Virus record (IMG/VR): IMGVR_UViG_3300020558_000217 | Location: 1 to 64,000 of that record | Reading direction: 5' to 3' (one strand) | DNA: 64,000 nucleotides | Source of the DNA: a virus | Part shown: positions 1-64,000 of the stretch, one piece after another | How the letters are laid out: every line of letters begins with the position of its first letter | Numbering within the stretch: position 1 is the stretch's first letter | Translations under genes and position numbers: made by a program | Notes under the pieces: model-generated | Database searches by the model: none | What the model saw: the letters and a program-made list of their open reading frames with translations, nothing else | What the model was told of the DNA's origin: nothing

Positions 1-24
1 AATTTCCTCTTAATAAATTTCTAA

Positions 25-1440
25 TTATTTATTGTCGTAATCTTTTGCAATTTTATCGCCATTATCGACATCTAAGTTGATTCTTTTTTGATCTGGATTA
101 ATAACTAAAACATTATCACCATAATCATAAACTTTTGTTTTGCCATCTTCAGCTCTAATTTTTTTATCGGCCATAGCTTTTTTGGCTTCGTCGATTACAT
201 TTTTGATAGTTGCCAATCTAGAAGTTTTTTCTTTAGAGGTTTTAGGATCAGCGCTCTTTCTACCAACGTATTCAATTGTCTTACGATCGCCTTTACGTGG
301 CATATTTTCAATTTGTTTACGTTCAGTTTCTTCTTTCATAGCATGTTTTTTGTGCGCTTTAGCATGACCGCGACTTATATTTGGTCTATGTAAATGCGAA
401 ACAGTATAATCAATATCATGTGGAACGCCAATCGTAGGTATACCAGCTACTTTTGGCTTTTCTTTTTCGCCCTTTGGTTCAGGAGGAGTTGGTGCTGCTG
501 ATGGTGGTGGTGTAGGAACTGGTAGTGGCAATGATTTTTCTTTTGGCTTATCTGCAGGCGCAGGAACAGGCGCAGGAACAGGTTTAGGTTCCTGTGGTTT
601 TGCCTTTATATCAATTGGTGGTAATTCAACAGGTTTTGTTGGTGTTTTTGTTTTAGCGGATTGTTCTTTTTGTCTTTCAAATTCGCTTTTGGTTTCGCCC
701 TTACTTGGCAGCAATCCACCAAAATCCGGATCAAGAACAAGACCTAATGTTGATGCAGCTCTACCACCAACAATTTTTCCTAGTTCGCTGGCATATCTAC
801 CAACTTTCGAAATTGTTCCTTCTGGAGGAGTTATTTTCGGAGCTTTAGTGGTAGTGGTTGTGACAGCAGTTGATGGTTTAACTTCGGGCGGTTCACCAAC
901 AGGCCCAAGTTTAATGTCTTTTTTGGGTTCTGCATAATCAGTAGTCATTTTGTTTAATTTTTCTATTTCTGCCTTTGAAGGAGCAGAAGTTGAAGATCTT
1001 TTAGCTTCTTCTAAAGAATCTTCAGTAACTTTATTATGCATAGTCATGCTACTCTTTTCTTTAGCAAGAGTACGCTGACGAGAAACGTTTTCTGGAGCCT
1101 GAGAATGACCTCCAGCACCAGCTGGTGGTTTAATATGAGGAGTCTGCGTTCTTACTGATTTAAACTGATTGCCTTTATAGTCATCAGTGCCAAGAATTCC
1201 AATGGCTTCGTCGGTTTTCTTTTTCTTACCATCTTCGGCATGAAGTTTGGGTTCACCACCAGTTCCGCTACCAATCAATCCACCAACATCTTCTTCTACT
1301 GGTTTGCTATCTTTGGCGCCATATGAAGATTCGTATTCTTTTGAGACAACCTTACGAATAGAATGTTCAAGGTTTTTCTTGTCGCCTTTGGCAGCTTTGC
1401 CTTCACGAATCTCTCTGATGATGTGTTCTAAACTTTTCAT
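25..1440 (-). CDS. Lys/Pro-rich hypothetical protein, probable head-internal protein
   Basis: Probable start MKSLEHIIRE at 1440, just after the dps stop; low complexity with recurring hydrophobic-x-E motifs. Confidence 0.5.
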   Translation of the reverse strand: MKSLEHIIREIREGKAAKGDKKNLEHSIRKVVSKEYESSYGAKDSKPVEEDVGGLIGSGTGGEPKLHAEDGKKKKTDEAIGILGTDDYKGNQFKSVRTQTPHIKPPAGAGGHSQAPENVSRQRTLAKEKSSMTMHNKVTEDSLEEAKRSSTSAPSKAEIEKLNKMTTDYAEPKKDIKLGPVGEPPEVKPSTAVTTTTTKAPKITPPEGTISKVGRYASELGKIVGGRAASTLGLVLDPDFGGLLPSKGETKSEFERQKEQSAKTKTPTKPVELPPIDIKAKPQEPKPVPAPVPAPADKPKEKSLPLPVPTPPPSAAPTPPEPKGEKEKPKVAGIPTIGVPHDIDYTVSHLHRPNISRGHAKAHKKHAMKEETERKQIENMPRKGDRKTIEYVGRKSADPKTSKEKTSRLATIKNVIDEAKKAMADKKIRAEDGKTKVYDYGDNVLVINPDQKRINLDVDNGDKIAKDYDNK

Positions 1441-1442
1441 TT

Positions 1443-1889
1443 TTATGCCTTTATGAACGATCTTAGCATCCAACCATGCTTCTGATGAGCAGTGATGCGG
1501 TCTTGTAACATATTTGAAACGCCATAGTGTTTATGTTTTTCGCATAGTTCATATGCAGCTGTAAGAGAAGCAATAACTCTTTCATTATCAGAAGCAAGTT
1601 TGCTAATCATAACTAAACCGTCAGGAATATTTGTTGCTTCTTCAATAGTTGTTAGCTCTAAAAACCTTTTCATTGATCCTGGAGCAAAAGCGTCTAGAGT
1701 TCTTATACCTTCAGCTATTAGATCAACAGCTTCTGATAATTCTTCATAGAGTTTTCCTAGAAATTTATGATACTCTGCAAAATGAGGACCAGTAACATTC
1801 CAATGATAACCTTGGACCTTAACACTGAAAACATAAGTGTCTGCCAATGCAACTTTAATTGCGTCATATGGTTCTATTTTACCGATCAT
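1443..1889 (-). CDS. dps: Dps family ferritin-like DNA protection protein
   Basis: HWNVTGPHFAEYHKFL...D.IAE.IR.L...H.K..WML signature, 148 aa. Confidence 0.92.
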   Translation of the reverse strand: MIGKIEPYDAIKVALADTYVFSVKVQGYHWNVTGPHFAEYHKFLGKLYEELSEAVDLIAEGIRTLDAFAPGSMKRFLELTTIEEATNIPDGLVMISKLASDNERVIASLTAAYELCEKHKHYGVSNMLQDRITAHQKHGWMLRSFIKA

Positions 1890-3649
1890 TTTTTCTTCTT
1901 TCCTGATTCCGATTCATCTTTTACGCTAGTAGTTGTTGGCTTGGAAACATATTTTTCACCAGCAACATTGGTCTGATATTCTTTTCCACCATAAGAAAAC
2001 TGTCCTCCAGCGCCGCCTTTTTCAGAACGAGCAGCTTGGAATGCTTGTCCACGTGAAAAGTACTCTGGTCTTGATGGTGGAGTTGGAGCATCTACTTTAG
2101 GTGCTGGTGGTTTTGGTGTATCATATTTCTGTGGTGTTAGTGTCTGTTTTTCGTAATCAGAAACCGAACGACCAGATGACTTATATGGATTATAACTCTT
2201 TAGTGTTTCTTGTCTTTTCTTTTCGTCCTCACCAGCGCCTGCAGGCGTTGGAGACATAACTGCCATCGCTGCAGTAGCTGCTGGACCGCCAGCTATTCTT
2301 GCTGCAGTTCCTAATCCTTTAGCAACTGTAGGTGCTGCCTTTGATACAACAGATGCTGCTTCTCTACCAGCAGATGTCATACCTTTTACAACTGGGCTGG
2401 TCTGTTTTGATGCAGCCATACCTTTACCAACATTTACACCGCCTTGTGAGAAAGATGTTCCTACTTTTGTTGGTGAAGCAGACATGCTACCACCACCTGA
2501 ACCCATTCTAGCTGATCCTGGTCTTGACCAGGATCTCTCAATAGAGGGCTGAACGCCAGAACTTACCCTGACATTAGGTCTAGCAGACATTGATCCACTT
2601 TGACCTGCCATTCTTCCACCTGTTCTACCAGATGTTTCTGTTGGTCTAGGTGCCTGTCTTTTTACACCAGGAACTTGCTGACCAACAACGGCAGGTGGCT
2701 GAACTGCTGGTGGCATTGCCATAGCAACTTCATAAATTCTTTCTTCACAATTCCACTTGCGTAGTGCCTTATTGATTCTTGAATCCGGATCGTTTGCTGT
2801 CTTGGCAGATGTTAGTCTCTTTTTCATTCCACCCATACGAGCACAGAATGACTTACGACGATTATATGCTTTACTGCCCTTCTTTAACTTTGAAGGTTTA
2901 GTTGTTACTGCTGTTTGTAACTTTGAGCCTGGATTTTCGCGACGATATGCCATAACGCCAGCTTTAGTTAATCCACCTTCTGGATTCTTATATTTTTTGT
3001 CCTGCCAATCTTCCTCTAGTTCGTCCATAGCATCAACAATCTCAATTGCTTCGCGAACCACTCTTTTGATAATTTGCCCAGGAGTTTGTTTTTTATAAAC
3101 ATCAACTAATTCATTAGAACCTACAAATCTTGATGCTGGATCGTTTGAATCTGTTGAATGCGCTTCGGCATCCTCTTCCTTTACAGGAACGCAATTAGGA
3201 ACCTTTTTACCGTTCTTCATCTTCATACCAATCTGTTGATAGCCCTTCCAACATGGATCAGAATCTTCGTTCTGAGACGCCTTTAGTGCGGCATCAGTTG
3301 GAGCACCCTTACTGCCTGGTTTACGCATGCGCTCACCGGAGCCAGCTTTAATTCTAGCACGTTTTGCATGGATATTATCCCAGAGGCCACGTTTTTCGTT
3401 TACTAAATCTTCGTCTAACATTTCAGCAAAACCTCCAGAGATAAATGAATTTACGCGATCAAATGCGAACGAATCTGGATTACCACCAAATGATTCGCTC
3501 CAGCATTGATAGCCTCTACGATATACTTCTTCTAGTATATCGACCGAATAACCTGAATTTTGGGATTTTTTATAAAGAGATAATTTGGCCTTGTCAGTGA
3601 GTACGACAGACTCGCCTAGCTGAGTTTCAAATGAATTAAACTTTTTCAT
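1886..3649 (-). CDS. Modular basic protein of T4-like phages, probably virion-internal
   Basis: Short modules typical of T4-like aquatic phages: EVYRRG..FDRVNSFI, GLWDNIHAKR, PCWKGY..VPNCVP, NPEGGL..RRKSFCARM..ALRKWNC. Confidence 0.6.
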   Translation of the reverse strand: MKKFNSFETQLGESVVLTDKAKLSLYKKSQNSGYSVDILEEVYRRGYQCWSESFGGNPDSFAFDRVNSFISGGFAEMLDEDLVNEKRGLWDNIHAKRARIKAGSGERMRKPGSKGAPTDAALKASQNEDSDPCWKGYQQIGMKMKNGKKVPNCVPVKEEDAEAHSTDSNDPASRFVGSNELVDVYKKQTPGQIIKRVVREAIEIVDAMDELEEDWQDKKYKNPEGGLTKAGVMAYRRENPGSKLQTAVTTKPSKLKKGSKAYNRRKSFCARMGGMKKRLTSAKTANDPDSRINKALRKWNCEERIYEVAMAMPPAVQPPAVVGQQVPGVKRQAPRPTETSGRTGGRMAGQSGSMSARPNVRVSSGVQPSIERSWSRPGSARMGSGGGSMSASPTKVGTSFSQGGVNVGKGMAASKQTSPVVKGMTSAGREAASVVSKAAPTVAKGLGTAARIAGGPAATAAMAVMSPTPAGAGEDEKKRQETLKSYNPYKSSGRSVSDYEKQTLTPQKYDTPKPPAPKVDAPTPPSRPEYFSRGQAFQAARSEKGGAGGQFSYGGKEYQTNVAGEKYVSKPTTTSVKDESESGKKKK

Positions 3650-3719
3650 ATGGAGTTTCCCTTGGGCTTTCCAATTATATGCGAGGTCTGGCGTACCCTT
3701 TTTACTCGCACTGACGTTT

Positions 3720-3727
3720 TATTTATA
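3720..3727 (-). promoter_or_regulatory. T4-type late promoter TATAAATA
   Basis: Exact TATAAATA on minus strand upstream of the ORF starting at 3649. Confidence 0.75.
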
Positions 3728-3734
3728 AAAGATC

Positions 3735-5048
3735 TTATCTTGAGATTTCTTCCCAATCCAGCGATGCGTATATATCAGCACCGGCGATATCTGATGCAGC
3801 GACTAATGTAAGCTCATAAGGACTAGAAGTTAGACCATTTCTTTCTAATTGAAACTTGAATAGTGCTTCTTTTAAAATGTCTACAGGCGTAGAACCCTGA
3901 TTAGAACCATTAGTCCATCCGGAAGCCAAAATTCTACCACCAGCGAAACTTGTGCCTGTAATATTATATTCAACAGCAGAATCGTCTCCTGCAGAAACCC
4001 ATGTTCCGCCTGTAGTTGCACCAGAAGCTACTACTCTCCAATTATAATTAGCATTGTTGGTTATTCCTAGTAATGATATAGCGGTAAGAATAATAATAGC
4101 ATCAAGTCTATCAGGAGAGACTTTTAGTCTTATCGAAACGACAGGATAATAAGTGTTGACTACAGTTAAATCTCTTGGAGCGCCAATAGCTGTTCCAACT
4201 GCTTGTTGGACACCTCTTAGTTCATATCCGCCTTCTGAAATTACAGAAGAACATACCTGTTTCAACGTTGTATTGCTTGCAGTTACGCCTGTGTTTTTAA
4301 TTTCATATCTCAAAGGAAGAGATGCAGTGGTCATATATGTTGTGGTAATAAAATTAGCATGATGAAATGAATGGCAGTGAATGAATTTACCGTCAATAAC
4401 GAAACCACATCTTACTGTACCTAGACCAAGCCATTCAATATCAATGAACATAATTTGGGCTTTGGTTAAATCCAAAGTTATGCCAGATGGACTTGAAGCG
4501 ACCTGACCCAACAGAGTGTCCATATTCCAATCAGACTGTGCTACTCTTGTTTCTTGCATTACTCCTGATGATAAAGACCTTTCAACCAAATATGCTGTAT
4601 TACCTGCCACCTCAAGATAAATGCCATTGTTAGCGCCATAATATCCTACACGCTGACGAACATTTGTTTTTGGCTGCATGACAAATGTTTGCAGAATTTG
4701 TAATGATTTGCCAGGTTGATAAGAGAAAACTTTAGTTGTTTCACGAATAATCTCAGCATTGTTGGCCGTTGTTAAATTAAGGTTTATTAGACCTTCGTTA
4801 TTAGAAAAGGCATAAGTTGCACCAGCAGTATTTGAAGTAGACCATAAATTATTATCGCGATAACGATGAGAAGAATCAAAAAGCGTTAGAGGAGTTGAAA
4901 CTCTGGCTCTTCCAAAAGCATCAACTGCAACTCCAGAAGGATTAGCAGCGCCAACCATATTTCCATATTGGTCAGCAATTTGCACAACTTCAAATAAAGT
5001 TTTATTGTCGCTTAAAAACTGATGTGTGTCTTTACGAAACTGTGCCAT
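3735..5048 (-). CDS. Beta-rich hypothetical phage protein, possibly structural
   Basis: 437 aa ORF, DAFGRARVSTPLTLFDSSHRY motif, S/T/N/G-rich. Confidence 0.5.
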   Translation of the reverse strand: MAQFRKDTHQFLSDNKTLFEVVQIADQYGNMVGAANPSGVAVDAFGRARVSTPLTLFDSSHRYRDNNLWSTSNTAGATYAFSNNEGLINLNLTTANNAEIIRETTKVFSYQPGKSLQILQTFVMQPKTNVRQRVGYYGANNGIYLEVAGNTAYLVERSLSSGVMQETRVAQSDWNMDTLLGQVASSPSGITLDLTKAQIMFIDIEWLGLGTVRCGFVIDGKFIHCHSFHHANFITTTYMTTASLPLRYEIKNTGVTASNTTLKQVCSSVISEGGYELRGVQQAVGTAIGAPRDLTVVNTYYPVVSIRLKVSPDRLDAIIILTAISLLGITNNANYNWRVVASGATTGGTWVSAGDDSAVEYNITGTSFAGGRILASGWTNGSNQGSTPVDILKEALFKFQLERNGLTSSPYELTLVAASDIAGADIYASLDWEEISR

Positions 5049-5956
5049 TACTTTTTCTTTCTGGTCTTTAGTGGATCGCCGTTAGGATCCGCTTCATAGT
5101 AAGATAGGGTTTTATCTCTAAAATTCATCTTATCTGGATCAAACGCCTTAAAACCTAACATCTTAGCCAAAGGATTTTCTGATTGTTTGATGCTATTTTT
5201 TAAATTGCCACGAAAAAACGTTGCATCAACATCATTAGTTGTAACAGAACTATCGACCGCTGGATCACCAGTAACATATCCAAACCCTCTGGCATCAGCA
5301 GTTGTTACTTGTTCTTTTAATTTCTTTGGCTTGGTTGGTTTTGCAGGTGCTTGTGCATTACGAATATCATTCATAAGAGAAGCTGCTTGTTCGTCTGACA
5401 TACGACTTGGCGCTCCTGCTCTGAAGTTCTCAAAATTACCAGAGCGAGCATGTTTTCTTTGACTTGTGCCCGAAACACCTTCAATGCCTTCAGCGTCCGG
5501 ATCTCTACCGCCAGCAGAATGAACAGAAATATTATCAAAATTAAAATAGCCATGTGTTCCTTCTTGACCATTGTATTTTGATAACAGCTGTTGAAACTGA
5601 TCTACTCTATCTTGACCAACAACTAGATGAAGGTTCTTTACGCCTTTTTTGTGTAAATCTGATGCATGATATAATAGACTTGGCGATTCAGGAGAAGAAG
5701 TTGAAACATTTGAGCCAGGAAAAGCTAATTTAGCATGTCTTAGTTTCTGCTCAGCAGTCAATGGGTTTTTATCGCCATCAAAGGAATGTGATAATACTAT
5801 ACTATGACCAGCATCGAAGTTCTTAGCAAGATCCATAACATGATTGACAACACGTTCATGGCCAATCGTTGGAGGATTGGCTCTCATGAATGTCATGACA
5901 TGAGTTGCTTTATCAGCTTCTGCTAGAAAGTAATTACTGAAGTTGAGCTTCTGCAT
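5048..5956 (-). CDS. Cytidylyltransferase-like (HxGH superfamily) nucleotidyltransferase
   Basis: RANPPTIGH, KNPL, VVGQDR, SAGGRDPD, GVSGT motifs. Confidence 0.8.
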   Translation of the reverse strand: MQKLNFSNYFLAEADKATHVMTFMRANPPTIGHERVVNHVMDLAKNFDAGHSIVLSHSFDGDKNPLTAEQKLRHAKLAFPGSNVSTSSPESPSLLYHASDLHKKGVKNLHLVVGQDRVDQFQQLLSKYNGQEGTHGYFNFDNISVHSAGGRDPDAEGIEGVSGTSQRKHARSGNFENFRAGAPSRMSDEQAASLMNDIRNAQAPAKPTKPKKLKEQVTTADARGFGYVTGDPAVDSSVTTNDVDATFFRGNLKNSIKQSENPLAKMLGFKAFDPDKMNFRDKTLSYYEADPNGDPLKTRKKK

Positions 5957-7160
5957 TTGCTACCTGCTGTTTTTGGAATGCGCCCTTCAAGAAATTTAGG
6001 CGATTAAATTCTCTTCTATTGTTGAACTTTGAAGCGTTGCCTTTTTTGTCGACAACAACTGTTCCTTCTGGACCAGTATGCTCACCAGCAACACTATGTT
6101 CATATGGAACATTTTTAGCCAGAACATTAGTCAATACATTTTTAGCACTTTGTAAATGATTATGAAGCTGTAACGCTCTATCAAAGTGTTCTCTATTGTT
6201 ACTAATATGAGAAAGCACTTCGCCATGAGCTTGAATCTTTTTCTGCTTAGAAGCGTCTGTCTTAACTTTGTCTAGATCTTTCTGATGACGAGCAGTCAAA
6301 TGATCCATATAACCTTGAACTGAAGGTTCACCGCCAGTTCTAATCATACTATTGACATGTGCTTCTAAATTTTCTCCATGTCCATCCAATGCTTCCAATG
6401 CTTCTGGTTTCATAGAAGAATAGATTCTCTTAGCTTTGTCCATATGATTTAAGAATGCTTTTTGTTCTTCTGGACTATAGTTGGAAGAATTGACATCAAT
6501 TGTCGGATCTATATTATTAACATCTGGATGTTCTTTAAACTTAGCACGTGTTTTAGCATCAAGTGGTTGCGCAGACATACTCCCTAAACCGCCTTTACCG
6601 GCATATTTTGTATGAACAACAACACCAAGTTTCTTATTCATATTTCTACCCTCTGCAGAATCTGCAGGAGCTGAGTATGTTAAGGTATTAGGAGTAACAG
6701 AAGTTTTACCATTTTTAGTAACTGCGTCGCCTTCTGTATGCATTAAATCTCCCTGATATACACCACCTTCGCGTGGCATAATATTAGGAAGATGTTTTAG
6801 AGATTGTTTTAGTTTTTCAACTAATCCTGGAGCATGGCCATGATTGTTTTCAATGTCTTCATCTGTATAATTAATTTTTGGGGTTTTATTGAAAGCCGAT
6901 TTAGAAGCTACGAAAAATTGGCCAGTTTCAGGATGTTGACCAAATACAATAGAAGGAGCTCCATCATATTTTGTAGAAGCATGTAAACTTGATTTCTTAC
7001 CAAGTAACATATCATGCATACCACGGAGATGCTCATCTGCAGTTGCTACGCCTTCGTGACCTCCATGAATGACATAATCTTCAATGTGTCGAAGGTGTTT
7101 TAATGCTTTGCCTTTTACTTCTTCTTGTTCTGCTAAAAATGTTTTAAAATCTATTCTCAT
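5934..7160 (-). CDS. Conserved T4-like protein with ligase-like KxDG motif
   Basis: HLRHIED, TKYDGAPSIVFG, FFVASKSAFNK, YQGDLM, EGTVV. Confidence 0.6.
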   Translation of the reverse strand: MRIDFKTFLAEQEEVKGKALKHLRHIEDYVIHGGHEGVATADEHLRGMHDMLLGKKSSLHASTKYDGAPSIVFGQHPETGQFFVASKSAFNKTPKINYTDEDIENNHGHAPGLVEKLKQSLKHLPNIMPREGGVYQGDLMHTEGDAVTKNGKTSVTPNTLTYSAPADSAEGRNMNKKLGVVVHTKYAGKGGLGSMSAQPLDAKTRAKFKEHPDVNNIDPTIDVNSSNYSPEEQKAFLNHMDKAKRIYSSMKPEALEALDGHGENLEAHVNSMIRTGGEPSVQGYMDHLTARHQKDLDKVKTDASKQKKIQAHGEVLSHISNNREHFDRALQLHNHLQSAKNVLTNVLAKNVPYEHSVAGEHTGPEGTVVVDKKGNASKFNNRREFNRLNFLKGAFQKQQVANAEAQLQ

Positions 7161-8431
7161 ATTCCTGAATCCTGATATCCCATGTGAGAACTTCTATCTA
7201 CGTATGCCTGATAATGTTTAGGAGGAACGTTTTGGCTTGGTCCTTCGCCCCTTACTACTCCAAACTCTCCGGTGTTTACATTTGCCGCTGCAGGTTTAGG
7301 AGTTTTTTTAACTTTAGTTGGCGCTGCTTTTATTTCTGGAGTTGTAGATTTACTTGTTTTGGTTTTTCTACCTTCTCTCAACATAGGAGCTTTGGTGAAA
7401 GAGTTGAACCCTCTACCAGAAAATGTTCTGGTCTTTTTCATGCCAATTTCCATGGCCTTTTCAAAGCCATCAGAGCCTCTTCTTCTGCCCTCTATTACCG
7501 TAGATATTCCGCCTGTGTGAGGTCTCACTCTAAACTCTTCAAAGTTATTTAACACATTATTTGCATGATCTTGAATATCATGAGTCTCGTGATTGACTGT
7601 GCCATTATTATTAACTTGTGTGTGATGTCTTATATGAAGATATTTTGTTTCTGGTGAGATAATATTTTTTATAGATTCTCTTAATTTATCCGAAGAATGT
7701 TTAGCGAGTCCTTCAGTGAATCTTCTGGACATTTCTTTTTGTGTGTTTAATGAGTGTTCATCAATAGAGGCTGCAGTTGGATGATTCTCTTTAGCTAAAC
7801 TTTTATACTCAGCGTCACCTGCTTTACCAGTAGCCAAACCAAGATTTCTAATATGATCGTAATGAGATTCTCTTAAACCTTCAAGATCACCTTTTTTAAG
7901 ACCAGCAATTTTTTCCAGAGCATCTAGACCATTACCTCTTAAGTTTGGATCTTTTTGCTTACCATACTTCATACTAAGACCAATTGGGTCTAGCATCTTA
8001 CCGCCTTGGTCCGAACCTTTTACCATTAAGTCAGCGTCTGAATTGGGATCATCAACACCAGTAAATCTCTCATGATCGCCTTTTTGAGAAGTCCAAGCTA
8101 AATGATGGACGTTTTGGACGCCCCTATTTGCTAATTGCTCTTTTAAATGTTCAGCTGCTTGTTGAGAATGTTTGACAACGTCTTCATACATTCCAGGGGA
8201 TAATTTTTCTAATGCTGTTTTAATTTTGTTATGAACTTCTTGAGGTCTGAAGCCGTCTTCGTCTCTATAATGCTCTAGGAACTTTTTGGGCATTCCTGTT
8301 TGAGGATGAGATCCATGTAAAAGATAAGAACCTGCTAAAATTTCAAAGAGTTTGCCCTTAGCATCTTCAGTGTTTTTTAGTTCAAATTCAGCTTTTCTTC
8401 CTTCAGTCAGGAAATTAGAGAATGATATCAT
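7157..8431 (-). CDS. Putative PD-(D/E)xK-fold nuclease-like protein
   Basis: GKLFEIL...SDADLMV...IGLSMK pattern; N-terminus MISFSNFLTE. Confidence 0.45.
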   Translation of the reverse strand: MISFSNFLTEGRKAEFELKNTEDAKGKLFEILAGSYLLHGSHPQTGMPKKFLEHYRDEDGFRPQEVHNKIKTALEKLSPGMYEDVVKHSQQAAEHLKEQLANRGVQNVHHLAWTSQKGDHERFTGVDDPNSDADLMVKGSDQGGKMLDPIGLSMKYGKQKDPNLRGNGLDALEKIAGLKKGDLEGLRESHYDHIRNLGLATGKAGDAEYKSLAKENHPTAASIDEHSLNTQKEMSRRFTEGLAKHSSDKLRESIKNIISPETKYLHIRHHTQVNNNGTVNHETHDIQDHANNVLNNFEEFRVRPHTGGISTVIEGRRRGSDGFEKAMEIGMKKTRTFSGRGFNSFTKAPMLREGRKTKTSKSTTPEIKAAPTKVKKTPKPAAANVNTGEFGVVRGEGPSQNVPPKHYQAYVDRSSHMGYQDSGI

Positions 8432-8461
8432 TGTTGACCTCGTATGAAGAATTATTTCTTG

Positions 8462-8469
8462 TATTTATA
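8462..8469 (-). promoter_or_regulatory. T4-type late promoter TATAAATA
   Basis: Exact motif about 30 nt upstream of the ORF starting at 8431. Confidence 0.75.
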
Positions 8470-8474
8470 AATGC

Positions 8475-8502
8475 AAAAAGGGCGAGCCTTTCGACTCGCC
8501 CC
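8475..8502 (-). terminator. Rho-independent terminator
   Basis: Minus strand GGGCGAGTC-GAAA-GGCTCGCCC followed by TTTTT. Confidence 0.85.
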
Positions 8503-8509
8503 GAATTTC

Positions 8510-8625
8510 TTCTAGCAACAATATGGTCTGGCGGAACCCCACCGTTTTCTCCAGACTATTCCGTGGCCCTTTCTTTGTTAGGCTCGTGCCGCTTCCACTA
8601 TGTGGACAACATATTTTTGCTAACA
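8510..8625 (-). ncRNA. Candidate structured small RNA
   Basis: Closing stem 8610-8622/8513-8525, internal hairpins, CTAAATA upstream and terminator downstream. Confidence 0.45.
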
Positions 8626-8798
8626 TTATTTAGTATAAACGATGGTGTAAAACCCGCGAAACCACCACCTAAATTCAAAAATTTCATAACTTTTTTTGCT
8701 TCTTCACGAGTATCAAAGGTTTTAATAATGTGTTCAGTAGCCTTTTCTTCAATATGAAACTTACCATCTTTTTCAATGATTTTATAGTCAAGCGCCAT
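8598..8798 (-). CDS. Small hypothetical phage protein
   Basis: Start MALDYK after AGGAG; LNLGGGFAGFTPSF motif. Confidence 0.6.
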   Translation of the reverse strand: MALDYKIIEKDGKFHIEEKATEHIIKTFDTREEAKKVMKFLNLGGGFAGFTPSFILNNVSKNMLST

Positions 8799-8973
8799 GA
8801 TTAATCTCCTTGATACATTTACGAATTTCACCCAAGATAAGTTCTTTACAATAAGAACACTCCGGAGTCCAAGCAAGCATATTCAGAACTTGTTGTTCAT
8901 TTGGTTCTGTAGCACAGTTTAGAACAGCCTTTATATCTGCTGTATCTATGTAGTTACAGGAACAAACTATCAT
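8788..8973 (-). CDS. Bfd-like [2Fe-2S] ferredoxin
   Basis: MIVCSCN...CSYC pattern, 61 aa. Confidence 0.7.
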   Translation of the reverse strand: MIVCSCNYIDTADIKAVLNCATEPNEQQVLNMLAWTPECSYCKELILGEIRKCIKEINHGA

Positions 8974-9177
8974 TTATTCTCCTTGTCGTTGCGCCGAAGC
9001 CCGATGGTAATATCTTTCAAAGATATGCAGCCTATCCTCTTCGGAATAACTATCAGGAATTGGTACTCCTTTAACTAACATCCATATTTCCTCTGCCATC
9101 ATTAATCTAAACTTCTTATCACTTAAATCCTTCGAACTTGCTTCGATCAAACCTTGATTTTGGCCTTCCACGTTCAT
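8974..9177 (-). CDS. Small hypothetical protein (true start probably further downstream)
   Basis: ORF fills the gap between gp41 and the bfd-like gene. Confidence 0.4.
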   Translation of the reverse strand: MNVEGQNQGLIEASSKDLSDKKFRLMMAEEIWMLVKGVPIPDSYSEEDRLHIFERYYHRASAQRQGE

Positions 9178-10525
9178 TTTCTTCCTCCATGAACTTGCCC
9201 TTATCCATCACTGGGCGATCATCAACCAATCCATCTTGACCAGATTGTTCAACATCGTATAATCGCATTTTGCTACGGTCAATCCCAAGCACAAACCTAC
9301 GATTACTCCCAGGATCAGAATAACGATTCTTGAGCTGTTTAACCATGATCTGGCTGAGACTTTCAAGTTCTTCACTGGAGATGAGTGCAAACATAAAATC
9401 AGCTGTGGCTGGGAGTCCAAAGGATTCCGATGTATCTTCCAGTCCCACGTCTGAGTTCGAATAGCCGCTTCTAGTTGTTTGAGTTGCTGAGACGATAGGG
9501 ACGTCGTACTCAACTGCCAACCCACGGAGCTCTTCTGCGATTGCTTTGACAAGGGTATAAGAATTGACGTTGGCTCCATGCTTGATCCTCGATGACAAAC
9601 AAATATTCAGATAATCAACATAGATAATATCTGGTTCGAAATTTTTCTTAATACGTAGTTCATTCAACAGATGTCTAAAATTAGCAGAACCTGCACAAGC
9701 AGTAGGATATTCCTTGATAATCAACTTACCTGTATACTTTTCTTTCAACCGATTGATCTTAGTGTCATACGACTGCTTGGGCATAAGTTCTAGTTCATCA
9801 ACAGCAGTATCTAGTAGGTTTGCGTCGATACGTTCTGCGATGCGTTCTTCTGCCATTTCGAGTGTGATATACAGGACGTTAAGTCCTTTGGTAAGATTTG
9901 CTGCGGCACAGTGACACATGAATAAGGATTTACCAACGCCAGTACCGGCCAATGCGATGTTGAGAGTTTTGTTAGGGAGACCACCATTTGTGATGACGTT
10001 GAAGTAGTCAAGATCGAAAGGAACTCTCTTCTCTTTACGATGGTAGAATTCGTATCTCTCATCGCTATCAGCCAAAAAGTCATGACCAATATGGGTATCA
10101 AAAGAGACACCGAGAGCGTCAGTAAGAATTGACGGTATACTGCCTTTGGAGATAGATCCATTTTTTTCATCCATAATTTGGATTGACTTCATGATCGCAA
10201 GATATAGTGCTTTATCTTGACAAAACTTTTCAGTTTGATCTAGTAGCCAGTCCAATTTAGTTTGTGAATCATGTTCAAGACTCGATATTATCTCTTTAGC
10301 AATCTTGAACAACTGTTCGTTTAGACCTTCTTTATTAGACAGGTCAATGGCCAAAGCCTCAATAGAAGGAAATGAGTTATACTTCCTAACATAATCATCA
10401 ACTAGGTCAAATACAACCTTTTCATTATAATCCTGAAAGTATTCTGATTTTAGAAATGGGATTACTTTGCGACCATACTCGTCATTGAACAATAAATTTG
10501 ATAGAATTGTTCTTTCAATGCTCAT
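9119..10525 (-). CDS. 41: T4 gp41-like replicative DNA helicase
   Basis: LAGTGVGKS Walker A, ITLEMAEE, VDYLNI, SATQTTR, KQLKNRY. Confidence 0.95.
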   Translation of the reverse strand: MSIERTILSNLLFNDEYGRKVIPFLKSEYFQDYNEKVVFDLVDDYVRKYNSFPSIEALAIDLSNKEGLNEQLFKIAKEIISSLEHDSQTKLDWLLDQTEKFCQDKALYLAIMKSIQIMDEKNGSISKGSIPSILTDALGVSFDTHIGHDFLADSDERYEFYHRKEKRVPFDLDYFNVITNGGLPNKTLNIALAGTGVGKSLFMCHCAAANLTKGLNVLYITLEMAEERIAERIDANLLDTAVDELELMPKQSYDTKINRLKEKYTGKLIIKEYPTACAGSANFRHLLNELRIKKNFEPDIIYVDYLNICLSSRIKHGANVNSYTLVKAIAEELRGLAVEYDVPIVSATQTTRSGYSNSDVGLEDTSESFGLPATADFMFALISSEELESLSQIMVKQLKNRYSDPGSNRRFVLGIDRSKMRLYDVEQSGQDGLVDDRPVMDKGKFMEEENERGRPKSRFDRSKFEGFK

Positions 10526-10534
10526 GAATATTTA

Positions 10535-11587
10535 TTACTCCCCTTCTGCCTCATCATCATAAACTAAAGTTCCTTCAGTGTCAAGCGAATACTTGCGTTT
10601 GATGTATGCAGCAAAATCAGTATCTTTGAATATTGTCATCCAAAATTCTTTACTGTCCACAATATCAGCCGCTCTGAAGTTCTTTCCAGAAACTTCCCCA
10701 GTCGTCCTATCCACGACGGCGTACCACCCAACTTTTGGTTTAGCCACATAACCGCCTTCGAGGGCAATATCGAGAAGACCGCTCCAACGATTAATGCCGC
10801 CTTCATAAGAGACAGTAACTGGGATTTTAGATTTTTCGCGGACGTAACGAGATTTTTCAACGTTGATAACGAAATGATATCCCTGAATCTCTGTGCCATC
10901 TTTATCCTGTTGTCTACCTAGAATCCAAATATTGTCAGCGCCATAATAAGCACCAGTTCCACCACCAACGATATCTTTAGGAAACATACCAATTTCTTTG
11001 TAAGTATGATTAACCGCCACAAGGGGAATATCTTTCAACGTAAGATGAGGAGTGATCATTCGGAATAGAGATTTTAGCTGCTTGGCACGTGACATATCAG
11101 CAACTGATTTTTCGTTCAATGCATCTTCGACTTCTTTCTTAGAAGCAAGATTACCAATAGAATCAATAATAATCAGAACTTGATCATCACGAGTAATTTC
11201 TTTCAGCTGCTTCATAAGATCAAACTTTAGTTCTTCAACATCAGTAATTGGTGTATGAACAACCGAGTCGAGAGGAATCTTGAATTTAGTAAAGTATGAC
11301 TGTGGCGTGCCAAACTCTGAATCATAGAAAAGAATAACACCATCCGGATACTTCTTAAGAAACGAAGATGCCAGAAGTAGAGCAAATCCAGTTTTAAAGT
11401 GCTTCGATGGACCTGCTAGCATTGTCAGTCCAGGAGTAATACCACCATCAATAGATCCTGACAATGCCACATTGATCATAGGCACTGGCGTCTGGATCAT
11501 ATCTTTCTTTGTATAAATCTTGGAATCTGTAAGCGTGGAAGTATAATCTATCGTACTGTTTTTAATCAAACGTTCTTTCAGTGACAT
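10535..11587 (-). CDS. uvsX: UvsX RecA-like recombinase
   Basis: AGPSKHFKT, YDSEFG, DSIGNLASKKE, GGGTG. Confidence 0.95.
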   Translation of the reverse strand: MSLKERLIKNSTIDYTSTLTDSKIYTKKDMIQTPVPMINVALSGSIDGGITPGLTMLAGPSKHFKTGFALLLASSFLKKYPDGVILFYDSEFGTPQSYFTKFKIPLDSVVHTPITDVEELKFDLMKQLKEITRDDQVLIIIDSIGNLASKKEVEDALNEKSVADMSRAKQLKSLFRMITPHLTLKDIPLVAVNHTYKEIGMFPKDIVGGGTGAYYGADNIWILGRQQDKDGTEIQGYHFVINVEKSRYVREKSKIPVTVSYEGGINRWSGLLDIALEGGYVAKPKVGWYAVVDRTTGEVSGKNFRAADIVDSKEFWMTIFKDTDFAAYIKRKYSLDTEGTLVYDDEAEGE

Positions 11588-11639
11588 GTATTTCTCCGTG
11601 TATATTGTATTTTTAGTATACTATGTATTTTTGTATAAG

Positions 11640-11900
11640 TCAACTCTTAATATAAGCATCCATCTTTTTTATGAACGCATCAATATTTTTTACTCGATCA
11701 GCGCCATTCCATTTAATAATATCTTTATCAGGATTCTTTTTTAGATTTAATAGAAGTGGCATAATCATCTTACGTAGACCCTCTAGTTTTACTTGAGTAT
11801 TTCCTAGCTGATCTTGTAATTCTAACTCTCCTGCTTTCAATTCGTCTTCTGAAGTAAAACCGAAGTCGAATTCGAAATCATTGTCCTCTAGTTCTGTCAT
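11640..11900 (-). CDS. Hypothetical protein downstream of gp43
   Basis: DFGF...PLLLNLKKNPDK..IKW; overlaps the gp43 stop. Confidence 0.65.
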   Translation of the reverse strand: MTELEDNDFEFDFGFTSEDELKAGELELQDQLGNTQVKLEGLRKMIMPLLLNLKKNPDKDIIKWNGADRVKNIDAFIKKMDAYIKS

Positions 11901-14368
11901 GAGAAAAAGTCCTCTAGTGTTGATTTTTGTTCTGTTGACCAGTTAATAACATCAGTGATGGAATTAAGCGGTTCCAAGAACGATTTGTTGAATTGTGTCT
12001 CGCGATCAATATACTTATCTAGATGAATCAATTCCTTTGGAAGTTCGTCAGGAACTGCAATTACTGATTCTTGGAGAGGATTAGGTGTCTTCAAATAAGC
12101 AAATCTAATTTTATCACCATCTGAAATTCTAGGAACATTTTTCAATTTATTCTTATCTAGAATGTGATTGAATATCAATGCGCCTTTGACGTGAATTGGC
12201 GTTCCCTTCTTATAAACTATAGACTTGTCAATATATTTGTACATTCCTTTCACACCACGTGGAAAGGCAACATCCTCAAAAGGCAATGTTAGAAACTCTT
12301 CACGAAACTGCTTAATAAACTCATGAAGCTCTTCTTGAGTGCCATTCATAATTATCGAGAGACATCTTTTAATGTTTTCTCGACACGCCTTCGGAGTGCT
12401 CGAACGTACCGCCTCAATACCCTGGAGTTTGAGTTTGGGTTCAGCATATTGTACGCCTTCAACATTCCAAGCGTTGAGGATATACATTTTCTTGCCACGC
12501 CAAATACCTTTGTTCGCAATTGTTTCCCTCTTCATTTTCATCTTTTGTTGATAGGAGTTCATATAAACCGCAAGTTCATCATAACATCTATCAAGATAAG
12601 GTTGTATCTTTTGTTCGCAGAATTGATCAATCGCATCAACAATTTTCAATTCATCATTAGTATCTAGGTGTGCTACTAGAGCATCCATTTCAACATAGAT
12701 AGAATCAGTATCTGATGCAATAACATAATCAACTTTATCAGTTTTCAATAGCTTATTGATAAATTCGTTTACCTTACGTTCAATCCAACGAATGGATAAC
12801 TGACCGGACATAGTAATTGCTTCGGAATGATCGAAACTGAACCAACGAAAGAACTGATTCGCCAACGCACCGTAAGCTGAGTTTAGCTGAATCTTTTTGG
12901 CCATCTGCATATTATGATAACGAGCAACTAACTTCTCATCTTCTGAGTTAGGATTTTTCTCATAACGCTGCTTGGCTTCGATCATTAATTTCTTATACTT
13001 GGTACGGTCATTATACATACGCTCCATCAATGCAGGTAAGAAACCCTGATGATCTTTGCGATACAAACAGCCATTGGCTGCATGTGAATATTCTTTATTG
13101 AACTTATCAACCTCAAAAGTGCCACGTAACAATTCATCAACTGAAGGAAAAGGAATTTTAGTTACGAATGTTTCTGGGCTGATATTATATTGCATAATAA
13201 GATGAGGATACAGGCTGTTCAAATCAAAAGAAACAACCCATTTACTCAAACCAATCTTAGGTTCCTTAACATGACCGCCAATCAAAGAACCTTCCATAAG
13301 TTGTTTTCTCAAAGAAGGAATAACGATATTCTTTTCTAGGAGATAGTTATGAATAATAATATCCCATGGTCGCACAGTTGTCATAACATCAGGGTAGTTA
13401 ACCTTAGCATCATATGACAACGCCATAGTTTGTTCGAGAAACTTTAACTTATCATCTAAACGATCAACCAGAACACAATCGTGAATATTATACTCGATAA
13501 ACTTTTGGAAGTTGTTCTTATATAGTTCCAAAAGATTACCATATTCTGAATAGTCGATTTTCTTTTCGCCGAGTTCAACTTGTGCAATAAAGTCCAGTTT
13601 ATAGGATTCTTGATTGCCAAACATAAATTTACGATATAGTTGGTAATAATCAAGAACGGATATTCCAGCAGGATTATAAGACTGGTTTTCCTTTCCTCGA
13701 AACTCAACAATCTTTTCATCGAGAATGCGCCATGGCGATAAGCGTTTAGCTTCTCTTTCATTAAAAAGATTTTTAATACGATTAACAGTGTACGGTATAT
13801 CAAAGAACTCAATATTCCAACCTGTTATTATGTCTAGATCTAGCCCTTCCCAACATTCGAGAAACTGTTGAATAAGTTGGTATTCGTCTTTGCACTGGAT
13901 GTAATGTGTATTTGGGTCGTCGCTGTTAAACTCTCCGCAACCAAATACAAAGTTACGATTGCGACTACGCAAAGTAATTGCGGTAATTGGCTTATCAGCT
14001 TTTTGAATATCTGGGAAACCTTCATCGGCAGCACACTCAATATCTATTGTTGCAACGTTAACAAGTTTAGGATCGTAATCGATATCGCCCTTGAATATGT
14101 CAAAAATATACAAGTAAGGAAACGTCGTTAGACCATAAATTTCCATATTAGAAACCTGGTCATAACGACTGATAAAATCCCTAGCTTCAGTGATTGAGTC
14201 GAACTCTAGTTTCTCTACTGGTTTACCATCAAGAGTTTTATATTTACCATTCTGCTTTGCAATAAACAAATATGGTTTGTAATTTACAACATCAGTATAT
14301 CTTAAACCTTTATCAAAACCTCGCACATACATGCGATTTCCACGTTGAAATACATTTGTATAAAACAT
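11897..14368 (-). CDS. 43: Family B DNA polymerase (gp43)
   Basis: DIEC exonuclease I, SFDLNSLYPH, KIQLNSAYG, ASDTDS. Confidence 0.97.
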   Translation of the reverse strand: MFYTNVFQRGNRMYVRGFDKGLRYTDVVNYKPYLFIAKQNGKYKTLDGKPVEKLEFDSITEARDFISRYDQVSNMEIYGLTTFPYLYIFDIFKGDIDYDPKLVNVATIDIECAADEGFPDIQKADKPITAITLRSRNRNFVFGCGEFNSDDPNTHYIQCKDEYQLIQQFLECWEGLDLDIITGWNIEFFDIPYTVNRIKNLFNEREAKRLSPWRILDEKIVEFRGKENQSYNPAGISVLDYYQLYRKFMFGNQESYKLDFIAQVELGEKKIDYSEYGNLLELYKNNFQKFIEYNIHDCVLVDRLDDKLKFLEQTMALSYDAKVNYPDVMTTVRPWDIIIHNYLLEKNIVIPSLRKQLMEGSLIGGHVKEPKIGLSKWVVSFDLNSLYPHLIMQYNISPETFVTKIPFPSVDELLRGTFEVDKFNKEYSHAANGCLYRKDHQGFLPALMERMYNDRTKYKKLMIEAKQRYEKNPNSEDEKLVARYHNMQMAKKIQLNSAYGALANQFFRWFSFDHSEAITMSGQLSIRWIERKVNEFINKLLKTDKVDYVIASDTDSIYVEMDALVAHLDTNDELKIVDAIDQFCEQKIQPYLDRCYDELAVYMNSYQQKMKMKRETIANKGIWRGKKMYILNAWNVEGVQYAEPKLKLQGIEAVRSSTPKACRENIKRCLSIIMNGTQEELHEFIKQFREEFLTLPFEDVAFPRGVKGMYKYIDKSIVYKKGTPIHVKGALIFNHILDKNKLKNVPRISDGDKIRFAYLKTPNPLQESVIAVPDELPKELIHLDKYIDRETQFNKSFLEPLNSITDVINWSTEQKSTLEDFFS

Positions 14369-14424
14369 TTATCCTCCATAAAACGCATCCGGACATAGTC
14401 CCACAGATGCAACATTAGTATATA

Positions 14425-14454
14425 ATAAAAAGCTGAGGGAATCAATCCCTCAGC
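14425..14454 (-). terminator. Terminator after ftsH
   Basis: GCTGAGGGA/TCCCTCAGC inverted repeat with T-run on minus strand. Confidence 0.7.
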
Positions 14455-16232
14455 GGCACCTTTCCATCTAACAGATCTAGAATTTCTTGACCTGATAGTG
14501 TTTCGTATTCAAGCAAACCCTTAGCAAGAGTGTCTAACTGCTTTCTCTTTTTAGTTAGAATACCCTTGGCAGTAGCATATGCAGTATCAATAATTTTCTT
14601 TACTTCAAGATCAATAAGTCGCTGAGTTTCTTCAGAAACCTTTGGTCCATGAAACACATCTGAATTAGGTTCAGTATATGCTACATTACCTAATGGCGAA
14701 AATCCATACTGAGTAACCATAGCACGAGCGATCTTTGATGCCTGTTGAATATCAGCAGCTGCGCCAGAAGTAACATTCTCCTCGCCAAAAACTAACTCTT
14801 CTGCTGCACGGCCACCCATTGCCATTGCAAGATAAGCAATCATTTCCTTATAAGACTGAGAAATCTGATCGCGTTCTGGTAGAGACTGAACCATACCTAA
14901 CGCACGTCCACGAGGAATAATTGTTGCCTTATGAATAGGAACAGAACCTTCCATGTTCAGAGAAACAAGAGCATGTCCGCCTTCATGATAAGCAGTCATT
15001 TTCTTTTCTTCTTCAGACATAAGAAGAGATCTACGTTCTGCGCCCATAAGAATCTTGTCACGAGCATCATCAAATTCTTTTGCTGTAACAATTCTCTTAG
15101 AACGGCGAGCAGCGAGCAATGCTGCTTCATTCACAAGATTGGCCAGATCAGCGCCAGAGAAACCTGGTGTTCCCTTAGCAACAGTTCTAAGATCAACATC
15201 TGCTCCTAGTGGAACTGCTCTACTATGAACCTTTAGAATTTTCTCGCGCCCAACAATATCTGGATTAGATACAGTAACTTGTCGATCAAAACGGCCAGGA
15301 CGAAGCAAGGCAGGATCAAGCACATCCACACGATTTGTCGCAGCGATGATGATGATACCTTCGTTGTCATTAAAGCCATCCATTTCTACTAGTAGAGCGT
15401 TTAAAGTCTGCTCACGTTCATCGTTACCGCCACTAATGCCAGCATTACGATTACGTCCAACAGCATCGATTTCATCAATGAAAATAATGCAAGGAGCATT
15501 CTTCTTTGCCTGTTCAAACATATCACGCACACGAGATGCGCCAACGCCGACAAACATTTCTACGAAGTCAGATCCAGAAAGATGGAAGAAAGGAACACCA
15601 GCTTCACCAGCTACTGCTTTAGCGAGCAGAGTTTTACCAGTTCCTGGAGGACCAACAAGTAGAACGCCCTTGGGAATTTTACCGCCAACTGCTTGGAACT
15701 TATGTGGTGCTGCTAGAAATTCTACAACTTCTTCTAGATCTTCTTTTGCTTCATCTACACCAGCAACGTCATCGAACTTGACATTGATTTCTTCCTCAGA
15801 AAGCATCTTTGCTTTAGACTTGCCCATAGACAATGGACCACGTCCACCAATTCCAGAAGTTCTTCTTGATAACCAAATCCAAATACTAAAGAACAAAAGA
15901 ACAGGTAGTAGATTAATTGCTAGATTAGTGAAGAATCCTGTTTCTTCTGGTGGAGTTGCTGATACTTGTAACTTCTTACCTTTGATCTGTTCCATAAAAT
16001 TACCGACTGATGGAACATATGTACTAAATGTCCTGTTGTCAACAAAATGACCAGTAACTTGATTTCCTGCAATAGTGAGATCATGGACTCTTCCTTCATC
16101 GATTTGAGTAACAAGCTCGCTAAACCCAATTTCTCTTGAGTATGTTTTGTGAGAACTTTCATTCCACATAGAATATAGAAAAATTCCTGTTAATACAAAC
16201 AACACCCAAGGAGTAATTTTTCTCCAATCCAT
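14442..16232 (-). CDS. ftsH: ATP-dependent zinc metalloprotease FtsH
   Basis: Two TM helices, [27 protein letters not shown]. Confidence 0.97.
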
Positions 16233-16287
16233 AATACTATCCTTCTATTATGCCGCACAATCAATTATATAGTTTTTTAGTAAAAAG

Positions 16288-16953
16288 TCAAATTCTTGCT
16301 GCTTGAAAATGCATACCATCAGGACGGCGTTCCCAACGACCACCCCAAACCCAACCTTCTGCCTCAAACGCCTGAACGATTAGAGACTTTTCAGTGAAAG
16401 AGTGCTTATTGTATCCTGGCTTTTTACCAAGAGCATTCCAAGGTGCGGCAATGTCAATAGCGACACCAAAGGCATGAGTAGAAAGAGAAGAACCGCCACG
16501 CATGTTACGGATGTTCCAGGTGCCAGAAAAGACATGTAGTTGCTGTGCTTTGATCTTATCATAGTCTCTGCCATTCTCGTCCCACACATATGTTAGAACA
16601 CGAACAAGAGAATCGGCGCAGGACTTATTCATCCATGTTCTGGTAATCTTAATATCGTCCATCCACATGGTATAAGGTAGATTGACCTGAACCATGTGCT
16701 TTCTAAACGCTCCGCCGTAATCTGGTGTGCCGAACTTTGCACGAAGTTCGCGCTGTAGGGGCCATACGTTTTTCTTTAGTTTACCAGCGGTAGGAACCTT
16801 AGCGTCTGCTACTGTATTGATGACATCAACGAACTTTGTTTCGTCAGCTTCTTTAACTGCCACCTCAGTCGTATAAACTTTACCATCAAAAATAAATGTT
16901 TCTTTGCCAGCTTTTCTCGCATCAGCAAATGCTTGTTTGAATGTTTTAGCCAT
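16288..16953 (-). CDS. M15 family peptidoglycan peptidase (endolysin candidate)
   Basis: R.MRGG..LSTHAFGVAIDI...WGGRW...DGMHFQ. Confidence 0.85.
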   Translation of the reverse strand: MAKTFKQAFADARKAGKETFIFDGKVYTTEVAVKEADETKFVDVINTVADAKVPTAGKLKKNVWPLQRELRAKFGTPDYGGAFRKHMVQVNLPYTMWMDDIKITRTWMNKSCADSLVRVLTYVWDENGRDYDKIKAQQLHVFSGTWNIRNMRGGSSLSTHAFGVAIDIAAPWNALGKKPGYNKHSFTEKSLIVQAFEAEGWVWGGRWERRPDGMHFQAARI

Positions 16954-16969
16954 AATTAATCTCCTATGA

Positions 16970-17000
16970 TAAATGGGAGGACCGAAGCCCTCCCATATTT
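16970..17000 (-). terminator. Terminator after hsp20
   Basis: ATGGGAGG/CCTCCCAT hairpin. Confidence 0.65.
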
Positions 17001-17006
17001 AGAAGA

Positions 17007-17453
17007 TTATTTGATGTCTACCTTTTTAGTTTTCTTTTCTTCTGGAACAACATTCTCTAAGAAGATCTTTAACATACCATTAACATATTCAGCATTCTTC
17101 ACTTCGACTGTGTCAGCAAGAGTAAACTTGCGAGTAAATACACGATCAGCGATACCTTTGTACAGATACTGAACTGGGTTTGTCACGGGATCAACATCAT
17201 CTAAAGAGAATCCACCCTTTACAACAAGAGTGTTATTCGCGAGTTCAATGTCGAGATTGTGTTTTCCGAAACCAGCCACTGCGAGTTCAATAGTATAGTT
17301 ATTATCGTCCACTTTTACAATATTGTAGGGAGGCCAGTTAGTAGCTTTTGCATAAGATTCTTGAGCAGATGCTAGTGTTTTTAGCATACGATCTGCGCCA
17401 ACAAACCACTTGTCGATATTACCTGTGTTGAAAGAAAATACATCATTAGTCAT
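17007..17453 (-). CDS. hsp20: Small heat shock protein Hsp20 (IbpA-like)
   Basis: PPYNI, IELAVAGF, YLYKGIA.R.F.R.FTL, NGML.I. Confidence 0.95.
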   Translation of the reverse strand: MTNDVFSFNTGNIDKWFVGADRMLKTLASAQESYAKATNWPPYNIVKVDDNNYTIELAVAGFGKHNLDIELANNTLVVKGGFSLDDVDPVTNPVQYLYKGIADRVFTRKFTLADTVEVKNAEYVNGMLKIFLENVVPEEKKTKKVDIK

Positions 17454-17525
17454 CTTTATTCTCCTTTAGAGCGAGTATAGATTACGTATCCCTTACGGCG
17501 ATACAACATATTATATAATAGTTGT

Positions 17526-17551
17526 GAGGGGAAAGTCAAGCTCTCCCCTCA
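17526..17551 (-). terminator. Hairpin after pmoC, overlapping a putative hsp20 -35
   Basis: GAGGGGA/TCCCCTC inverted repeat. Confidence 0.55.
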
Positions 17552-17560
17552 ATTATTTTC

Positions 17561-18322
17561 TTATTCTGTTAGAAGTCTAACGCCTTCACGACCAACTAGA
17601 GCATGAACACGCCCTAGGATCTGTAGAACAACTCCAAATACACCCAATGCCATCCAGCCGAAGAACACGAAGCCCCAATGAAGAGGAGCGACAAATAGTT
17701 CTTCCATGAACCAGAAAGTATGACCCCACTCGTTGAGACCAACGTTTGGAATGATCATAAATGGTCCAATGGCAACAATCAAGAATGCTAGGCTGTATCC
17801 ATGTGAGAAGTATGGAATACGAGTGCGAGCATAAAAGAAAGCACCAACAGCAATGATTGAGTAAATTGGGTATGACATATAGAACTCAATGATATGACTT
17901 GGAGTAAAGTCAGTATCACGAATTACAGTCATGTGCCATGTTCCATCCTGTTCAGTGAAAAAAGATGCGCCCCAGTAAATGGCGACGGCATACACAACAA
18001 GCCACTGAACTAAAGTAACTAGACGGCGCATTTCCTCGCGAGGAGTTACGCTGTCGATGGCTCGATCTCTAGTCTTCCAAAGATAACCAGCAAGTGCTAG
18101 ACCTGATACTAGCTCAAGCGGAATCTCTGTCCAAAGAATAGACATCCAATATGTCTGAAACTCTGGAGCAAATGAATCAAGTCCGGCCCTCCAGCCATAA
18201 ACCTGTTCATAGATACGAACAATGAGATAGAATGTGTTTAATAGGCCAAGGCCAATCCACATACCACGGAGATCGACGACATCTGCCTTTTCTGCAACTG
18301 CAGTAGTAGTTACTGTACTCAT
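17561..18322 (-). CDS. pmoC: Particulate methane monooxygenase subunit C
   Basis: EQDGTWH, RDTDFTPSHIIEFY, NEWGHTFWFMEELFVAPLHWGFV; N-terminus VVDLRGMWIGL as in Methylocystis-type PmoC. Confidence 0.97.
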   Translation of the reverse strand: MSTVTTTAVAEKADVVDLRGMWIGLGLLNTFYLIVRIYEQVYGWRAGLDSFAPEFQTYWMSILWTEIPLELVSGLALAGYLWKTRDRAIDSVTPREEMRRLVTLVQWLVVYAVAIYWGASFFTEQDGTWHMTVIRDTDFTPSHIIEFYMSYPIYSIIAVGAFFYARTRIPYFSHGYSLAFLIVAIGPFMIIPNVGLNEWGHTFWFMEELFVAPLHWGFVFFGWMALGVFGVVLQILGRVHALVGREGVRLLTE

Positions 18323-18395
18323 GTATAATTCTCCATTGAGAAAAAAATCAAGTGGTCAGTTTCGCCTTGGTGACGGAAACCGCCACTCTTGAGTA

Positions 18396-18426
18396 TATTT
18401 ATACTATAACCCTATTTGAAAGTCAA
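18396..18426 (-). promoter_or_regulatory. Overlapping sigma70-like and T4 late promoter for pmoC
   Basis: TTGACT-N17-TATAAA; the -10 is part of TATAAATA. Confidence 0.6.
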
Positions 18427-18429
18427 ATA

Positions 18430-18660
18430 CTATTTTCTGAGATCACGATCAGTAGCATCTAACCAGTACTGTTTACCGTCTTTTGGCCAACCCCATGGAT
18501 TTTCTTTATAATTTGGTGGTTCGATGTCGTCATACTCTTCATGACGAATCTTATCTTTGTAATAATGACGGTAACGACGATGATCTTTTATTCTTCCTGG
18601 TTTATCGCTCGGTGCACTAGTAATACCAAAACCTGGATGTTTTTTATAACTTCTAGACAT
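18430..18660 (-). CDS. Small basic hypothetical protein
   Basis: MSRSYKK...WGWPKDGKQYW; GGAGG RBS. Confidence 0.6.
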   Translation of the reverse strand: MSRSYKKHPGFGITSAPSDKPGRIKDHRRYRHYYKDKIRHEEYDDIEPPNYKENPWGWPKDGKQYWLDATDRDLRK

Positions 18661-18672
18661 TAGATACCTCCA

Positions 18673-18894
18673 TTAATGAAGTTTCTTACCAAAAGTCTCC
18701 TTTGCAACCACATATATTGACATAGTGTATCTGTCCATAATAAAAATAGGAGTCATGTTAGCAGCCTTAAAATCTTCAGCTGCTTCTAAAACTATTCTGA
18801 TGCCAGATTCTTCGTCTTCAGGAATATAATCGACAGCCTGTCTCAATACATCTTCTGGAATTTGAATCATGTTTTCTAAATTAGGTTTCCTCAT
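18673..18894 (-). CDS. Hypothetical protein
   Basis: Tightly packed ORF in the minus-strand operon. Confidence 0.55.
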   Translation of the reverse strand: MRKPNLENMIQIPEDVLRQAVDYIPEDEESGIRIVLEAAEDFKAANMTPIFIMDRYTMSIYVVAKETFGKKLH

Positions 18895-19231
18895 TTTTAT
18901 CTTTCTTGAAATAAGTCATATATTGTGTAGCATAATCGACGAACGACTTATATCCAAAAAATGTTATATACATTATATTTCTATACCATTCATATACAGG
19001 ATTTCTAGCCAACAAGTCTGACTCTTTTATTTTCTTTCTTCTGGGTCTTTTCTTTAATAAAGACTTATCTTCTATCATAGTCTCAAAAAACTTTATTCTT
19101 CCCTCTATGTAAAGTTTACCCTTCTCCACTTCAGGATCGTTTTTCAAAAGTTTAGAAACTCTCCTTAGATGCTTTCGATTTCTCATTGAATTGTGGAGTT
19201 GTTCAAGTAAGATTTCGTCAAGTTCATTCAT
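18881..19231 (-). CDS. Hypothetical protein
   Basis: Probable start MNELDE coupled to the glycosyltransferase stop. Confidence 0.5.
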   Translation of the reverse strand: MNELDEILLEQLHNSMRNRKHLRRVSKLLKNDPEVEKGKLYIEGRIKFFETMIEDKSLLKKRPRRKKIKESDLLARNPVYEWYRNIMYITFFGYKSFVDYATQYMTYFKKDKNEET

Positions 19232-20226
19232 ACCAGATTTTCTACAAACTGATCGGTTGCTGCTTCCCATGAGAAATGCTTTGCTCTTGCTACTGCATCT
19301 TCTCGTTTCAATAGAAAAGCACCTGTGATGGCAACTTCTAGATTATCCTTTGATAGATAACCAGATTTCGTGTCAATGATATATCTGTTCACTTCATTGT
19401 CAAATGCTGCTACAGGCAAACCACATGCCATTCCTTCAAGCACAACAAGACCGAATGTATCTGTCATGGATGGCCATGCAAAGACATCTTGTACCTGTAA
19501 TGTTCTAGCGATTTCTTCTGGTGTTTTTCTACCCAAAAAATAGGCATCTGGATATTTTGCTTTGTATTCTTCTAACTGTGGACCATCACCAATAATAAAC
19601 TTTACGATACTTTCATTCTTTATACTCAGAAATGCTTCTAGGTTTTTCTCGGCTGATACTCTACCGACATAGATAGCCCGAATGACCTTTTCTACTTCCA
19701 TCTTCTTCCAGTTTGGATCGGGTTTGAAAAGATCGGTATCAACACCACGAGACCATAACTTTAGGTTTTTGATACCCAGTGTATCACAGTAATCAACCAT
19801 GGCGGGGGTAGGAACCATAACACAATCGCTGTTTCTATGGAACCAACGAAAATACCGACCAGTAATTCTTGGTGGTATATAAGCATGTTCATATAGATAA
19901 TCTGGATACTTAGTATGGAACGATGTGGTATAGCGTCGTTTATACTTCTTGCAATAATATCTAGCGGCAAGACCTATGCTTCCTTCTGTTGCTATGTGAA
20001 TGTGGTTCGCATTCTTCACATATTCATCAGCGATACCCATAGGCAAAAGTGGCATATAAATGCCCGTTGATGGTTGTAGTGGAACTGTCACCTTGAACAT
20101 ACCAGGATGGACAACTTTTACATCATAACCACGTTTCTCAAGATGCTTGATTGTCGTCTTTAGTGTAGTGACAACTCCATTGATTTGTGGTTCCCAAGCA
20201 TCGGTAAAAATTGTAATGTTTGTCAT
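19228..20226 (-). CDS. GT4 glycosyltransferase, Agt-like glycolipid synthase
   Basis: TDAWEPQINGVV, HIATEG.IG, TSFHT.YP.Y, WSRGVD, YVGRVSAEKNL, PS.TDTFGLV.LE.MACGLPV. Confidence 0.85.
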   Translation of the reverse strand: MTNITIFTDAWEPQINGVVTTLKTTIKHLEKRGYDVKVVHPGMFKVTVPLQPSTGIYMPLLPMGIADEYVKNANHIHIATEGSIGLAARYYCKKYKRRYTTSFHTKYPDYLYEHAYIPPRITGRYFRWFHRNSDCVMVPTPAMVDYCDTLGIKNLKLWSRGVDTDLFKPDPNWKKMEVEKVIRAIYVGRVSAEKNLEAFLSIKNESIVKFIIGDGPQLEEYKAKYPDAYFLGRKTPEEIARTLQVQDVFAWPSMTDTFGLVVLEGMACGLPVAAFDNEVNRYIIDTKSGYLSKDNLEVAITGAFLLKREDAVARAKHFSWEAATDQFVENLV

Positions 20227-20966
20227 CGTCTTATAATCTCAAACTTTCCATTATAGTGTTCAACAAGTGCGGTGCAGGATTCTACCCAATCGCCGCAGTT
20301 CATATACTCAACATCATCAAAAGAACATATATTAGCATGATGTATGTGACCGCAAACCACACCATCTACGCATCTCCTTTTGGCAGCATCGGCAACTACC
20401 TTTTCATAGTCACCAATAAAGTTTACTGCTTCCTTGACATTTTGTTTCGCCCATGCCGAAAGAGAGAAACCGTTGATGCCAAAATAATTATATATGTTCT
20501 GTAGATATCTGTTTAGATCAATCATTCTATCATACAACCAACCGCCGATAAGAGCAAGCCACTTGGCGTTTGTTGTAATCAGGTCAAACTGATCACCATG
20601 GATTACAAGATATCTCTTACCATTCTCTCCATTATGAATAGTTTCATTCACCAATTTGATATTACCCATTTCGGTGCCAGCATACTCACGAAGAAACTCG
20701 TCATGATTGCCAGTTACATAATAGACTTCTACTGATTTCTTTGATTGCTTTAGAAAGAACTGAATGACTTCGTTGTGCGCCTGAGGCCAATAGACTTTGT
20801 TTCGCATCATCCATCCGTCAATAATATCACCAACCAAGTAGTATCTATCGGCTTCGGTTTCTTTTAGAAACTCTAATAACTTTTCAGCATTAGAATATTT
20901 TGTACCCAAATGAACATCTGATATAAAGATAGCACGATACTTCTTTTTCTCTTTGTTCTTCAACAC
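20223..20966 (-). CDS. Metallophosphoesterase, PlcP-like phospholipase C (LpxH-like family)
   Basis: FISDVHLG, LVGDIIDGW, YWPQAHN, GNHDEFLR, HGDQFD, CGHIH, NCGDWVESCTALVE. Confidence 0.85.
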   Translation of the reverse strand: MLKNKEKKKYRAIFISDVHLGTKYSNAEKLLEFLKETEADRYYLVGDIIDGWMMRNKVYWPQAHNEVIQFFLKQSKKSVEVYYVTGNHDEFLREYAGTEMGNIKLVNETIHNGENGKRYLVIHGDQFDLITTNAKWLALIGGWLYDRMIDLNRYLQNIYNYFGINGFSLSAWAKQNVKEAVNFIGDYEKVVADAAKRRCVDGVVCGHIHHANICSFDDVEYMNCGDWVESCTALVEHYNGKFEIIRR

Positions 20967-20997
20967 CGCTCCTTTGGTTAGAAGGCAAGACTATTTA

Positions 20998-21363
20998 TCA
21001 TATCATGTCCATCGTAAAAATAGCACGAATGTATTTTTGTGGATCAAATTCAATCCTTCTACGAGCAAATACAACAAATCCAAGGTCATCTCCAGTCATT
21101 ACTTCTCTCATAGATTTGCCCGTCGTGTATACATCGTCGACAACTAATCGTAATGGAACTCCTGGTGTAATGTACTTTTCCAACGCTAAAGCCAATTTAA
21201 CGCCGCCACGAGGAATACCATAAACACTGCCAAAACGAGTACGCTCATGAATGATCCTTGCTAAACAATCCCAATCTCCATCAGTCAAAGCATCGCATTC
21301 AATTTTCCAATTTAACTCATGTCCAGCATGAGATATAAAGTTTCCTTCTTGAAATAAATTCAT
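20998..21363 (-). CDS. Minimal type I phosphoribosyltransferase
   Basis: GIPRGG and LVVDDVYTTGKSM PRPP-binding loop. Confidence 0.8.
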   Translation of the reverse strand: MNLFQEGNFISHAGHELNWKIECDALTDGDWDCLARIIHERTRFGSVYGIPRGGVKLALALEKYITPGVPLRLVVDDVYTTGKSMREVMTGDDLGFVVFARRRIEFDPQKYIRAIFTMDMI

Positions 21364-21626
21364 TCAATTACCTCTTCTTCAAACATTCTTCCTGGGAGTG
21401 TAGGTCCAGGCGCAGAAGCACTACCTGCCATGCTTCTAGCAATACCATATCCAGTATTGTATCCAGAAGTCGCTCCTTCGCTCCAGCCAGGATTGCTCCA
21501 TGAATATGCTGGAGTAGAAGAAGGAGGACCACCGCTCAAAGAATGATATGGTTGTGCGAAACTATTTGCTGCACTAGCAACCGTGGGGAATACCACCATT
21601 GAGATTATCATCAAAGATTTCATCAT
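21360..21626 (-). CDS. Hypothetical exported protein
   Basis: Signal peptide-like N-terminus ending ASA. Confidence 0.5.
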   Translation of the reverse strand: MMKSLMIISMVVFPTVASAANSFAQPYHSLSGGPPSSTPAYSWSNPGWSEGATSGYNTGYGIARSMAGSASAPGPTLPGRMFEEEVIE

Positions 21627-22413
21627 ACATTCTTTTTCCTTTTCTTTTTAAATAGATACCATTGTAGTAGAAAGAATCCTATAAATCTATTAACATAGTC
21701 ATTAAAAGTCAAATCATGTTTGTTAAGACTTTTGCGTAGTTTAGAATTTTCTTCCTCTAATCGTTCAATCGTATATGCTGCCTTTCTTGGAACAGAATGA
21801 CAATGGACGCTATTGTGTTTTTCAACCCAATTGGCCAGTTCATGTAATTGATTCACCAGTTCATCGGACATTTCTCAATCTCTTTTCAATTTCTAGATAT
21901 AATTCTAGATTAGGATATATAGAGCCAGAATATAACTGCCTGATTAGTTTTCCTGTAAATTTATTGTTTATACCACGAACTGTCTTGGCGAATAGTTTGA
22001 AATCATATCCATCAAACAAACTTCCAGTATAGATCATTTTTTGACCTTTCTAGTATAAATTTCTGGTGGTATCTTTTGTGCCACAACTTTCCATACACCA
22101 GTTACATTCTGTTCGGTTTCGACATAATTCGCCACTTCATCTACGGAAGTAAATGAAATAGCGAACTCGTTTCCACTCCTCTTGGAATGAACCACATATT
22201 TACAAGTATCTTCTTTATAGTCAAAGATCATGTCTCTTTCCATTCAAGCATGTTTTTCATATCATTGAGGCGCTGGTCTCTCATTGCTTCGTCTTTTTCA
22301 GATAGAACCTTTTCTAGAAGGCCAAAAAGGAATAGACAGTTCATCTTGTTTTCAACGTTTTCTTTTGGCACATCGTTGATTATAGCGTTTAGTTTTTCGT
22401 TCTGTAAAATCAT
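21623..22413 (-). CDS. Run of four small hypothetical ORFs (21623-21871, about 21861-22037, 22034-22243, 22228-22413)
   Basis: Start/stop-coupled ORFs on the operon strand. Confidence 0.5.
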
Positions 22414-24068
22414 AGTTCTGCCCTCATCATTGTATCCGAACCGAAACGGATACGCTTTAGTAGAAAACTCGTTTCTGGTAGAATGCGTTCCATAAAATAT
22501 TCTGCGGTATTGTGTCTGTCCTTATCGTCAGTAGCAAGACAGATACGAATATGTGCCATGCCAAGTAATACTAATCCAAACATTTTCATGTAGTCGTAGG
22601 AAGCGCCACCAGCATTATTAGGATTTTTCATGCCATTTTCTACCAACCATTCTGTTGCTTGCTTTAGTTCACTTACTGCCTGTGTCATTGGCTGAACAAT
22701 GTCATTGATCTGCTTATCGTAAGAACTGGTCAAGAATGCTTCGCTATCATTGAAGAACCTTGTAATAGCACGACCCATATCCTTTGGCAACTTACGACCA
22801 ATCAAGTCTAGTGCCTGAATGCCATTAGCGCCTTCATAGATTTGACAGATACGAGCGTCACGAACAATCTGCTCCATACCCCATTCTTTGATGTATCCAT
22901 GACCACCGAAGACCTGTTGCGCTTTTACAGCATTCTCAAAACCATAATCTGTTAGAACGCCTTTGAGAACTGGAGTCATTAGACCAAGACGATCCTGTGC
23001 TTCTTGTGATTTATCATCGCAAAGCATTGCCGCTTCTAGAACAAGAAGTCGTCCAGCTTCATTGATACATTTGATATCCATAAGCATACGGCGAACGTCA
23101 GGATGTTCTATGATAGCAACAGACTTACCTTTGGGATCTGTAATCTTGGCACTTTGAATACGATCTTTGGCATAAGCAAGAGCATTTTGATATGCCAACT
23201 CCGATTGCGATAGACCTTGAACAGCAACACCAAGGCGTGCCTCATTCATCATAATGAACATGGCATTTAGACCCTTGCATCGTTCACCAACAAGATAACC
23301 AATAGCACCATCATAGTTCATCACGCAAGTTGGCGAACCATGAATGCCCATCTTTTCTTCAATAGATCCACAAGACACATTATTTTGTTTCTCTCTCCAA
23401 AGTTTTGGGACCACAAACATACTAATGCCTTTGACGCCTTCTGGATCTCCCTCAATACGAGCAAGAACAAGATGAACGATATTATCTGCTAGATCATGCT
23501 CACCACATGAAATGAAAATCTTTTGGCCTGTGATATAAAATTCATCTTCTAAAAGAGCAGGAGTAGCCTTTGTCTTAATCAAACCAAGATCAGTTCCACA
23601 ATGCGGTTCTGTCAGGTTCATTGTGCCTGTCCATTCACCAGATGCCATCTTGGGAATGAAATGTTGCTTCTGTCCTTCTGTTGCAACTTCTAATAGTGCT
23701 TGAATATTTCCACGAGTAAGGCCGGGCAAAAGAGAGAAAGCTATATTAGACGAGGATACAAACTCGTTTACCGCAGCCGAAAGTGTATATGGTAGACCTT
23801 GGCCACCATATTGTTCAGGAACTGATAAACCAAGCCAACCACCTTCTTTGAATTTCTTCCACGGTTCATGGAAAACTGCTGGTACAATAACATCGTCAAA
23901 TACGCATCTTTCACAACCAAGTTTATCTCCAGACTGATTAGTAGGAGCAATAACTTCTTCGCATAGTTTTGCTGCTTCGGTTAGAATCGGCTCTGTAAGT
24001 TCATTGTCGAACTTTAGAACATCACGAAGAAGAAACGTTGTCGATACTACTGGTGCTGTGTATTTCAT
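22410..24068 (-). CDS. Acyl-CoA dehydrogenase
   Basis: GTMNLTEPHCGTDLG, GQKIFIS, EEKMGIHGSPTC, QVFGGHGYI, IYEGANGIQALDL. Confidence 0.95.
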   Translation of the reverse strand: MKYTAPVVSTTFLLRDVLKFDNELTEPILTEAAKLCEEVIAPTNQSGDKLGCERCVFDDVIVPAVFHEPWKKFKEGGWLGLSVPEQYGGQGLPYTLSAAVNEFVSSSNIAFSLLPGLTRGNIQALLEVATEGQKQHFIPKMASGEWTGTMNLTEPHCGTDLGLIKTKATPALLEDEFYITGQKIFISCGEHDLADNIVHLVLARIEGDPEGVKGISMFVVPKLWREKQNNVSCGSIEEKMGIHGSPTCVMNYDGAIGYLVGERCKGLNAMFIMMNEARLGVAVQGLSQSELAYQNALAYAKDRIQSAKITDPKGKSVAIIEHPDVRRMLMDIKCINEAGRLLVLEAAMLCDDKSQEAQDRLGLMTPVLKGVLTDYGFENAVKAQQVFGGHGYIKEWGMEQIVRDARICQIYEGANGIQALDLIGRKLPKDMGRAITRFFNDSEAFLTSSYDKQINDIVQPMTQAVSELKQATEWLVENGMKNPNNAGGASYDYMKMFGLVLLGMAHIRICLATDDKDRHNTAEYFMERILPETSFLLKRIRFGSDTMMRAEL

Positions 24069-24112
24069 TATGATAATCCTTCCAAAAAATCTTTATGATC
24101 TTCGGATCCCAC

Positions 24113-24346
24113 TCATTCTTTTATATTATCATGCTTATGCATAAGGTCATAGTAAAATTGATAAGCATCTTTATGAACCCATTCCTCTACGCCATTAGCC
24201 TGAGTTGTTAGATAAACTAAATCTGTCAAATCTGTTTTTTCATTATTTCTTTCGATACTAAACATAATAGTATGTTCCGGATTATTGAAATCTGGCTTTT
24301 CACGTCTTACAAAAATGAATTCACTTTCTGGTTTCGTCTTTGTCAT
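24113..24346 (-). CDS. Hypothetical protein
   Basis: 77 aa ORF. Confidence 0.45.
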   Translation of the reverse strand: MTKTKPESEFIFVRREKPDFNNPEHTIMFSIERNNEKTDLTDLVYLTTQANGVEEWVHKDAYQFYYDLMHKHDNIKE

Positions 24347-24484
24347 TTTCTTCCTGCTCCAACTTGTTCATCAACTTTAGATATCTCTCGGACATCATTC
24401 CATCAAACTTCTTGTCATGGGAGTAATGAACCATCCACGACAAGTCTGCCTCAATCAGTGATTTTAGTTTTTCCCACTTATCCA

Positions 24485-24625
24485 TCACATACCAAACTGC
24501 TTCTTTACAATAGCAACTGCCGCTTCAAATGCTTCGTCTAATTGAGCGTCAGTAGGTCCATCGCCTAGAATCTTACGCATTTCCTCGACTGCCGCTGCCT
24601 TGGTTTCTTCAGTAATCTTGAACAT
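24485..24625 (-). CDS. Small hypothetical protein (not in ORF track)
   Basis: MFKITEETKAAAVEEMRKILGDG...; GGAG RBS. Confidence 0.55.
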   Translation of the reverse strand: MFKITEETKAAAVEEMRKILGDGPTDAQLDEAFEAAVAIVKKQFGM

Positions 24626-24637
24626 ATCATTCTCCCT

Positions 24638-24645
24638 TATAAATA
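24638..24645 (+). promoter_or_regulatory. T4-type late promoter for spanin genes
   Basis: Exact TATAAATA upstream of 24670. Confidence 0.75.
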
Positions 24646-24669
24646 TTCCGTAAAAGCACGGAGATTGTC

Positions 24670-25044
24670 ATGAATATACTACTATCATTAATATCATCTG
24701 GTGCCATCAAATGGCTGTCTATACTTATATTAGTTGGTGGACTGGTTTCTGGTCTTTACATGAAACATCGTCAGATTGTAGATCTTGAAAAACAAGTAGC
24801 TCTTCAACAGTATAATATAAATCAACTTGAACAAAATGTCAAGGATAAAGAACTATTCATAGAGAATCTGAGCATTATCTCTAAAAATAAGGATGAAATA
24901 ATATCTTCGCTGAACAAACAGAAAGAAGAATTAGACAGTAAATTAAAAGAAATTGAATCTGCGATTGACGTGGAAGTTGGGAAGGGTAACGATCGTTCAT
25001 CTTCGGATATCCTCAAGAATACAATTAGAGAGTTGAGCAAATGA
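24670..25044 (+). CDS. Inner-membrane spanin (Rz/PseT.3-like)
   Basis: N-terminal TM helix plus coiled coil, followed by a lipoprotein gene. Confidence 0.7.
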   Translation: MNILLSLISSGAIKWLSILILVGGLVSGLYMKHRQIVDLEKQVALQQYNINQLEQNVKDKELFIENLSIISKNKDEIISSLNKQKEELDSKLKEIESAIDVEVGKGNDRSSSDILKNTIRELSK

Positions 25045-25322
25045 AAAAGATTATTCTATTGGTAGCAGTAATACTACTGGCTTCTTGTAATGACACGAAG
25101 CAGGTTGTGACGACATATCGTCATATGGTTGTGCATCCTGACGAGGCAATGTATTACTGCCCTGTTGTGAAACATTTTCCGAACTGGAACACTCTGACGG
25201 ATAGTCAAGTGGCAAAATTAATTGTTCAGCTACATAAGAACAATTTAACATGTAAAAGCTCCATAGAAAGCATTCGTAAGTTTCTAGATGATGCAGATAA
25301 ATCAATAAAAAAGGGCGGATAA
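25041..25322 (+). CDS. Outer-membrane spanin lipoprotein (Rz1/PseT.2-like)
   Basis: Lipobox LLASC, overlap with the i-spanin stop. Confidence 0.7.
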   Translation: MKKIILLVAVILLASCNDTKQVVTTYRHMVVHPDEAMYYCPVVKHFPNWNTLTDSQVAKLIVQLHKNNLTCKSSIESIRKFLDDADKSIKKGG

Positions 25323-25335
25323 ACCGCCCAATTCA

Positions 25336-25569
25336 TTATTCAGCTGGTGGTGGTGTTTCCAAAGCAGTCTTTACAGTAGTTGCCTGTGTGACCATTCGCA
25401 TTACAATCATTACAATCGCACTAACTGCAGTGGCAGCAGGAACTACGTAATTTTCCGGAACGCCCCAACCAAGTAGCAATGCATTCCAATCAATTGCTCC
25501 AACTTTCTCTGTGACCAAAGGTAGAACGCCTACCAATAGAGCCATCAGATATGTCTTATATCCACTCAT
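25336..25569 (-). CDS. Small two-TM membrane protein, holin-like
   Basis: MSGYKTYL..., two hydrophobic segments, next to spanins. Confidence 0.5.
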   Translation of the reverse strand: MSGYKTYLMALLVGVLPLVTEKVGAIDWNALLLGWGVPENYVVPAATAVSAIVMIVMRMVTQATTVKTALETPPPAE

Positions 25570-25854
25570 GATAATCTCCTTTCGAAAGAATTGCTCATAA
25601 GAGCGATATATTTATTTTACTTCCAACACAGGTTTACCATGCAAACTCAGAGTTTTGAGATAAAGTAGATAATCCGTTGCCTCTTTATGCGTATTGAAGG
25701 TCGCGACTTTATCAACAATAAAGCCACGGTCATCGATGATTGAGTATACTATTCGAGTTATGCTCTGTTTCATTGTATCCTCCTACGTAAAAAAAGCATC
25801 TTATTTATTACAAATGTCTATGTTTCGACTTTGTATAGTGGATCATTAGAGTTT

Positions 25855-26979
25855 TCATAGGTCACGCTTTCCTTTCCAAAAAGCAACGATAACAGGAAAA
25901 CGAAGTTTACCGTCTTCCGTTTTGTTCTGATACCTCACGGTAACGTCCGTGCCGATATAATCATTAGCATTATACAGCAAGTCCTTGAGCATGTCAAATG
26001 AGCCACGCACTCCCGAAAACTGTGTCGTTCCATCTTTCAAACGGATTTCCACACGCTTGGCAGCACCTGCCCAGTTACCTTTTCCTTCTTCGATGGAAAC
26101 GATTTCAAATTCCTCGTCCTCAAATTCCTTATGCTTGATAAGGTTCTTGGAACGCTTACCTTCATACAGCGAGTCAGGAACACGAAGCATCTGGCCTTCG
26201 TATCCAATTTCAAGATAATGACCAAGCATTGTTTTGAGGTCATGTTCGTCATCCACAACATGCACATCGACGGTTATTACAGGGGGATTTAAAAGACTTT
26301 CGCCGAACATTTGAACAATGAAATCCGACCGCTCATGGAAAGTTCCATCCATAATCACATCGTAGACATGATACTGGATCATCTGCTTAGACTCTTCCAA
26401 ATCAGCGGCAGTTGGCTTTGTCTTCCGTGCCAGTGAAATGATCTTTTCAAAGTTGTCTTTTAGATCGTGATTATACAGTTCACCATCCAGAACCACATCA
26501 GGATATTTCTGAAAGAATGGTTCTAATGCTTCACGAATATGCGGAGCAGAGATAATAGGCTTGCCATTGCGTGACTGCATACCATCTTTAGAAACGAGGC
26601 AGCGAACACCATCAAGTTTCGGCTGTGAATAATACGGGAACTTGTTATGCTTCTTGGCATCATACTTGTCGGCCAGCATACACTCATAGAACAAATCATC
26701 CTTCGACTTAGCAGCAGTAACGCTAGTATAATACTTGCCTTGAAACTGCTTCTTTACATAATGAGCATTTACTTCATTAGCAACCTGCATAGCAACATCG
26801 GTCGCATTAGCACGACCGACATTCTTTTCGGTAGGATACTGCCAGCCCGAAACTACAATCTTGCCACCATTGATACCAGAATGTGTCCGATACTTCTCGC
26901 TGTCATGTTCGATCCACCAAACACGGGTCTTACCTTTAGTGTCAATCTTGTATAGTTTCGGAAGGCTAATCATTACCAA
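25855..26979 (-). CDS. ATP-dependent DNA ligase
   Basis: QPKLDGVRC, LDGELY, YEGQMLR, KRSKNLIKHK, LRFP. Confidence 0.92.
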   Translation of the reverse strand: MVMISLPKLYKIDTKGKTRVWWIEHDSEKYRTHSGINGGKIVVSGWQYPTEKNVGRANATDVAMQVANEVNAHYVKKQFQGKYYTSVTAAKSKDDLFYECMLADKYDAKKHNKFPYYSQPKLDGVRCLVSKDGMQSRNGKPIISAPHIREALEPFFQKYPDVVLDGELYNHDLKDNFEKIISLARKTKPTAADLEESKQMIQYHVYDVIMDGTFHERSDFIVQMFGESLLNPPVITVDVHVVDDEHDLKTMLGHYLEIGYEGQMLRVPDSLYEGKRSKNLIKHKEFEDEEFEIVSIEEGKGNWAGAAKRVEIRLKDGTTQFSGVRGSFDMLKDLLYNANDYIGTDVTVRYQNKTEDGKLRFPVIVAFWKGKRDL

Positions 26980-27105
26980 AATCTCCTCACAAACAACGGC
27001 CCAAATCTGTAACTTCTATATGGATTTCCACTGTTGAACCTTTCCACGATATGAAACGCCCAGTGTTTAGGATTCCATATCCAGTGGATTTCAATCTTCA
27101 ACATC

Positions 27106-27303
27106 TCAACTCCGTTCGATCATATCAAGCAGATCTTCCAGAAACTGGATCTCGTTCATCATTTGCTGTTCCATAGAATCAGCAGCATAACCCCATTCAG
27201 CCATCTTTGCAAGATAATCACGAAGACCTTCTAGTCGCTCGTAAAGGTTTTCTTTAACTTGAACCAGTGCTTCGTCAGCGTTTTTGCTCAGAAACTCGGT
27301 CAT
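27106..27303 (-). CDS. Hypothetical protein
   Basis: 65 aa ORF with GGAG RBS. Confidence 0.55.
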   Translation of the reverse strand: MTEFLSKNADEALVQVKENLYERLEGLRDYLAKMAEWGYAADSMEQQMMNEIQFLEDLLDMIERS

Positions 27304-27569
27304 TATTCTACTCCATAATGCTTGCGGATGTTTTTACGGTTATACTTTTTCTTGCTCTTTACGATACGCTGTTTGTATTTGCCTGAGCGTAACTCTAAGG
27401 CCATTGGATTTATTTGTTTCATCGAAGTATCCTCTTTCAACCCTCAACAATGATTATACTGGGTTTGGCGAGAAAGTAAAGCGATATTTTTGGAGAGATT
27501 GATAGTAAACTTGATCTCTATGGTTAAGTTCGAGCTTGCTTTTTACGTAGGATATGGTATACTAAGAAT

Positions 27570-28069
27570 ATGATGATGAGGAGAAACCCGATGTCTGGTA
27601 TCGAAATCCTGCTGAGCGATCGTAATGGCGTTTATATTCCCAAGATCTTCTCTGAGGATTTTGGTGGTTGGGGAGTCCTGCATGAAGATGTAGTAGATCT
27701 CGCTGATCCGGAGAACGAATTCTATTGGGATACCTGGTCTAATGTTCTAGATTATGCTCAGCATACTGATTCTAAAGGTAATGTCTGGCGCCTGTGGCAG
27801 GATGGCGATCTGTTTGCCTACTGCGAAGAACTGATGACTGAAGAGGAATATAAGAATTTCTTCGGAGAGGAGAGAGAATGATGAAATATCAAATCGAAGT
27901 GAACGTAAAGAAAGAAGGCCAATATATTTGGCGCCCACTCTCTTCATCTGAGGGCCAGTCCTACGTGTTCGAAACTTTCGACGAAGCCGAGAATATGGCA
28001 GATTGGCTATATCCTCACATGTTGTATGGCGAGTTTGTGAGAGTCTCTGAGATAGAAAAAGAGGCTTGA
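27570..28069 (+). CDS. Two small early hypothetical proteins (27570-27881, 27878-28069)
   Basis: Follow an early promoter and RBS. Confidence 0.6.
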
Positions 28070-28119
28070 CTTTTTACAAGAGCAGCGGTATACTATTTCT
28101 ATAAGTTGAGGAGAGAACT

Positions 28120-28926
28120 ATGGCTCGTGCCCGTAAAAATGACAATGTTATTCCGCTGCCGAATTGTAACGAGAGCGAAGATCAGATCGAGGCTCGTATC
28201 GCCGAGCGATTTGATATTCTCGAAATGCTCGCCGATAGCTGTATTGCTGGCGACTCTCGTGCGCTGATTGTCTCTGGTCCAGCTGGTCTCGGTAAGTCCT
28301 ATACTATCGAGAAGAAACTCGAGCAGTGGGATCCGTCGGGTAATAGCTATGCTATCACGAAAGGTTATGTCCGTGCGACTGGCCTTGTTAAACTGTTGTA
28401 TGCTTACCGCGAAGCTGGCCAAGTTTTGGTGTTTGACGACGCTGACGCTATTTTCTTTGATGACATCAGTCTTAATCTCCTCAAGGCTGTTTGTGATACG
28501 ACAGAGCGTCGCGTCGTCTCTTGGCTTTCCGAGGGCAAACTGCTTGATGAAGATACTGGCGAACTCGTCCCCAGGTCTTTCGTGTTCGAGGGATCCATTA
28601 TCTTCATCTCTAACTACGACTTCGATGCTATGATCGATCGTGGTCACAAACTAGCGCCGCATCTTCAGGCGATGGTTTCTCGTGCCCATTATCTGGATCT
28701 CGCGATGAAGACTCGCCAGGACTATCTCGTTCGTATTCGTCAGGTAGTTGCGCAGGGATTGCTCTCGCATCTCGATTTCGATCAGCAGGTAGATGTGCTT
28801 ACGTTTATCGAAGCGTATGCCGAGAACCTTCGCGAGTTGTCTCTGCGTATGGCTCTGAAGGTTGCTTCTATCCGTAAGACTAGCAATAACTGGCAGAAGG
28901 TAGCGAAAGTTACCTGTTGTAAGTAA
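28120..28926 (+). CDS. P-loop (AAA+-like) ATPase
   Basis: SGPAGLGKS Walker A, LVFDDAD Walker B, IFISN sensor. Confidence 0.85.
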   Translation: MARARKNDNVIPLPNCNESEDQIEARIAERFDILEMLADSCIAGDSRALIVSGPAGLGKSYTIEKKLEQWDPSGNSYAITKGYVRATGLVKLLYAYREAGQVLVFDDADAIFFDDISLNLLKAVCDTTERRVVSWLSEGKLLDEDTGELVPRSFVFEGSIIFISNYDFDAMIDRGHKLAPHLQAMVSRAHYLDLAMKTRQDYLVRIRQVVAQGLLSHLDFDQQVDVLTFIEAYAENLRELSLRMALKVASIRKTSNNWQKVAKVTCCK

Positions 28927-28970
28927 TGAAAATTATAACAAACTGAAACGTCCAAAGGAGGAAAAACGTA

Positions 28971-29408
28971 GTGGACTGTTATATCTGCGATATTGATGGA
29001 ACTATAGCTAACACAGAGCATCGTATTCACTATATCACCAATGGCCATAAGGATTGGGATAAGTGGCATGCGAATGCGCACAAGGATGAGCCTATCGAGG
29101 AGGTAGTTAGCATTCTTGATATGGCCTCTGCCGCTGGTATTAAGATTGTTCTGTGTACTGCTCGTGACGAGAAGTGTCGGCCAGAGACTATCGAATGGCT
29201 AAACGCCAATGATATTCCTTATGATGCTCTCTATATGCGTAAGCTAGGCGATCGCCGTAATGACGATATCGTTAAGTTCGAATTACTCGAGCAGATCTAC
29301 GAAGCGGGATATAAACCTATCCTCGTATTAGAAGATCGCGATCGCGTAGTTAAGATGTGGCGAGCCGCTGGGCTTCGTTGTCTACAGGTTGCTCCGGGCG
29401 ATTTTTAA
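28971..29408 (+). CDS. HAD phosphatase resembling the PNKP 3'-phosphatase domain
   Basis: DIDGTIA, TAR, LYMR..GDRR.D..VK, EDR..VV.MWR..GL.C.QVA.GDF. Confidence 0.85.
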   Translation: MDCYICDIDGTIANTEHRIHYITNGHKDWDKWHANAHKDEPIEEVVSILDMASAAGIKIVLCTARDEKCRPETIEWLNANDIPYDALYMRKLGDRRNDDIVKFELLEQIYEAGYKPILVLEDRDRVVKMWRAAGLRCLQVAPGDF

Positions 29409-29461
29409 TTTGTCGCCCGGACATTTTCATAGTATAATGTATTCTTATTCGGGAGTCAACC

Positions 29462-29839
29462 ATGCGTCTTACTGTTCGAATCAAGGATCCTCGTTGGGAC
29501 GCCAGAGATAGATATGCTGCTGGCGTAGTCAAAGAGTATACAGATTATACTGGCGATGTCGTTCCTAGATTTCCCTGGCTGGACGACAATTGGTTTGTTA
29601 TGACTACAGGAGATAAAGATGCCCCATTTAGAATACTACATAAAGATAATATTATTTGTGGCTGGCTGGGTATTACTAGTCGCTCTAATGACACCAGTAA
29701 TACAATGGTCGTTATTCCTAGGGGTGACAAATCCTATACTGTCACTCTTTGCGATGATGGTAGCCTCGCTTGTAATTGTACTGGATACGGTTATCGTAAT
29801 ACTTGCTCTCATGTCAGAGAAGTAGAGGAGGCTGCATAA
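29462..29839 (+). CDS. SWIM zinc-finger protein
   Basis: CNCTGYGYRNTCSH. Confidence 0.75.
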   Translation: MRLTVRIKDPRWDARDRYAAGVVKEYTDYTGDVVPRFPWLDDNWFVMTTGDKDAPFRILHKDNIICGWLGITSRSNDTSNTMVVIPRGDKSYTVTLCDDGSLACNCTGYGYRNTCSHVREVEEAA

Positions 29840-30436
29840 TGAGCCTTAAATTAGACGCCATTGCTTATCGTAACAGAGCTGACTATCGTTTGCGTAGGCT
29901 AGAACAGATTATATTAATTCTTGATAAATCAACAAGAGGATGTAACATTCTTCTTAAGGATAAAGAAAAGTATAGAGATAATCTAGACGAAATTAGAACA
30001 GAGATATATAATATTGAGCATGGGCTCGATAAGGGAGATAACAATGAATAAGACACCAACAGCTGCTACATATTGGCAGATTGTAGATTCAAAAACCAAT
30101 GGCCTAGTAATGGAATGTAAGACAAAGGAACAGGCTCAGCAAGAACTAAAGTTATTCTGGGCCGATGGTAAGAAGTCATATATTATTGTAGAACACATTA
30201 GGTAATAAATGCCAGCTAGAATCACTAAGACGTCACCATTCACAGATAGATTACATACAATGGAGTTTGACCTATACGATCAAGATGAGTTTGAGTTACG
30301 TCTATTGGCTTGGCGTCGAGGGGATAAACTGATACAGGAGGCGTTCCCAGAACTATCTAGCGACGCCAGAGAGTTTATTAAAACTGGAGTTACGCCAGCA
30401 GAGTGGGACAAATATATGGGAGGGGATGATGACTAA
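29839..30436 (+). CDS. Three small hypothetical proteins
   Basis: Consecutive ORFs; the last has IQEAFPELS...REFIKTG.T..EW. Confidence 0.55.
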
Positions 30437-30520
30437 GTTAGTAGGCGTGATCGTTGGCGTCGCAGCGACCATTATAGTCTCTGAGATGGTATATCATATG
30501 ATTAGAGTATTCCTAATGGC

Positions 30521-31415
30521 ATGACCTACCCGCTGACCAACTTAATGACCAGCGGGTTGACCAACTTGAATACCTATTAGGGGGAAGTAGTTTATTCTAC
30601 TTCCTCTTTTTGTTCATAGTAGCTATCGATATGACCACCAACTCGGTCGTCTTCGGCGAGATAGAATACATAGTCACCCATCTCGTGGCGGTATTCTTTA
30701 TATACATACTCAAACCCGCCATAATACTGCATATTACGATCGTAGCTTTTCTTAACTGCAATTGCGCTACGATTGATAAAGATCGGAGCATAAGATGCTC
30801 TAGGATCAAGACCAATCTTAGTTTCGTTTAGAAATACCTCTTCCATATTTTCATTTACATAGTTCTGAACCTGTTCCGAGATATCTTCGATAAAGTATTG
30901 AATGTCCATGACCTATCTCCTGACCTACTTTGTGATGTAACGGTAATACTCTAACACATGAGCCACGTGATAGTTATAGTATAGTTCTTGTTCGGCGGCT
31001 ATTACGCCTAGCAGTTCCAGGGTACGCCTACTACTTGGCGTGATTTTAATTATCACGACCTATCTCCTGACCTATCGAGTGACCAACTAGGCGACCAACG
31101 CCGATACCGCCGCGACAACCCATTTCTTATTACCGCCGATATGCCAATCATAATCGTCGGTCGGCGTCGTTCCCGTCTTATAGTTATAAATGGTAGCTAC
31201 TTCACCGTTTGCGAACTTAATAATCCACTCGGAATTAACTTTACCATCGCCGGAGCCATTAATCGGCTGACCAAACACTTCAACTAGGCGAGCGTAATTA
31301 GTATTAACATACCCCATAAGAGCAGTCATAGCAGAATCACGGTAGTTATTAGTAACACGGTAGTTTTTCATGACCTATCTCCTGACCTAGCGTCTGACCT
31401 ATCGAGCGACCAACT
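30521..31415. repeat. Four clusters of 12-bp-periodic (T/C)GACC(T/A)A repeats
   Basis: GACC at 30523/35/47/59; 30910/22; 31057/69/81/93; 31372/84/96/31408. Confidence 0.85.
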
Positions 31416-32136
31416 TAGTAATCACAGACCAGTTTACCTTCCGTATCAATAAAGATATAGACGTAATCCGTCAGAAGATCGCCATCTTCTTTGGATTTGA
31501 CCATATAACGGACCTCACCATTAATAGTAGATTCATATTTCACAGCGTAGATATCTTTGCTAGTTTCATTATACCCGCGATCTTCTAGCATAGCAACTAT
31601 ATTATCACGAGTAAATTTCGTGCAGTCGATATGATAGCGCATTAGTAGAGTTCCTCGGTGATATCAGCAATTTCTGCCGCCCGATCAACATTAAACGGAC
31701 GCCCACGACGAATTAATTCCGCCTCGCTTTCCTTAGTTTCATTTACAACTACCGGACCGGAATAACCCCAATTCCAGTAGATCAGATAATGAAGTTGATC
31801 GTCCGAGAATTCAGAAAGACCAACACTATTATCGTTCTCGTATTTGTTAGCGAGAACTTCAGTGGCGTCGAGCCATTCTTTATTGATCGTATCCATTATT
31901 ATTCTCCTTTATTAGGCGAGGCGATTAAGGTTATACATACGCCCACCGAATTCGTCCTCGCCGTGAGAGATAGTAATATTCTCGCCGTCAATAATAATAG
32001 CGAATTCGCCGTTATAACCGATAAGCGGATTTTCGCTTTCGCAACCAGCCCAGGTCTGGCGCTCAACGGCGTCTAGCGGCTTAAACTCGGTCTTAGCGAT
32101 AAGAGAGAACAGTTCAGCTTGAGTCGGGTAGTTCAT
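30592..32136 (-). CDS. Minus-strand operon of six small hypothetical genes (30592-30909, 30925-31056, 31087-31371, 31415-31642, 31642-31896, 31912-32136)
   Basis: Most have AGGAG RBS; promoter near 32170-32197. Confidence 0.65.
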
Positions 32137-32340
32137 AGTTTTCTCCTTAGTTTCAACCTTATATTCTTATATTACCCTAAACCTAGAAAAAAGCAAGCGG
32201 TATCTGAGCCATACGGGCACTTTTTTTTTAAAAAAAATTGGTTTACTTTCGAACGTAAACTTGATCGCTACAGCCCAGATACCGCTTGCCTTTTTTCTCG
32301 AAACGGGTATACTAAAAACTATAAACTGAAAGGAACTAAA

Positions 32341-33043
32341 ATGGCTCTAATTAATATCAAAGGGGATACGTATATCAACACGGATTATATTGTATTAATA
32401 ACCCCTGTTGAACATAACCAAACGAGTAACGTATATTATTATAAAATCCTAATTGATCACCAATTCGAGGAAGTATATATTCCTTTTTCGACTAAAGACG
32501 AGGCAATAACTGATAAACATCGCCTGATTAATCTTATGGCAGGAGAGAAATAAAATGGATAGAATTACACTTATTCCGTGTGAAAAGGCTGAAGCGGTTA
32601 GAGACGCCTATACTAAAATTATGAAAGACTCCGGGTATCATATTATGAAGGTAAAAGAATAATGACCTACGTTCTAATCGCTCTTTTATATTATAAGGCG
32701 GCAATTACGGCGGAGTTTAATTCGCTAGACAAATGTAAGGCGGCTGGTGAAGCCCTTATTCGTGTATACCCGGATAAGTATCACCAGTCTATGATTCATT
32801 ACGTTTGTGTGGAGAAATAAAATGACTATAATATGGAAAGCCGAATTAGATAACAAATATGATTGTAAGGTAGTTAGAATAAGAGATTACGTCGGTCTAT
32901 TAACCGTAATTGATATTGATACTAAAGAAAAAATAATAGACGAGGAGGTTGATCTAACCTATAACGCTATAGTTGGCGCTGATATAATGGATATTAGTCT
33001 CTGGGAAGAGAAAATATTAAGCGTAATTGATGGGGGTTTTTAA
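32341..33043 (+). CDS. Small early hypothetical genes (32341-32553, short ORFs, 32822-33043)
   Basis: Downstream of the promoter at 32286, with RBSs. Confidence 0.5.
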
Positions 33044-33194
33044 TCCCGTTTTAGAAATCGATGCGTTATTCGGTCCGAGTAATCTCGTTAATGCGAGTTA
33101 ATGTGTGCTGATGCTCGTTGGTGTGTGTCGGTGTTGAACTTTATTATCAACCACACAACATCAGCAATTCTTAGTGAATTACTTTATTAATTAA

Positions 33195-33401
33195 TTACCT
33201 CCGAATTCTATTATATCGGGGGCAATTTTTATAATAGTTTAAAGGTTTATTATTATAAATTTCTAATTCGGTCGCTAAAACGGGGATCATCATTTCATTT
33301 TCTCCGTGATATATTAAACCTATCGGGCCGAATTTATTAACCCATGAATTAATAAAAGCCCAATTATTTGAACCTTTAAAGGGGAAATAAATCGCTTTCA
33401 T
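33195..33401 (-). CDS. Hypothetical protein (MKAIYFPF...)
   Basis: AGGAG RBS and minus-strand promoter near 33430-33455. Confidence 0.5.
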   Translation of the reverse strand: MKAIYFPFKGSNNWAFINSWVNKFGPIGLIYHGENEMMIPVLATELEIYNNKPLNYYKNCPRYNRIRR

Positions 33402-34344
33402 GGAGTTCTCCTTCAGTTTAGACCTTATATTACCCCAAAGGCAATAAAAAGTCAATAGAAATATTTGATCGTTACAGCACAGTTTCCGCTTGACTTTTTC
33501 TTCGGGATCAGGTATAGTATTAGGGAAGGCGGGAGGGAGGAGGCCACCAGCAGTTTACGTAAACGAAAAAAAGATCAGTTTACTATTACTTTTCGCTTGA
33601 CGAATTCTCAGAGAGTGGGTATAATCATATATGTAAGGTTGAAATAAAGGATTCGAAGATGACTGTAGCTGAACTGATCGCTAAACTCCAAACTCTCCCC
33701 CAGGACTACGAAGTCGAAATGGGTATGAACCAGGAGTATCAGGAAGCGGTTACTGAGGATATGGTTGTTATAGAGGAATATCGTGGTCGTCGATATGTTA
33801 TTATTGATGACTGTGCTCGTTACAGAGGAGAATAATATGAGACTCAATAGACTTGACACTGATACGCTGGTCCAATTGACTGCTCTGGGTATTGTGACGT
33901 TTGGATTAGCATTAGGGCTGGCACTGATTGCTTATCTCGATGGAGGAATGTGATATGGTAGTATATGTTAATCATCTGATGATATACGCTGATCTCGGTG
34001 TGTTTGGTCATGTTGTGGCATATGCTGCTAATAGTGATCATCAATCTTATTGGGTTGTTCCTGGAACGTTGGAGGATTGATATGATTAAGACGTATGATC
34101 TCTATCTTTATTTCAACGGGTATTCGAAAGAGTATCATAATATATCTCGCGTGGCAGTCAAGTACTATATTGACTGGTATAAAGAGAGTGCTGCATTCTT
34201 CGGGTATGACGTGCAGGATCATGAATCGTTGGTAAGTAACTGAAAACACTAGGTAAAGTCATTTTTCTTCAGAAATTTGACTTTAGGGGCTTGACGAATA
34301 TCGAAATCCGAGGTATACTGGTAATATAGTGAGACAGGAGATAG

Positions 34345-34842
34345 ATGATGGCTACGAAGACTGAAATCGTGATTCGCATTATGAAGGATAACCAGGGCAA
34401 GGCGATGGCCGATGTCCTCCCGTTGCTGATGGCTGAGTTCGGCTGGACTGAGAAGAACGCTCGTGCAGCGTATGCTCTCCGTGTTAAGGCTGATCCTTCG
34501 CTCGGCACTGTCCAGAAGGCTGCTCGTGCTGCTGCTCCGGCCAAGGCTGCTAAGGGACCGAAGCTGGTTAAGGTGCCGAAGCCCAAGGTGCAGGGCGATA
34601 AGCCGAAGGTTACTGACAAGACTGTCGAGGAACTGCAGGATATCCGTAACAAGAATCTTGCTCGTCTCAAGGCTGTCGGTCGTAAGTATATGAAGGGACA
34701 GTATGCCGAGCCGGAAGCAGCTGGTGTTCCGAACTTCGATGCGGATGAAGCTCGCCAGTATGTCGAGGATGTCACGAATGATCTCGAGTCCTTCAAGTCT
34801 CCTCGCTTTCTGAATATGGACCAGGTTAAGGCCCTGGTCTAA
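34345..34842 (+). CDS. Lys/Ala-rich early protein, possibly nucleic-acid binding
   Basis: Own promoter and RBS; KAARAAAPAKAAKGPK linker; GC-richer codons. Confidence 0.6.
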   Translation: MMATKTEIVIRIMKDNQGKAMADVLPLLMAEFGWTEKNARAAYALRVKADPSLGTVQKAARAAAPAKAAKGPKLVKVPKPKVQGDKPKVTDKTVEELQDIRNKNLARLKAVGRKYMKGQYAEPEAAGVPNFDADEARQYVEDVTNDLESFKSPRFLNMDQVKALV

Positions 34843-35117
34843 TCTCTCCGAGTGCTGGCCCTTGATCCAGTGGCTCAGAGTTGGGTGGATTGTCAGTGAC
34901 TGGGTCGACGAGAGCCGACGATCCACCCATTATACTCTATTTTTAAAAAAAGTCAATATTTAAGTCGTTTACGTTCGTCCATCGTTGTCTCCGCGGAGCT
35001 CCAGGTGGCGTTTACGTAAACGACATTTTTTTAAAATATTTGGCGTTACAGCACAGATATCGCTTGCCTTTTCCCGAGAATAGGGTATACTGGTAATATG
35101 GTGATGGAGGATTAATC

Positions 35118-38100
35118 ATGGAAGTCTACGTTCTGCTCGGACACATCGAATATGAAGATACGATGCTCCTGGGCGTTTATCACACGCAAGAGGATGCTGA
35201 GTTTCACAAGGAAGTGTATATCAACAAACAGGGTATACTCGCATTCGATAGCTACTCGATCGAAAGTCGAGTGATCGGTGCTCGTGCCTTTGGTGAATAT
35301 GATCAGGAGGCTGTATAATGTATAATATCCCAGTTCACATCATTGCCCAGATCAACAACTGGGCTGAGCATCAGCTGATTTGGCACGGTGTTTGTGTGTG
35401 GTTATATTCCGATCTTATCTCTAATGCGGAGAACCGTTAATGGCTCAGGACAAGTTTCGTAAGATCATAACTGGATCTAAAGCATACGTAGCCCGTGTCG
35501 CGAAAGAGTGGCAGTTCTATGGCTATGTTGTAGTTAAGTCCAAGCTGTGGAGCGATGGTAAGTATACTATCGTCATGGAGAAGCGGCCCGAGTCAGTTTT
35601 TTAAAAATATCGCTTGCCTTTTTTCCGGATCCGGGGTATACTGAGAATAGTTGATAACGCTAGTCGCTGGAGAACTGAGATGGCTGACTTCGACTTTGCT
35701 GTATTTACCCGTGAGACCGAAATCATATGGCTTGGACATATCCTGTGGGAGCACTACCTATGACAGCGATCGCGACTGAGGACCAAATCGAACGTATCGT
35801 CGAACGTCAAATGGACAAACTCGACCTACAGTATACCAAGGGTATGCTGACCAACGACGAGTATAACCAAGAGGTGCTTGAGCTTGACCGTTGGGCGAGA
35901 GATCAACATCGACTATCTCGAGCTCGGCAGTATAGAGAATGGTAGCCCATGTGAATCACTATTCTCTCTGGAGAGCTCTCATGCACTCTCAGAAAAATAA
36001 TATCGCCACCGAGAAGATTTTGCTTGACATTGGGCGCTTTTGGTGGTATGATGGATACGATGGGTTTCAAACGGATCACTAGGAGATGAAGATGGAATAT
36101 ATGGCTCTGTTCGTGCTTGGTATTGCCTATGGATTTTGGATCCAGTTGTATGTGGATGTGATTCGGTATCGTCGAAAGATGTTTTCACGTAAGTAGGAAG
36201 ACATCGAAAAAACGGTCGCACCTTTAGAAAAATCGGGTTTTTGTGGGCGGGGGACCCTAAGCGTTGCATTTATTCCACACACAACCACACGCCTTAAAGT
36301 TCGTCCATAGACTCTCTAAAGGTCACGATGACTTCTAAAAAAATCCGCAACAAAATTTTCACACTTTTAAAGTTCGAGGATAACATGTCAGTAATCAAGT
36401 GTAAAGTTACTCAGCCATATATTGAACGTTCTCTGTCTGGCGATTTCACATGGCATGTGTATAATGAAAAGACAGGGCATATCGTGGCCTCTACCTATAA
36501 TGAGGAAATGGCGGGAACCATTCTCTTTGCTATAATAGAATCTGGTTATTATAAAGATGAATATGCAATTACCGAATCATGGAAATCACCGGAGCCATTG
36601 GTATGATTGATTTTCTCTGGACCTATGTCTTATGGCCACTGGGTCTCCTGTTGGTTGCGCTTTTGTTCGCTTCGGTGTTCTTTGGTAAAAATGACGATGA
36701 TAGGAATGTGGGGTAATTATGACCAACGAAGAACTTGTGGAACGTCTTCGTAGTGAGACATGTTCTAAGGCTGATATAGAAGAAGCTGCTAATCGAATAG
36801 AAAAGATGAACTACTTTCTTCGACACAATGCTTTTGCCGAAAAGCAATTTGGTGTATACTTCATTTGTGGTGCAGCAGGCGAGAAAGATAAGAATGGTGT
36901 TCCTGAAGAGGTGTATATCTGTCCTGCTTATGGATCAGATGTATCATATGTGTTTACTCGTGGCGGAACATTCGCACCGGAGTGGTAAATGACTGATAAT
37001 ACAAATTCAAAACTATTCAAAGAGTTTCATAAACAATATGAACATGCGGATTTTGTAGATGAGCTCCTAAAGCATTTACGTCAAGGATTACGATATCTCG
37101 ATATGCGCCAAACTCATTATATGGACTTCCCCATGGATAAGGAAATGTATACGTTTTTGATCGATCTGATAGAAGAGAAATATGGAAATGAACATTGATA
37201 TATATTGTTAATGTATCATTGCTCGCTAGATCCAATCGTGAGTATTGGTGCTGTGAATATGTTATCACTTACATCGGCTCCGCTGATTGCCCTGCTAGTG
37301 ACTCCGAATTACGTATAGGTGAAATAGATGGTTGCTCTTAAATTTATGATCATATGCTTGGTGGCTTTGACAGTGGGTTTGTTCATTGGGTTTAATATCG
37401 AAATGTTTTCAGGTCCCACTCCATCTGAAGTTTATATGAAGGCATGTCGTGATGCTGGTGGTATTCCAGTTATCGTGGCAAGAGGATCTAATGTCTGTAT
37501 CAATCCTGGTGCTGTCATAAAGGATATGGGTAATGACTGATTATACTAAACTCAGCGATGAAGAACTTTCAGTTCAGTTTGAAATTCTCTGGGCCAGGTA
37601 TATGTATTACCAGGCTGCTGAAGGTAATTGGAATCAAGAAACAGAGGCTCGTGGTAGAGCTACTAAGCAATACTGGGAATGTTTAGCAGAATGCAAGGAA
37701 CGTGGGCTTGAGGTGTATTAGAAAATATAACATAAGCTCAATGCTTAATCCTCTGATCGCCATGCCGAAAGGAGCGAAGATACTCAAACTTGCGAATAAA
37801 AAGTCAAACCCCTTTATTTGGGCAGAGGTGGATACTTCGAAACCGATTGTAAAAAGATTAGTTCGAACTTTTGAGACTGACCAAGAATTGCCAGATGAGC
37901 CAGGTCTCTACTTGGGCACTGTGGAGGTTCTTGGTATGATCTTTCATTGTTTCGATGGTGGAGAGCGAATGTAGACCGTCTCTATATAAATACCTTGTCT
38001 TAGTATAAGGAGATAATTATGACTGTTAGTAAAAAAGAAATTGTAGAACGTATTGATGCTCTAAAGAAATGGCAAGAACTTAATTCGGAAAAAATTAATT

Positions 38101-39571
38101 CTGAACCGTTCGTTGAAGGATATAATTCTGCTGTTAACTCTGAAATTCTATTTCTTACTGAGCAATTAGGAGCTATACTAGAAGTATCTGAAGATGTGGT
38201 AGAAACGAAACGTCCTTCTAGATCGAGAAAGACTCCTACTCAATAAAAAGGATTGATTATGAGCGAAAAATTGACAAATGATGAAAGAAAAAAATACATA
38301 GACCATATTGAAACGCTTCAAGAAGAAAATGCATTCATGAAAAAGGTTCTAAAACACATTTTTCCCGAAAAATCTGATGCATACTATCTTTGCGGAGAAA
38401 AAGGTGATAAAAATGAGCTTGGGCTTCCGGAAGAAGTTGTAATTTGTCCTGCGTTTGGTAAACAAGAACTAGTTACATACAAAAGGCAAGAAGGAGAAAC
38501 CAATGGCTAAGGAAAAAAAGTATACTCAGTCGAAGGTTTTTGAGTTTAAACCCGCTGAAAACATCACCGAAGCCGAAATTATTGAATTATCCGAGCTAAT
38601 TCGCATCGGAGTAAGCGGAGAGATCCTAGATAAGGCCTCTCCAAACCTAAAAAAGCACTTTTTTGAGGTAAAAGACAAAAAAGCTGCGTAATTAGTGGAG
38701 TATTTGTAATGAAATTGATTGCTGCGATCGTTTATATGTGCATTGCTGGTGTTTGCACCGAACAGCACGTCGAAATCGAGCCCAAAGCATGCAAAATTGG
38801 CACTCTTCATGGTAAAGTAATGGGAACTGACGCCAAATTTGGTGTTCGATGCCAGGGATCATAGTCATGAGTGCTAAAATTATCCCCTTTCCTAAAACGC
38901 AAAAGCAGTTAGAAGTAGAAACTATGAAAGACTTTGTTAATAAAGCAAAGACTGTGATTGCTCAATCTATTGCTGAAGACATGAAGCGTTATGATGTCCC
39001 TAATGTTTTTGGTGTTCCGGTTGAAGATCCAAAAACTCGTGGCCAATACCAGAATATTTTAAAACAGTTTTTAGATCCTGAAGATTATATGGATATTCTT
39101 TGTGGAATTATGGACCGAGATCATTATGATGCGCTTGAGCGTCCTCTTCAAAAGATTATCGATGCATACTATTCGTTCCCAAAATGAGTGAAAGAAAAAG
39201 AGTTTTTCTAGAAACTCTGTTCATTTTTGGGTTTATAACAATTCCCTATTTGGATGCAATATATATAACACCAGGTATTAAAGAATCTGGTATTCGTATG
39301 GAAATCCAGTGCCACGATGACCCTAAAAATTGTTGGATTCAAAACAAGGACAAACGACATGCATGATTGGCAGTATACTAATCAGTTTTTTCTCGAAGGC
39401 AGAAATCATTATGATTCGGGTGGATCAATTAAAGATTGTCCATATAACTATTTAATAGTAGATCAGAGTAACGAAAAACTCGTGCAGTCTGAACATTATC
39501 GAGAAAGAGAGTGGTATGCTGGGTTCCATCAAGCATTTTTAGATTCTCTCGAAGCCAAAAAAATCGCTTGA
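35118..39571 (+). CDS. Array of many small early hypothetical genes
   Basis: Densely packed 40-110 aa ORFs with RBSs on the plus strand. Confidence 0.55.
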
Positions 39572-39630
39572 CTTTTTAAAAATACCGAGCTATACTATGT
39601 TTATGATGGTTGATGTGAAGGAGATGTGTT

Positions 39631-40608
39631 ATGGCTCACGAAATTGAATTTGTTGATGGTATCGCTCAAATGGCATATGCTGGGGCTGTTCCTTGGCATG
39701 GTCTAGGCGTAAAGGTTCCGGCTGATCTTACGCCGGAACAGATGCTCGAGGCTGCTGGTTTGGACTGGGTGGTGCAGAAGTTTCCGACTTTTGCTATTCT
39801 CGACGAAAATGATCCGGATAGCGTAATCGAGACAAAGCAGTCTGCTCTTGTTCGTATGAAGGATAAGAAGCTGCTCGATGTCGTCTCTGACGATTGGAAC
39901 CCTGTTCAGAACGCCGAGGCTTTCGACTTCTTCAACGAATTCGTTATGGCTGGCGATATGGAGATGCATACTGCTGGCTCTCTGAAGGGCGGACAGATCG
40001 TTTGGGGTCTTGCCAAGGTTAAGGAGTCATTTGAACTCTTTAAGGGCGATCAGATCGATTCCTATCTTCTGTTCTCTAATTTCCATAAGTATGGGTTTTC
40101 TACAGACGTTCGGTTCACTCCGATCCGTGTAGTTTGTAATAATACTCTTACCTTGTCTCTCAGCTCGTCGGTAGAACGGATGGCTAAGATTTCTCACCGT
40201 AAGCAGTTTAATCCTGCTAACGTAAAGGATATGCTTGGTATTGCTACCGATAAGCTGCAGAAGTATAAGGAGATGGCTCAGTTTCTTGGGTCTAAGAAGG
40301 CTAAGACCGAGTCAATTGTCGAATACTTTGAGCGTATCTTTCCGCTTGCTGGTGCGACTACCGAAGATAAGGCAGAAGGTAAGCGTTCGAAGAATGCCAA
40401 TATTGCTCTTGGTATTCTTGATACGCAGCCTGGTAGCGAGTATGCTCAGGGAAGCTGGTGGCAGCCGTTTAATGCTGTTACTTTTATGACCGATCATGTT
40501 CTCGGTCGTTCAGCTGACACTCGTCTCCAGTCTGCTTGGTATGGTTACAACAAGGGTCTAAAGACAAAGGCTCTTGAACTCGCTGTTGAGATGGCCGAAG
40601 CCGCTTGA
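39631..40608 (+). CDS. DUF932 family protein
   Basis: MAHEIE...PWHGLG, AGLDW.V, VQNAEAFDFF, TAGSLKGG, TPIRVVCNNTL. Confidence 0.85.
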   Translation: MAHEIEFVDGIAQMAYAGAVPWHGLGVKVPADLTPEQMLEAAGLDWVVQKFPTFAILDENDPDSVIETKQSALVRMKDKKLLDVVSDDWNPVQNAEAFDFFNEFVMAGDMEMHTAGSLKGGQIVWGLAKVKESFELFKGDQIDSYLLFSNFHKYGFSTDVRFTPIRVVCNNTLTLSLSSSVERMAKISHRKQFNPANVKDMLGIATDKLQKYKEMAQFLGSKKAKTESIVEYFERIFPLAGATTEDKAEGKRSKNANIALGILDTQPGSEYAQGSWWQPFNAVTFMTDHVLGRSADTRLQSAWYGYNKGLKTKALELAVEMAEAA

Positions 40609-40643
40609 CTTTTAATAAAAACTAAGTTATAATTCTATATAAC

Positions 40644-41786
40644 TTGGAGGATAACATGGCTCGTCGCGCTGCTCTTATTAAACGTAAACCGAAGATTACT
40701 CGCACGACTCGTTCGGAGCAGTATATCATTAATAAGAAGCATCTGGGCGACGAGCCAATTTTCACGAAGCCTCTTACAAAGGTAGATTACATCTACGCTC
40801 TGAATTGGTATAACTATATGTGCACCAATACAGAGGCCAAAGAATATATTGTAGAATATCTTAAAAATCTTGGCCGTGTGCTCGAGGCTAAACAGTTCAA
40901 GTCTGTTCCTGACAATCTTGTGCCGACAACTGTGGCATGGATTTGTCGTATGTTGTCTAAAGGATATAAACTTCCTACTGATACCGCTGAATATATCAAT
41001 CAACGCATCAAAGAAACATATAAATACATTCAGGAACCCAAGGAAGAAAGTAGTAAGCCGACGGTTTCTATTCAAGATCGCATGCGCGAGCGTACACACG
41101 ATATTCTCGGTGAAATTGAGGGAATGATAGACGACTACATCTACAATAATGTAGAATTTTCTCTTTATGAGTGGCTGCAGTCTAATAACATTCCTGCCGC
41201 CTATGCTACTTCTATCATCTCCAAATTTACCCCAGTCTTAGACGAATTGCTGCAAGCATATGAGGGTAAATGTGAACAACTCAAAGAAGGTTATCGTCAT
41301 CTCAAGAAAACCGAGATCAAAAATCTCGTCACATTCTACAATACTCTCATCGAAGATGCAGAGAGATATTGTTCGAACACGAAAAAAGTTAAGAAAGCTC
41401 GTAAGCCAAGAACGATCTCGGTCGAAAAGAAAGTCAAGAATCTCAAGTTCCAAAAGGAAGATGCAACTTACAAACTTGCTTCGGTTAGTCCAGAGAAAAT
41501 TATTGGTGCGCAGGAATTGTGGACGTTTAATTCGAAATACAAAACTGTCACGGTATTGCGTGCGATCGATCGTGGCGGGTTACAAATTAAGGGAACTAGC
41601 ATTACAAACTTTGACGAAGTTAATTCTATTACGAGATCTTTGGGGCGTAAAGACCCGAACGAAGTGGTCAAGCGCATACTTGAGGGTGGAAAACTTGTTC
41701 TCCGAAAAGTCCTTGACGATTTCAAGACGGAAAAGCCTCTTGCGTATCGCATCAACGAAAACACTATCCTGTTGAGGATTATATAA
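40644..41786 (+). CDS. Hypothetical phage protein
   Basis: 380 aa with promoter and RBS; ALNWYNY...RINENTILLR. Confidence 0.65.
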   Translation: MEDNMARRAALIKRKPKITRTTRSEQYIINKKHLGDEPIFTKPLTKVDYIYALNWYNYMCTNTEAKEYIVEYLKNLGRVLEAKQFKSVPDNLVPTTVAWICRMLSKGYKLPTDTAEYINQRIKETYKYIQEPKEESSKPTVSIQDRMRERTHDILGEIEGMIDDYIYNNVEFSLYEWLQSNNIPAAYATSIISKFTPVLDELLQAYEGKCEQLKEGYRHLKKTEIKNLVTFYNTLIEDAERYCSNTKKVKKARKPRTISVEKKVKNLKFQKEDATYKLASVSPEKIIGAQELWTFNSKYKTVTVLRAIDRGGLQIKGTSITNFDEVNSITRSLGRKDPNEVVKRILEGGKLVLRKVLDDFKTEKPLAYRINENTILLRII

Positions 41787-43222
41787 TGAGCGATCTTAAC
41801 GAAGACAAAGTCTATGACTTGATTGTTGTAGCAAGATTCCTGCTATGGTATCAGAAGGAAAATCCTGATGCTGTGTGGGGAGGAGAAAAGATTGAAGAAG
41901 TAATTGATTCTTTCTCCAGTTTAACTGGATTCGATATTGCTTTGTTACAGAATATCGCATCCTTTCAAAAGTAAAGGAAAATAAGATGAACAAGATTATC
42001 TTATCAACCGTTGCTGCCATGCTTATGGGTGGTAGTGCATTTGCTGGCGACGTTATTGCGCCTCCAGTTTCAAAGTATGTAGAAGAAACTCCTCTGCCTC
42101 CAAAGCGTCCTACCAATTTTGGTAAGACTGACAATCAGAAGGTTGCACAGAAGGTTCAGGAAGTAACCACAAGGAAGTAATTATGAAGAATATCATGTAT
42201 AGCGTGATGGTTGCTTCAATGTTATCTGGCTCTGCTGCTAGAGCAGAGCCAGAATTGAAGTGCTATGAAAATAAAGATTTCATGAAGATGATCGACGATA
42301 AGAATCTTTCTACCATTTATAATGGTTTCAAGGATGATAACCGAGTTTCTGAGATCATGATGTCGAAGGAAAGATATATCTACGTTGTAGAATATGACAA
42401 GGCGACTGATGGTAATGCTTTTGCTGCCAAGCAATATTGCGTTACAACAATACTAAAAAACGTAACATTCAATGAATCTGCTATTGAATATCTTTACCAG
42501 CTTCTGGAAAAAGTGAGAGGACAAAAGACATGAGTATTCTTGGACCAGATGGTGGTTTAACTTTTAGTGTTACAGGTAAACAGAATAAAGATCCAATCAC
42601 TGACATTCGAATGGTAATGTTTCCTAAGATGATGGTTCATCCAGAAACTAAACAGATGGTAATGGTTCCTATGCAGGATCTTCAATATCAACGTCAGGGT
42701 TCTACAGAATGGTTTTCAGTGGCCATTCACGAAACTGATAAACACGATTTTAACCCGGAGTATAAAAATGAAGAAGTATCTACTAGTAATTCTAGCGGGG
42801 TTATCCTTTCTTAGTTTGGTTGGCTGTTCAGTACTCGGAACAGTCGTCAAGTGCTCTGTACGGGATAGTAGTAATAGACCGTGCCAGTGAAGGGCCAGAG
42901 GGAATACATGGACCGGAAATCGAAGATTTTGAAAATTCTGTTGACAAGTAGCGTTTTTACGCTATACTATATGAATATGGCAATGGCAGCGGATGATATA
43001 TCATGTGATAAGAAGACTAGCGATAGCCATATCATCCACTGTAAAACAAAAAAGGTGATGGATGTTTCGTTGGTTTCTATTAACGGCGGTGAGTGTAACT
43101 CTCCTGCATTCCACTGGCATGGTAGCGGTGAGTTTTCCATTCCAGGAACTAAAGAATGTGGCTACGTTGGAGCAGTCACATTATCAATCGACGGTCACAA
43201 TAAAACCTTCGCCCCATTATAA
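41786..43222 (+). CDS. Cluster of small genes, several exported (41986, 42183, lipoprotein 42768-42890, about 42908-43222)
   Basis: Signal peptides ending AFA, ARA, AMA; lipobox LVGC. Confidence 0.55.
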
Positions 43223-43225
43223 ATA
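43218..43225 (+). promoter_or_regulatory. T4-type late promoter upstream of tmRNA
   Basis: Exact TATAAATA. Confidence 0.7.
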
Positions 43226-43230
43226 GAATT

Positions 43231-43560
43231 GCCGAGGTCGTTGAGAGACGAAACATAGGTTTCTTGGACGTGGGTGCGATTCCCACCGCCTCCACCATAG
43301 ATACATTAGGAAAGACAATGTTTTAGAAAAGTTCTAGCACCAAGTGAGTTCTAAAACATAAGAAGATCATTGCTTCAGCTTGCCGACTAGACTAGTGTAT
43401 CTATGATGGGGGCGAACAGGTTCGACGGGATACAGTAAGGTCGTAAGGAGACCAAAGGCAAGTATAGGTGCTAACGATAACTTTGCACCATTTGACTTCG
43501 CTCTAGCAGCGTAAGTTCATTGGGTTCTGCAAGTCTTACCTCGAAACAGAAAAGACTTGC
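43231..43560 (+). ncRNA. ssrA: Circularly permuted two-piece tmRNA
   Basis: Acceptor piece ends in T-arm plus CGCCTCCACCA (43297); coding piece starts GGGGGCG (43408) with a G3:U70 pair; tag ANDNFAPFDFALAA* at 43470-43514. Confidence 0.92.
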
Positions 43561-43594
43561 CTTTCTGATTATACCATAGTATAATACTAATAAT

Positions 43595-43671
43595 GGCTCC
43601 GTAGCTCAGCAGGATAGAGCAACAGACTTCTAATCTGTGGGTCGAACGTTCGAATCGTTCCGGAGTCGCCA
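43595..43671 (+). tRNA. tRNA-Arg (anticodon TCT)
   Basis: GGCTCCG/CGGAGTC acceptor, ACAGA-CTTCTAA-TCTGT anticodon arm, GTTCGAAT, encoded CCA. Confidence 0.95.
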
Positions 43672-43816
43672 TTTCTTAGGAGAACTAAAATGTCAAGACA
43701 CAATCATTGGTTTTGGAATAGTTCTTTCGTCAATGTTGTCCATCAAAAATTACTACACTTAACTTCATACATCTGGAAGAAGCAGAATCACAACCACTAA
43801 AATCGGAGATTATATT

Positions 43817-44221
43817 ATGGCTTATAGAGACGAACCTGGAATTGTCTATTATGTGACATGTCTGTTGATCTTTGGTTTTGCACTATATGGTTGGATTTCG
43901 AATATCCTTATCCTTTGGAATTCGTTTGATTCTCCTCTGACAGCTAAGATGATTGTTCGTATTGCTGGTATTTTTGTAACTCCTCTAGGAATTATTCTAG
44001 GATATATCTAAAAGGAATGTGGCTTGAAAAACTCTCGTCCTTCTTCGCTTTCGCAGATTTATAATCTGAAACATGCATTTGAATATGAACTGAATAATGT
44101 GTTAGCCTTTGAAGATAGACAGGAGTTTTTTAGAGTCATAAATTACTTTGAACAGAGAATTTCAGAATTGAAAGAAGAAGAAAAGCAATGCTTAAGAATT
44201 CAGTCTTCGTTGAAGAAGTAG
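43817..44221 (+). CDS. Two small hypothetical proteins (the first is a membrane protein)
   Basis: ORFs 43817-44011 (2 TM) and 44024-44221. Confidence 0.5.
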
Positions 44222-44406
44222 AAAAACTGTGTCGAGATAAGAATATCGAATATATTGATGCTGTTGTCTTTTGGTGCGAAAAAAATAATCTAGAAATAGA
44301 GACTGCTGCTTATTGGATAAAAAAAGATCCAGTTATGAGATCTAAAATTCAACTAGAAGCCGAAAACCTTAATGTGCTTAAACGAGGAGCAAGATTGCCC
44401 ATATAA
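44188..44406 (+). CDS. 33: Late transcription coactivator gp33
   Basis: YIDAVV.WCE.NN.EIE...K.QLEAENLN.L...ARLP; position before gp59/gp32. Confidence 0.85.
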   Translation: MLKNSVFVEEVEKLCRDKNIEYIDAVVFWCEKNNLEIETAAYWIKKDPVMRSKIQLEAENLNVLKRGARLPI

Positions 44407-44422
44407 ATATTAGGTTCAGCCA

Positions 44423-44941
44423 TTGTTGGAGGCGTCTATGCGTATAAAAACAATCGGTCGACCATCGCATGTATCCTTGGGGATAGTTAAAAAGGCAGCT
44501 TATTTTTATGGTAAATATCTAATCGGGGGTGGAAAGCTATTTAATAATATCCGTTTGACTGTTCAGTTTGAACACTTCAATAAAAATGACGGAGATTATG
44601 CATACTGCGATTGGACAGACGACAATAACAGTTGCAGAGAGTTTTTAATAGGTATTGACCATGCTTTGAGCAAAAAAGAAACTTTGCTTGCTCTTGCTCA
44701 TGAAATGGTTCATCTTAAGCAATATGCGAGAGGTGAAATGAAAGATATCTGGCGTCCGGTTAGAATGGTAAAGTGGCAGGGCGAAAGATACTTGCATGAA
44801 GAAATGGATTACTGGGAGTGCCCCTGGGAAATTGAAGCGTATGGTCGTGAAAAGGGTCTATACTTCAAATTTCTAACATATTTACAGTATGGAGAGCCTG
44901 AAGAATTATGTCAGCGTTCGAAGCATATAAAGAGTACATAG
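44423..44941 (+). CDS. HExxH zinc metalloprotease-like protein
   Basis: LAHEMVHLKQY...PWEIEAY; TATAAATA at 44402. Confidence 0.75.
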   Translation: MLEASMRIKTIGRPSHVSLGIVKKAAYFYGKYLIGGGKLFNNIRLTVQFEHFNKNDGDYAYCDWTDDNNSCREFLIGIDHALSKKETLLALAHEMVHLKQYARGEMKDIWRPVRMVKWQGERYLHEEMDYWECPWEIEAYGREKGLYFKFLTYLQYGEPEELCQRSKHIKST

Positions 44942-45483
44942 CCCTTAAAAATCATTTCACCAAAGCTGATTATGACTACATTAAATACAACGGAAAGACA
45001 GGAATAAAACATGCTTCCTTTGAGAAGCGAAAAGACAAGATTTTCTTTGAGAAACTTTCAAAGATTGAGAATTATCACGAGTTTCTTATTGCTAATCTTA
45101 GTAATAATCCTAAACTCTGGATTCGTGATCTAGCGTATTCAGAATCCGCTCAATTAACATATCAAAATTGGAAAAAGAGAAATCAGTCTCTTACATACAA
45201 TTTTAAAAACGATTTCAAAAAAATATTAGAAGAACCAGGAGGGCAGCAACATCCAGCCGCCCTTCGATTATATCTTGGTAACCAGATCAGTTTGGAGTCT
45301 CTTTGTATCTTTATTAAAATGACAAAGGCGATCGATCAATGGGACTCTAAACTTGAATATGACCCGATATGGGAAGATATCCGATTGAGGGTTGTAAAAT
45401 ATACTTCATTCATCAAATTTGATTATGAGAAAGTTAAGCAGACAATGCTTGACATTATGAATGATATGGAGTATACTAAATAA
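44908..45483 (+). CDS. 59: Helicase loader gp59
   Basis: YIALKNHFT..DYDY.KYNGK, KRKDKIFFEKL; synteny. Confidence 0.85.
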   Translation: MSAFEAYKEYIALKNHFTKADYDYIKYNGKTGIKHASFEKRKDKIFFEKLSKIENYHEFLIANLSNNPKLWIRDLAYSESAQLTYQNWKKRNQSLTYNFKNDFKKILEEPGGQQHPAALRLYLGNQISLESLCIFIKMTKAIDQWDSKLEYDPIWEDIRLRVVKYTSFIKFDYEKVKQTMLDIMNDMEYTK

Positions 45484-45544
45484 TGGCGGGCGATACAAAT
45501 GCCCAACATACAATTGTTATACACTGTAATACGGAGAAATATAC

Positions 45545-46450
45545 ATGGTAGATTTTAAGTCCCTCAAAGCAGCTTCAGGTAAGAAGTCTCTAGAATCCCT
45601 AACATCAGAGCTTAATAAGCTATCAGGCGGCGAAGGCAAGGGTGCCGATGATCGTTTCTGGGCGCCAACAGTCGATAAGGCTGGTAATGGTTATGCTGTT
45701 ATTAGGTTTCTTCCTCCACCAGCTAACGAAGACGTTCCTTTCGTTCGTATCTTTGATCATGGTTTCCAGGGTCCAGGTGGATGGTATATTGAGAATTCTC
45801 TGACCACTCTTGGTAAGAATGACCCAGTTTCAGAATATAATTCTAAGTTGTGGAACTCCGGTATTGAGGCCAACAAGGAAATTGCTCGTAAGCAGAAGCG
45901 TCGCCTTCACTTCATCAGCAATATCTACGTTGTCAGCGATTCTGGCAATCCTGCTAATGAGGGTAAAGTTTTTCTTTACAAGTACGGTAAGAAGATCTTT
46001 GACAAGCTCAAGGAAGCGATGGAGCCACAGTTTGCGGATGAAGAGGCTGTAAATCCTTTTGATCTTTGGGCTGGTGCTAACTTCAAGTTGAAGATTCGTA
46101 ATCTCGAGGGTTATCGCAATTACGATAAGTCTGAGTTTGATAAACCAAGTCCACTTCTTAAGGATGACGAAGAGCTAGAAAAGGTTTGGAAGAGCGAACA
46201 TTCACTTCAGGAATTTCTTGCTCCATCTAACTTCAAATCTTATGAAGAACTTCAGACTCGTTTGTCTAAGGTTCTTGCTGAAGACTCTGCTCCTGCAAAG
46301 CGTAAGGCAGCGGAGAACACTGAAGTTCCATGGCAGGAAGAAGAGTCTGCTCCTACCTTTAAGGCGACTCATGCGCCAAAGTATTCATCTGATGATGAAG
46401 ATGATGATGATGAGTCATTGGAGTTTTTTAAGAAACTTGCTAACGACTAA
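45545..46450 (+). CDS. 32: Single-stranded DNA-binding protein gp32
   Basis: DKAGNGYAVIRFLP, GGWYIENSLTT, GKKIFDK, NYDKSEF, acidic tail. Confidence 0.97.
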   Translation: MVDFKSLKAASGKKSLESLTSELNKLSGGEGKGADDRFWAPTVDKAGNGYAVIRFLPPPANEDVPFVRIFDHGFQGPGGWYIENSLTTLGKNDPVSEYNSKLWNSGIEANKEIARKQKRRLHFISNIYVVSDSGNPANEGKVFLYKYGKKIFDKLKEAMEPQFADEEAVNPFDLWAGANFKLKIRNLEGYRNYDKSEFDKPSPLLKDDEELEKVWKSEHSLQEFLAPSNFKSYEELQTRLSKVLAEDSAPAKRKAAENTEVPWQEEESAPTFKATHAPKYSSDDEDDDDESLEFFKKLAND

Positions 46451-46454
46451 AATG

Positions 46455-46484
46455 AAGAGGGAGCCAAATTGGCTCCCTTTTTTA
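46455..46484 (+). terminator. Terminator between convergent genes
   Basis: AGGGAGCCAA/TTGGCTCCCT plus T-run. Confidence 0.85.
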
Positions 46485-48491
46485 TTAACCCCAAGACATA
46501 TTCTTTTTATAATTTTTCATCTCTTCATAATGATTACCGCCAAGCATACTAGCCCAATCTGGCCATTCAATATCTCCTGGCATATTATAAGCAAACCCTG
46601 ATTGATTTGTAGCAGTCATTCTATTTGGTTCTACATTAACTTGAGGATTAAAGAAAGAACCTTGAGCTTCTTGTATTGTTTGTTCTGTTGCTTGAGATGT
46701 TACTGCTGCTTGATTGAGCATTTGAGCGTTTAATGCAGGCATCGATGGCGTTGAAACTAATTCAGATTGAATAGCAGATGTAATCATTGGTAGAAGCATA
46801 CCAACTATACCACCAATTCCTCCTCCCATCATTCCTGGCATCATACCCATCATTTGACCCATCATATTTGCGCCAGCTGGAGGAGCTGAGATACCCGAAG
46901 ATATGGGTGCTTGTGCTACTGGTTCTGCAGCCGCCATAGGTGATGCTGCAGGAGGTGCCATAGATGTCGTAGTTCCTACTGCTGGTGTTGCACCTTGTAA
47001 TGCTCTTTGTTCTGGGGTTCCTGCTACTTGATACGTATCTGGAACCGATGGCGCACCACCTTTTGGTATTTCAGCATGTAAATGGTTATTATGACCAGCT
47101 GCTGCGTATGGTCCGCTTTCTCTCCAATAAACTTTATATCCAAGTCTAGTCAATTGTTCGGCTAATTGATCGAACTTGGCTCCCATAACAGGATCTCTCG
47201 CTTCAACATTACCTTCTCCGAAATTGATGTCAATTGCTCTACCTTCATAATGAGCTTTGCCTTTATGAACTGGTTTTACACCACCAAATTGTGGATGTTC
47301 AGAAATGCGCATTCCCATTTTTTCTAGAGCATGTCCAAGAGCTACTACGTCTCCTGCAGGCAAAGAAGCGCCAACTTGTTCGCCATGGCCATGACCTTCA
47401 TGAGCTACGCCGCTAATTGGCCCATGGCCGCCTTCTTTACCTATACGTTCTGTACGAGGATCGTTGGCAGAAGGAATGACTTCAGGCGTTGATACTGGGG
47501 TGGCTGTTGGAGTGGATGTTGGGGTGGTGCCACCAGAAGGCGTAGAAGTTGTTTTATTGTCTTGCGGCGAACTTTTAGCTAACGCTGCAGCATTAGCCAT
47601 CCTTTGGCCTAAATGTTGATGCGTTGATCTTTCGTAACCATAATCGATTGCTCTTGCTGCTTCTATTGCTGTAGAAGCAGATTTAAGCATTTGACCAGCA
47701 CGTTTTTCAGTATTCATTAATTCCCATTGAACGAACTCTAACTGTTGTTTAAAGTTAGATTGTCTAATAGGAATTCCCATTACTTGTTGGAACTTAGCTT
47801 GTCTATCTGGATGCCATTGAGCAATTCCGTATGCTTGACCGTTATCACCCACAGCATTAGTTCTTAAACTTTTTCCTGATTCTACTTGGAGATTGCCGAC
47901 AATGCCAGCTGCCTGTTCTTTTGACCAACCTTTTGATTGGAAGAAAGACATTGCTTCTGAAGAGCTTCCAGATTCACCAACCCCTGGACCTATTGCACCG
48001 CCACCACCAGCGGTTGAAAGCGCTGCCATTCCTCCACCAGCAACTGCAGCGCCAATACCTAATGTGGCTAATTGTTTTGCGAAATCCGAACTTAGATTAG
48101 TAATACTTCCTAGCAAACCACTGCTGCTAGTATTCATGATATTGCGATTTAGACTTTCAATATCACCACTAAGAGTACGAGTGTTTCTGGTTACATTACT
48201 AATTTCAGTGCGCATAGAATTTTGAATTTCTAAAGACTCTCTGAATAGAGAATTTAGGCTATCAATTTTATTGCCTGTTTGCTGAGACTCTGAAACCATC
48301 TCTTCAAGCACATTATGAAGATCCGCAATATCTTCTCTTTGTGATTTGAAGGTTGTAGAAATATCTTTGACAATTCTACTTAAATTGGCATTACTAGCAT
48401 TGGCTGCTTGACGAAACTCGCCTGCAGTCTCCATGCCGGCATTTCTAATGCCTCTAGTTATCGCCGATAATTCTTCTGCTTCTATGGCCAT
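46485..48491 (-). CDS. Baseplate hub/tape-measure-like protein with tail lysozyme and peptidase-like domains
   Basis: Coiled-coil N-terminus; AAGIVGNLQVES...GIAQWH..R (phage tail lysozyme); H.EGRAID...HNNHLH. Confidence 0.7.
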   Translation of the reverse strand: MAIEAEELSAITRGIRNAGMETAGEFRQAANASNANLSRIVKDISTTFKSQREDIADLHNVLEEMVSESQQTGNKIDSLNSLFRESLEIQNSMRTEISNVTRNTRTLSGDIESLNRNIMNTSSSGLLGSITNLSSDFAKQLATLGIGAAVAGGGMAALSTAGGGGAIGPGVGESGSSSEAMSFFQSKGWSKEQAAGIVGNLQVESGKSLRTNAVGDNGQAYGIAQWHPDRQAKFQQVMGIPIRQSNFKQQLEFVQWELMNTEKRAGQMLKSASTAIEAARAIDYGYERSTHQHLGQRMANAAALAKSSPQDNKTTSTPSGGTTPTSTPTATPVSTPEVIPSANDPRTERIGKEGGHGPISGVAHEGHGHGEQVGASLPAGDVVALGHALEKMGMRISEHPQFGGVKPVHKGKAHYEGRAIDINFGEGNVEARDPVMGAKFDQLAEQLTRLGYKVYWRESGPYAAAGHNNHLHAEIPKGGAPSVPDTYQVAGTPEQRALQGATPAVGTTTSMAPPAASPMAAAEPVAQAPISSGISAPPAGANMMGQMMGMMPGMMGGGIGGIVGMLLPMITSAIQSELVSTPSMPALNAQMLNQAAVTSQATEQTIQEAQGSFFNPQVNVEPNRMTATNQSGFAYNMPGDIEWPDWASMLGGNHYEEMKNYKKNMSWG

Positions 48492-48494
48492 TTG

Positions 48495-48677
48495 TTATCC
48501 GTTAGTTTTCTTTTTAGCTTCTTCTACTTCTTTCAAGTAGTTGACTAGCATTTGAACATATATGTCTCTCTCAAAGGGCATCATAGATTCTATTTCACTA
48601 ATTGAGTATTTATGGTGCTGAGCCAAAGAAAATACAGTCGCATAATAGTTAGATAGCGTATTATGACTCAGCGCCAC
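48495..48677 (-). CDS. 51: Baseplate hub assembly catalyst gp51-like
   Basis: FSLAQHHKYSISEIESMMPFERDIYV. Confidence 0.8.
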   Translation of the reverse strand: MALSHNTLSNYYATVFSLAQHHKYSISEIESMMPFERDIYVQMLVNYLKEVEEAKKKTNG

Positions 48678-49378
48678 GTAAAAAAATCATTTAACGAAGA
48701 CAACACGATTTCCCGATCGTTCCCAAGTTCGTTTTGGTATAAAATCTTATATTCCATTCTGGGAACATTTAATAGAAAGTTTTGAACTTGTTCAAATGTC
48801 TTGATATTTAAATTTTCAAGAAACTCGTTCAATTCTTCTCTTTTATAATCTTTACATTCATAAATCTGATCTTCAAAATAGATAGATTCGATACATCTGA
48901 TAATTAGCTCAAACATATAATCTTTTTCTAGATTTAGAAAATCTTTGTCATCGTATAACGCAGCTGAAGGATATTTCATGATTATCCCTGACTGCGGAGT
49001 TATCTTAATCTTGTTTTCCATTTTTTTGGGATAGTTGACTTTAACTTCTTCTAAATTGATTTCGAAGTCATATACTTTTTTATCCTCTGAATCTCTATAT
49101 GATACCTTTACTATGTTATCAACTGATACTGATCTTAATTTTAAGAAAATGTATTCAAGATCAAATAATGCTAGTTTGCTAACATCTAATTTTGGGTCAA
49201 CGGAACAATTATTGACTACCTGTTTAATAGCAGAAAGGATGTCAGCTGAATTATCGCTTTCCTTTGCCATCAACAATAATTTTTCTTCTTTGACTAAAAA
49301 AGGTCTAAACTGAAAGTCTTTTTTCAGAGATGGTACATTTATTTTATATACAGGATAATCAATTTTCGGTAATGACAT
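48668..49378 (-). CDS. 26: Baseplate hub subunit gp26
   Basis: MSLPKI..P.Y, FRPFLVKEEKLLL, FDLEYIFLKLRS.SV. Confidence 0.9.
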   Translation of the reverse strand: MSLPKIDYPVYKINVPSLKKDFQFRPFLVKEEKLLLMAKESDNSADILSAIKQVVNNCSVDPKLDVSKLALFDLEYIFLKLRSVSVDNIVKVSYRDSEDKKVYDFEINLEEVKVNYPKKMENKIKITPQSGIIMKYPSAALYDDKDFLNLEKDYMFELIIRCIESIYFEDQIYECKDYKREELNEFLENLNIKTFEQVQNFLLNVPRMEYKILYQNELGNDREIVLSSLNDFFTWR

Positions 49379-49393
49379 TAATATACTCCATTA

Positions 49394-50059
49394 TTAAATT
49401 GTCACAGAGCTCCTTGCAGTCCCTGATGATAGATTAGTTCTTTGTTGTGAATTAGTTGGCTGTATTGAAGAGTTTTCTATTGTATATTCTGTGTAAGCAA
49501 TAGAGACATTGATTTTTAGAAGATTTGAATCGCCCCAAGAGAGAGGAAATTCTCTGATAGCTGTAGGAAAGGCGTCAAAAAGATTTATTTTTTGAACTAT
49601 GTTACCATAATGGTCGTAAATGAAAATAACCATAGTGGTGGCATAGTTTTCTTTATAATCTGCAGTATAATTTGGCGTAGAATTATTTGCAGTTGAACCG
49701 TTATATTGAAAAATAGCTCTAGTCCATTGATACCAATATTGCCAAAATTCGCAATAATGATCGCCAAGCATAGAAATAGATACTTCTTGAAATTGAGCGC
49801 TTATTGGCATTTTTTGAGTTGGACCTATACCAAATCGATTAATATCCGCTGTCATTATAGAAATACCAGGAGCTCTTACTTGATCTATTCTGAACTCCAT
49901 GTTTTTAGCAATTTTATAAATGGCTGTAGGAGTGCCCTGATTACTAAGAACAGCGTTTGACAAAACTCGAGGAGTTTGTATCAAAACTGAGAATGCATTA
50001 TTGTCTAGATAGCCAAAATCTCTTAAATTTGTTTGATAGGCGTTTATGTTAAATGGCAT
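49394..50059 (-). CDS. Tail tube-like protein (gp54/gp19 family)
   Basis: PG.SI.T...Y....FDAFPTAI...LSWG pattern; synteny. Confidence 0.65.
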   Translation of the reverse strand: MPFNINAYQTNLRDFGYLDNNAFSVLIQTPRVLSNAVLSNQGTPTAIYKIAKNMEFRIDQVRAPGISIMTADINRFGIGPTQKMPISAQFQEVSISMLGDHYCEFWQYWYQWTRAIFQYNGSTANNSTPNYTADYKENYATTMVIFIYDHYGNIVQKINLFDAFPTAIREFPLSWGDSNLLKINVSIAYTEYTIENSSIQPTNSQQRTNLSSGTARSSVTI

Positions 50060-50067
50060 TTTTCTTC

Positions 50068-50643
50068 CTAGTAAGGTGGTGAACCAGCATATCTTCTATT
50101 ACTATTAATTTTCCATCTTTGAAGCGGTAACACAGCAGCCTTTTCCCAGTCAGAAGGGTCAACTTCATGAAAAGAACTTCTAACGTGCGAAAAAAGATAT
50201 CTTTTTATGCAACCTTCAACGCCTTTTAATTGATTAGAGTAACCTTTTAAAAACTCATAAGATATACTTAATCTCTTATTCTTATTATATTTATTTTCAT
50301 CGGTCAAATCTATCAGAGAATTTAATATTTTAATTCTGGCCAAAGGAGGTAGGTAATGAAGATTGATTCCTAAAAAACCATCTAGATACATTTCAACTGG
50401 TAGGGTCAGTGGAAACATATCGTAAAACGGTAAAGTGTTTTTGTATTTGGGATCATAAAGATAAAGAAACATTCCGCCTATAAAAGGCATAGATGATTTT
50501 CTAAAAATTTTATTAGGATCAGCTTTTGTTTTATTTGCCTTCAGATCTTCGACAGAGGAAGAAAACCAATCTTGGGCTGTAGTTGATTTGTCTGCTATAG
50601 CCCTGGAACTGGCTTTCAGAAGATCATTAAAAGTATTTGGCAT
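50068..50643 (-). CDS. 2: DNA end protector gp2
   Basis: YDPKYK.TLPFYD.FPL, GINLHYLPP, CIKRYL..HVRS. Confidence 0.9.
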   Translation of the reverse strand: MPNTFNDLLKASSRAIADKSTTAQDWFSSSVEDLKANKTKADPNKIFRKSSMPFIGGMFLYLYDPKYKNTLPFYDMFPLTLPVEMYLDGFLGINLHYLPPLARIKILNSLIDLTDENKYNKNKRLSISYEFLKGYSNQLKGVEGCIKRYLFSHVRSSFHEVDPSDWEKAAVLPLQRWKINSNRRYAGSPPY

Positions 50644-51089
50644 TAAAACATGAGTCCTAGCTCTTTTTCAGTTATGATTTCAAATTCATAACCTCTGTCT
50701 CTACAAAATTCTCTGGCAGCTTTCCATTTTGCTGAATTTACACCCCAAGTCATAACTTCATTAACATATTTCCGAGACTTTCTTTTACCTTCAGTAATAG
50801 TTGGAGGTAAAGTCTGGGCATAAGGTTTTATTTCAATTACTATAGTTTTGGTACCTTCTTTAGTTTTTTTCCTGACTACAAAATCAGGATAATACCTATG
50901 GACTCTATTGTCCACTGGAGATCTATAAGGAATTATAGTCTCTTCGCTCTGCCACCAAATAACGTCTGGATCTTTATCCAGCCTAGCCATATACACAAAT
51001 TCCCATCTACTTCTGTAGACAATATTTGAAGAATCGCCTTTGTATTTATCAGGGTTTATGGGTTTAAAGTAACCTTTATATGTTGCCAT
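50643..51089 (-). CDS. 4: Head completion nuclease gp4
   Basis: YRSRWE, SEE..IPYRSP.D...HRYYPDF, IEIKP, N.AKW.AA. Confidence 0.92.
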   Translation of the reverse strand: MATYKGYFKPINPDKYKGDSSNIVYRSRWEFVYMARLDKDPDVIWWQSEETIIPYRSPVDNRVHRYYPDFVVRKKTKEGTKTIVIEIKPYAQTLPPTITEGKRKSRKYVNEVMTWGVNSAKWKAAREFCRDRGYEFEIITEKELGLMF

Positions 51090-51151
51090 CTTGATACAGT
51101 TTAAATAAATAAAGTAAAGTAGTAATATTTATTACAAGATTAAGGGATACT

Positions 51152-51913
51152 ATGGCTCTAACACAGAACTTTCCGCAGCCGCCCGGAAGATTTAACAGAC
51201 AATCAAGAACATTTCCTGAAGACTTAATTCAGTCTAATAGAGGATTTTACACGAATATCAGTCTTGTTAATTATGAATACAGTCTAGTATCAAACGGTTT
51301 AGGAGCTATCTCTTATGGTGGCGGATTCAAACTACCAATCCCTAGAAGATTAAATGATAATGAAGTTATTTTATGGGAAGAATGGAGCGGCATTAATGCA
51401 ATTCAACAAGGATTAACTACACTTGGTTCTTATCTACCTGGAGCTAATCAATTAAATACTCTTGCTAATGCTGGTCTTGCTGGCATAGAAATAGGTGGAA
51501 TGTTTGGCACCGGCGTGCCAGGTATTTCTCAAGGAGGAGAAACTGTTAGTCCATTTATGTATATGATGTATAAAAGGCCCGGATTCAAAGAATTCACGTT
51601 AAGCTGGACTTTGGCGCCAAATACCGAAAGCGAATCTGATACATTATTGAGTATAATAAAAGAATGTAAAAAGGCTGCATTACCTAGTATTGGTAGTGCT
51701 TGGGGGTTACAAAAGTATCCTAAAATCGCTCTGGTCTCATTTAAGCCAGAAAAGTATCTGTTTAAACTGAAGCCATGTGCGATCATTTCAGTGCAAGTAG
51801 ATTATAATGGTTCTGGTACTCCATCTTTCTTTAAAAGCGGCGCACCAACAATAATAAATCTAACATTACAATTGAAAGAAATCCAACTTTGGACTTCTGA
51901 AGAAATTACATAA
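51152..51913 (+). CDS. 48: Baseplate tail-tube cap gp48-like
   Basis: F.L.W.LAP....ES...I, YP, V.VDY..SG..SFF..GAP...LTL.L.E. Confidence 0.65.
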   Translation: MALTQNFPQPPGRFNRQSRTFPEDLIQSNRGFYTNISLVNYEYSLVSNGLGAISYGGGFKLPIPRRLNDNEVILWEEWSGINAIQQGLTTLGSYLPGANQLNTLANAGLAGIEIGGMFGTGVPGISQGGETVSPFMYMMYKRPGFKEFTLSWTLAPNTESESDTLLSIIKECKKAALPSIGSAWGLQKYPKIALVSFKPEKYLFKLKPCAIISVQVDYNGSGTPSFFKSGAPTIINLTLQLKEIQLWTSEEIT

Positions 51914-51924
51914 AAGAGCAAGAA

Positions 51925-52800
51925 ATGCCACAAAGATATTTCGACAAATTTCCTGTAATCACCTATGCCAATAATCAGGCTATAGATATTACTAGACGTG
52001 TCACAGTTTTAGATAAAATTGAAAACATACCATTTGTGTATTATCCTTATGAGATTACTGATAACGAGAGACCAGATCAACTAAGTGCTAGATATTACGA
52101 AGATCAGTATAAAAGCTGGATCATTTACATTGTTAATAAAATAGTAGATCCATATTATGAGTGGTATTTACACGAAAGAGAAATGGTTGATTTTCTAGAT
52201 AAGAAATATGGTTCGTATTATAACGCTCAAACTAAAGTCAAACATTATATGAACAATTGGGCGGACAGCGATCAAATAACAATTGGTGGATACAATGCGT
52301 TGACCGTTGGACAACAAAGGTATTGGGAGCCTGTAATCGGTACCAATGGCAAAACTATGTCATATAAAAGAAAACAAATAGACTGGAAAACTAATACAAA
52401 TAAAATTGTACAATATAATGTTAGTAATACCTCATTTATCAAAGACGAAATTTGTTATATCAATTTTGATACTGAAAACTATGGTAGAGGTCAGGTATTA
52501 TCAGTATCTAATAATTTAGTTTCTATATGTCATGTCAGTGGAGTCTATAAAAATAGCGCAGAAGTTTCTATAACTTCAAACAGCTATATCTATGGTTCTG
52601 AAAGTTCAGTGAATACAGTCTTTACTACTTCAACTGTAGTTTCTTCAAATATACCTGTGGATGAAGAAATATATTGGAAGCCAATTACTTATTTGCAATA
52701 TGAAGAGGATAAAAATGAATTTAATAAAACTATCAGAATTTTGGATAGTAGATTGAAACAAGTAGCAGTTGACAACTTAACAGATTTATTGAGCGAATAA
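51925..52800 (+). CDS. 53: Baseplate wedge gp53
   Basis: YFDKFP.I.Y, ERPDQLS..YY, N.IVDPYYEW. Confidence 0.85.
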   Translation: MPQRYFDKFPVITYANNQAIDITRRVTVLDKIENIPFVYYPYEITDNERPDQLSARYYEDQYKSWIIYIVNKIVDPYYEWYLHEREMVDFLDKKYGSYYNAQTKVKHYMNNWADSDQITIGGYNALTVGQQRYWEPVIGTNGKTMSYKRKQIDWKTNTNKIVQYNVSNTSFIKDEICYINFDTENYGRGQVLSVSNNLVSICHVSGVYKNSAEVSITSNSYIYGSESSVNTVFTTSTVVSSNIPVDEEIYWKPITYLQYEEDKNEFNKTIRILDSRLKQVAVDNLTDLLSE

Positions 52801-52801
52801 C

Positions 52802-54058
52802 ATGGCTGCTGGCGATATTAAGATATCCAATGTTAAAATAGGAAATATGGAACTAACCAAGGACAAAAAGGTCTCATTGGTTGGATTCAACGTATATGAA
52901 GATATATTGAACCCATATGGTCCTGTTGGAGAGGTCAGAGTTATGGACCCATCCGATTCATTGGGCCAAAACAGAATCAACGGTTCTTATGATCAGGACG
53001 TTGAAATAAGATTTTCAGGAGATGATAGTATTTTTAGTGCCGGTGGCGGTGGCAATTTCAAATTCAAAATGTTCCAAAATAAAAATCTTAACGACCAATC
53101 ACAAAACAATTTCGGTTCAGGTCACCACAAACAATATGATATTAGGTGTGTTTCTCCAGAATTTTTAAATGCTCAGGGTAATCATATTGAAAAAAGTTTC
53201 AAAGGCAAAACAAGCGAAGTTGTTGAACATATCCTTAAAGAAGGATTTAAGACCAAAAGAAAAATAGAAAAAGCTGACACTAAAGGAAATCGTAGAATTG
53301 TTATTCCTAAAATGCATCCTTTAGATGCATTGAAAAAAATGAACACGGAACATGTTTCAGAGAAATATGAATCTTCTACATTTGCTCTTTTTCAACAGGG
53401 AGACAGTAATGGTGAACACAAATATGTATTCAAAACATTTGAAGAATTATTCGAGAAGTCTCCAGTAGTCAAATTAAGACAAACTACAAATCTAAATTTT
53501 TCTAAGGCAAATCAACAAGACAGACAAAATTCTATAATGTGGTTTAAACCATCAAAGAACTTTGATGCTGGCCCAAGAGCATTGGATAAAACCGAAGAGT
53601 ATGCTGTAGATTTAACAACTCATAAGGTTGTTGCAACAAACACACAAAAACGAAATAAATTTAAGTTTGCTGACAATCAAGGAGTTTATGACAGTTCTCC
53701 TTCTTATGCTAAATCTGCTCCTGTAAGATATATACATGATAAAGCGAATAACAAAGATAAACATACAACTTCTGAGGCCAAAACAAAAAGAGCAGCATTT
53801 TTGGCTCATTTAGCGCAGAACTCAGCAGAATTAGAAGTTTACTATAACCCTAAAATTACTTTAGGATCTATGGTTGAACTGGACATACCTAAGAAATCTA
53901 ATAGCAATTGGGAAGAAGGTGAATCTCAGTTTAATGGAAAATGTCTAGTGGTTGCTATAAGAACAAAGTATAGGGTTGCGGCAGAACCACCAAACTGCAC
54001 AATGATATTAAGAGTTGTTAAGGCGTCGTTCAAACGTGGCGGTGGAGGTCAGGGATAA
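52802..54058 (+). CDS. Baseplate hub protein (gp27-like)
   Basis: Between gp53 and gp5; N.YEDI, G.CLV.AIR. Confidence 0.55.
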   Translation: MAAGDIKISNVKIGNMELTKDKKVSLVGFNVYEDILNPYGPVGEVRVMDPSDSLGQNRINGSYDQDVEIRFSGDDSIFSAGGGGNFKFKMFQNKNLNDQSQNNFGSGHHKQYDIRCVSPEFLNAQGNHIEKSFKGKTSEVVEHILKEGFKTKRKIEKADTKGNRRIVIPKMHPLDALKKMNTEHVSEKYESSTFALFQQGDSNGEHKYVFKTFEELFEKSPVVKLRQTTNLNFSKANQQDRQNSIMWFKPSKNFDAGPRALDKTEEYAVDLTTHKVVATNTQKRNKFKFADNQGVYDSSPSYAKSAPVRYIHDKANNKDKHTTSEAKTKRAAFLAHLAQNSAELEVYYNPKITLGSMVELDIPKKSNSNWEEGESQFNGKCLVVAIRTKYRVAAEPPNCTMILRVVKASFKRGGGGQG

Positions 54059-54465
54059 TGTTTTATATTGCAGAAGTTAGAAATTTTGAAGATGATCCTA
54101 CTAAATCAGGTCGTGTTAAAGTCAGAATTTATAACGAACATAATGATGAACAAGCAATCAAAGACGAAGAACTTCCATGGGCTATGGTAGTACAACCTAT
54201 AACATCAGCTGCAACGTCAAGAATTGGAGTTTCGCCTTCAGGATTAAAAGTGGGCTCTAGAGTATTAGTTACATATTTACCTCATGATACTGCTATGCAA
54301 TATCCTATTGTTCTTGGTTCTTTGGCTCGTGGTGATATGCCAGAGGGTCACGAAGATAGTAATGGCGGCGTAGGTCAACAATCACAAGAAGCTCAAAGAA
54401 ATTCTGGAGGTAAAATTAAGAAACCTGGTATTGATAATCCTGCTTGGACAAGGAAAAGTAATTAA
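54058..54465 (+). CDS. gp5 N-terminal OB-fold domain, stand-alone
   Basis: DP.KSGRVKVRI...LPWA.V.QP.TSA...G...GSRV...YPIVLGS. Confidence 0.8.
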   Translation: MFYIAEVRNFEDDPTKSGRVKVRIYNEHNDEQAIKDEELPWAMVVQPITSAATSRIGVSPSGLKVGSRVLVTYLPHDTAMQYPIVLGSLARGDMPEGHEDSNGGVGQQSQEAQRNSGGKIKKPGIDNPAWTRKSN

Positions 54466-55940
54466 TGGCAGAAAAGGCTTTTGAGAACAATAACAAAACA
54501 GTTAGTCCGAATCATCAGACATTAGGTGGTAAAAAACCTAAGATTAATGCTGAAGTAAAATATGCTGACGCTCCTGCAGTAAAGCCAGATGATTCTAAAA
54601 CATTATCTGACGCTCGAGATAAATTTGCTCCAAATGCGGATAAGCCAACTTCTGCTTCGGCTGATAAAGGTCAAACTGATCTACCTCAATTGATGAAAAA
54701 GGTTGATCCGCAAGGAAAAGCGCAAGTTTTGCCTCAAATGTATCAGCAATTAATGCAGATGTCAAATATTTTAGGCATGGGCAGCGGCATGATGGGCGGC
54801 ATGGGCGCTGGTGGTTCAGGACAAAATACACCACAAGGTATTCTACAAAATAGTGACCCAATACCTGCAGGTATAGTTACTGTAATTAACGATTCGTTTA
54901 CTGGCGCTCTTGCAATTTTGTCTCTCAGATATGGGTTTGAGAGAGTCATTTTGGTATTTACTACTTTATTAGATAAAGGCGGTATAGATAGAATTGATGA
55001 TAGGTTTCAGGATATCGTTAAGAATGGTATAGCAAATTTAATTAAAGTTGCTTTGTATTATGGGCCATTGAATATTCCTGTTTCAGTTTATGATGAAACA
55101 ATTTATGGCGACATTGTACCAGAACCTTTAGTTTCTTTAAGTAATGTGCCAGATGGATACAATAAACAATATTATGAAATTGCTGACGATCCATATCCCG
55201 GATACATAGAATGGTTATCACCAGACAAAACTGAAAAAGTTTATACCAGGAGACCGCCTGGTTCGTTTGTTTACACAACGCCAAATGAAGAGACATATTC
55301 AGTTTCTGAATTAGAAATCGCTGCCGATCTTAAGCCATACATTCAGATACAAATACCACAGCCATTATTGACGACTGATATATTAAATGAGATATTGGCC
55401 AAACAAGTTGTCAATGTAGAGGAAAATATTACCAACAATAATATTGGTAACAACTCAAGTCAAAATAATAATAGCAGTGGTGGTGGGAATATGGGAGGTC
55501 AATTGCAATCTCTTATGCAAATGTTGCTCTCACAACAGCTACCAAAATCTGTATTGAATCAAGGCGATGTACAAAAAACAATGAATCAATTTACTAAAGA
55601 TATGTCATTCAATAATCAGTTGTTTGAATTAGGTAACCAAGCTATGGGCGGAGGAATGGGCGGCGGTCTCGGTTCTCTAGGTAACATGGGTGGTATTTCA
55701 AATATCATGAGCGGTTTCAATTCCGGTGGCGGTGGTATTTCAGGAGTGCTCGGTAATCTTGGTGGTGGTAATTTATTAGGAAGTTTTGGTGGTTTTGGTG
55801 GTGGATCAGGCGGAGGTGGCGGAGGTGCTGGTAGTGGATTCCCTGGCGCTTCTGGTGGCGGATTTTATACTGGTGGAGATGTTACTGATACTGGTAAGAA
55901 AAATATTGCTCAGATGTTAACATTATTAGGTATAAGTTAA
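54465..55940 (+). CDS. Hypothetical baseplate-region protein with Gly/Met-rich segments
   Basis: 491 aa ORF between the gp5 N and C pieces. Confidence 0.55.
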   Translation: MAEKAFENNNKTVSPNHQTLGGKKPKINAEVKYADAPAVKPDDSKTLSDARDKFAPNADKPTSASADKGQTDLPQLMKKVDPQGKAQVLPQMYQQLMQMSNILGMGSGMMGGMGAGGSGQNTPQGILQNSDPIPAGIVTVINDSFTGALAILSLRYGFERVILVFTTLLDKGGIDRIDDRFQDIVKNGIANLIKVALYYGPLNIPVSVYDETIYGDIVPEPLVSLSNVPDGYNKQYYEIADDPYPGYIEWLSPDKTEKVYTRRPPGSFVYTTPNEETYSVSELEIAADLKPYIQIQIPQPLLTTDILNEILAKQVVNVEENITNNNIGNNSSQNNNSSGGGNMGGQLQSLMQMLLSQQLPKSVLNQGDVQKTMNQFTKDMSFNNQLFELGNQAMGGGMGGGLGSLGNMGGISNIMSGFNSGGGGISGVLGNLGGGNLLGSFGGFGGGSGGGGGGAGSGFPGASGGGFYTGGDVTDTGKKNIAQMLTLLGIS

Positions 55941-56758
55941 TGGTAGATCATAATAAAAAAGTTCCAAAATCAGCACTAGACGAAAACGAGATTGAACCAA
56001 AATATGGTTATGTTCATGGAGAATGGGACGCACTTGGCGGACACCATTTAGTATATCGTAATCCAGAAGAACACGAAAAATCATATTCAGAGTCATTAAC
56101 TCCCAGTGGAAGTTACCAGATAACTCATCATGATCAAAAGAAAAAAGAGATACACACAGCAGTAAATCCTGGAGAACATAGAGCTTATGTTGGTGGTGGT
56201 AAATCAATTCAAGTAGACGGTCATTTCGATCACAATGGTGAAAAAACTGGTAGAATGGAACACGGTGATGATTTTGGTCAAACTACTGGTAAAAATTACT
56301 ATAGAGGAACTGGCAAAAAAGAATTCAAAATGTCTGGAGATTCCAGATATAATGGTGTTCAAAAAGGTTCGGCTCCTGTTCATTGTAATGTTGATGCAGG
56401 AACAAATAGAAATAGAGTGAAAGGCGATAGGTTTCACGCCACAGAAGGCGATTATGTTTCTATGGGCGAGAAGAAAAAAATTGAAGTCTTTCAAAAAGAC
56501 GTTTCAATGTATGCAGGTGCCAATCATGATGTATTCGTTAAAGAAAAAGGTAAAATAGAAACAGGTAGCACGATGTTAGTGCAGACCGGATCTACAGCTA
56601 CTGTAAATTCTGCCTCTGACGCTCTTGTTAAAGCAGCAACAGAAATTACAGTGGATGCTGGTTCTAAGATAACTTTAAAAGTCGGTGGTTCTAGTATTGT
56701 CATTGAAAGCGGTTCTATTACTATCAAGTCCGCAAGTATTAAGTTTGAACAAGGTTAA
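55940..56758 (+). CDS. gp5 C-terminal beta-helix spike-like protein
   Basis: Repetitive beta strands ending ITLKVGGSSIVIESGSITIK; precedes PAAR-like gene. Confidence 0.7.
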   Translation: MVDHNKKVPKSALDENEIEPKYGYVHGEWDALGGHHLVYRNPEEHEKSYSESLTPSGSYQITHHDQKKKEIHTAVNPGEHRAYVGGGKSIQVDGHFDHNGEKTGRMEHGDDFGQTTGKNYYRGTGKKEFKMSGDSRYNGVQKGSAPVHCNVDAGTNRNRVKGDRFHATEGDYVSMGEKKKIEVFQKDVSMYAGANHDVFVKEKGKIETGSTMLVQTGSTATVNSASDALVKAATEITVDAGSKITLKVGGSSIVIESGSITIKSASIKFEQG

Positions 56759-56766
56759 ATAGTTAG

Positions 56767-57054
56767 ATGGCTCAAGCACATAGACAAGACGATCAGAGAT
56801 CTTGTGGGGCTACTACAATAGTTAGTGGTCAAAGTTTTGTTACTATTGACGGTAAATTATGGGCTGTAGAGAATGATCAAAATACTCATGGCGCTGGCGG
56901 TTTGATTGCTAGTAAATCGTATATTACGATTGGTGGTAAAAAGATTATAGTTGTGAATGATAGTGCTAATCAAGATAATTTATGTCCAACGGCTGGAGGA
57001 GAACATTGTAATCCAAAGGCTTCATCCGGAAGTAGCTTAGTAGACGTAGGATAA
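56767..57054 (+). CDS. PAAR-like spike tip (gp5.4)
   Basis: HRQDD.RSCGA, V.I.GK repeats, HCNP.ASSGS..V. Confidence 0.75.
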   Translation: MAQAHRQDDQRSCGATTIVSGQSFVTIDGKLWAVENDQNTHGAGGLIASKSYITIGGKKIIVVNDSANQDNLCPTAGGEHCNPKASSGSSLVDVG

Positions 57055-57056
57055 AA

Positions 57057-57485
57057 ATGGCATTAACAAGAGCAGATACCTTCACAGGTTCTAAAAAACA
57101 AATTGAATATTTTTCAGACTTTTTGACTAGTTTTGCAAAAACACCAATTGGAAATCAATTGGCTAGAGTAACAAACGAACAAGCTGTCGTGCAGTCTTTG
57201 AAAAATCTTATAAGAACAAATTTGGGCGAAAGATTGTTTCAGCCTACAGTTGGTTCTGACGTTATGGCAACTTTATTTGAGTTGAACACAGACGAGGCTA
57301 GGGATTCATTAGAATTATTCATCAATAACACTGTTGAGAACAATGAACCTAGAGTCAATCTAGTACAAACCATAGTGAATACCGATAATATTAATGAAAA
57401 TCAAATTGAGATAACTTTGATTTATAACTTAATAAATAATCCAACAGAGTTAACTCTTAATTTAGTACTAAAAAGAGTCCGATAA
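57057..57485 (+). CDS. 25: Baseplate wedge gp25
   Basis: SLKNLIRTNLGERLFQP.VGS, NEPRV. Confidence 0.92.
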   Translation: MALTRADTFTGSKKQIEYFSDFLTSFAKTPIGNQLARVTNEQAVVQSLKNLIRTNLGERLFQPTVGSDVMATLFELNTDEARDSLELFINNTVENNEPRVNLVQTIVNTDNINENQIEITLIYNLINNPTELTLNLVLKRVR

Positions 57486-59300
57486 ATGGCAAATAGTTCA
57501 CTCAATCTTTCGTCTCTAGATTTTGACACCCTTAAAGATAATTTTAAGGAATTTCTAAAAACACAATCAGCATTCAAAGATTATAATTTTGATGGTTCGA
57601 ATATTAACGTTCTCCTAGACGTTATGTCTTATAATTCATATTTAAATTCGTTTTATTTAAATATGATTGCATCAGAGATGTTCTTAGATTCAGCTCAAAA
57701 AATAGACTCTGTTATTTCTCATGCAAAAGAATTAAATTACACGCCCAGAAGTTCTCATTCTGCTGTTGCTAATATCACTTTTACTGTGGAAACTAGCGGA
57801 TTTACATCAAATAAATTAACGATTCCCAAAGGGACCAGATTCACTGGTTTTAATTCTAACGGAACATATACCTTCGTTACAGATCTTTCACAGACTTTTG
57901 TTTCTTCTAATAATACTTATTTGGTAGAAAACATCCAAATAAATGAAGGCACATATTTTACTGATTCTTTTGTTTTAGATTACGAAATTGAAAATCAAAG
58001 ATTTATACTTTCTAACGAAAACATTGATATTGAAAGTATTACAGTAAATGTCTCGGAAAATGGAGTTAATACTGATTACACTTTTGCAACCACTTTGTTT
58101 GGTTTAAGTGACGCCTCTACCGTTTATTTTATTCAGGCAGTCGAAGGCGGTAGATATGAAATTAGATTTGGTGATGGATTATTTGGAAAAAAACCAATAA
58201 ACGGAGCTACGGTTGTTGTTGAATATATTGTAACAAATGGTTCAGATGGTAATGGTGTTGAAAATTTTGCATTAACAGATAATCTTGGTCCTGGTAATGG
58301 CGGCGAAGCTACTGCTTCGGAAATCACAGTTATTACTAGTTCTATACAAGGCGCAAATCAAGAAACTATAGAAGACATAAAATTTAATGCTCCTAGATAT
58401 TTTGCCGCTCAACAAAGAGCAGTTTCTATAGATGATTATTACTCACTAGTGCGTGCCAAATTTGGTGGAGCTGTTGACGATGTTATTATCTATGGTGGGC
58501 AAGATTTAGAACCAAAACTATACGGAAGAGTTATTGTTTCAGTAAAACCAACCGCATCTGTTACTGCATCTTCATTATTAAAAAATGATATCGTAAATTA
58601 TTTACAAGATTTTATCGCTCTACCAAATAGAGTCATAGTAACTGATCCTGATTATTTTTATATTGATGTATCTTCTACAGTTCAATTTAATTCTAAACTG
58701 ACAACAAAATATTCTACTGAAATTAAAAGTATGATATTGGATGGTATTATTAATTTTAGTAGAGATCATTTAGAAAAATTTGGCAACGATTTTAGATATA
58801 GCAGATTCGTTACTCGTATCGATTCATTAGATCAGAGTATAACAAGTAATGATACACGAGTAAAAATAATCAAAAGATTGACCCCTAAATTATTATTTGC
58901 TACTTCTTTTGATGTCCGTTTCAATAATGGAGCTGAACAAGAAGGTTTATATGATGGTGTAGCATATCCAGATCAAAGAGTTTTAACTAGCACAGGATTT
59001 TCATACGTTGACGAAGAAGATAATATCTATCCTAACTGTTATTTAGAAGACGACGCTCTTGGTAATGTATTAGTATATACGTTTTTGAAAGGTATCAAAA
59101 CTATCTTAAAAACAAATATTGGAATCATAAATTATGAAACTGGTGCAGTATCGATAACCAATCTTAAAACTTCTTATTATAATAGTTACATAGAGTTATC
59201 TTTAACTACTAAAAATAAAGATATCATTGCATCTAAAAACATGGTTCTTTTAATTGACCCTGTTGACGTTAACATAGACATCATAGAAACAATAAGATAA
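57486..59300 (+). CDS. 6: Baseplate wedge gp6
   Basis: LDFD.LK..F, DYNFDGS, EMFLDSA, FGDG.FGK, QQRAVS.DDY. Confidence 0.93.
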   Translation: MANSSLNLSSLDFDTLKDNFKEFLKTQSAFKDYNFDGSNINVLLDVMSYNSYLNSFYLNMIASEMFLDSAQKIDSVISHAKELNYTPRSSHSAVANITFTVETSGFTSNKLTIPKGTRFTGFNSNGTYTFVTDLSQTFVSSNNTYLVENIQINEGTYFTDSFVLDYEIENQRFILSNENIDIESITVNVSENGVNTDYTFATTLFGLSDASTVYFIQAVEGGRYEIRFGDGLFGKKPINGATVVVEYIVTNGSDGNGVENFALTDNLGPGNGGEATASEITVITSSIQGANQETIEDIKFNAPRYFAAQQRAVSIDDYYSLVRAKFGGAVDDVIIYGGQDLEPKLYGRVIVSVKPTASVTASSLLKNDIVNYLQDFIALPNRVIVTDPDYFYIDVSSTVQFNSKLTTKYSTEIKSMILDGIINFSRDHLEKFGNDFRYSRFVTRIDSLDQSITSNDTRVKIIKRLTPKLLFATSFDVRFNNGAEQEGLYDGVAYPDQRVLTSTGFSYVDEEDNIYPNCYLEDDALGNVLVYTFLKGIKTILKTNIGIINYETGAVSITNLKTSYYNSYIELSLTTKNKDIIASKNMVLLIDPVDVNIDIIETIR

Positions 59301-59301
59301 A

Positions 59302-62300
59302 ATGGATCCAAAAATAGAAAAAACGATATCTAATTTCGTTCAGAATCAGTTTCCGCAATTCTATCAAGAGGAAGGCGAAAATTTTATTCTGTTTGTCAAA
59401 ACATATTTTGAATGGATGGAAACTGAAGGTCAGCCTATCAGAGAGGCTAGACAATTATTTGAATATAGAGATATTGATACAACTATTGAAAGATTTTTAG
59501 AATATTTTCAGAAAAAATATTTATACGGAATACCATTCAACATTATTGCCAATAAAAGATTTTTGTTAAAACATATACTTAATGTATATCGTTCTAAAGG
59601 TACAATACAAGGTTATAAACTATTATTCAGATTGATATATAATGAAGACGTAGACGTTTATCTGCCCGGTAAAGATGTTCTTAGGGTATCTGATGGTAAA
59701 TGGGTGGAACCAAAATATTTGGAATTATCTTGGAGTCCAATTTTAGATTCGTTAATTGGTAAAACAATATATGGAGTATCTTCTGGAACTTCGGCTGTAG
59801 TTGAACGAATTGTAAAAGAACGTTTTAACAAAGACGAAATATATGTAATGTATATTAATGATGTTGGTCCCAAAGGCGGAGATTTCATCGTTTCTGAAAA
59901 AATTGTTGATAACCAATTCAAATCTAATTCTGAATTGGTTAGTTTATCGCCTACAGTTTTGGGTTCTTTGGACAGACTTGATGTTTTCAATAGTGGTAAC
60001 TCGTTTAATGTTGGCGACGTTCTTAAAATTGCATACAAAGATTTAGATACAAATGAAATAGATTCATTTGGCGATCAAGGTTTGATTGTAGTTACTTCAC
60101 TATTTCGTGGATTCGGATCGCTCAACTTTAACATCAGAAATGGTGGTTTCGGGTTTACTGCTAATGCTGCTATTTTCTTATATAAAAACATACTAGATCA
60201 AACTGGTCAGGGCGCAAGTTTTAATATTAAAATAGCCGACGTTAGAAGATTAACATATAATACAGATCTATTTTTAGATTTTATGGATCTTCAATTAGAC
60301 GAAATATACGGTTTCAGTAAATATCAAAACGCAAATTCGGCTTCTACACTGGACGAATGTTTTTCCTACGATACAAATGATTTTGGTAGAATAGCGGCGC
60401 TAACAAACGTTTTAACTGGTAATGGTTATATTGCTCCTGCTAATGTTTTTATTCGTTCTACTTATAGATCTAAAAATATTCCGGGAAGATTGACTTGGTA
60501 CAACAGTAACGATTTTATTAACGCTTACTCCACGGACGTCTATGTTAATACCTCATTTATCAGTAATAACGTTATTCTTATAGCAAACGCTGTTAAACAT
60601 TATGATACAAACGCATACGTAGATTATATTGTACCAGCAGGAAATACTGCTATTAATGGTTTGACTGCTAATACAAGATATTATGTGAAAACTACTAATA
60701 CGTTAGGTATTACATTAAGCGCCACTCAAGGCGGAACGACTTTAAATATTAATACAGCTGTCACTAGTAATACCACTGAAAGACATTCTTTCATAACAAA
60801 GGCTCTTACAAAAAGTTTTTTTGCTAACACTACCTCTGTAAATAATGCAAGCTATTCTATCCTAGTAACAGATGCTAATACTTATTTTTACCCAGACGAT
60901 TATGTATATTATCTTGTCCCTGCAGGCAATACTGGGTTACTTGGTATTACACCAAATAGTTTTTATTATGTAGAAAGCTCGAACTCTACAGCTATAACAT
61001 TGAGCGATACATTCACAGGCAATTCAGATCCAATTGAAATTGCAACAGATGTTATATTGGCTGGAGAAACGCATTATCTATTAAATGACACTACTAGAAA
61101 TATTTACCCATACGTAAACGGTTATTCTACACAAGTTTATGCTAATACATTTTCAATTAATAATACTAGTTATGCAATCAAAATAGCAAACGCTGATATA
61201 TATTTTTCTGTTAATGATAGAGTTTATTATGACGTTCCTGTTGGTAATACCGCCATAGCTAATTTAAGAGCAAATTCTGTTGTTTACATCAAAACTTCTA
61301 ATTCGTCAGCAATTACTCTGAGTAACACTGCTGGCGGTCCAGTAATGCAAATTTACACCAGTTCTTCTGGAGCAGCAGAAACACATACTATTAAAACTGC
61401 TAAATTTAGTAAATATTTCGCAAATGATGACGTTATATATCTACAATCAGACAGCACAAATGCTAATACTTTGGAATTGGCAGTTATTAGAAATATAATA
61501 AGCGATGTATCGATACAGCTGTACGGGTTCACTAACAGCAGCTCTACGAGTAATTCTCTTTATGGAAGAGCTGTTGTTATTATGCCTTCTCAGTTTGATG
61601 TTTCAGAGTTTACAGGCAGAAATAAAATTACAGGTAATTCTGATATTTTCAGTATTCTTTCTTATACATATAGTACCTTAGATTATACCAATTTAGCTAA
61701 TATTATGAAAAGGCTAGATGGTACCATAAATGGTATAAATGATAATATCGAAGCTCTAAATTCTAGTGGTAATAATATTGTAGAAAATGTTTCAGCGATC
61801 AATTCTGGTAAGGCTTATGTTGAAGGCGAATCAGTACGAGCTTATCGTTATGGTATTTTGCAAGTACCCACTGTTGCAAAAGGTGGAACAGGTTATGTCA
61901 ATGGTGACACAATCATATTCAGCGGCGGTGTTACTGAAACACCTGCCAGAGGCTCAATTCTGACAAATTCTCAAGGCAATGTAGTTTCTGTTAATACAGC
62001 AGAAGGAGCTTGGTATGGCGGTGTAGGTTATAATTCACTACCAGAAATAAGTATTAGATCAGCGAATAATTTAGCAAATGGCGCCGTTTTAACCACAAAT
62101 TATATCCCATTTGATACAGCCAATGAAATCAGAGGATTAGTGAGAAAAAGCGGAATAGGTAGAGGATTGGGTTATTGGGCGACTACTGATGGACTTTTGA
62201 ATTCGGATAAGGTCATTCAAGATAGTTATTATTATCAGGATTATTCTTATGAATTGAGAACTGCACTTAGTCTAGAAACATACAAAGACGTATTTTACTC

Positions 62301-62622
62301 TACTTTTCACACAGCAGGTTCGGCTCTGTTTGGTAAATATGAATTACAACCTTTTGTGATGGCAAGTAACATAGAGTTAAATATCGATACTCTCGCTAAT
62401 ACGGCTTGGCCGCTTTGGCTAACTTGTGATATCGCAGACCCAAGAATTAGAGCGGACGTGTATCTTGAAGAACTCGCCAACGGGTATCCGCTCCCTGGCG
62501 TTATACTTACTGTAGACCAATTCACATTTTCTAATAATTATTTTGGATGTGATATAAATACAGTATACGCTGACAGCACAGAAATAACTTCTGACAGATT
62601 CTCAGAAGATTTACCAACATAA
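59302..62622 (+). CDS. 7: Baseplate wedge gp7-like with inserted repeats
   Basis: QFPQFY, YRSKGT, SDGKW, IQDSYYYQDYSY, HTAG. Confidence 0.8.
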   Translation: MDPKIEKTISNFVQNQFPQFYQEEGENFILFVKTYFEWMETEGQPIREARQLFEYRDIDTTIERFLEYFQKKYLYGIPFNIIANKRFLLKHILNVYRSKGTIQGYKLLFRLIYNEDVDVYLPGKDVLRVSDGKWVEPKYLELSWSPILDSLIGKTIYGVSSGTSAVVERIVKERFNKDEIYVMYINDVGPKGGDFIVSEKIVDNQFKSNSELVSLSPTVLGSLDRLDVFNSGNSFNVGDVLKIAYKDLDTNEIDSFGDQGLIVVTSLFRGFGSLNFNIRNGGFGFTANAAIFLYKNILDQTGQGASFNIKIADVRRLTYNTDLFLDFMDLQLDEIYGFSKYQNANSASTLDECFSYDTNDFGRIAALTNVLTGNGYIAPANVFIRSTYRSKNIPGRLTWYNSNDFINAYSTDVYVNTSFISNNVILIANAVKHYDTNAYVDYIVPAGNTAINGLTANTRYYVKTTNTLGITLSATQGGTTLNINTAVTSNTTERHSFITKALTKSFFANTTSVNNASYSILVTDANTYFYPDDYVYYLVPAGNTGLLGITPNSFYYVESSNSTAITLSDTFTGNSDPIEIATDVILAGETHYLLNDTTRNIYPYVNGYSTQVYANTFSINNTSYAIKIANADIYFSVNDRVYYDVPVGNTAIANLRANSVVYIKTSNSSAITLSNTAGGPVMQIYTSSSGAAETHTIKTAKFSKYFANDDVIYLQSDSTNANTLELAVIRNIISDVSIQLYGFTNSSSTSNSLYGRAVVIMPSQFDVSEFTGRNKITGNSDIFSILSYTYSTLDYTNLANIMKRLDGTINGINDNIEALNSSGNNIVENVSAINSGKAYVEGESVRAYRYGILQVPTVAKGGTGYVNGDTIIFSGGVTETPARGSILTNSQGNVVSVNTAEGAWYGGVGYNSLPEISIRSANNLANGAVLTTNYIPFDTANEIRGLVRKSGIGRGLGYWATTDGLLNSDKVIQDSYYYQDYSYELRTALSLETYKDVFYSTFHTAGSALFGKYELQPFVMASNIELNIDTLANTAWPLWLTCDIADPRIRADVYLEELANGYPLPGVILTVDQFTFSNNYFGCDINTVYADSTEITSDRFSEDLPT

Positions 62623-62643
62623 TTTAGTCATAGGGGATTTAAA

Positions 62644-63228
62644 TTGGCAAGACAAGTAGTAAACGTCGGAAACGACCCAAATGATGGAACTGGAACTCCT
62701 CTTAGAGATGCCATGGTTATCATTAATGATAATTTTTTGGAGCTTTATACTAATCCGGTTGTGAATACTTCAATAACAGTCGGCAATTCTTCAGTAAACA
62801 CTGTTGTGAACTCTACATCTATAGTTTTCGGTAATAACTCTTCTGTCATTAGGATTGGAAACACTTCAATCAATGCTATCGCCAACAGTTCAGGATTCTT
62901 TACAGGGAATGGAACTGTCACAGCAAATTCTATCAGTGTTTCCTCTAATACTATAAATGTTGGATCGTTCACAGCTGCAGCTAATGGGTACACATTTTTA
63001 CCAAACGGTTTCAAATTAAATTATGGTTATGTATTTTGTAATTCTAGCGTAGGCAATGCTACTTTTTCGTCAGCGTTTGCGACAGCGTGTTATGTAGTTA
63101 CGGCCACTTCTAATACAGCAGCAGTTACATATGAACCTGCTGTAGTCGGAACTAATACTACCGTGGCTATTATCAGAACATCAAATACAACAGCCGTAAA
63201 CGTTTATTATATGGCTATAGGAAGATAA
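62644..63228 (+). CDS. Short baseplate/fibre protein with gp9/10-like N-terminus
   Basis: NVG..PNDGTG.PLRDA...IN.NF.ELY; C-terminal NGYTFLPNGFKLNYG. Confidence 0.65.
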   Translation: MARQVVNVGNDPNDGTGTPLRDAMVIINDNFLELYTNPVVNTSITVGNSSVNTVVNSTSIVFGNNSSVIRIGNTSINAIANSSGFFTGNGTVTANSISVSSNTINVGSFTAAANGYTFLPNGFKLNYGYVFCNSSVGNATFSSAFATACYVVTATSNTAAVTYEPAVVGTNTTVAIIRTSNTTAVNVYYMAIGR

Positions 63229-63237
63229 GGCGAATAA

Positions 63238-64000
63238 ATGACAGGAGTATTACAACCTTCTTATAGAAAGGCTCTAATTGATGAAATGTTTGATAACATA
63301 AGATCAAACACTTCATATTATTATGCAGTCGCCTCTAATCCTATATTAAGAGTTGGGCCCCTTCCTAATACTACCCCAGACGACTATAATACTAAATTTG
63401 AAACTGATTGGTTAATGTTATTTGGTAAAAAATTATCAATAACCAATTTTGCTCCATTAGTTGATAATAATCTATGGGCGAATGGTTTTGTCTACAAAAT
63501 GTATGATAATAACGATGTAGATTTATATTCAAACAATAAATTTTATGTTATAAGTCCTCCAGAATTTGATGGTGGAACTTATAACATCTTTAAATGTATG
63601 GACAATGCCAATAATTCTCCTTCTACAGTAAAACCAGCAATAGTACAAGTAACTTCTTTTCAAACTGATGATGGTTATGTTTGGAGATATGTAACTTCTA
63701 TTCCATATAGACTTTATAAAATGTTTGCTACAGACACATATGCACCAGTTTATGCAAACAGTGTTACTACTTTATATGCTAATCAATACTGCGGCGTCGA
63801 AAAGGTAGTCATTACTAATACTGGCTCTGGATACGTAGGATACCATGATGGAACTATCTTATCAGCTAACAGCACAGTTATTCAGGTAGGCAATACAGCA
63901 AGTAATGCTTCGGGTATCTATAACAACAGCGCAATTTATATCTATAATGTCACTTTAACAACTTCTCAAATATTTCAAATATCAGATTATGTATCTAACA
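63238..64000 (+). CDS. 8: Baseplate wedge gp8-like (truncated by window end)
   Basis: ATG at 63238; W..G.VY.MYD, FYV, FKCMDN, STVKP, DGYVWRY. Confidence 0.75.
   Translation, partial: MTGVLQPSYRKALIDEMFDNIRSNTSYYYAVASNPILRVGPLPNTTPDDYNTKFETDWLMLFGKKLSITNFAPLVDNNLWANGFVYKMYDNNDVDLYSNNKFYVISPPEFDGGTYNIFKCMDNANNSPSTVKPAIVQVTSFQTDDGYVWRYVTSIPYRLYKMFATDTYAPVYANSVTTLYANQYCGVEKVVITNTGSGYVGYHDGTILSANSTVIQVGNTASNASGIYNNSAIYIYNVTLTTSQIFQISDYVSN

Follow-up and report, generated by a model that had tools for sequence, protein, structure and literature searches.

Capsid-targeting-like leader peptides on a putative nuclease, an RNA-ligase-like protein and a nucleotidyltransferase of a freshwater T4-like phage

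To our knowledge, packaging directed by the capsid-targeting sequence (CTS) of phage T4 is known to carry only the small anti-restriction internal proteins and a single enzyme, Alt. The T4-type tag is already in use for loading foreign proteins into T4 heads. The sequences of the T4 internal proteins IPII and IPIII both start with MKTYQEFIAE followed by Ala. Amber-suppressor work has assigned residues 4 and 7 of the CTS to targeting and residues 8 and 10 to processing (PMC9026906), and the T4 protease gp21 cuts at ITE, LTE and LIE sites (PMC5694885, PMC9026906). Packaged nucleases are known from the chloroviruses, where PBCV-1 carries a site-specific DNA nuclease that degrades host DNA within minutes of entry (PMC7019647). 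The S-CREM2 and S-SZBM1 papers (PMC10665884, PMC9146016) place the cyanophage "cytidylyltransferase" among the auxiliary metabolic genes or record it as a virion-associated protein without explanation, and the literature searched on this protein mentions neither a CTS-like leader nor a link to DUF6267.

Here, a cluster of seven genes (p1 to p7) was analysed in a window of 64,000 nucleotides, positions 1 to 64,000 of the IMG/VR record IMGVR_UViG_3300020558_000217. The contig is 105.6 kb long, 62% complete and without a head module, and the cluster is also present in a relative, G001, that is 98% complete. Our best explanation, to which we give a probability of roughly 0.58 with packaging and injection included, is that the cluster of this T4-like (Kyanoviridae-like) freshwater phage is a late-transcribed cargo module of which p1, p2 and p3, and probably p5 and p7, would undergo CTS-directed packaging, gp21-type cleavage and injection.

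The seven proteins are all encoded on the minus strand, in two translationally coupled operons, p1-p2-p3-p4 and p5-p6-p7, and T4-like leader peptides stand at the N-terminus of five of them (p1, p2, p3, p5 and p7). The sequence-only reading had placed five genes with similar N-terminal peptides downstream of TATAAATA promoters; all five N-termini are indeed present, and the promoters head operons, one TATAAATA site each, rather than single genes. Only two such sites occur on the minus strand of the cluster region. The first of these T4-type late promoters (8462..8469) lies 30 nt upstream of the p1 ATG, with a GAGG Shine-Dalgarno sequence in between, and the second (3720..3727) lies 71 nt upstream of the p5 ATG. 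The number of TATAAATA sites in the whole window is not above chance (10 observed against 6.95 expected); the weight rests on placement, that is, on the short distance to p1 and on the position directly after a strong intrinsic terminator (8479..8502, minus strand), whose 10-bp GC-rich stem and following T run end the upstream unit. The matches directly upstream suggest that both operons are expressed late. The first three genes are consecutive and overlapping, as had been proposed: p1 and p2 have an ATGA in common and p2 and p3 overlap by 23 nt, while p3 and p4 have a TAATG in common. The cluster follows directly on the replication genes gp43, UvsX and gp41.

The leaders of p1 (MISFSNFLTE, residues 1-10), p2 (MRIDFKTFLAE, residues 1-11) and p3 (MQKLNFSNYFLAE, residues 1-13) conform to the description of a T4-type CTS, in which the propeptide is 10-19 residues long and positions 4 and 7 are hydrophobic or aromatic. 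They have in common with IPII and IPIII a register of aromatic residues at 4 and 7, L/I at 8 and Glu at 10; p1 has F4, F7, L8 and E10 at the positions that are functional in T4, and p2 and p3 repeat the pattern with offsets of 1 and 3 residues. Summarised as a consensus, the leader reads M-[I/L]-x-F-[K/S]-x-[F/Y]-[L/I]-x-E, and candidate (L/I)-x-E cleavage sites are LTE-10 in p1, LAE-11 in p2, LAE-13 in p3, LGE-13 in p5 and IRE-10 in p7. The likeness to the T4 CTS that had been claimed for all five proteins thus stands in register and functional residues for p1-p3, whereas p5 and p7 fit a looser, aliphatic form only.

When the aromatic pattern was scored as ^M.{0,6}[FYW].{2,3}[FYW][LI].E (in short, M..[FYW]xx[FYW][LI]xE), it matched 3 of the 135 called genes in the contig and 3 of 230 in G001, in both cases the same three adjacent genes, p1, p2 and p3; chance expectation is 0.2-0.34 matches by shuffling and 0-0.27 from internal Met positions. 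Conservation was examined among homologues. Every one of 42 p1 homologues, with identities as low as 37%, has F4 and E10 of the p1 leader, and the same holds for F5 and E11 of the p2 leader in 42 p2 homologues. Among 192 leader-bearing p1 and p2 homologues, 133 have Met at -9, 186 have F at -6 and all have F/Y at -3, and position +1 is most often Ala; all 192 also have L/I at -2 and E at 0, but both are demanded by the pattern used for collection. The leader is present in 65 of 146 p1-family representatives (50%-identity clusters), and the strict pattern in 98 of the 120 closest p2 relatives, the remainder being mostly near-variants (e.g. V at -2) or mis-called starts. In the predicted structures the leaders have pLDDT <50 and lie outside the folded domains. 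Leaderless branches begin exactly at the folded domain, the cyanophage DUF6267 proteins at …KHLEHLED, and a p1 sub-branch without leader begins at NDxKGKLxE. The leader signal of p1-p3 is strong and exceeds chance, and we found no earlier report of this leader in the literature searched. Since the same leader is found on three unrelated folds, common descent of the proteins cannot be its source.

For p5 and p7, a CTS is less well supported. The leader of p5 (1886..3649, minus strand; 587 aa), MKKFNSFETQLGE, is of the loose form ending in LxE and falls outside the strict pattern; that of p7 (25..1440, minus strand; 471 aa), MKSLEHIIRE, is aliphatic at 4, 7 and 8, with Glu at 10. Both leaders are kept in the orthologues. 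The start of p7 is the ATG at 1440, two bases past the p6 stop, and not the TTG at 1473 that opens the longest ORF. The p5 protein (pI 9.8) is largely of low complexity with a DUF6321 domain, while p7 (pI 9.5) is rich in Lys and Pro and has no family match. A basic pI (8.65-9.8) is common to the five proteins with leaders and is not shared by the two leaderless ones: p4 (3735..5048, minus strand; 437 aa), a virion structural protein (phrog_1645) whose gene ends the first late operon, and p6 (1443..1889, minus strand; 148 aa), which is Dps/ferritin-like and translationally coupled to p5 and p7.

Virion proteomes bear on the packaging of these proteins. The p3 homologues S-CREM2 gp154 (MKNFSSFLTE…) and S-SZBM1_140 (MRFRQFIIE…) were detected in CsCl-purified virions (PMC10665884, PMC9146016), and their sequences, when checked, carry the same leader as p3. 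The leaderless DUF6267 protein SSZBM1_141, which adjoins S-SZBM1_140, is absent from the portion of the published virion table covered, and p5 is partly homologous to S-SZBM1_139, a virion-detected protein. It must be noted that, according to those who published the S-CREM2 proteome, late proteins made in abundance could be carried along when virions are purified. G001 encodes a Peptidase_S77 (gp21) prohead protease (E 6e-36) together with gp23. Neither a gp21-family protease nor a gp22/gp23-type head was found in the 62%-complete contig, and the protease is seen only in the relative because the contig is incomplete and without the head module. The match of the p1-p3 tags (10-13 residues) to the T4 head-loading tag implies that these proteins are probably delivered ready-made with the DNA, and their packaging in heads is likely.

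In the mechanism that we propose, p1, p2 and p3, and probably also the basic disordered p5 and p7, would be made late with a short N-terminal propeptide, which would act like the T4 CTS and dock the protein onto the scaffolding core during prohead assembly. A gp21-family prohead protease would cut after the Glu, at (L/I)-x-E, and the mature enzymes would remain in the head with the DNA until their ejection into the next host cell, which would precede all phage gene expression. We infer docking, cleavage and ejection in this phage, as well as every substrate. One may alternatively suppose that the leader docks elsewhere, on a common partner, a membrane or a replication/packaging factory, and that the enzymes act late in the producing cell, for instance in processing DNA or RNA prior to packaging, and are not injected. 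Such docking would be in line with the low-confidence prediction of the leader as a short amphipathic helix, with the location of the cluster after replication genes and with the leaderless, presumably cytoplasmic, versions of p1 and p2; yet the leader agrees exactly with the T4 CTS at the four functional positions and closes with a cleavage site of gp21 type, leader-bearing p3 homologues occur in virions and the late operon includes a virion structural protein, all of which make docking outside the prohead rather unlikely.

The first putative cargo, p1 (7157..8431, minus strand; 424 aa), had been called PD-(D/E)xK-like, and structure prediction with Foldseek agrees. Residues 17-355 are predicted to form a HinP1I/MspI-like PD-(D/E)xK fold, the whole HinP1I fold mapping onto residues 14-355, and residues 356-424 a basic disordered tail. 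HinP1I was matched by Foldseek with E 3e-4 and probability 1.00 and in the VIA comparison with Z 9.9 and rmsd 4.9 over 226/247 aligned residues; MspI followed with Z 8.5, other PD-(D/E)xK nucleases rank lower, and the structural neighbours in Atlas include RE_HaeIII, MspI and HinP1I clusters. In the family alignment E30, D134 and K155 are invariant and S153 nearly so, giving the motif D-x18-SxK, with SxK where most PD-(D/E)xK family members have (D/E/Q/N)xK; the spacing recalls the D-x18-QxK of HinP1I. The fold is that of the monomeric type II enzymes HinP1I, MspI and HaeIII, but p1 is without sequence-level similarity to them, departs from them in its helical insert, leader and basic tail, carries Ser for Gln/Asn/Glu in the xK motif and has no methyltransferase partner in its genome. 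No match to PF01555, PF00145 or PF02086 was found in the contig or G001, and since a nuclease packed beside the genome needs protection, the absence of a companion DNA methyltransferase counts against a packaged nuclease. The hexamer AAGCTT is wholly absent from the phage genome and from its 162-kb relative. As a separate cargo, p1 would most likely cut nucleic acid of the host or of a competitor as infection begins.

The second putative cargo, p2 (5934..7160, minus strand; 408 aa), is a DUF6267 protein. The KxDG ligase-like character ascribed to it holds: after the leader, an RNA-ligase-like nucleotidyltransferase fold with a helical insert at residues ~230-349 is predicted, and K, D and G of motif I (K64-Y-D66-G67) are invariant in 42 homologues. 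Candidates for the other motifs are YQGDLM (Q136 and D138 invariant), EGxVV (E365 and G366 invariant) and the invariant K378, whereas D takes the place of the ligase E in motif III and motif IV is without Lys. Ligases dominate both the Foldseek list (E 0.017-0.3) and the VIA-wide list (Z 8.1-6.3 over 180-216 residues), middling values in each case, with Z of 8.1 for NgrRnl, 7.8 for Trl1, 7.5 for REL1 and 6.8 for T4 Rnl2; a phage RNA ligase in BFVD was matched with E 1.1e-3. The p2 protein thus resembles an RNA-ligase-like enzyme by structural matches that are only middling, and a covalent Lys64-NMP intermediate would be expected. It may share the nucleotidyltransferase-domain fold of the ATP-dependent RNA ligases (T4 Rnl1/Rnl2, NgrRnl, the Trl1 ligase domain and REL1) and has an invariant KxDG on the expected strand-loop, but differs from them by a ~120-residue helical insert between motifs IIIa and IV and by having no OB or other known C-terminal domain.

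The proteins might also be packaged as structural or DNA-condensing internal proteins, their enzyme folds co-opted and catalysis irrelevant. All are basic with disordered Lys-rich tails, as are the T4 internal proteins, p1 has SxK in place of the usual catalytic motif and ligase motifs III and IV of p2 are non-canonical. Against this, the predicted catalytic residues E30, D134 and K155 of p1, K64, D66, G67, E365, G366 and K378 of p2 and H33 and S162 of p3 are invariant or nearly so in deep alignments, a conservation that is hard to explain without catalysis and that renders a purely structural role improbable.

The third putative cargo, p3 (5048..5956, minus strand; 302 aa), has a basic C-terminal tail and is the "cyanophage cytidylyltransferase". 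The HxGH-type nucleotidyltransferase that had been recognised is supported as HIGH-type by profile search, the motif reading TIGH (TxGH) with H33 invariant, and SxxxxR is conserved as S162-x4-R with S162 invariant. The p3 profile matched PDB 3gmi (MJ0951) with E 9e-6 and both motif segments aligned, with PPAT, RibF and NMNAT ranking below, and the PHROG cytidyltransferase families with E 1e-51 and 2e-34; Pfam CTP_transf_like reached 14.5 bits, under the cut-off of 21. Over the nucleotidyltransferase domain p3 is 28-38% identical to the cyanophage core-gene products (S-CREM2 gp154, S-SZBM1_140 and S-PM2 Cytitidyltransferase), which lie in the same neighbourhood after gp43, UvsX and gp41 and two of which, those found in virions, carry the p3 leader; p3 differs in its extra basic tail. 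In many phages p2 and p3 are one fused polypeptide, with the leader solely at the N-terminus of the fusion, and this is the only gene-fusion link among p1, p2 and p3. The single cut/adenylate/ligate kit suggested by the sequence-only reading would thus have such a link for its p2-p3 part only, and the anti-defence, RNA-repair or cofactor roles suggested along with it would be conjectural. Because of this fusion, p2 and p3 would be expected to act as a pair, and we know of no ligase architecture in which the ligase is frequently fused to a HIGH nucleotidyltransferase.

On the assumption that p3, jointly with p2, serves as an ordinary enzyme of auxiliary metabolism (NMNAT-like or glycerol-3-phosphate cytidylyltransferase-like), its detection in virions would be carry-over and the likeness of leaders would go back to a common origin of a few N-terminal codons. 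Cyanophage papers do class the cytidylyltransferase as an auxiliary metabolic gene, and contamination is raised by the proteome authors themselves; this assumption nevertheless has little probability when the same leader is found on three unrelated folds, is gained and lost as a module and follows the strict pattern in no other gene of the contig or G001. That the N-terminal likeness is due to chance is effectively refuted: the motif is short and its loose version, [LIVF]xE, is common (22/130 N-termini), but three adjacent genes match against 0.2-0.3 expected and the leader residues do not vary among hundreds of homologues.

If CTS-directed packaging and injection of p1-p3 are true, one tag would load enzymes of three kinds (nuclease, ligase-like and nucleotidyltransferase) in abundant environmental phages, which would explain the recurring "cytidylyltransferase" in cyanophage virion proteomes, give a first functional assignment for DUF6267 and for an unnamed protein family (~220 clusters at 50% identity), allow injected proteins of metagenomic T4-like phages to be predicted from sequence by a simple rule and point to new host-takeover or counter-defence activities in the first minute. 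The leader would be a natural variant of the tag in use for loading T4 heads. One may speculate further, as an unlikely extension, that a portable T4-type tag pre-loads the heads of a large uncultured freshwater and marine T4-like group with an injected nucleic-acid toolkit for counter-defence or host takeover, of a kind undescribed for phages. Within such a toolkit, p1 would be a methyltransferase-less nuclease that the phage escapes by purging the target site (cf. the absent AAGCTT), and the p2-p3 pair would repair or re-cap RNA or restore an adenylylated cofactor (e.g. NAD) within the first seconds after entry, ahead of phage transcription.

Among known systems, the restriction endonucleases of PBCV-1 are a precedent for a packaged nuclease, a role that for p1 is putative; the chloroviruses differ in belonging to another virus realm, in using another packaging mechanism and in shielding their DNA with adjacent cognate methyltransferases, none of which was found in the p1 phage or G001. 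Compared with the T4 CTS system (IPI, IPII, IPIII and Alt, with protease gp21), p1-p3 are unrelated to the internal proteins or Alt, being a nuclease, an RNA-ligase-like protein and a HIGH nucleotidyltransferase by prediction, the phages that carry them, Kyanoviridae-like and not Straboviridae, stand far from T4, and the leader consensus departs at non-critical positions. The likeness lies in a 10-residue leader in the same register, often with Ala at +1, in the (L/I)xE cleavage site, the late TATAAATA promoters, the basic cargo and the gp21-family protease of the relative G001, and for an enzyme as cargo there is precedent in the T4 ADP-ribosyltransferase Alt.

The cluster under study lies on the minus strand of a 105.6-kb contig with an estimated completeness of 62%, next to the genes for DNA polymerase gp43 (11897-14368), UvsX (10535-11587) and the gp41 helicase (9119-10525), all on the same strand. 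Three Kyanoviridae, the T4-like cyanophages S-PM2 and S-SZBM1 and the Pelagibacter phage HTVC008M, also have the order gp43-UvsX-gp41-cluster. A minus-strand late promoter, TATAAATA (8462-8469), comes after a strong terminator (8479-8502) and precedes a GAGG ribosome-binding site and the ATG of p1. The first operon comprises p1 (7157-8431), p2 (5934-7160), p3 (5048-5956) and p4 (3735-5048), all on the minus strand and translationally coupled through ATGA (p1/p2), a 23-nt overlap (p2/p3) and TAATG (p3/p4), in agreement with the sequence-only reading that the first three genes are consecutive and overlapping. A second minus-strand TATAAATA promoter (3720-3727) precedes p5 (1886-3649), p6 (1443-1889) and p7 (25-1440), which are likewise coupled on that strand. 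The promoters to which five genes had been assigned are thus present, but since the cluster region has no further minus-strand TATAAATA sites, the description applies to two operons.

For the N-terminal leaders, the pattern ^M.{0,6}[FYW].{2,3}[FYW][LI].E was run on every called gene of the contig and of G001, a 162-kb relative (98% complete) with the same cluster order and 73% and 92% identity in p1 and p2. It was found in 3 of 135 genes in the contig, exactly p1, p2 and p3, and in 3 of 230 in G001, exactly their orthologues, against a chance expectation of 0.2-0.34 from shuffled N-termini and 0-0.27 from internal Met positions. The similarity noticed in the sequence is therefore real for these three. 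The proposed likeness of five proteins to the T4 capsid targeting sequence (CTS) holds strictly for p1-p3, while p7 fits only an aliphatic variant of the pattern and p5 has the terminal LxE alone.

In T4 (NC_000866), ipII and ipIII both start with MKTYQEFIAE followed by Ala. Encapsidation of IPIII needs only residues 1-10, of which 4 and 7 serve targeting and 8 and 10 processing (PMC9026906, a review), and the prohead protease gp21 cuts after Glu at ITE, LTE and LIE sites (PMC5694885, PMC9026906). The p1 leader reads M-I-S-F4-S-N-F7-L8-T-E10. The 192 leader-bearing p1 and p2 homologues give the consensus M(-9) [I/L] x F(-6) [K/S] x [F/Y](-3) [L/I](-2) x E(0), with Ala commonest at +1 and Met at exactly -9 in 133, and the tag therefore shares both length and register with the T4 CTS.

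In 42-sequence alignments, F4 and E10 of p1 (identity down to 37%) and F5 and E11 of p2 (down to 55%) are invariant, and in the AlphaFold models of both proteins the leader lies outside the domains with pLDDT <50. When 1.84 billion representatives were searched with a profile, 222 clusters at 50% identity were assigned to the p1 family, and the strict leader was present in 65 of the 146 Met-starting representatives among those listed. Many others form part of a branch of longer proteins (~520 aa) that start at NDxKGKLxE, where the conserved motifs of the fold begin; these may be cytoplasmic, non-packaged relatives of p1. This branch has a long C-terminal extension (e.g. P0171, P0176, P0186, P0193, P0197, P0199, P0207 and P0209). 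Among the 120 closest p2 relatives the strict leader is found in 98, and most of the others either have a near-variant, for example with V at -2, or were called from a wrong start. The DUF6267 proteins of cyanophages and HTVC008M are without leader and start at …KHLEHLED, their first structured residues. The leader behaves as a portable module on unrelated folds, and shared ancestry is therefore ruled out as the source of the similarity. Many p1-family leaders have another (F/Y/L)L(I/V/T)E motif 6-10 residues further on (e.g. P0196, P0216, P0226, P0228 and P0230), which suggests two nested candidate protease sites; such sites have been described for giant-phage propeptides.

Virion data from relatives bear on whether such proteins are packaged. 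The "cytidylyltransferase" gp154 of S-CREM2 was detected by 3 peptides in CsCl-purified virions (PMC10665884), and in S-SZBM1, S-SZBM1_140, also a "cytidylyltransferase", was detected in CsCl-purified virions together with its neighbour S-SZBM1_139 (PMC9146016). Both enzymes are p3 homologues (E 2e-25 for gp154 and 5e-25 for S-SZBM1_140) and share the leader, starting MKNFSSFLTE… and MRFRQFIIE…, respectively. S-SZBM1_139 has a segment in common with p5. The adjoining leaderless DUF6267 gene product, SSZBM1_141, is absent from the virion-table rows examined (PMC9146016). The S-CREM2 authors state that cytidylyltransferases are often present in cyanophage virions and caution that carry-over is possible (PMC10665884). 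Neither of these two reports mentions a targeting sequence; literature searches on DUF6267 or 'cytitidyltransferase' returned no papers, and those combining capsid targeting sequence with cyanophage only the T4 review (PMC9026906). The head module, including gp21 and the head protein gp23, was not found on the 62%-complete contig, and G001 encodes a Peptidase_S77 (gp21) protease (E 6e-36) beside a scaffold-like gene and gp23. Comparative and literature evidence gives good support to reading the p1-p3 leaders as CTS; packaging is probable, at about 0.6.

The folds proposed for the three proteins fit the predicted structures and profile comparisons. PDB searches by sequence and by profile gave no matches for p1 or p2, and it was only the comparison of folds that helped. 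For p1, nothing matched in Pfam, PHROG or NCBIfam, nor among 50,697 isolate phage records, and it is known from metagenomes only. Its AlphaFold model (pLDDT 82.6, core >90) ranks HinP1I (Z 9.9 over 226/247 residues; Foldseek E 3e-4) and MspI (Z 8.5) ahead of other PD-(D/E)xK nucleases; Atlas neighbours are viral clusters, some with RE_HaeIII, then the MspI and HinP1I families. By its fold p1 is predicted to be PD-(D/E)xK-like, and E30, D134 and K155 are invariant in the 42-sequence alignment. In locus L015 (2174-5290) the nuclease domain makes up the first third of a protein of 1038 aa; the rest of that protein, ~660 residues, matches no Pfam family and is not related to p2. The genes preceding DUF6267 in HTVC008M and S-SZBM1 were considered as p1 homologues and rejected, hhalign similarity being undetectable.

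p2 is a DUF6267 protein (E 2e-86) whose model (pLDDT 89) mostly retrieves ATP-dependent RNA/DNA ligases at middling scores (Z 8.1 for NgrRnl, 7.8 for Trl1, 7.5 for REL1, 6.8 for T4 Rnl2 and 6.3 for T4 Rnl1), and K64-x-D66-G67, E365-G366 and K378 are invariant among 42 sequences, consistent with a KxDG ligase-like protein. p3 falls in cyanophage cytidyltransferase PHROGs (E 1e-51), and its profile aligns across both motifs to MJ0951 (PDB 3gmi, E 9e-6), then PPAT, RibF and NMNAT. The expected HxGH reads TxGH, with H33 invariant and SxxxxR conserved, pointing to a nucleotidyltransferase whose substrate class profile comparisons did not narrow below the HIGH superfamily. p2 and p3 are a single polypeptide in S-PM2 and in loci L007, L008, L011 and L013, and a length of at least 560 aa in 38 of the 120 closest relatives of p2 is consistent with such fusions, which we take as evidence that the two probably act together. 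In HTVC008M the genes for DUF6267 and for the nucleotidyltransferase fusion are separated by one for a Zeta-toxin/AAA_33 P-loop kinase (L001, 7709-8368); this is only a hint of an end-healing/sealing role on nucleic acids. Within the proposed kit, this putative p2-p3 link is the only functional one with direct genomic support, and a co-injected cut/adenylate/ligate system is a plausible proposal.

p4 is a virion structural protein. Its identity to the homologues of cyanophages S-RIM50, S-WAM2 and S-RIM12 is 61-66%, against only ~30-38% between p2 and p3 of the same operon and their cyanophage homologues, which suggests that p4 may have undergone recent exchange or unusually strong constraint. 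The cyanophage p4 genes sit elsewhere in the genome. p5 and p7 resemble internal proteins in being long, basic and largely disordered. The leaderless p6 (1443-1889, minus strand) is Dps/ferritin-like of the DNA-binding type, coupled in a late operon between these two basic proteins with CTS-like leaders, and could be a late or virion-associated DNA-protecting protein.

AAGCTT is the most avoided 6-mer and occurs 0 times in both genomes (14-35 expected in the contig, 31-55 in G001). Its avoidance is confined to the closest relatives (L003-L006) and L015 and is missing from p1-bearing loci that are more distant. Evasion of a host restriction system would thus account for it as well as the specificity of p1 would. 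GTAC and CGCG are depleted 2.5- to 4-fold.

Chloroviruses package a restriction enzyme and degrade host DNA within minutes (PMC7019647). They offer a precedent for a packaged restriction enzyme, but they have cognate methyltransferases, and no companion DNA methyltransferase of three major families was found in the contig or G001. The proposed mechanism is the one known from T4, with new cargo in a new group of phages. As a rule, the leader could serve to find candidate injected proteins of T4-like phages that are uncultured.

Follow-up and report, generated by a model that had tools for sequence, protein, structure and literature searches.

The 64,000-nucleotide stretch analysed here (the window) belongs to IMG/VR record IMGVR_UViG_3300020558_000217, which is 105.6 kb long and 62% complete and derives from a T4-like lake phage whose hosts are methane-eating Methylocystis bacteria. 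T4-like core genes inside the window encode a gp41-like helicase, UvsX, gp43, ligase and baseplate wedge proteins. The gene of the gp43-type family B DNA polymerase (11897-14368; PF00136/PF03104, phrog_262 with 1036 bits) is part of the phage backbone, lies directly downstream of ftsH and bounds the variable region that is considered in the following. All genes described, from ftsH to the acyl-CoA dehydrogenase gene and gp43 included, as well as all promoter and terminator elements, are located on the minus strand.

Genes and signals upstream of gp43

The stand-alone pmoC (17561-18322) encodes a protein of 253 aa of the Methylocystis (alpha) type (PF04896, 362.5 bits), which also passes the cut-off of TIGR03078 (336.6 bits against 280.6) and, over residues 5-253, has about 92% identity with the Methylocystis PmoC chains of 4PHZ/3RFR. 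We take the two copper sites of PmoC to be Asp/His/His and Asn/His/His, with the ligand residues adopted from published structures; in the alignment with 4PHZ/3RFR the copper-site motifs EQDGTWH, PSH, NEWGH and PLH match the Methylocystis chains exactly, and 10 phage PmoCs carry them without variation. Neither a PmoA or PmoB match nor a member of the YccA/Bax-inhibitor family was found in the 62%-complete record. A pmoC unaccompanied by pmoA and pmoB in a genome with T4-like core genes places this virus among the pmoC-phages; a tblastn search of INPHARED with the PmoC query returned no match.

The ftsH gene (14442-16232) is intact and encodes a predicted membrane-anchored AAA+ zinc metalloprotease of 596 aa with M41, AAA, lid and FtsH_ext domains. 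The protein passes the equivalog model TIGR01241 (810.7 bits, cut-off 600), aligns with E. coli FtsH (7VHP) across residues 11-588 and matches FtsH_ext (PF06480) at residues 9-93, and in the translation two hydrophobic runs (about residues 8-23 and 104-121) flank this predicted periplasmic domain. Walker A, Walker B, the FVG pore loop, the SRH and the HEGGH zinc site are all present, and these motifs are kept in 42-45 of the 45 phage copies. With a dN/dS of 0.07-0.15 the gene is under purifying selection, which argues for a retained function only, and ATP-dependent proteolysis of membrane proteins is putative. A supposed ftsH pseudogene in contig 3300025417_000120 (L031/L123/L196) was dismissed, as its "internal stop" only marks a protein end that comes 16 residues earlier.

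Between hsp20 and ftsH sits a gene for a VanY-like, endolysin-type Peptidase_M15_4 of 221 aa (16288-16953; PF13539, E 7e-17; phrog_17001), whose presence varies among relatives; together with nine small ORFs without family it had been overlooked in the preliminary description of this DNA. The hsp20 gene itself (17007-17453; PF00011, phrog_432) encodes an IbpA-like small heat-shock protein and is a backbone gene in all relatives, where it lies upstream of gp43 whatever the pmoC and ftsH content, even if both are missing. It had already been judged not to be pmoC-specific (Chen 2020, PMC7674155).

pmoC, hsp20 and ftsH are each served by a sigma-70-type promoter of their own, and the -35 type is common to all three. 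A pattern search located a sigma-70-type promoter immediately in front of ftsH (TTGACTT-N-TATAAT, 16264-16291); this pattern occurs four times in the window compared to an expectation of 0.05. The sigma-70-type promoter of hsp20 (17510-17539) has its -35 element looped between the two arms of a GAGGGGA/TCCCCTC stem, where the pmoC cassette ends on its downstream side, and the pmoC promoter region (18392-18420) combines a TTGACT -35 element with the T4-late-type box TATAAATA (18396-18403). A terminator-like hairpin with a 9-bp stem, 6 GC pairs and a T-run lies over the ftsH stop codon (14432-14454).

Upstream of pmoC follow three small ORFs of 76, 73 and 129 aa (18430-19270) that match no family, the 73-aa ORF being conserved backbone upstream of hsp20. 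Next come an agt-like GT4 glycosyltransferase gene (19228-20226; PF13439/PF00534) and a plcP-like metallophosphoesterase gene (20223-20966; PF00149), which overlap by 4 bp. Phage and host share the plcP-agt order, and the identities were taken from five Methylocystaceae genomes: phage plcP has 51-54% identity with the one homologue in Methylocystaceae that lies directly upstream of a GT4 gene, and phage agt is 36-39% identical to the GT4 gene following plcP, the function of the pair being known only from Methylosinus trichosporium OB3b, in which it has been characterised (PMC9239053). Beyond five small overlapping ORFs of 88, 82, 58, 69 and 61 aa without family (21360-22413), a profile match identifies an acyl-CoA dehydrogenase of 552 aa with a C-terminal PF12806 domain (22410-24068). 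This gene is host-like (58-62% identical to a Methylocystaceae gene), and in both phage clades it lies upstream of pmoC at a distance of 0.6-5 kb.

The profile matches confirm the earlier calls of ftsH, hsp20, pmoC, agt-like, plcP-like and acyl-CoA dehydrogenase genes. The "PRTase" of the preliminary description, a 121-aa ORF (20998-21363) with the PRPP-binding-loop-like motif LRLVVDDVYTTGKS, could not be confirmed: its match to Pribosyltran (PF00156) is below threshold (E 0.016; 14.9 bits, cut-off 26.3) and covers the motif region only, the ORF is short for the type I phosphoribosyltransferase family, and its AlphaFold (AF2) model is unusable (pLDDT 44). It is 86-92% conserved in relatives and has no match in PHROGs or NCBIfam.

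Distribution of pmoC and ftsH among relatives

The region had been presented as a co-oriented island upstream of gp43 that acts as one repair module. The genes and their shared strand stand, but co-orientation is trivial because every large gene at 25-26979 is on the minus strand, and the pieces vary independently outside the closest relatives, so that "island" describes a position and not a unit. The full gene set in the same order is common only to the closest relatives (L002, and partly L001/L003).

Among 35 dereplicated loci placed on the gp43 tree, 19 carry neither pmoC nor ftsH, eight only pmoC, five both and three only ftsH, and independent contrasts on this tree gave no coupling of pmoC and ftsH. 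Near-complete genomes comprise two with pmoC and without ftsH (G001, 98%; G002, 100%), one with ftsH and without pmoC (G006, 94%) and two in which both genes are present about 33 kb apart (G011 and G012, 100%); of the alpha-type pmoC phages examined that are near-complete, one in two has no ftsH. In the second phage clade (clade B), gp47- and gp46-like genes flank ftsH, and 8-34 kb separate it from pmoC. The plcP-agt pair and the dehydrogenase gene likewise occur with or without pmoC and ftsH. Thus, the synteny comparison that had been proposed as a check found ftsH unlinked from pmoC in part of the relatives, while L002 keeps the gene set, and the combination of co-occurrence and retained linkage across relatives that would mark a co-inherited module was not found. 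Independent gain and loss of the two genes and their separation in clade B speak against one linked island, as do the backbone nature of hsp20, the separate promoters of the genes and the terminator at the end of ftsH.

Two loci record how the genes come apart. In L097, pmoC is reduced to 5' and 3' stubs adjoining an intact ftsH, and at L087 the junction is clean and carries a hybrid promoter, which shows that a deletion running between the promoter regions on either side removed pmoC and spared ftsH. The region is a mosaic of host-derived auxiliary genes and not a co-inherited operon.

Origin of the phage FtsH and host linkage

The phage FtsH is 66-68% identical to Methylocystaceae copies, compared to 56-65% for full-length matches of other Rhizobiales and 54-62% for other Alphaproteobacteria. 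The phage clade is nested inside the Methylocystaceae FtsH clade (support 100) and groups with the pmoC-linked Methylocystis paralogue (99 with LG+G4; 100/100 with LG+C20 in the careful run). This grouping rests on the fast-evolving N-terminal 130 residues, which show 43% identity to the pmoC-linked paralogue versus 38-40% to other copies, and long-branch attraction in this part is possible. In a tree of residues 131-596, the phage clade falls outside all Methylocystaceae copies, and over its cytosolic 80% the phage protein resembles the pmoC-linked paralogue no more than it does the other copies. An alternative topology with the phage clade outside the Methylocystaceae copies is not rejected by the AU test (p 0.19), and strict signature columns were uninformative (2 versus 1). 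A first tree with distant outgroups only had joined all cellular copies; it was superseded by sampling of Rhizobiales and Alphaproteobacteria, and its topology is not rejected by the AU test. From these data we infer that the phage FtsH probably descends from an extra host ftsH copy beside an orphan pmoC. Capture of ftsH and pmoC together as one block was also considered; identity to the host is about 90% for the phage PmoC versus about 67% for the phage FtsH.

An FtsH copy beside orphan pmoC had been noted earlier for two strains (Dam 2013, PMC3794950). With adjacency defined as ftsH within 1.5 kb of pmoC on the same strand, ftsH accompanies 7 of 30 orphan pmoC genes in Methylocystaceae genomes and none of 32 operonic ones (pmoCAB), with a Fisher p of 0.004 that overstates independence because the counts include orthologous loci; the cases fall into at least three arrangements or lineages. 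Furthermore, the unrelated gamma-type pmoC phage G082 possesses a gamma-type ftsH of its own and a plcP-like gene. Judged from the sequences, carriage of ftsH in alpha- and gamma-type pmoC phages would be a convergence, each with its own host-type ftsH.

Possible roles and comparison with known systems

We favour, with a probability of about 0.55, a reading in which the ligase-gp43 stretch is a plastic region that took up separately acquired host cassettes, and in which FtsH serves in membrane quality control with PmoC as a likely client. The cassettes pmoC, ftsH, plcP-agt and acyl-CoA dehydrogenase would have accumulated singly between the DNA ligase gene and gp43, interleaved with the backbone genes (73-aa ORF, hsp20, gp43). 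During infection, the phage FtsH would act as a membrane-protein quality-control protease in intracytoplasmic membranes, its most likely clients being pMMO subunits that are damaged or unassembled, PmoC above all. It may work together with phage or host PmoC and could be dispensable where the host copy suffices, which makes a role in servicing pMMO plausible and facultative. The plcP-agt pair would convert phospholipid into glycolipid and set phosphate free.

The preliminary description had gone further and regarded the 10-kb island as one module for a D1-like cycle, in which damaged PmoC is pulled out by phage FtsH and its place taken by phage PmoC, with Hsp20 as chaperone of the exchange and with plcP-agt and the dehydrogenase serving to recycle lipid. 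Such a module would fit the intact, co-oriented genes here and in L002, the same -35 promoter type at pmoC, hsp20 and ftsH, and the host linkage and FtsH grouping described above; it conflicts with near-complete genomes carrying only pmoC or only ftsH, the 8-34 kb separation in the second clade, hsp20 in phages with neither gene, the independent occurrence of plcP-agt and the dehydrogenase, and the M15 peptidase gene that intervenes between hsp20 and ftsH. We regard it as very improbable. What persists of the FtsH-PmoC relation is supported by the host linkage of ftsH to orphan pmoC, the FtsH phylogeny and the gamma-type phage, and what has to be given up is the dedicated module. A narrower version places the exchange cycle in the Methylocystaceae themselves, where a specialised FtsH paralogue, set apart by its membrane and periplasmic domain, removes PmoC that is damaged or unassembled and the orphan pmoC replaces it, both halves having been captured by phages. 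We consider this distinctly unlikely; if true, these would be the first phages known to encode a replaceable core subunit together with the protease that clears it, and the same solution would have arisen separately in alpha- and gamma-type pmoC phages.

A different explanation is that the phage FtsH has no specific relation to pMMO and that its proximity to pmoC arose by chance, through insertion into the same hot spot. It could serve proteostasis in general or host takeover, for instance by preserving membrane function or by degrading defence proteins or regulators such as sigma-32 and LpxC, as may also happen in other large phages. Pseudomonas jumbo phages of the PA5oct/MIJ3 group, bona fide phages that infect non-methanotrophs, carry ftsH (PMC6892783), and a phage ftsH therefore need not concern pMMO; in the same direction point the independent distribution of ftsH and pmoC, the insertion sites of ftsH that differ between the clades and lie by DNA-metabolism genes in each, the cytosolic part of FtsH with its lack of special affinity to the pmoC-linked copy, and the AU test (p 0.19). 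However, this explanation does not account for the repeated occurrence of host ftsH beside orphan and not operonic pmoC, for the grouping of the membrane and periplasmic domain with the pmoC-linked copy, or for own-host-type ftsH in both alpha- and gamma-type pmoC phages, and we hold it to be unlikely, if still a serious contender to the quality-control reading.

The role of extra orphan pmoC or amoC genes in methane and ammonia oxidisers, and of phage pmoC, is a long-standing question. Because this recombination-prone region holds the auxiliary genes as separate cassettes, estimates of viral effects on methane oxidation should count per genome which of them occur together. The phage plcP-agt pair adds a putative phosphate-sparing lipid remodelling to the methanotroph-phage repertoire.

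In cyanophages with psbA, the turnover of D1 depends on the host FtsH, the protease thus being host-encoded. Here, too, what the phage provides is a labile membrane core subunit with a metal site, belonging to the key energy enzyme of its host; unlike the cyanophages, the Methylocystis phage encodes its own protease, and damage-driven turnover of PmoC is hypothetical, an analogy drawn from established knowledge. Another counterpart is the Methylocystis "FtsH1" beside a monocistronic pmoC, for which a role in pMMO quality control was speculated (Dam 2013, PMC3794950). It shares the link to an orphan pmoC and is where the phage FtsH groups, whereas in the phage hsp20 and the M15 peptidase gene separate ftsH from pmoC, the promoters are separate, the two genes are evolutionarily separable, and identity is limited to 66-68% (43% in the N-terminal domain). 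The host linkage, the long-maintained phage ftsH and the ftsH of the gamma-type phage turn this speculation from 2013 into a concrete, testable hypothesis of FtsH-dependent quality control or turnover of the subunit that bears the pMMO active site.

The FtsH of PA5oct/MIJ3 (PMC6892783) is likewise a full-length FtsH of a large virulent phage, but it is only about 38% identical, its host is not a methanotroph and pmoC is absent. Two further sets of candidate precedents were discarded: in "Microcystis phage MaAM05" ftsH is flanked by glgX, proS and lepA and looks bacterial, and other matches in phage collections (45-54%; Salmonella, Listeria, Staphylococcus, Enterococcus and similar) come from bacterial contigs or from short pieces of sequence without annotation. 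As in OB3b (PMC9239053), the metallophosphoesterase gene lies immediately upstream of the GT4 gene; the phage pair differs in being phage-borne and translationally overlapped. Among the closest counterparts are the freshwater-lake pmoC-phages of the alpha/Methylocystis group (Chen 2020, PMC7674155), large T4-like phages with a stand-alone pmoC >90% identical to host PmoC, an adjoining hsp20 and a Methylocystis-like acyl-CoA dehydrogenase nearby. The main text and the available supplements of that study mention no FtsH, metalloprotease, phosphoesterase, plcP or agt; what is added to it here is the plcP-agt pair, the derivation of ftsH from the host and the distribution of ftsH independent of pmoC.

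Gene content between ligase and gp43 and its distribution

The left 27 kb of the window forms a minus-strand block with T4-type replication genes, including a gp41-like helicase, UvsX, ligase (25855-26979) and the gp43 DNA polymerase (11897-14368). In the direction of transcription from ligase to gp43, the same strand carries an acyl-CoA dehydrogenase gene (22410-24068), five small ORFs, a 121-aa ORF (20998-21363), a plcP-like metallophosphoesterase gene (20223-20966) with a 4-bp overlap to an agt-like GT4 glycosyltransferase gene (19228-20226), three small ORFs, pmoC (17561-18322), hsp20 (17007-17453), an M15_4 peptidase gene (16288-16953) and ftsH (14442-16232). Six genes listed in the preliminary description (ftsH, hsp20, pmoC, agt-like, plcP-like and acyl-CoA dehydrogenase) were thus located; the M15 peptidase gene was absent from that list, and the supposed phosphoribosyltransferase corresponds to the 121-aa ORF, which has only a PRPP-loop-like motif and a sub-threshold Pfam match. 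This motif, VVDDVYTTGKS, has the canonical form, and the ORF, short for a normal phosphoribosyltransferase, is 86-92% conserved in relatives, above its neighbours.

To follow these genes through related phages, 223 viral loci were fetched via PmoC, FtsH and gp43, and the proteins of the window were mapped onto them. Lakes that harbour these phages include Mendota, Crystal Bog and Rotsee. In the clade of the window, the invariant backbone consists of a 73-aa ORF followed by hsp20 and gp43, even in relatives without pmoC and ftsH, which agrees with the earlier judgement that hsp20 is not pmoC-specific (Chen et al., 2020; PMC7674155). Some phages carry an inserted pmoC in the gap between the small ORFs and hsp20; a different, though overlapping, subset has an ftsH insertion immediately upstream of gp43, and the M15 gene occurs in yet another one. 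After dereplication by gp43 sequence, 19 of 35 loci had neither pmoC nor ftsH, eight had pmoC only, five had both and three had ftsH only. Both genes are restricted to one of two gp43 subclades, and within this subclade four independent contrasts gave no coupling between them. Whole-record searches with positive controls found pmoC without ftsH in G001 (98% complete) and G002 (100%), and ftsH without pmoC in G006 (94%). As a separate observation, a 418-aa ORF matching the Druantia DruA family (PF14236, E 2e-21) lies about 2.6 kb downstream of ftsH in G006 (L132:14341-15597). Synteny is not kept across pmoC-carrying phages either: some 33 kb separate the two genes in G011 and G012 (both 100% complete), and in this second clade, with gp43 about 45% identical, ftsH is flanked by gp47-like and gp46-like genes.

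Among the nearest relatives (gp43 91-93% identical), the neighbourhood is the same, with ftsH kept and pmoC absent. In one locus (L097:2380-2900, cf. window 17380-18720), pmoC is reduced to its first ~125 and last ~65 nt; promoter and leader of this deletion remnant are intact, as are hsp20, the M15 gene and ftsH beside it. Another locus (L087) shows a clean junction with a fused promoter, its -35 element from pmoC and its -10 element from hsp20. Thus pmoC is lost while ftsH stays. The full gene set in the order of the window is common only to the closest contigs (L002, partly L001 and L003). The idea of a single membrane-maintenance island is therefore not borne out, given the near-complete genomes with only pmoC or only ftsH, the separate insertion sites and the backbone nature of hsp20. 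The zone is plastic, and the host genes in it, acquired separately from one another, form a mosaic and not an operon-like island.

Host genes and the origin of phage FtsH

A PmoC-alignment scan of species-representative genomes returned 80 loci with identities up to 92%, nearly all from Methylocystaceae and Beijerinckiaceae, which points to a Methylocystis-like type II methanotroph as the host, as already predicted for this phage group (Chen et al., 2020; PMC7674155). In these bacteria, ftsH lies within 1.5 kb and on the same strand beside 7 of 30 well-flanked orphan pmoC genes versus none of 32 pmoCAB operons (Fisher p 0.004), a count that is inflated by orthologous loci; the FtsH tree contains at least three separate pmoC-linked lineages. 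Four further linked cases stand on short flanks, one of them next to an operon. The only operon-linked ftsH seen is that of Methylocystis sp. H62 (L258:10-2475), 340 bp upstream of pmoC and then pmoA, on a flank too short to judge. In Methylocystis, ftsH lies on the upstream side of pmoC, in Methylocapsa and Methylocella on the downstream side. The pmoC-linked FtsH of Methylocystis sp. SC2 is BN69_0853. In Methylocystis sp. JAN1 (L227:11000-11629), a gene for a DUF1269/glycine-zipper membrane protein follows the ftsH-pmoC pair, and an autoinducer synthase gene precedes it. The adjacency had been noted in two strains, with speculation about pMMO quality control (Dam et al., 2013; PMC3794950).

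Phage FtsH is 66-68% identical to the Methylocystaceae copies, 56-65% to those of other Rhizobiales (n=50) and 54-62% to those of other Alphaproteobacteria (n=60; full-length matches in both cases), and 54% to Salmonella FtsH. The unpublished genome G057 enters only the alphaproteobacterial range, as a single row, and none of the trees. With Rhizobiales and Alphaproteobacteria sampled, the phage copies form one clade (support 100) nested within the Methylocystaceae clade (100), where they group with the Methylocystis pmoC-linked paralogue (99 SH-aLRT under LG+G4; 100/100 under LG+C20 with a careful search). The signal for this grouping comes from the N-terminal 130 membrane and periplasmic residues, in which host paralogues are 55-64% identical, compared with 92-95% elsewhere; judged by the cytosolic part, the phage clade stands beside the Methylocystaceae copies as a whole. 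Since, besides, a topology uniting all cellular copies was not rejected by the AU test (p 0.19) and there are few strict signature columns, descent of phage FtsH from the host pmoC-linked paralogue is only likely.

FtsH, PmoC and a gamma-type parallel

The FtsH of the window is complete: it has an FtsH_ext domain flanked by two N-terminal hydrophobic segments, the Walker A/B motifs, an FVG pore loop, the second region of homology and the HEGGH motif. Its TIGR01241 score is 810 bits (cut-off 600), and the E. coli FtsH alignment spans its residues 11-588. Phage ftsH genes are under purifying selection (dN/dS 0.07-0.15) with intact motifs. PmoC shares about 92% identity with the Methylocystis chains in 4PHZ and 3RFR and has identical ligand motifs; neither pmoA nor pmoB was found in the 105.6-kb record (CheckV 62% complete). 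Phage PmoC forms a single clade inside Methylocystis PmoC1, and its nearest cellular neighbours include ftsH-linked orphans, with orphan and operonic copies too similar to separate.

A parallel is found in G082 (IMGVR_UViG_3300001580_000005), a 259-kb phage with PmoC of Methylococcus type. Its ftsH (L350:301-2082) encodes a gamma-type protein of 593 aa, 57% identical to Salmonella FtsH and only 51% to that of the window; a plcP-like gene is also present, and the three genes are dispersed far apart in the genome. The family to which this FtsH belongs comprises proteins of ~593 aa, some of them encoded on contigs of 128-353 kb; Methylococcaceae and Methylogaea are the source of its nearest named cellular relatives (61-63%). 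One 600-aa FtsH, P0052, carries the label 'Candidatus Nitrosotenuis sp.' and shares 64% identity with the G082 protein; its 219.5-kb contig is probably that of a phage binned with an archaeon. An ftsH attributed to 'Microcystis phage MaAM05' (L320, MW495066.1 198401-205897) was set aside, as its flanks (glgX, proS, lepA) look bacterial.

The phages do not require the repair cycle proposed in the preliminary description, in which phage FtsH would turn over PmoC. An ftsH also occurs in PA5oct/MIJ3, which infect non-methanotrophs (PMC6892783); possession of the gene is thus no exclusive trait of methanotroph phages. Nevertheless, the host gene order, the origin of phage ftsH and the gamma-type parallel make a role in pMMO/PmoC quality control the best single guess for the FtsH of the window.

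Accompanying cassettes and promoters

The acyl-CoA dehydrogenase shares 58-62% identity with a host gene. It accompanies pmoC more constantly than ftsH does: the two phage clades, with gp43 only 45% identical, both have it at 0.6-5 kb on the upstream side of pmoC (window 22410-24068; loci L026, L029, L043, L050, L051, L017 and L041), which extends a remark by Chen et al. (2020; PMC7674155). In a host MAG (L251), a 54%-identical homologue is found 5 kb from a pmoCAB operon. The metallophosphoesterase and the GT4 enzyme are 51-54% and 36-39% identical, respectively, to one adjacent same-order pair in five Methylocystaceae genomes; among five near-complete or large phage records, plcP is present in G001 and G082 only. 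The phage pair has the same gene arrangement as plcP-agt of Methylosinus OB3b, which makes glucuronosyl-diacylglycerol under phosphate limitation (PMC9239053).

Four copies of the promoter-like motif TTGACTT-N14-18-TATAAT are present in the window, where 0.05 would be expected: directly before ftsH (16264-16291) and hsp20 (17510-17539), and at 34929-34956, all on the minus strand, and at 40605-40633 on the plus strand. In the pmoC promoter, the same -35 element is combined with a TATAAATA box; ftsH ends in a strong hairpin that has a T-run. With promoters of their own and this hairpin, these genes therefore form transcription units that are separate but alike in promoter class. The -35 element before hsp20 sits in the loop of a GAGGGGA/TCCCCTC stem, and the stretch lost with the pmoC cassette in L087 is bounded exactly by two such promoter regions. 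This promoter and stem arrangement is reminiscent of the promoter-stem-loop cassettes by which T4-type phages shuffle genes.

Follow-up and report, generated by a model that had tools for sequence, protein, structure and literature searches.

A pair of translationally coupled genes carried by a T4-like phage is probably a phage-resident version of the plcP-agt cassette for lipid renovation known from bacteria, which would replace phospholipid by phosphorus-free glycolipid. The genes are found in the window, i.e., the whole 64,000-nucleotide stretch analysed (positions 1 to 64,000 of IMG/VR record IMGVR_UViG_3300020558_000217). The virus record is 105.6 kb long and estimated to be 62% complete. 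The DNA polymerase (phrog_262), the baseplate wedge (phrog_219) and the tail and virion proteins encoded in the window are those of a T4-like myophage; it is a lake phage that probably infects methane-oxidising bacteria. The features of the locus are listed in Table 1.

Table 1. Features of the plcP-agt locus and of its surroundings (positions in the window).
Feature	Position	Strand	Description
plcP-like gene	20223..20966	(-)	PlcP-family Mn-type metallophosphoesterase (predicted phospholipase C), 247 aa; 246 aa if TTG start
agt-like gene	19228..20226	(-)	Agt/GTcp-type GT4 diacylglycerol glycosyltransferase (predicted), 332 aa
ATGA stop/start overlap, plcP to agt coupling	20223..20226	(-)	Direct sequence reading
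AAGGAG ribosome-binding site 5' of plcP	20969..20974	(-)	2 nt before GTG 20966, 5 nt before TTG 20963
Small basic ORF, 116 aa from 14th codon	18881..19231	(-)	ATG overlaps agt stop by ATGA
pmoC (context only, outside the cassette)	17561..18322	(-)	AmoC 362 bits, 1.3e-108

The first-pass annotation described coupled metallophosphoesterase and GT4 genes, and both reading frames, their overlap and every quoted motif were recovered. The start codon of plcP is either GTG 20966 or TTG 20963; the nearest relatives are 246 residues long, and the AAGGAG motif is only 2 nt from the GTG. Only 31 nt separate plcP from its upstream gene, and the pair is part of a co-directional block that includes pmoC, hsp20 and ftsH. 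The small basic ORF that overlaps the agt stop is a possible third coupled gene of the cassette. It matched no Pfam family, and homologues (43-85% identity) are located directly after agt in loci L084-L088, L090, L091 and L101, an arrangement absent from the other members of the clade. An interval of ~900 nt that holds three small ORFs separates the GT4 gene from pmoC, which is downstream. A sequence resembling T4-type late promoters, TATAAATA, is located upstream of pmoC at 18396-18403, and no such site is present upstream of plcP. Contigs of four other lake metagenomes span both the pmoC-GT4 stretch and the GT4/PlcP junction with few SNPs; because these independent contigs bridge the junctions, the gene order does not stem from chimeric assembly.

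The plcP-like product features the metallophosphoesterase motifs SDVHLG (residues 16-21), GDIIDGW (46-52), YWPQ (59-62), GNHDEF (86-91) and GDWVESCTALVE (225-236), and matches the Pfam family Metallophos (8.8e-14). Residues were mapped via LpxH alignments, in which D17, H19, D47, N87, H123, H207 and H209 align to the seven LpxH ligands and make up a complete binuclear metal site; all seven are invariant in alignment A1. The nearest cellular relatives (48-55% identity, E 1e-85 to 4e-93) are LpxH-like genes of Beijerinckiaceae, Methylocystis, Bradyrhizobium, Mesorhizobium, A. tumefaciens, M. loti and Pseudomonas. Sebastian et al. recognized PlcP proteins by a BLASTP E < 1e-40 against MED193_17359 (PMC4796936). 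Here, membership in the PlcP and Agt families is judged by published motifs and residue numbering and by homologues in strains or genera related to the reference organisms (A. tumefaciens, M. loti, Pseudomonas and Methylocystis); these stand in for SMc00171, MED193_17359, PB7211_983/960, Atu2297 and PA3219/3218. As proxies for PlcP, the single LpxH-like genes of the A. tumefaciens, M. loti and Methylocystis genomes match the window protein at 48-55% identity and E 1e-85 to 4e-93.

Relatives of the two genes are labelled 'LpxH' and 'glycosyltransferase involved in cell wall biosynthesis' by JGI, and PlcP homologues are named LpxH in GenBank phages (Pelagibacter phage Mosig and Synechococcus phage S-SRM01). 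According to these labels and to virome surveys, the first gene would encode LpxH, its partner would be a glycosyltransferase of LPS or the cell wall, and the phage would alter lipid A or LPS. LpxH proteins are also the best PDB matches in sequence and fold: the top 24 matches of a fold search are all LpxH, at ~19% identity, and the two families share the seven metal ligands and a metallophosphoesterase fold that includes a helical insertion. However, the window protein reaches 55.9 bits with the LpxH equivalog model NF003743 (cut-off 134) and 51.2 bits with TIGR01854 (cut-off 190.35), far below both cut-offs, whereas true LpxH proteins reach 336-345 bits. The Pseudomonas and Pantoea genomes carry a true LpxH gene of this score together with a second gene (39-43 bits), which is the homologue of the window gene. 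The closest relatives are in Alphaproteobacteria, and no LpxH-model match was found at E <= 1e-5 in the Methylocystis and A. tumefaciens genomes. In the tree, 71 PlcP-like rows, including the window, A. tumefaciens, M. loti, Methylocystis, the second Pseudomonas copy and Mosig, are split from 3 true LpxH rows by a long branch with a support of 100. The conserved motifs (YWPQxHN, SLSxWAK, VNFIG and GDWVESCTA) are not alike in the two families either. By its sequence, the first gene product is a PlcP-family metallophosphoesterase distinct from LpxH. The LpxH and LPS-glycosyltransferase identity is highly improbable, being largely refuted by bit scores, paralogy, the tree split and the GTcp residues of the second protein.

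The second protein carries the GT4 motifs TDAWEPQINGVV (near residues 8-19) and HIATEG (77-82), and matches the Pfam families Glyco_transf_4 (7.3e-18, residues 15-165) and Glycos_transf_1 (6.3e-17, residues 177-295). Its length, 332 residues, is close to that of the 334-residue GTcp of SAR11 (PMC8231724). The GTcp signature consists of GRVAXEKN, FPSXTDTFG, in which Asp replaces the usual GT4 Glu, and a His104-Asp256 dyad (PMC8231724). The corresponding window motifs, GRVSAEKN (188-195) and WPSMTDTFG (251-259), feature one conservative change each, and H104 and D256 have the same numbers as in GTcp and are invariant in alignment A2. GTcp activity is lost on mutating G16, G82, G85, H104, R163, R190, K195, D256, T257, F258, G259, E264 or W320 (PMC8231724). 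Placed in the window protein by motif and numbering, all 13 residues are kept (G17, G82, G85, H104, R160, R189, K194, D256, T257, F258, G259, E264 and W320) and are invariant in A2.

Only one of the 17 Glycos_transf_1 genes of the A. tumefaciens genome matches the window protein (42% identity, E 8e-69). This gene and all plcP-adjacent GT4s form the Agt clade (51 rows, support 97), while 26 other GT paralogues from three genomes are located outside it; viral Agt genes form a group of their own (support 91). Signature and clade show the second gene product to be of the Agt/GTcp type, a predicted diacylglycerol glycosyltransferase. PHROGs returned weak generic matches and no specific family for either protein. 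The first-pass annotation had recognized PlcP and Agt from motifs and gene pairing, and had proposed phylogeny as a means to set them apart from LpxH and from DNA- or LPS-modifying GT4 enzymes; in the trees, the first protein is found in the PlcP clade and the second in the Agt clade.

DNA and O-antigen are common targets of phage glycosyltransferases (PMC7029224). It is very unlikely that the GT4 acts on phage DNA, a virion protein or another lipid, and that PlcP serves by itself as a membrane-degrading or lysis-assisting phospholipase. PlcP does occur without the GT4 in Mosig and S-SRM01, and a neighbouring GT4 was not detected at 24 of the 80 viral loci. In contrast, the window GT4 is nested among plcP-adjacent Agt genes, and H104, R160 and W320, which are kept, bind diacylglycerol in GTcp (PMC8231724). 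A two-step pathway is favoured by the strict ATGA coupling and by the conservation of both genes together across the clade.

The plcP-agt arrangement corresponds to the 'type 2' layout of Sebastian et al. 2016 (PMC4796936). In Methylosinus trichosporium OB3b and in all type II methanotrophs, plcP is directly upstream of agt, and at low phosphate an OB3b plcP-agt mutant exhibits loose or defective intracytoplasmic membranes and slower methane oxidation (PMC9239053); the background given in the first-pass annotation, on the use of the pair by Alphaproteobacteria such as Methylosinus, is correct. More generally, a full-length homologue of the window GT4 is found directly downstream of plcP, on the same strand, in 51 of 80 cellular PlcP loci. 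The phage pair and the bacterial operon (OB3b, SAR11 HTCC7211 and P. aeruginosa PA3219/PA3218) have the same families, the same plcP-then-agt order, strand and adjacency, and identical catalytic and substrate-binding residues. Identities between phage and cellular proteins (48-55% for PlcP, 31-43% for Agt) are in the range observed between validated members, as OB3b and HTCC7211, both validated, are 51% (PlcP) and 43% (Agt) identical (PMC9239053). In contrast to the bacterial operon, the phage copy is carried by a lytic-type T4-like phage, has a GC content of 38-40% rather than 60-69%, features the ATGA overlap and, in the closest phage relatives, is followed by the small coupled ORF. PhoB/Pho-box control is a feature of the bacterial operon, while the phage pair has no Pho box. 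Many cellular PlcPs have C-terminal tails, whereas the phage protein is shorter (247 residues) and has none.

Composition and divergence show that plcP and agt are phage-adapted genes, long resident in phages and under purifying selection. The GC content at third codon positions (GC3) is 31-37% in the window genes, and 78-87% in the Methylocystis and Beijerinckiaceae plcP and agt genes, to which the overall GC content of 60-69% also refers. Values of dN/dS range from 0.03 to 0.09 for plcP and from 0.09 to 0.22 for agt. Identity to the host lineage is 53% for PlcP and 39% for Agt, far below that of the window PmoC, which is 79% identical to the PmoC of a Methylocystis MAG. The nearby pmoC and acyl-CoA dehydrogenase genes look host-derived (PMC7674155), which would suit a reading of plcP and agt as freshly captured host DNA, an assembly chimera or functionless, decaying passengers. 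The chances of such an origin are negligible, since it is refuted by the phage-like base composition, the divergence from the host lineage, the low dN/dS, the identical junctions in independent metagenomes, and the intact frames in which all catalytic residues are kept.

The pair is widespread in phages. At least several hundred IMG/VR contigs carry plcP, with or without agt, as more than 555 of the ~600 pattern matches listed correspond to it. The two genes are adjacent, head to tail, in 20/20 loci of the close phage clade, and the pair is found in DTR-complete phages of 149, 338 and 480 kb; plcP and a GT4 gene are adjacent in 48 of the 80 viral loci. In GenBank, Mosig_00120 of Pelagibacter phage Mosig EXVC030M and QPX48289 of Synechococcus phage S-SRM01 (44% and 38% identical to the window PlcP, respectively) are both annotated as UDP-2,3-diacylglucosamine hydrolase. 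These T4-like Kyanoviridae-type myophages have proteins of the PlcP clade, but neither record features an Agt-type GT4 matching the window gene. In Mosig, plcP is divergent and located beside pstS. The PlcP-like gene is not discussed in the parts of the literature on the two phages that were available. Pelagibacter phage Mosig, a carrier of the PlcP gene, is in culture.

The first-pass annotation placed the pair next to pmoC and tied its role to pMMO. The proximity is real in the window, but the tie is not supported, as the link of the cassette to pmoC is not conserved. Of the 41 viral records with PlcP that were searched, four have pmoC and 37 lack it, three DTR-complete genomes being among the latter. 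It is 41 kb away from the cassette in a 98%-identical relative, and 41-44 kb away in two relatives; the isolate/GenBank phage collection yielded no pmoC match. Relatives with 81% identity have the gene order phoH-plcP-agt, and in a complete 149-kb phage pstS is located 2.5 kb from the pair. The divergence of the pair from the host lineage, far greater than that of PmoC, also speaks against a pMMO-specific tie. plcP-agt behaves as a mobile cassette.

The phosphorus genes pstS, phoA and phoH of cyanophages and pelagiphages resemble the cassette, as they are host-derived and carried by T4-like aquatic phages, and plcP-agt adjoins phoH or pstS in some relatives. They differ in that they serve uptake or the use of external organic phosphorus, whereas plcP-agt would tap the membrane pool of the cell itself. 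The window lacks any classical phosphorus gene. Neither pstS nor phoH was found in the 105.6 kb of the phage record (about 62% complete), and no Pho box (TGTCA-N5-7-TGTCA) was found in the window. A relaxed pattern (CTGTCAT-N4-CTGTCAT, 3 mismatches) gave two distant matches in the window, versus 6.7 expected by chance, and none near the pair. Because pstS and phoH are missing from the 105.6 kb, the phage itself shows no pointer to phosphorus stress. A scan of positions 16900-24500 for sigma-70 promoters and terminators yielded no more sites than shuffled sequence, and none of the public runs listed as carrying the stretch 17500-21400 is an RNA run.

In the proposed pathway, the Mn-type PlcP would cut the phospho-head group from host PE, PG and PC, leaving diacylglycerol. 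The Agt/GTcp-type GT4, co-translated via the ATGA overlap, would use a UDP-sugar to add glucose or glucuronic acid to the diacylglycerol, and the bilayer would therefore be maintained as phosphorus-free glycolipid. It is quite likely that both activities are present in an infected Methylocystis-like host. PlcP releases phospho-alcohols rather than phosphate, and a phosphatase would therefore still be needed. plcP-agt mutants exist in Methylosinus OB3b and in Phaeobacter MED193.

We see an even chance that the benefit to the phage is membrane phosphorus freed for DNA synthesis, outside the PhoB control of the host. An added benefit, compatible with phosphorus release but doubtful, may be that intracytoplasmic membranes and pMMO are kept working in phosphorus-poor lake hosts. 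Both phosphorus mining and upkeep of the pMMO membranes, which we infer, are plausible. It is unlikely, though less so than the alternatives above, that the lipid swap is real and the gain is an altered membrane or surface rather than phosphorus: the adsorption or entry of competing phages might be blocked, the envelope charge might change, or intracytoplasmic membranes might be held for pMMO energy together with the phage PmoC. The phenotype of the OB3b mutant (PMC9239053), the co-directional block with pmoC, hsp20 and ftsH, and the missing Pho box, pstS and phoH are in line with such a gain, and titles of published papers tie phage adsorption to lipid renovation. In contrast, pmoC is rare in PlcP-bearing viral records and distant in two relatives, the cassette is also found in phages of non-methanotroph hosts, and the conserved neighbour, where there is any, is pstS or phoH.

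The statement that the pair had not been described as a phage module agrees with our literature searches, in which no paper describing a plcP-agt module in a virus was found; it needs to be qualified for PlcP homologues, which are deposited in GenBank as LpxH (Mosig and S-SRM01). Neither plcP nor agt is mentioned in the available portions of the paper on pmoC-carrying phages and its supplements. The virome 'lpxH' may be the same gene as the phage plcP. Virome surveys count 'lpxH' among lipopolysaccharide biosynthesis genes, and if the lipid-renovation reading is true, these matches would read differently.

Membrane phospholipid is among the largest bacterial phosphorus pools, and methanotrophs have stacked internal membranes. 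A phage-encoded phospholipase C and glycolipid synthase could supply genome copies of 160-175 kb without awaiting the starvation response of the host and, if so, the host membrane, and perhaps pMMO, would stay functional during phosphorus release. The pair would then represent a new class beside the phosphorus-stress auxiliary genes pstS, phoA and phoH. Tentatively, and at somewhat less than an even chance, large aquatic phages may generally force lipid renovation on their hosts independently of the Pho regulon. A mobile plcP(-agt) cassette, carried by jumbo and T4-like phages that infect methanotrophs, SAR11 and cyanobacteria, would then make host phospholipid available as a source of phosphorus, and the cell would stay intact owing to the glycolipid. 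The viral 'lpxH' of phosphorus-poor surface waters would be plcP and, together with pmoC, the cassette would sustain methane oxidation in phosphorus-limited lakes. If true, viral infection would be tied to how much lipid phosphorus bacteria of lakes and oceans contain, and to the oxidation of methane where phosphorus is limiting.

The window is of phage origin, as its T4-type DNA polymerase, DnaB helicase, and baseplate-wedge, tail and virion proteins show. The parent IMG/VR virus record spans 105.6 kb, with an estimated completeness of 62%. The size, GC content and alpha-type pmoC of the phage agree with those of the 160–175 kb myophages described by Chen et al. 2020 (PMC7674155), and its PmoC is 79% identical to that of a Methylocystis MAG. 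The pmoC-GT4 and GT4-plcP junctions are covered, with few SNPs, by contigs of four other lake metagenomes. The motifs by which the first-pass annotation had recognised a PlcP-Agt-like pair are all found in the two ORFs, where it had placed them, and the coupling that it proposed is borne out by the ATGA shared by the plcP stop and the GT4 start.

Features of the plcP-agt locus and its surroundings in the window
Feature	Position	Strand	Description
FtsH	14442-16232	minus	full-length
pmoC	17561-18322	minus	AmoC 362 bits; ~900 nt downstream of agt
small ORF	18881-19231	minus	very basic; 116 aa from internal ATG; second ATGA overlap, with agt stop
agt-like GT4 ORF	19228-20226	minus	332 aa; Pfam Glyco_transf_4 and Glycos_transf_1
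ATGA stop/start overlap, plcP to agt	20223-20226	minus	read from sequence
plcP-like ORF	20223-20966	minus	247 aa; Pfam Metallophos
121-aa ORF	20998-21363	minus	directly upstream of plcP
acyl-CoA dehydrogenase	22410-24068	minus	552 aa; all four ACAD domains; upstream of plcP

On sequence grounds, the first protein is a member of the PlcP family and not an LpxH. NCBIfam LpxH equivalog models give it 55.9 and 51.2 bits, with cut-offs of 134 and 190. Pseudomonas and Pantoea genomes encode a true LpxH (336–345 bits) plus a second gene (39–43 bits), the latter being homologous to the window protein; an LpxH-model search of Methylocystis and Agrobacterium genomes returned zero matches at E ≤ 1e-5. 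The nearest cellular relatives (48–55% identity, E 1e-85 to 4e-93) are found in Beijerinckiaceae, Methylocystis, Bradyrhizobium, Mesorhizobium, A. tumefaciens, M. loti and Pseudomonas, the lineages with characterised PlcP proteins (PMC4796936, PMC9239053). When the tree is rooted on three true LpxH proteins, the 71 PlcP-like rows all group together, set off by a long branch (SH-aLRT 100%), in agreement with the earlier reading of this gene as plcP. An LpxH assignment is made very unlikely by the sub-cut-off scores, this separate branch and the coexisting true LpxH paralogues. All seven metal ligands are intact, as are the family-wide invariant motifs YWPQxHN, SLSxWAK, VNFIG and GDWVESCTA. The best 24 PDB matches of the AlphaFold model (pLDDT 78.8) are exclusively LpxH, at ~19% identity, consistent with a sister family that itself lacks solved structures.

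The second protein is assigned to the Agt/GTcp-type diacylglycerol glycosyltransferases. The hallmarks of SAR11 GTcp (334 aa) are a His104-Asp256 dyad and two motifs, GRVAXEKN and FPSXTDTFG; mutation of any of thirteen residues, including the DAG-binding Arg163 and Trp320, abolishes activity (PMC8231724). The window counterparts of these motifs are GRVSAEKN and WPSMTDTFG. Residues G17, G82, G85, H104, R160, R189, K194, D256, T257, F258, G259, E264 and W320 are present, and these 13 are invariant in an alignment extending down to 45% identity. Only one of the 17 Glycos_transf_1 genes of an A. tumefaciens genome matches the window GT4 (42% identity, full length, E 8e-69), and the sole Methylocystis match is the gene adjoining plcP. 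In the GT4 tree, the plcP-adjacent GT4s, both cellular and viral and including that of the window, form one clade with the Agrobacterium gene (97% support). The 26 other paralogues lie outside, the sister of the clade being the second Pseudomonas copy; the proposed Agt identity was upheld by this comparison.

The pair is a cassette both in cells and in phages. Among the best 80 cellular loci, a GT4 homologue lies directly 3' of plcP on the same strand in 51. This arrangement corresponds to the type 2 layout in the literature (PMC4796936), which is universal among type II methanotrophs (PMC9239053). More than 555 IMG/VR contigs encode a PlcP relative; in the best 80 of these, a GT4 is directly downstream in 48 and elsewhere within the locus in 4 more. 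The pair is present in all 20 viral loci at 66–98% identity to the window, which form a clade with 100% support in both trees. More distant pairs occur in complete genomes with direct terminal repeats (149, 338 and 480 kb). Two isolated phages, Pelagibacter phage Mosig (44% identity) and Synechococcus phage S-SRM01 (38%), carry PlcP without Agt, labelled LpxH in their records. PHROGs holds no family for either protein.

A third member of the cassette may be the small ORF downstream of agt, which matches no Pfam family and whose homologues lie 3' of agt in the closest relatives only (loci L084-L088, L090, L091 and L101). The 121-aa ORF, kept upstream of plcP in L088, L090 and L091, matched no Pfam or NCBIfam model; its VVDDVYTTGKS stretch looks like a PRPP-binding loop of the kind found in type I phosphoribosyltransferases. 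Past pmoC, the downstream gene order is hsp20, M15 peptidase, ftsH and DNA polymerase. The acyl-CoA dehydrogenase and FtsH genes share one co-directional block with plcP-agt, pmoC and hsp20, and a Methylocystis-like ACAD fragment has been described near pmoC of related phages (Chen et al. 2020, PMC7674155).

The first-pass annotation placed the pair next to pmoC. This adjacency stands in the window, but the link is local, not general: in searches of whole records, pmoC occurs in 4 of 41 PlcP-bearing viral records, and the window order plcP-agt-pmoC in three loci only. The distance between plcP and pmoC is 41 kb in a 98%-identical relative and 44 kb in L092 (a 162-kb IMG/VR record, 98% complete). 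In L092 (9237-11736) and L095, relatives with 81% PlcP identity, the cassette comes directly after phoH (order phoH-plcP-agt), preceded by RNase H and DUF6433 genes; pmoC was not found in the record of L095. Such an arrangement, with pmoC distant or not found, indicates that the two-gene cassette has moved within the phage lineage. L146 (from a 135.7-kb record) and L148, of another phage lineage, carry their own pair (52–53% and 33–38% identity) and, 5–8 kb away, a different pmoC/amoC (62–69% identity; AmoC 406 bits), a second, independent co-occurrence of these functions. A T4-type late-promoter-like TATAAATA at 18396-18403 (minus strand), ~74 nt upstream of the pmoC start, suggests that pmoC may be transcribed late, apart from plcP-agt; 10 such sites were observed in the window against ~7 expected by chance, and a single site is weak evidence.

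Other neighbours relate to phosphate. In Mosig (MT647606.1, 93031-94866), the PlcP-like gene, annotated as UDP-2,3-diacylglucosamine hydrolase, divergently adjoins a phage pstS. In L118 (10001-14180 of the complete 149-kb record with direct terminal repeats; plcP 54% and agt 43% identity), a pstS 45% identical to that of Mosig lies ~2.5 kb downstream of the pair, and phoH is located elsewhere in the genome. No Pho box, pstS or phoH was found in the record of the window phage (105.6 kb, ~62% complete).

By composition and divergence, plcP and agt are old phage residents under selection. Their GC (38–40%) and GC3 (31–37%) contents are in line with the phage; those of Methylocystis and Beijerinckiaceae plcP and agt are 60–69% and 78–87%, respectively. 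Within the phage clade, dN/dS is 0.03–0.09 for plcP and 0.09–0.22 for agt. PlcP and Agt share 53% and 39% identity with their Methylocystis counterparts, versus 79% for PmoC.

According to the established biochemistry of the two families (PMC4796936, PMC8231724, PMC9239053), PlcP would strip the phospho-head group off PE, PG or PC, and Agt would glycosylate the diacylglycerol left behind, the ATGA overlap holding the two in step. A phosphatase, presumably that of the host, would still be required because PlcP yields phospho-alcohols. Residue conservation and clade membership make it probable that the phage enzymes carry out these reactions. The benefit may plausibly be membrane phosphorus freed for DNA synthesis outside PhoB control, a reading in keeping with pstS and phoH as neighbours in other phages and with lakes being typically limited in phosphorus. 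Upkeep of internal membranes and pMMO, which does not exclude phosphorus release, is a more doubtful benefit; it fits the phenotype of the Methylosinus trichosporium OB3b mutant and the window neighbours, but not the comparative data.

The earlier remark that the pair had not been described as a phage module agrees with the open-licence PMC and bioRxiv literature, where no paper on virus-encoded plcP or plcP-agt was found, although absence is not proof. The accessible text of the pmoC-phage paper makes no mention of plcP-agt, nor do the pelagimyophage and S-SRM01 papers mention plcP; one virome study counted 'lpxH' among surface-water LPS genes (PMC10653327). Being in culture, the pelagiphage Mosig is readily available for experiments on phage PlcP. 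Both enzymes belong to known families; the apparent novelty lies in the viral carrier of the pair and, with it, in the ecological meaning.
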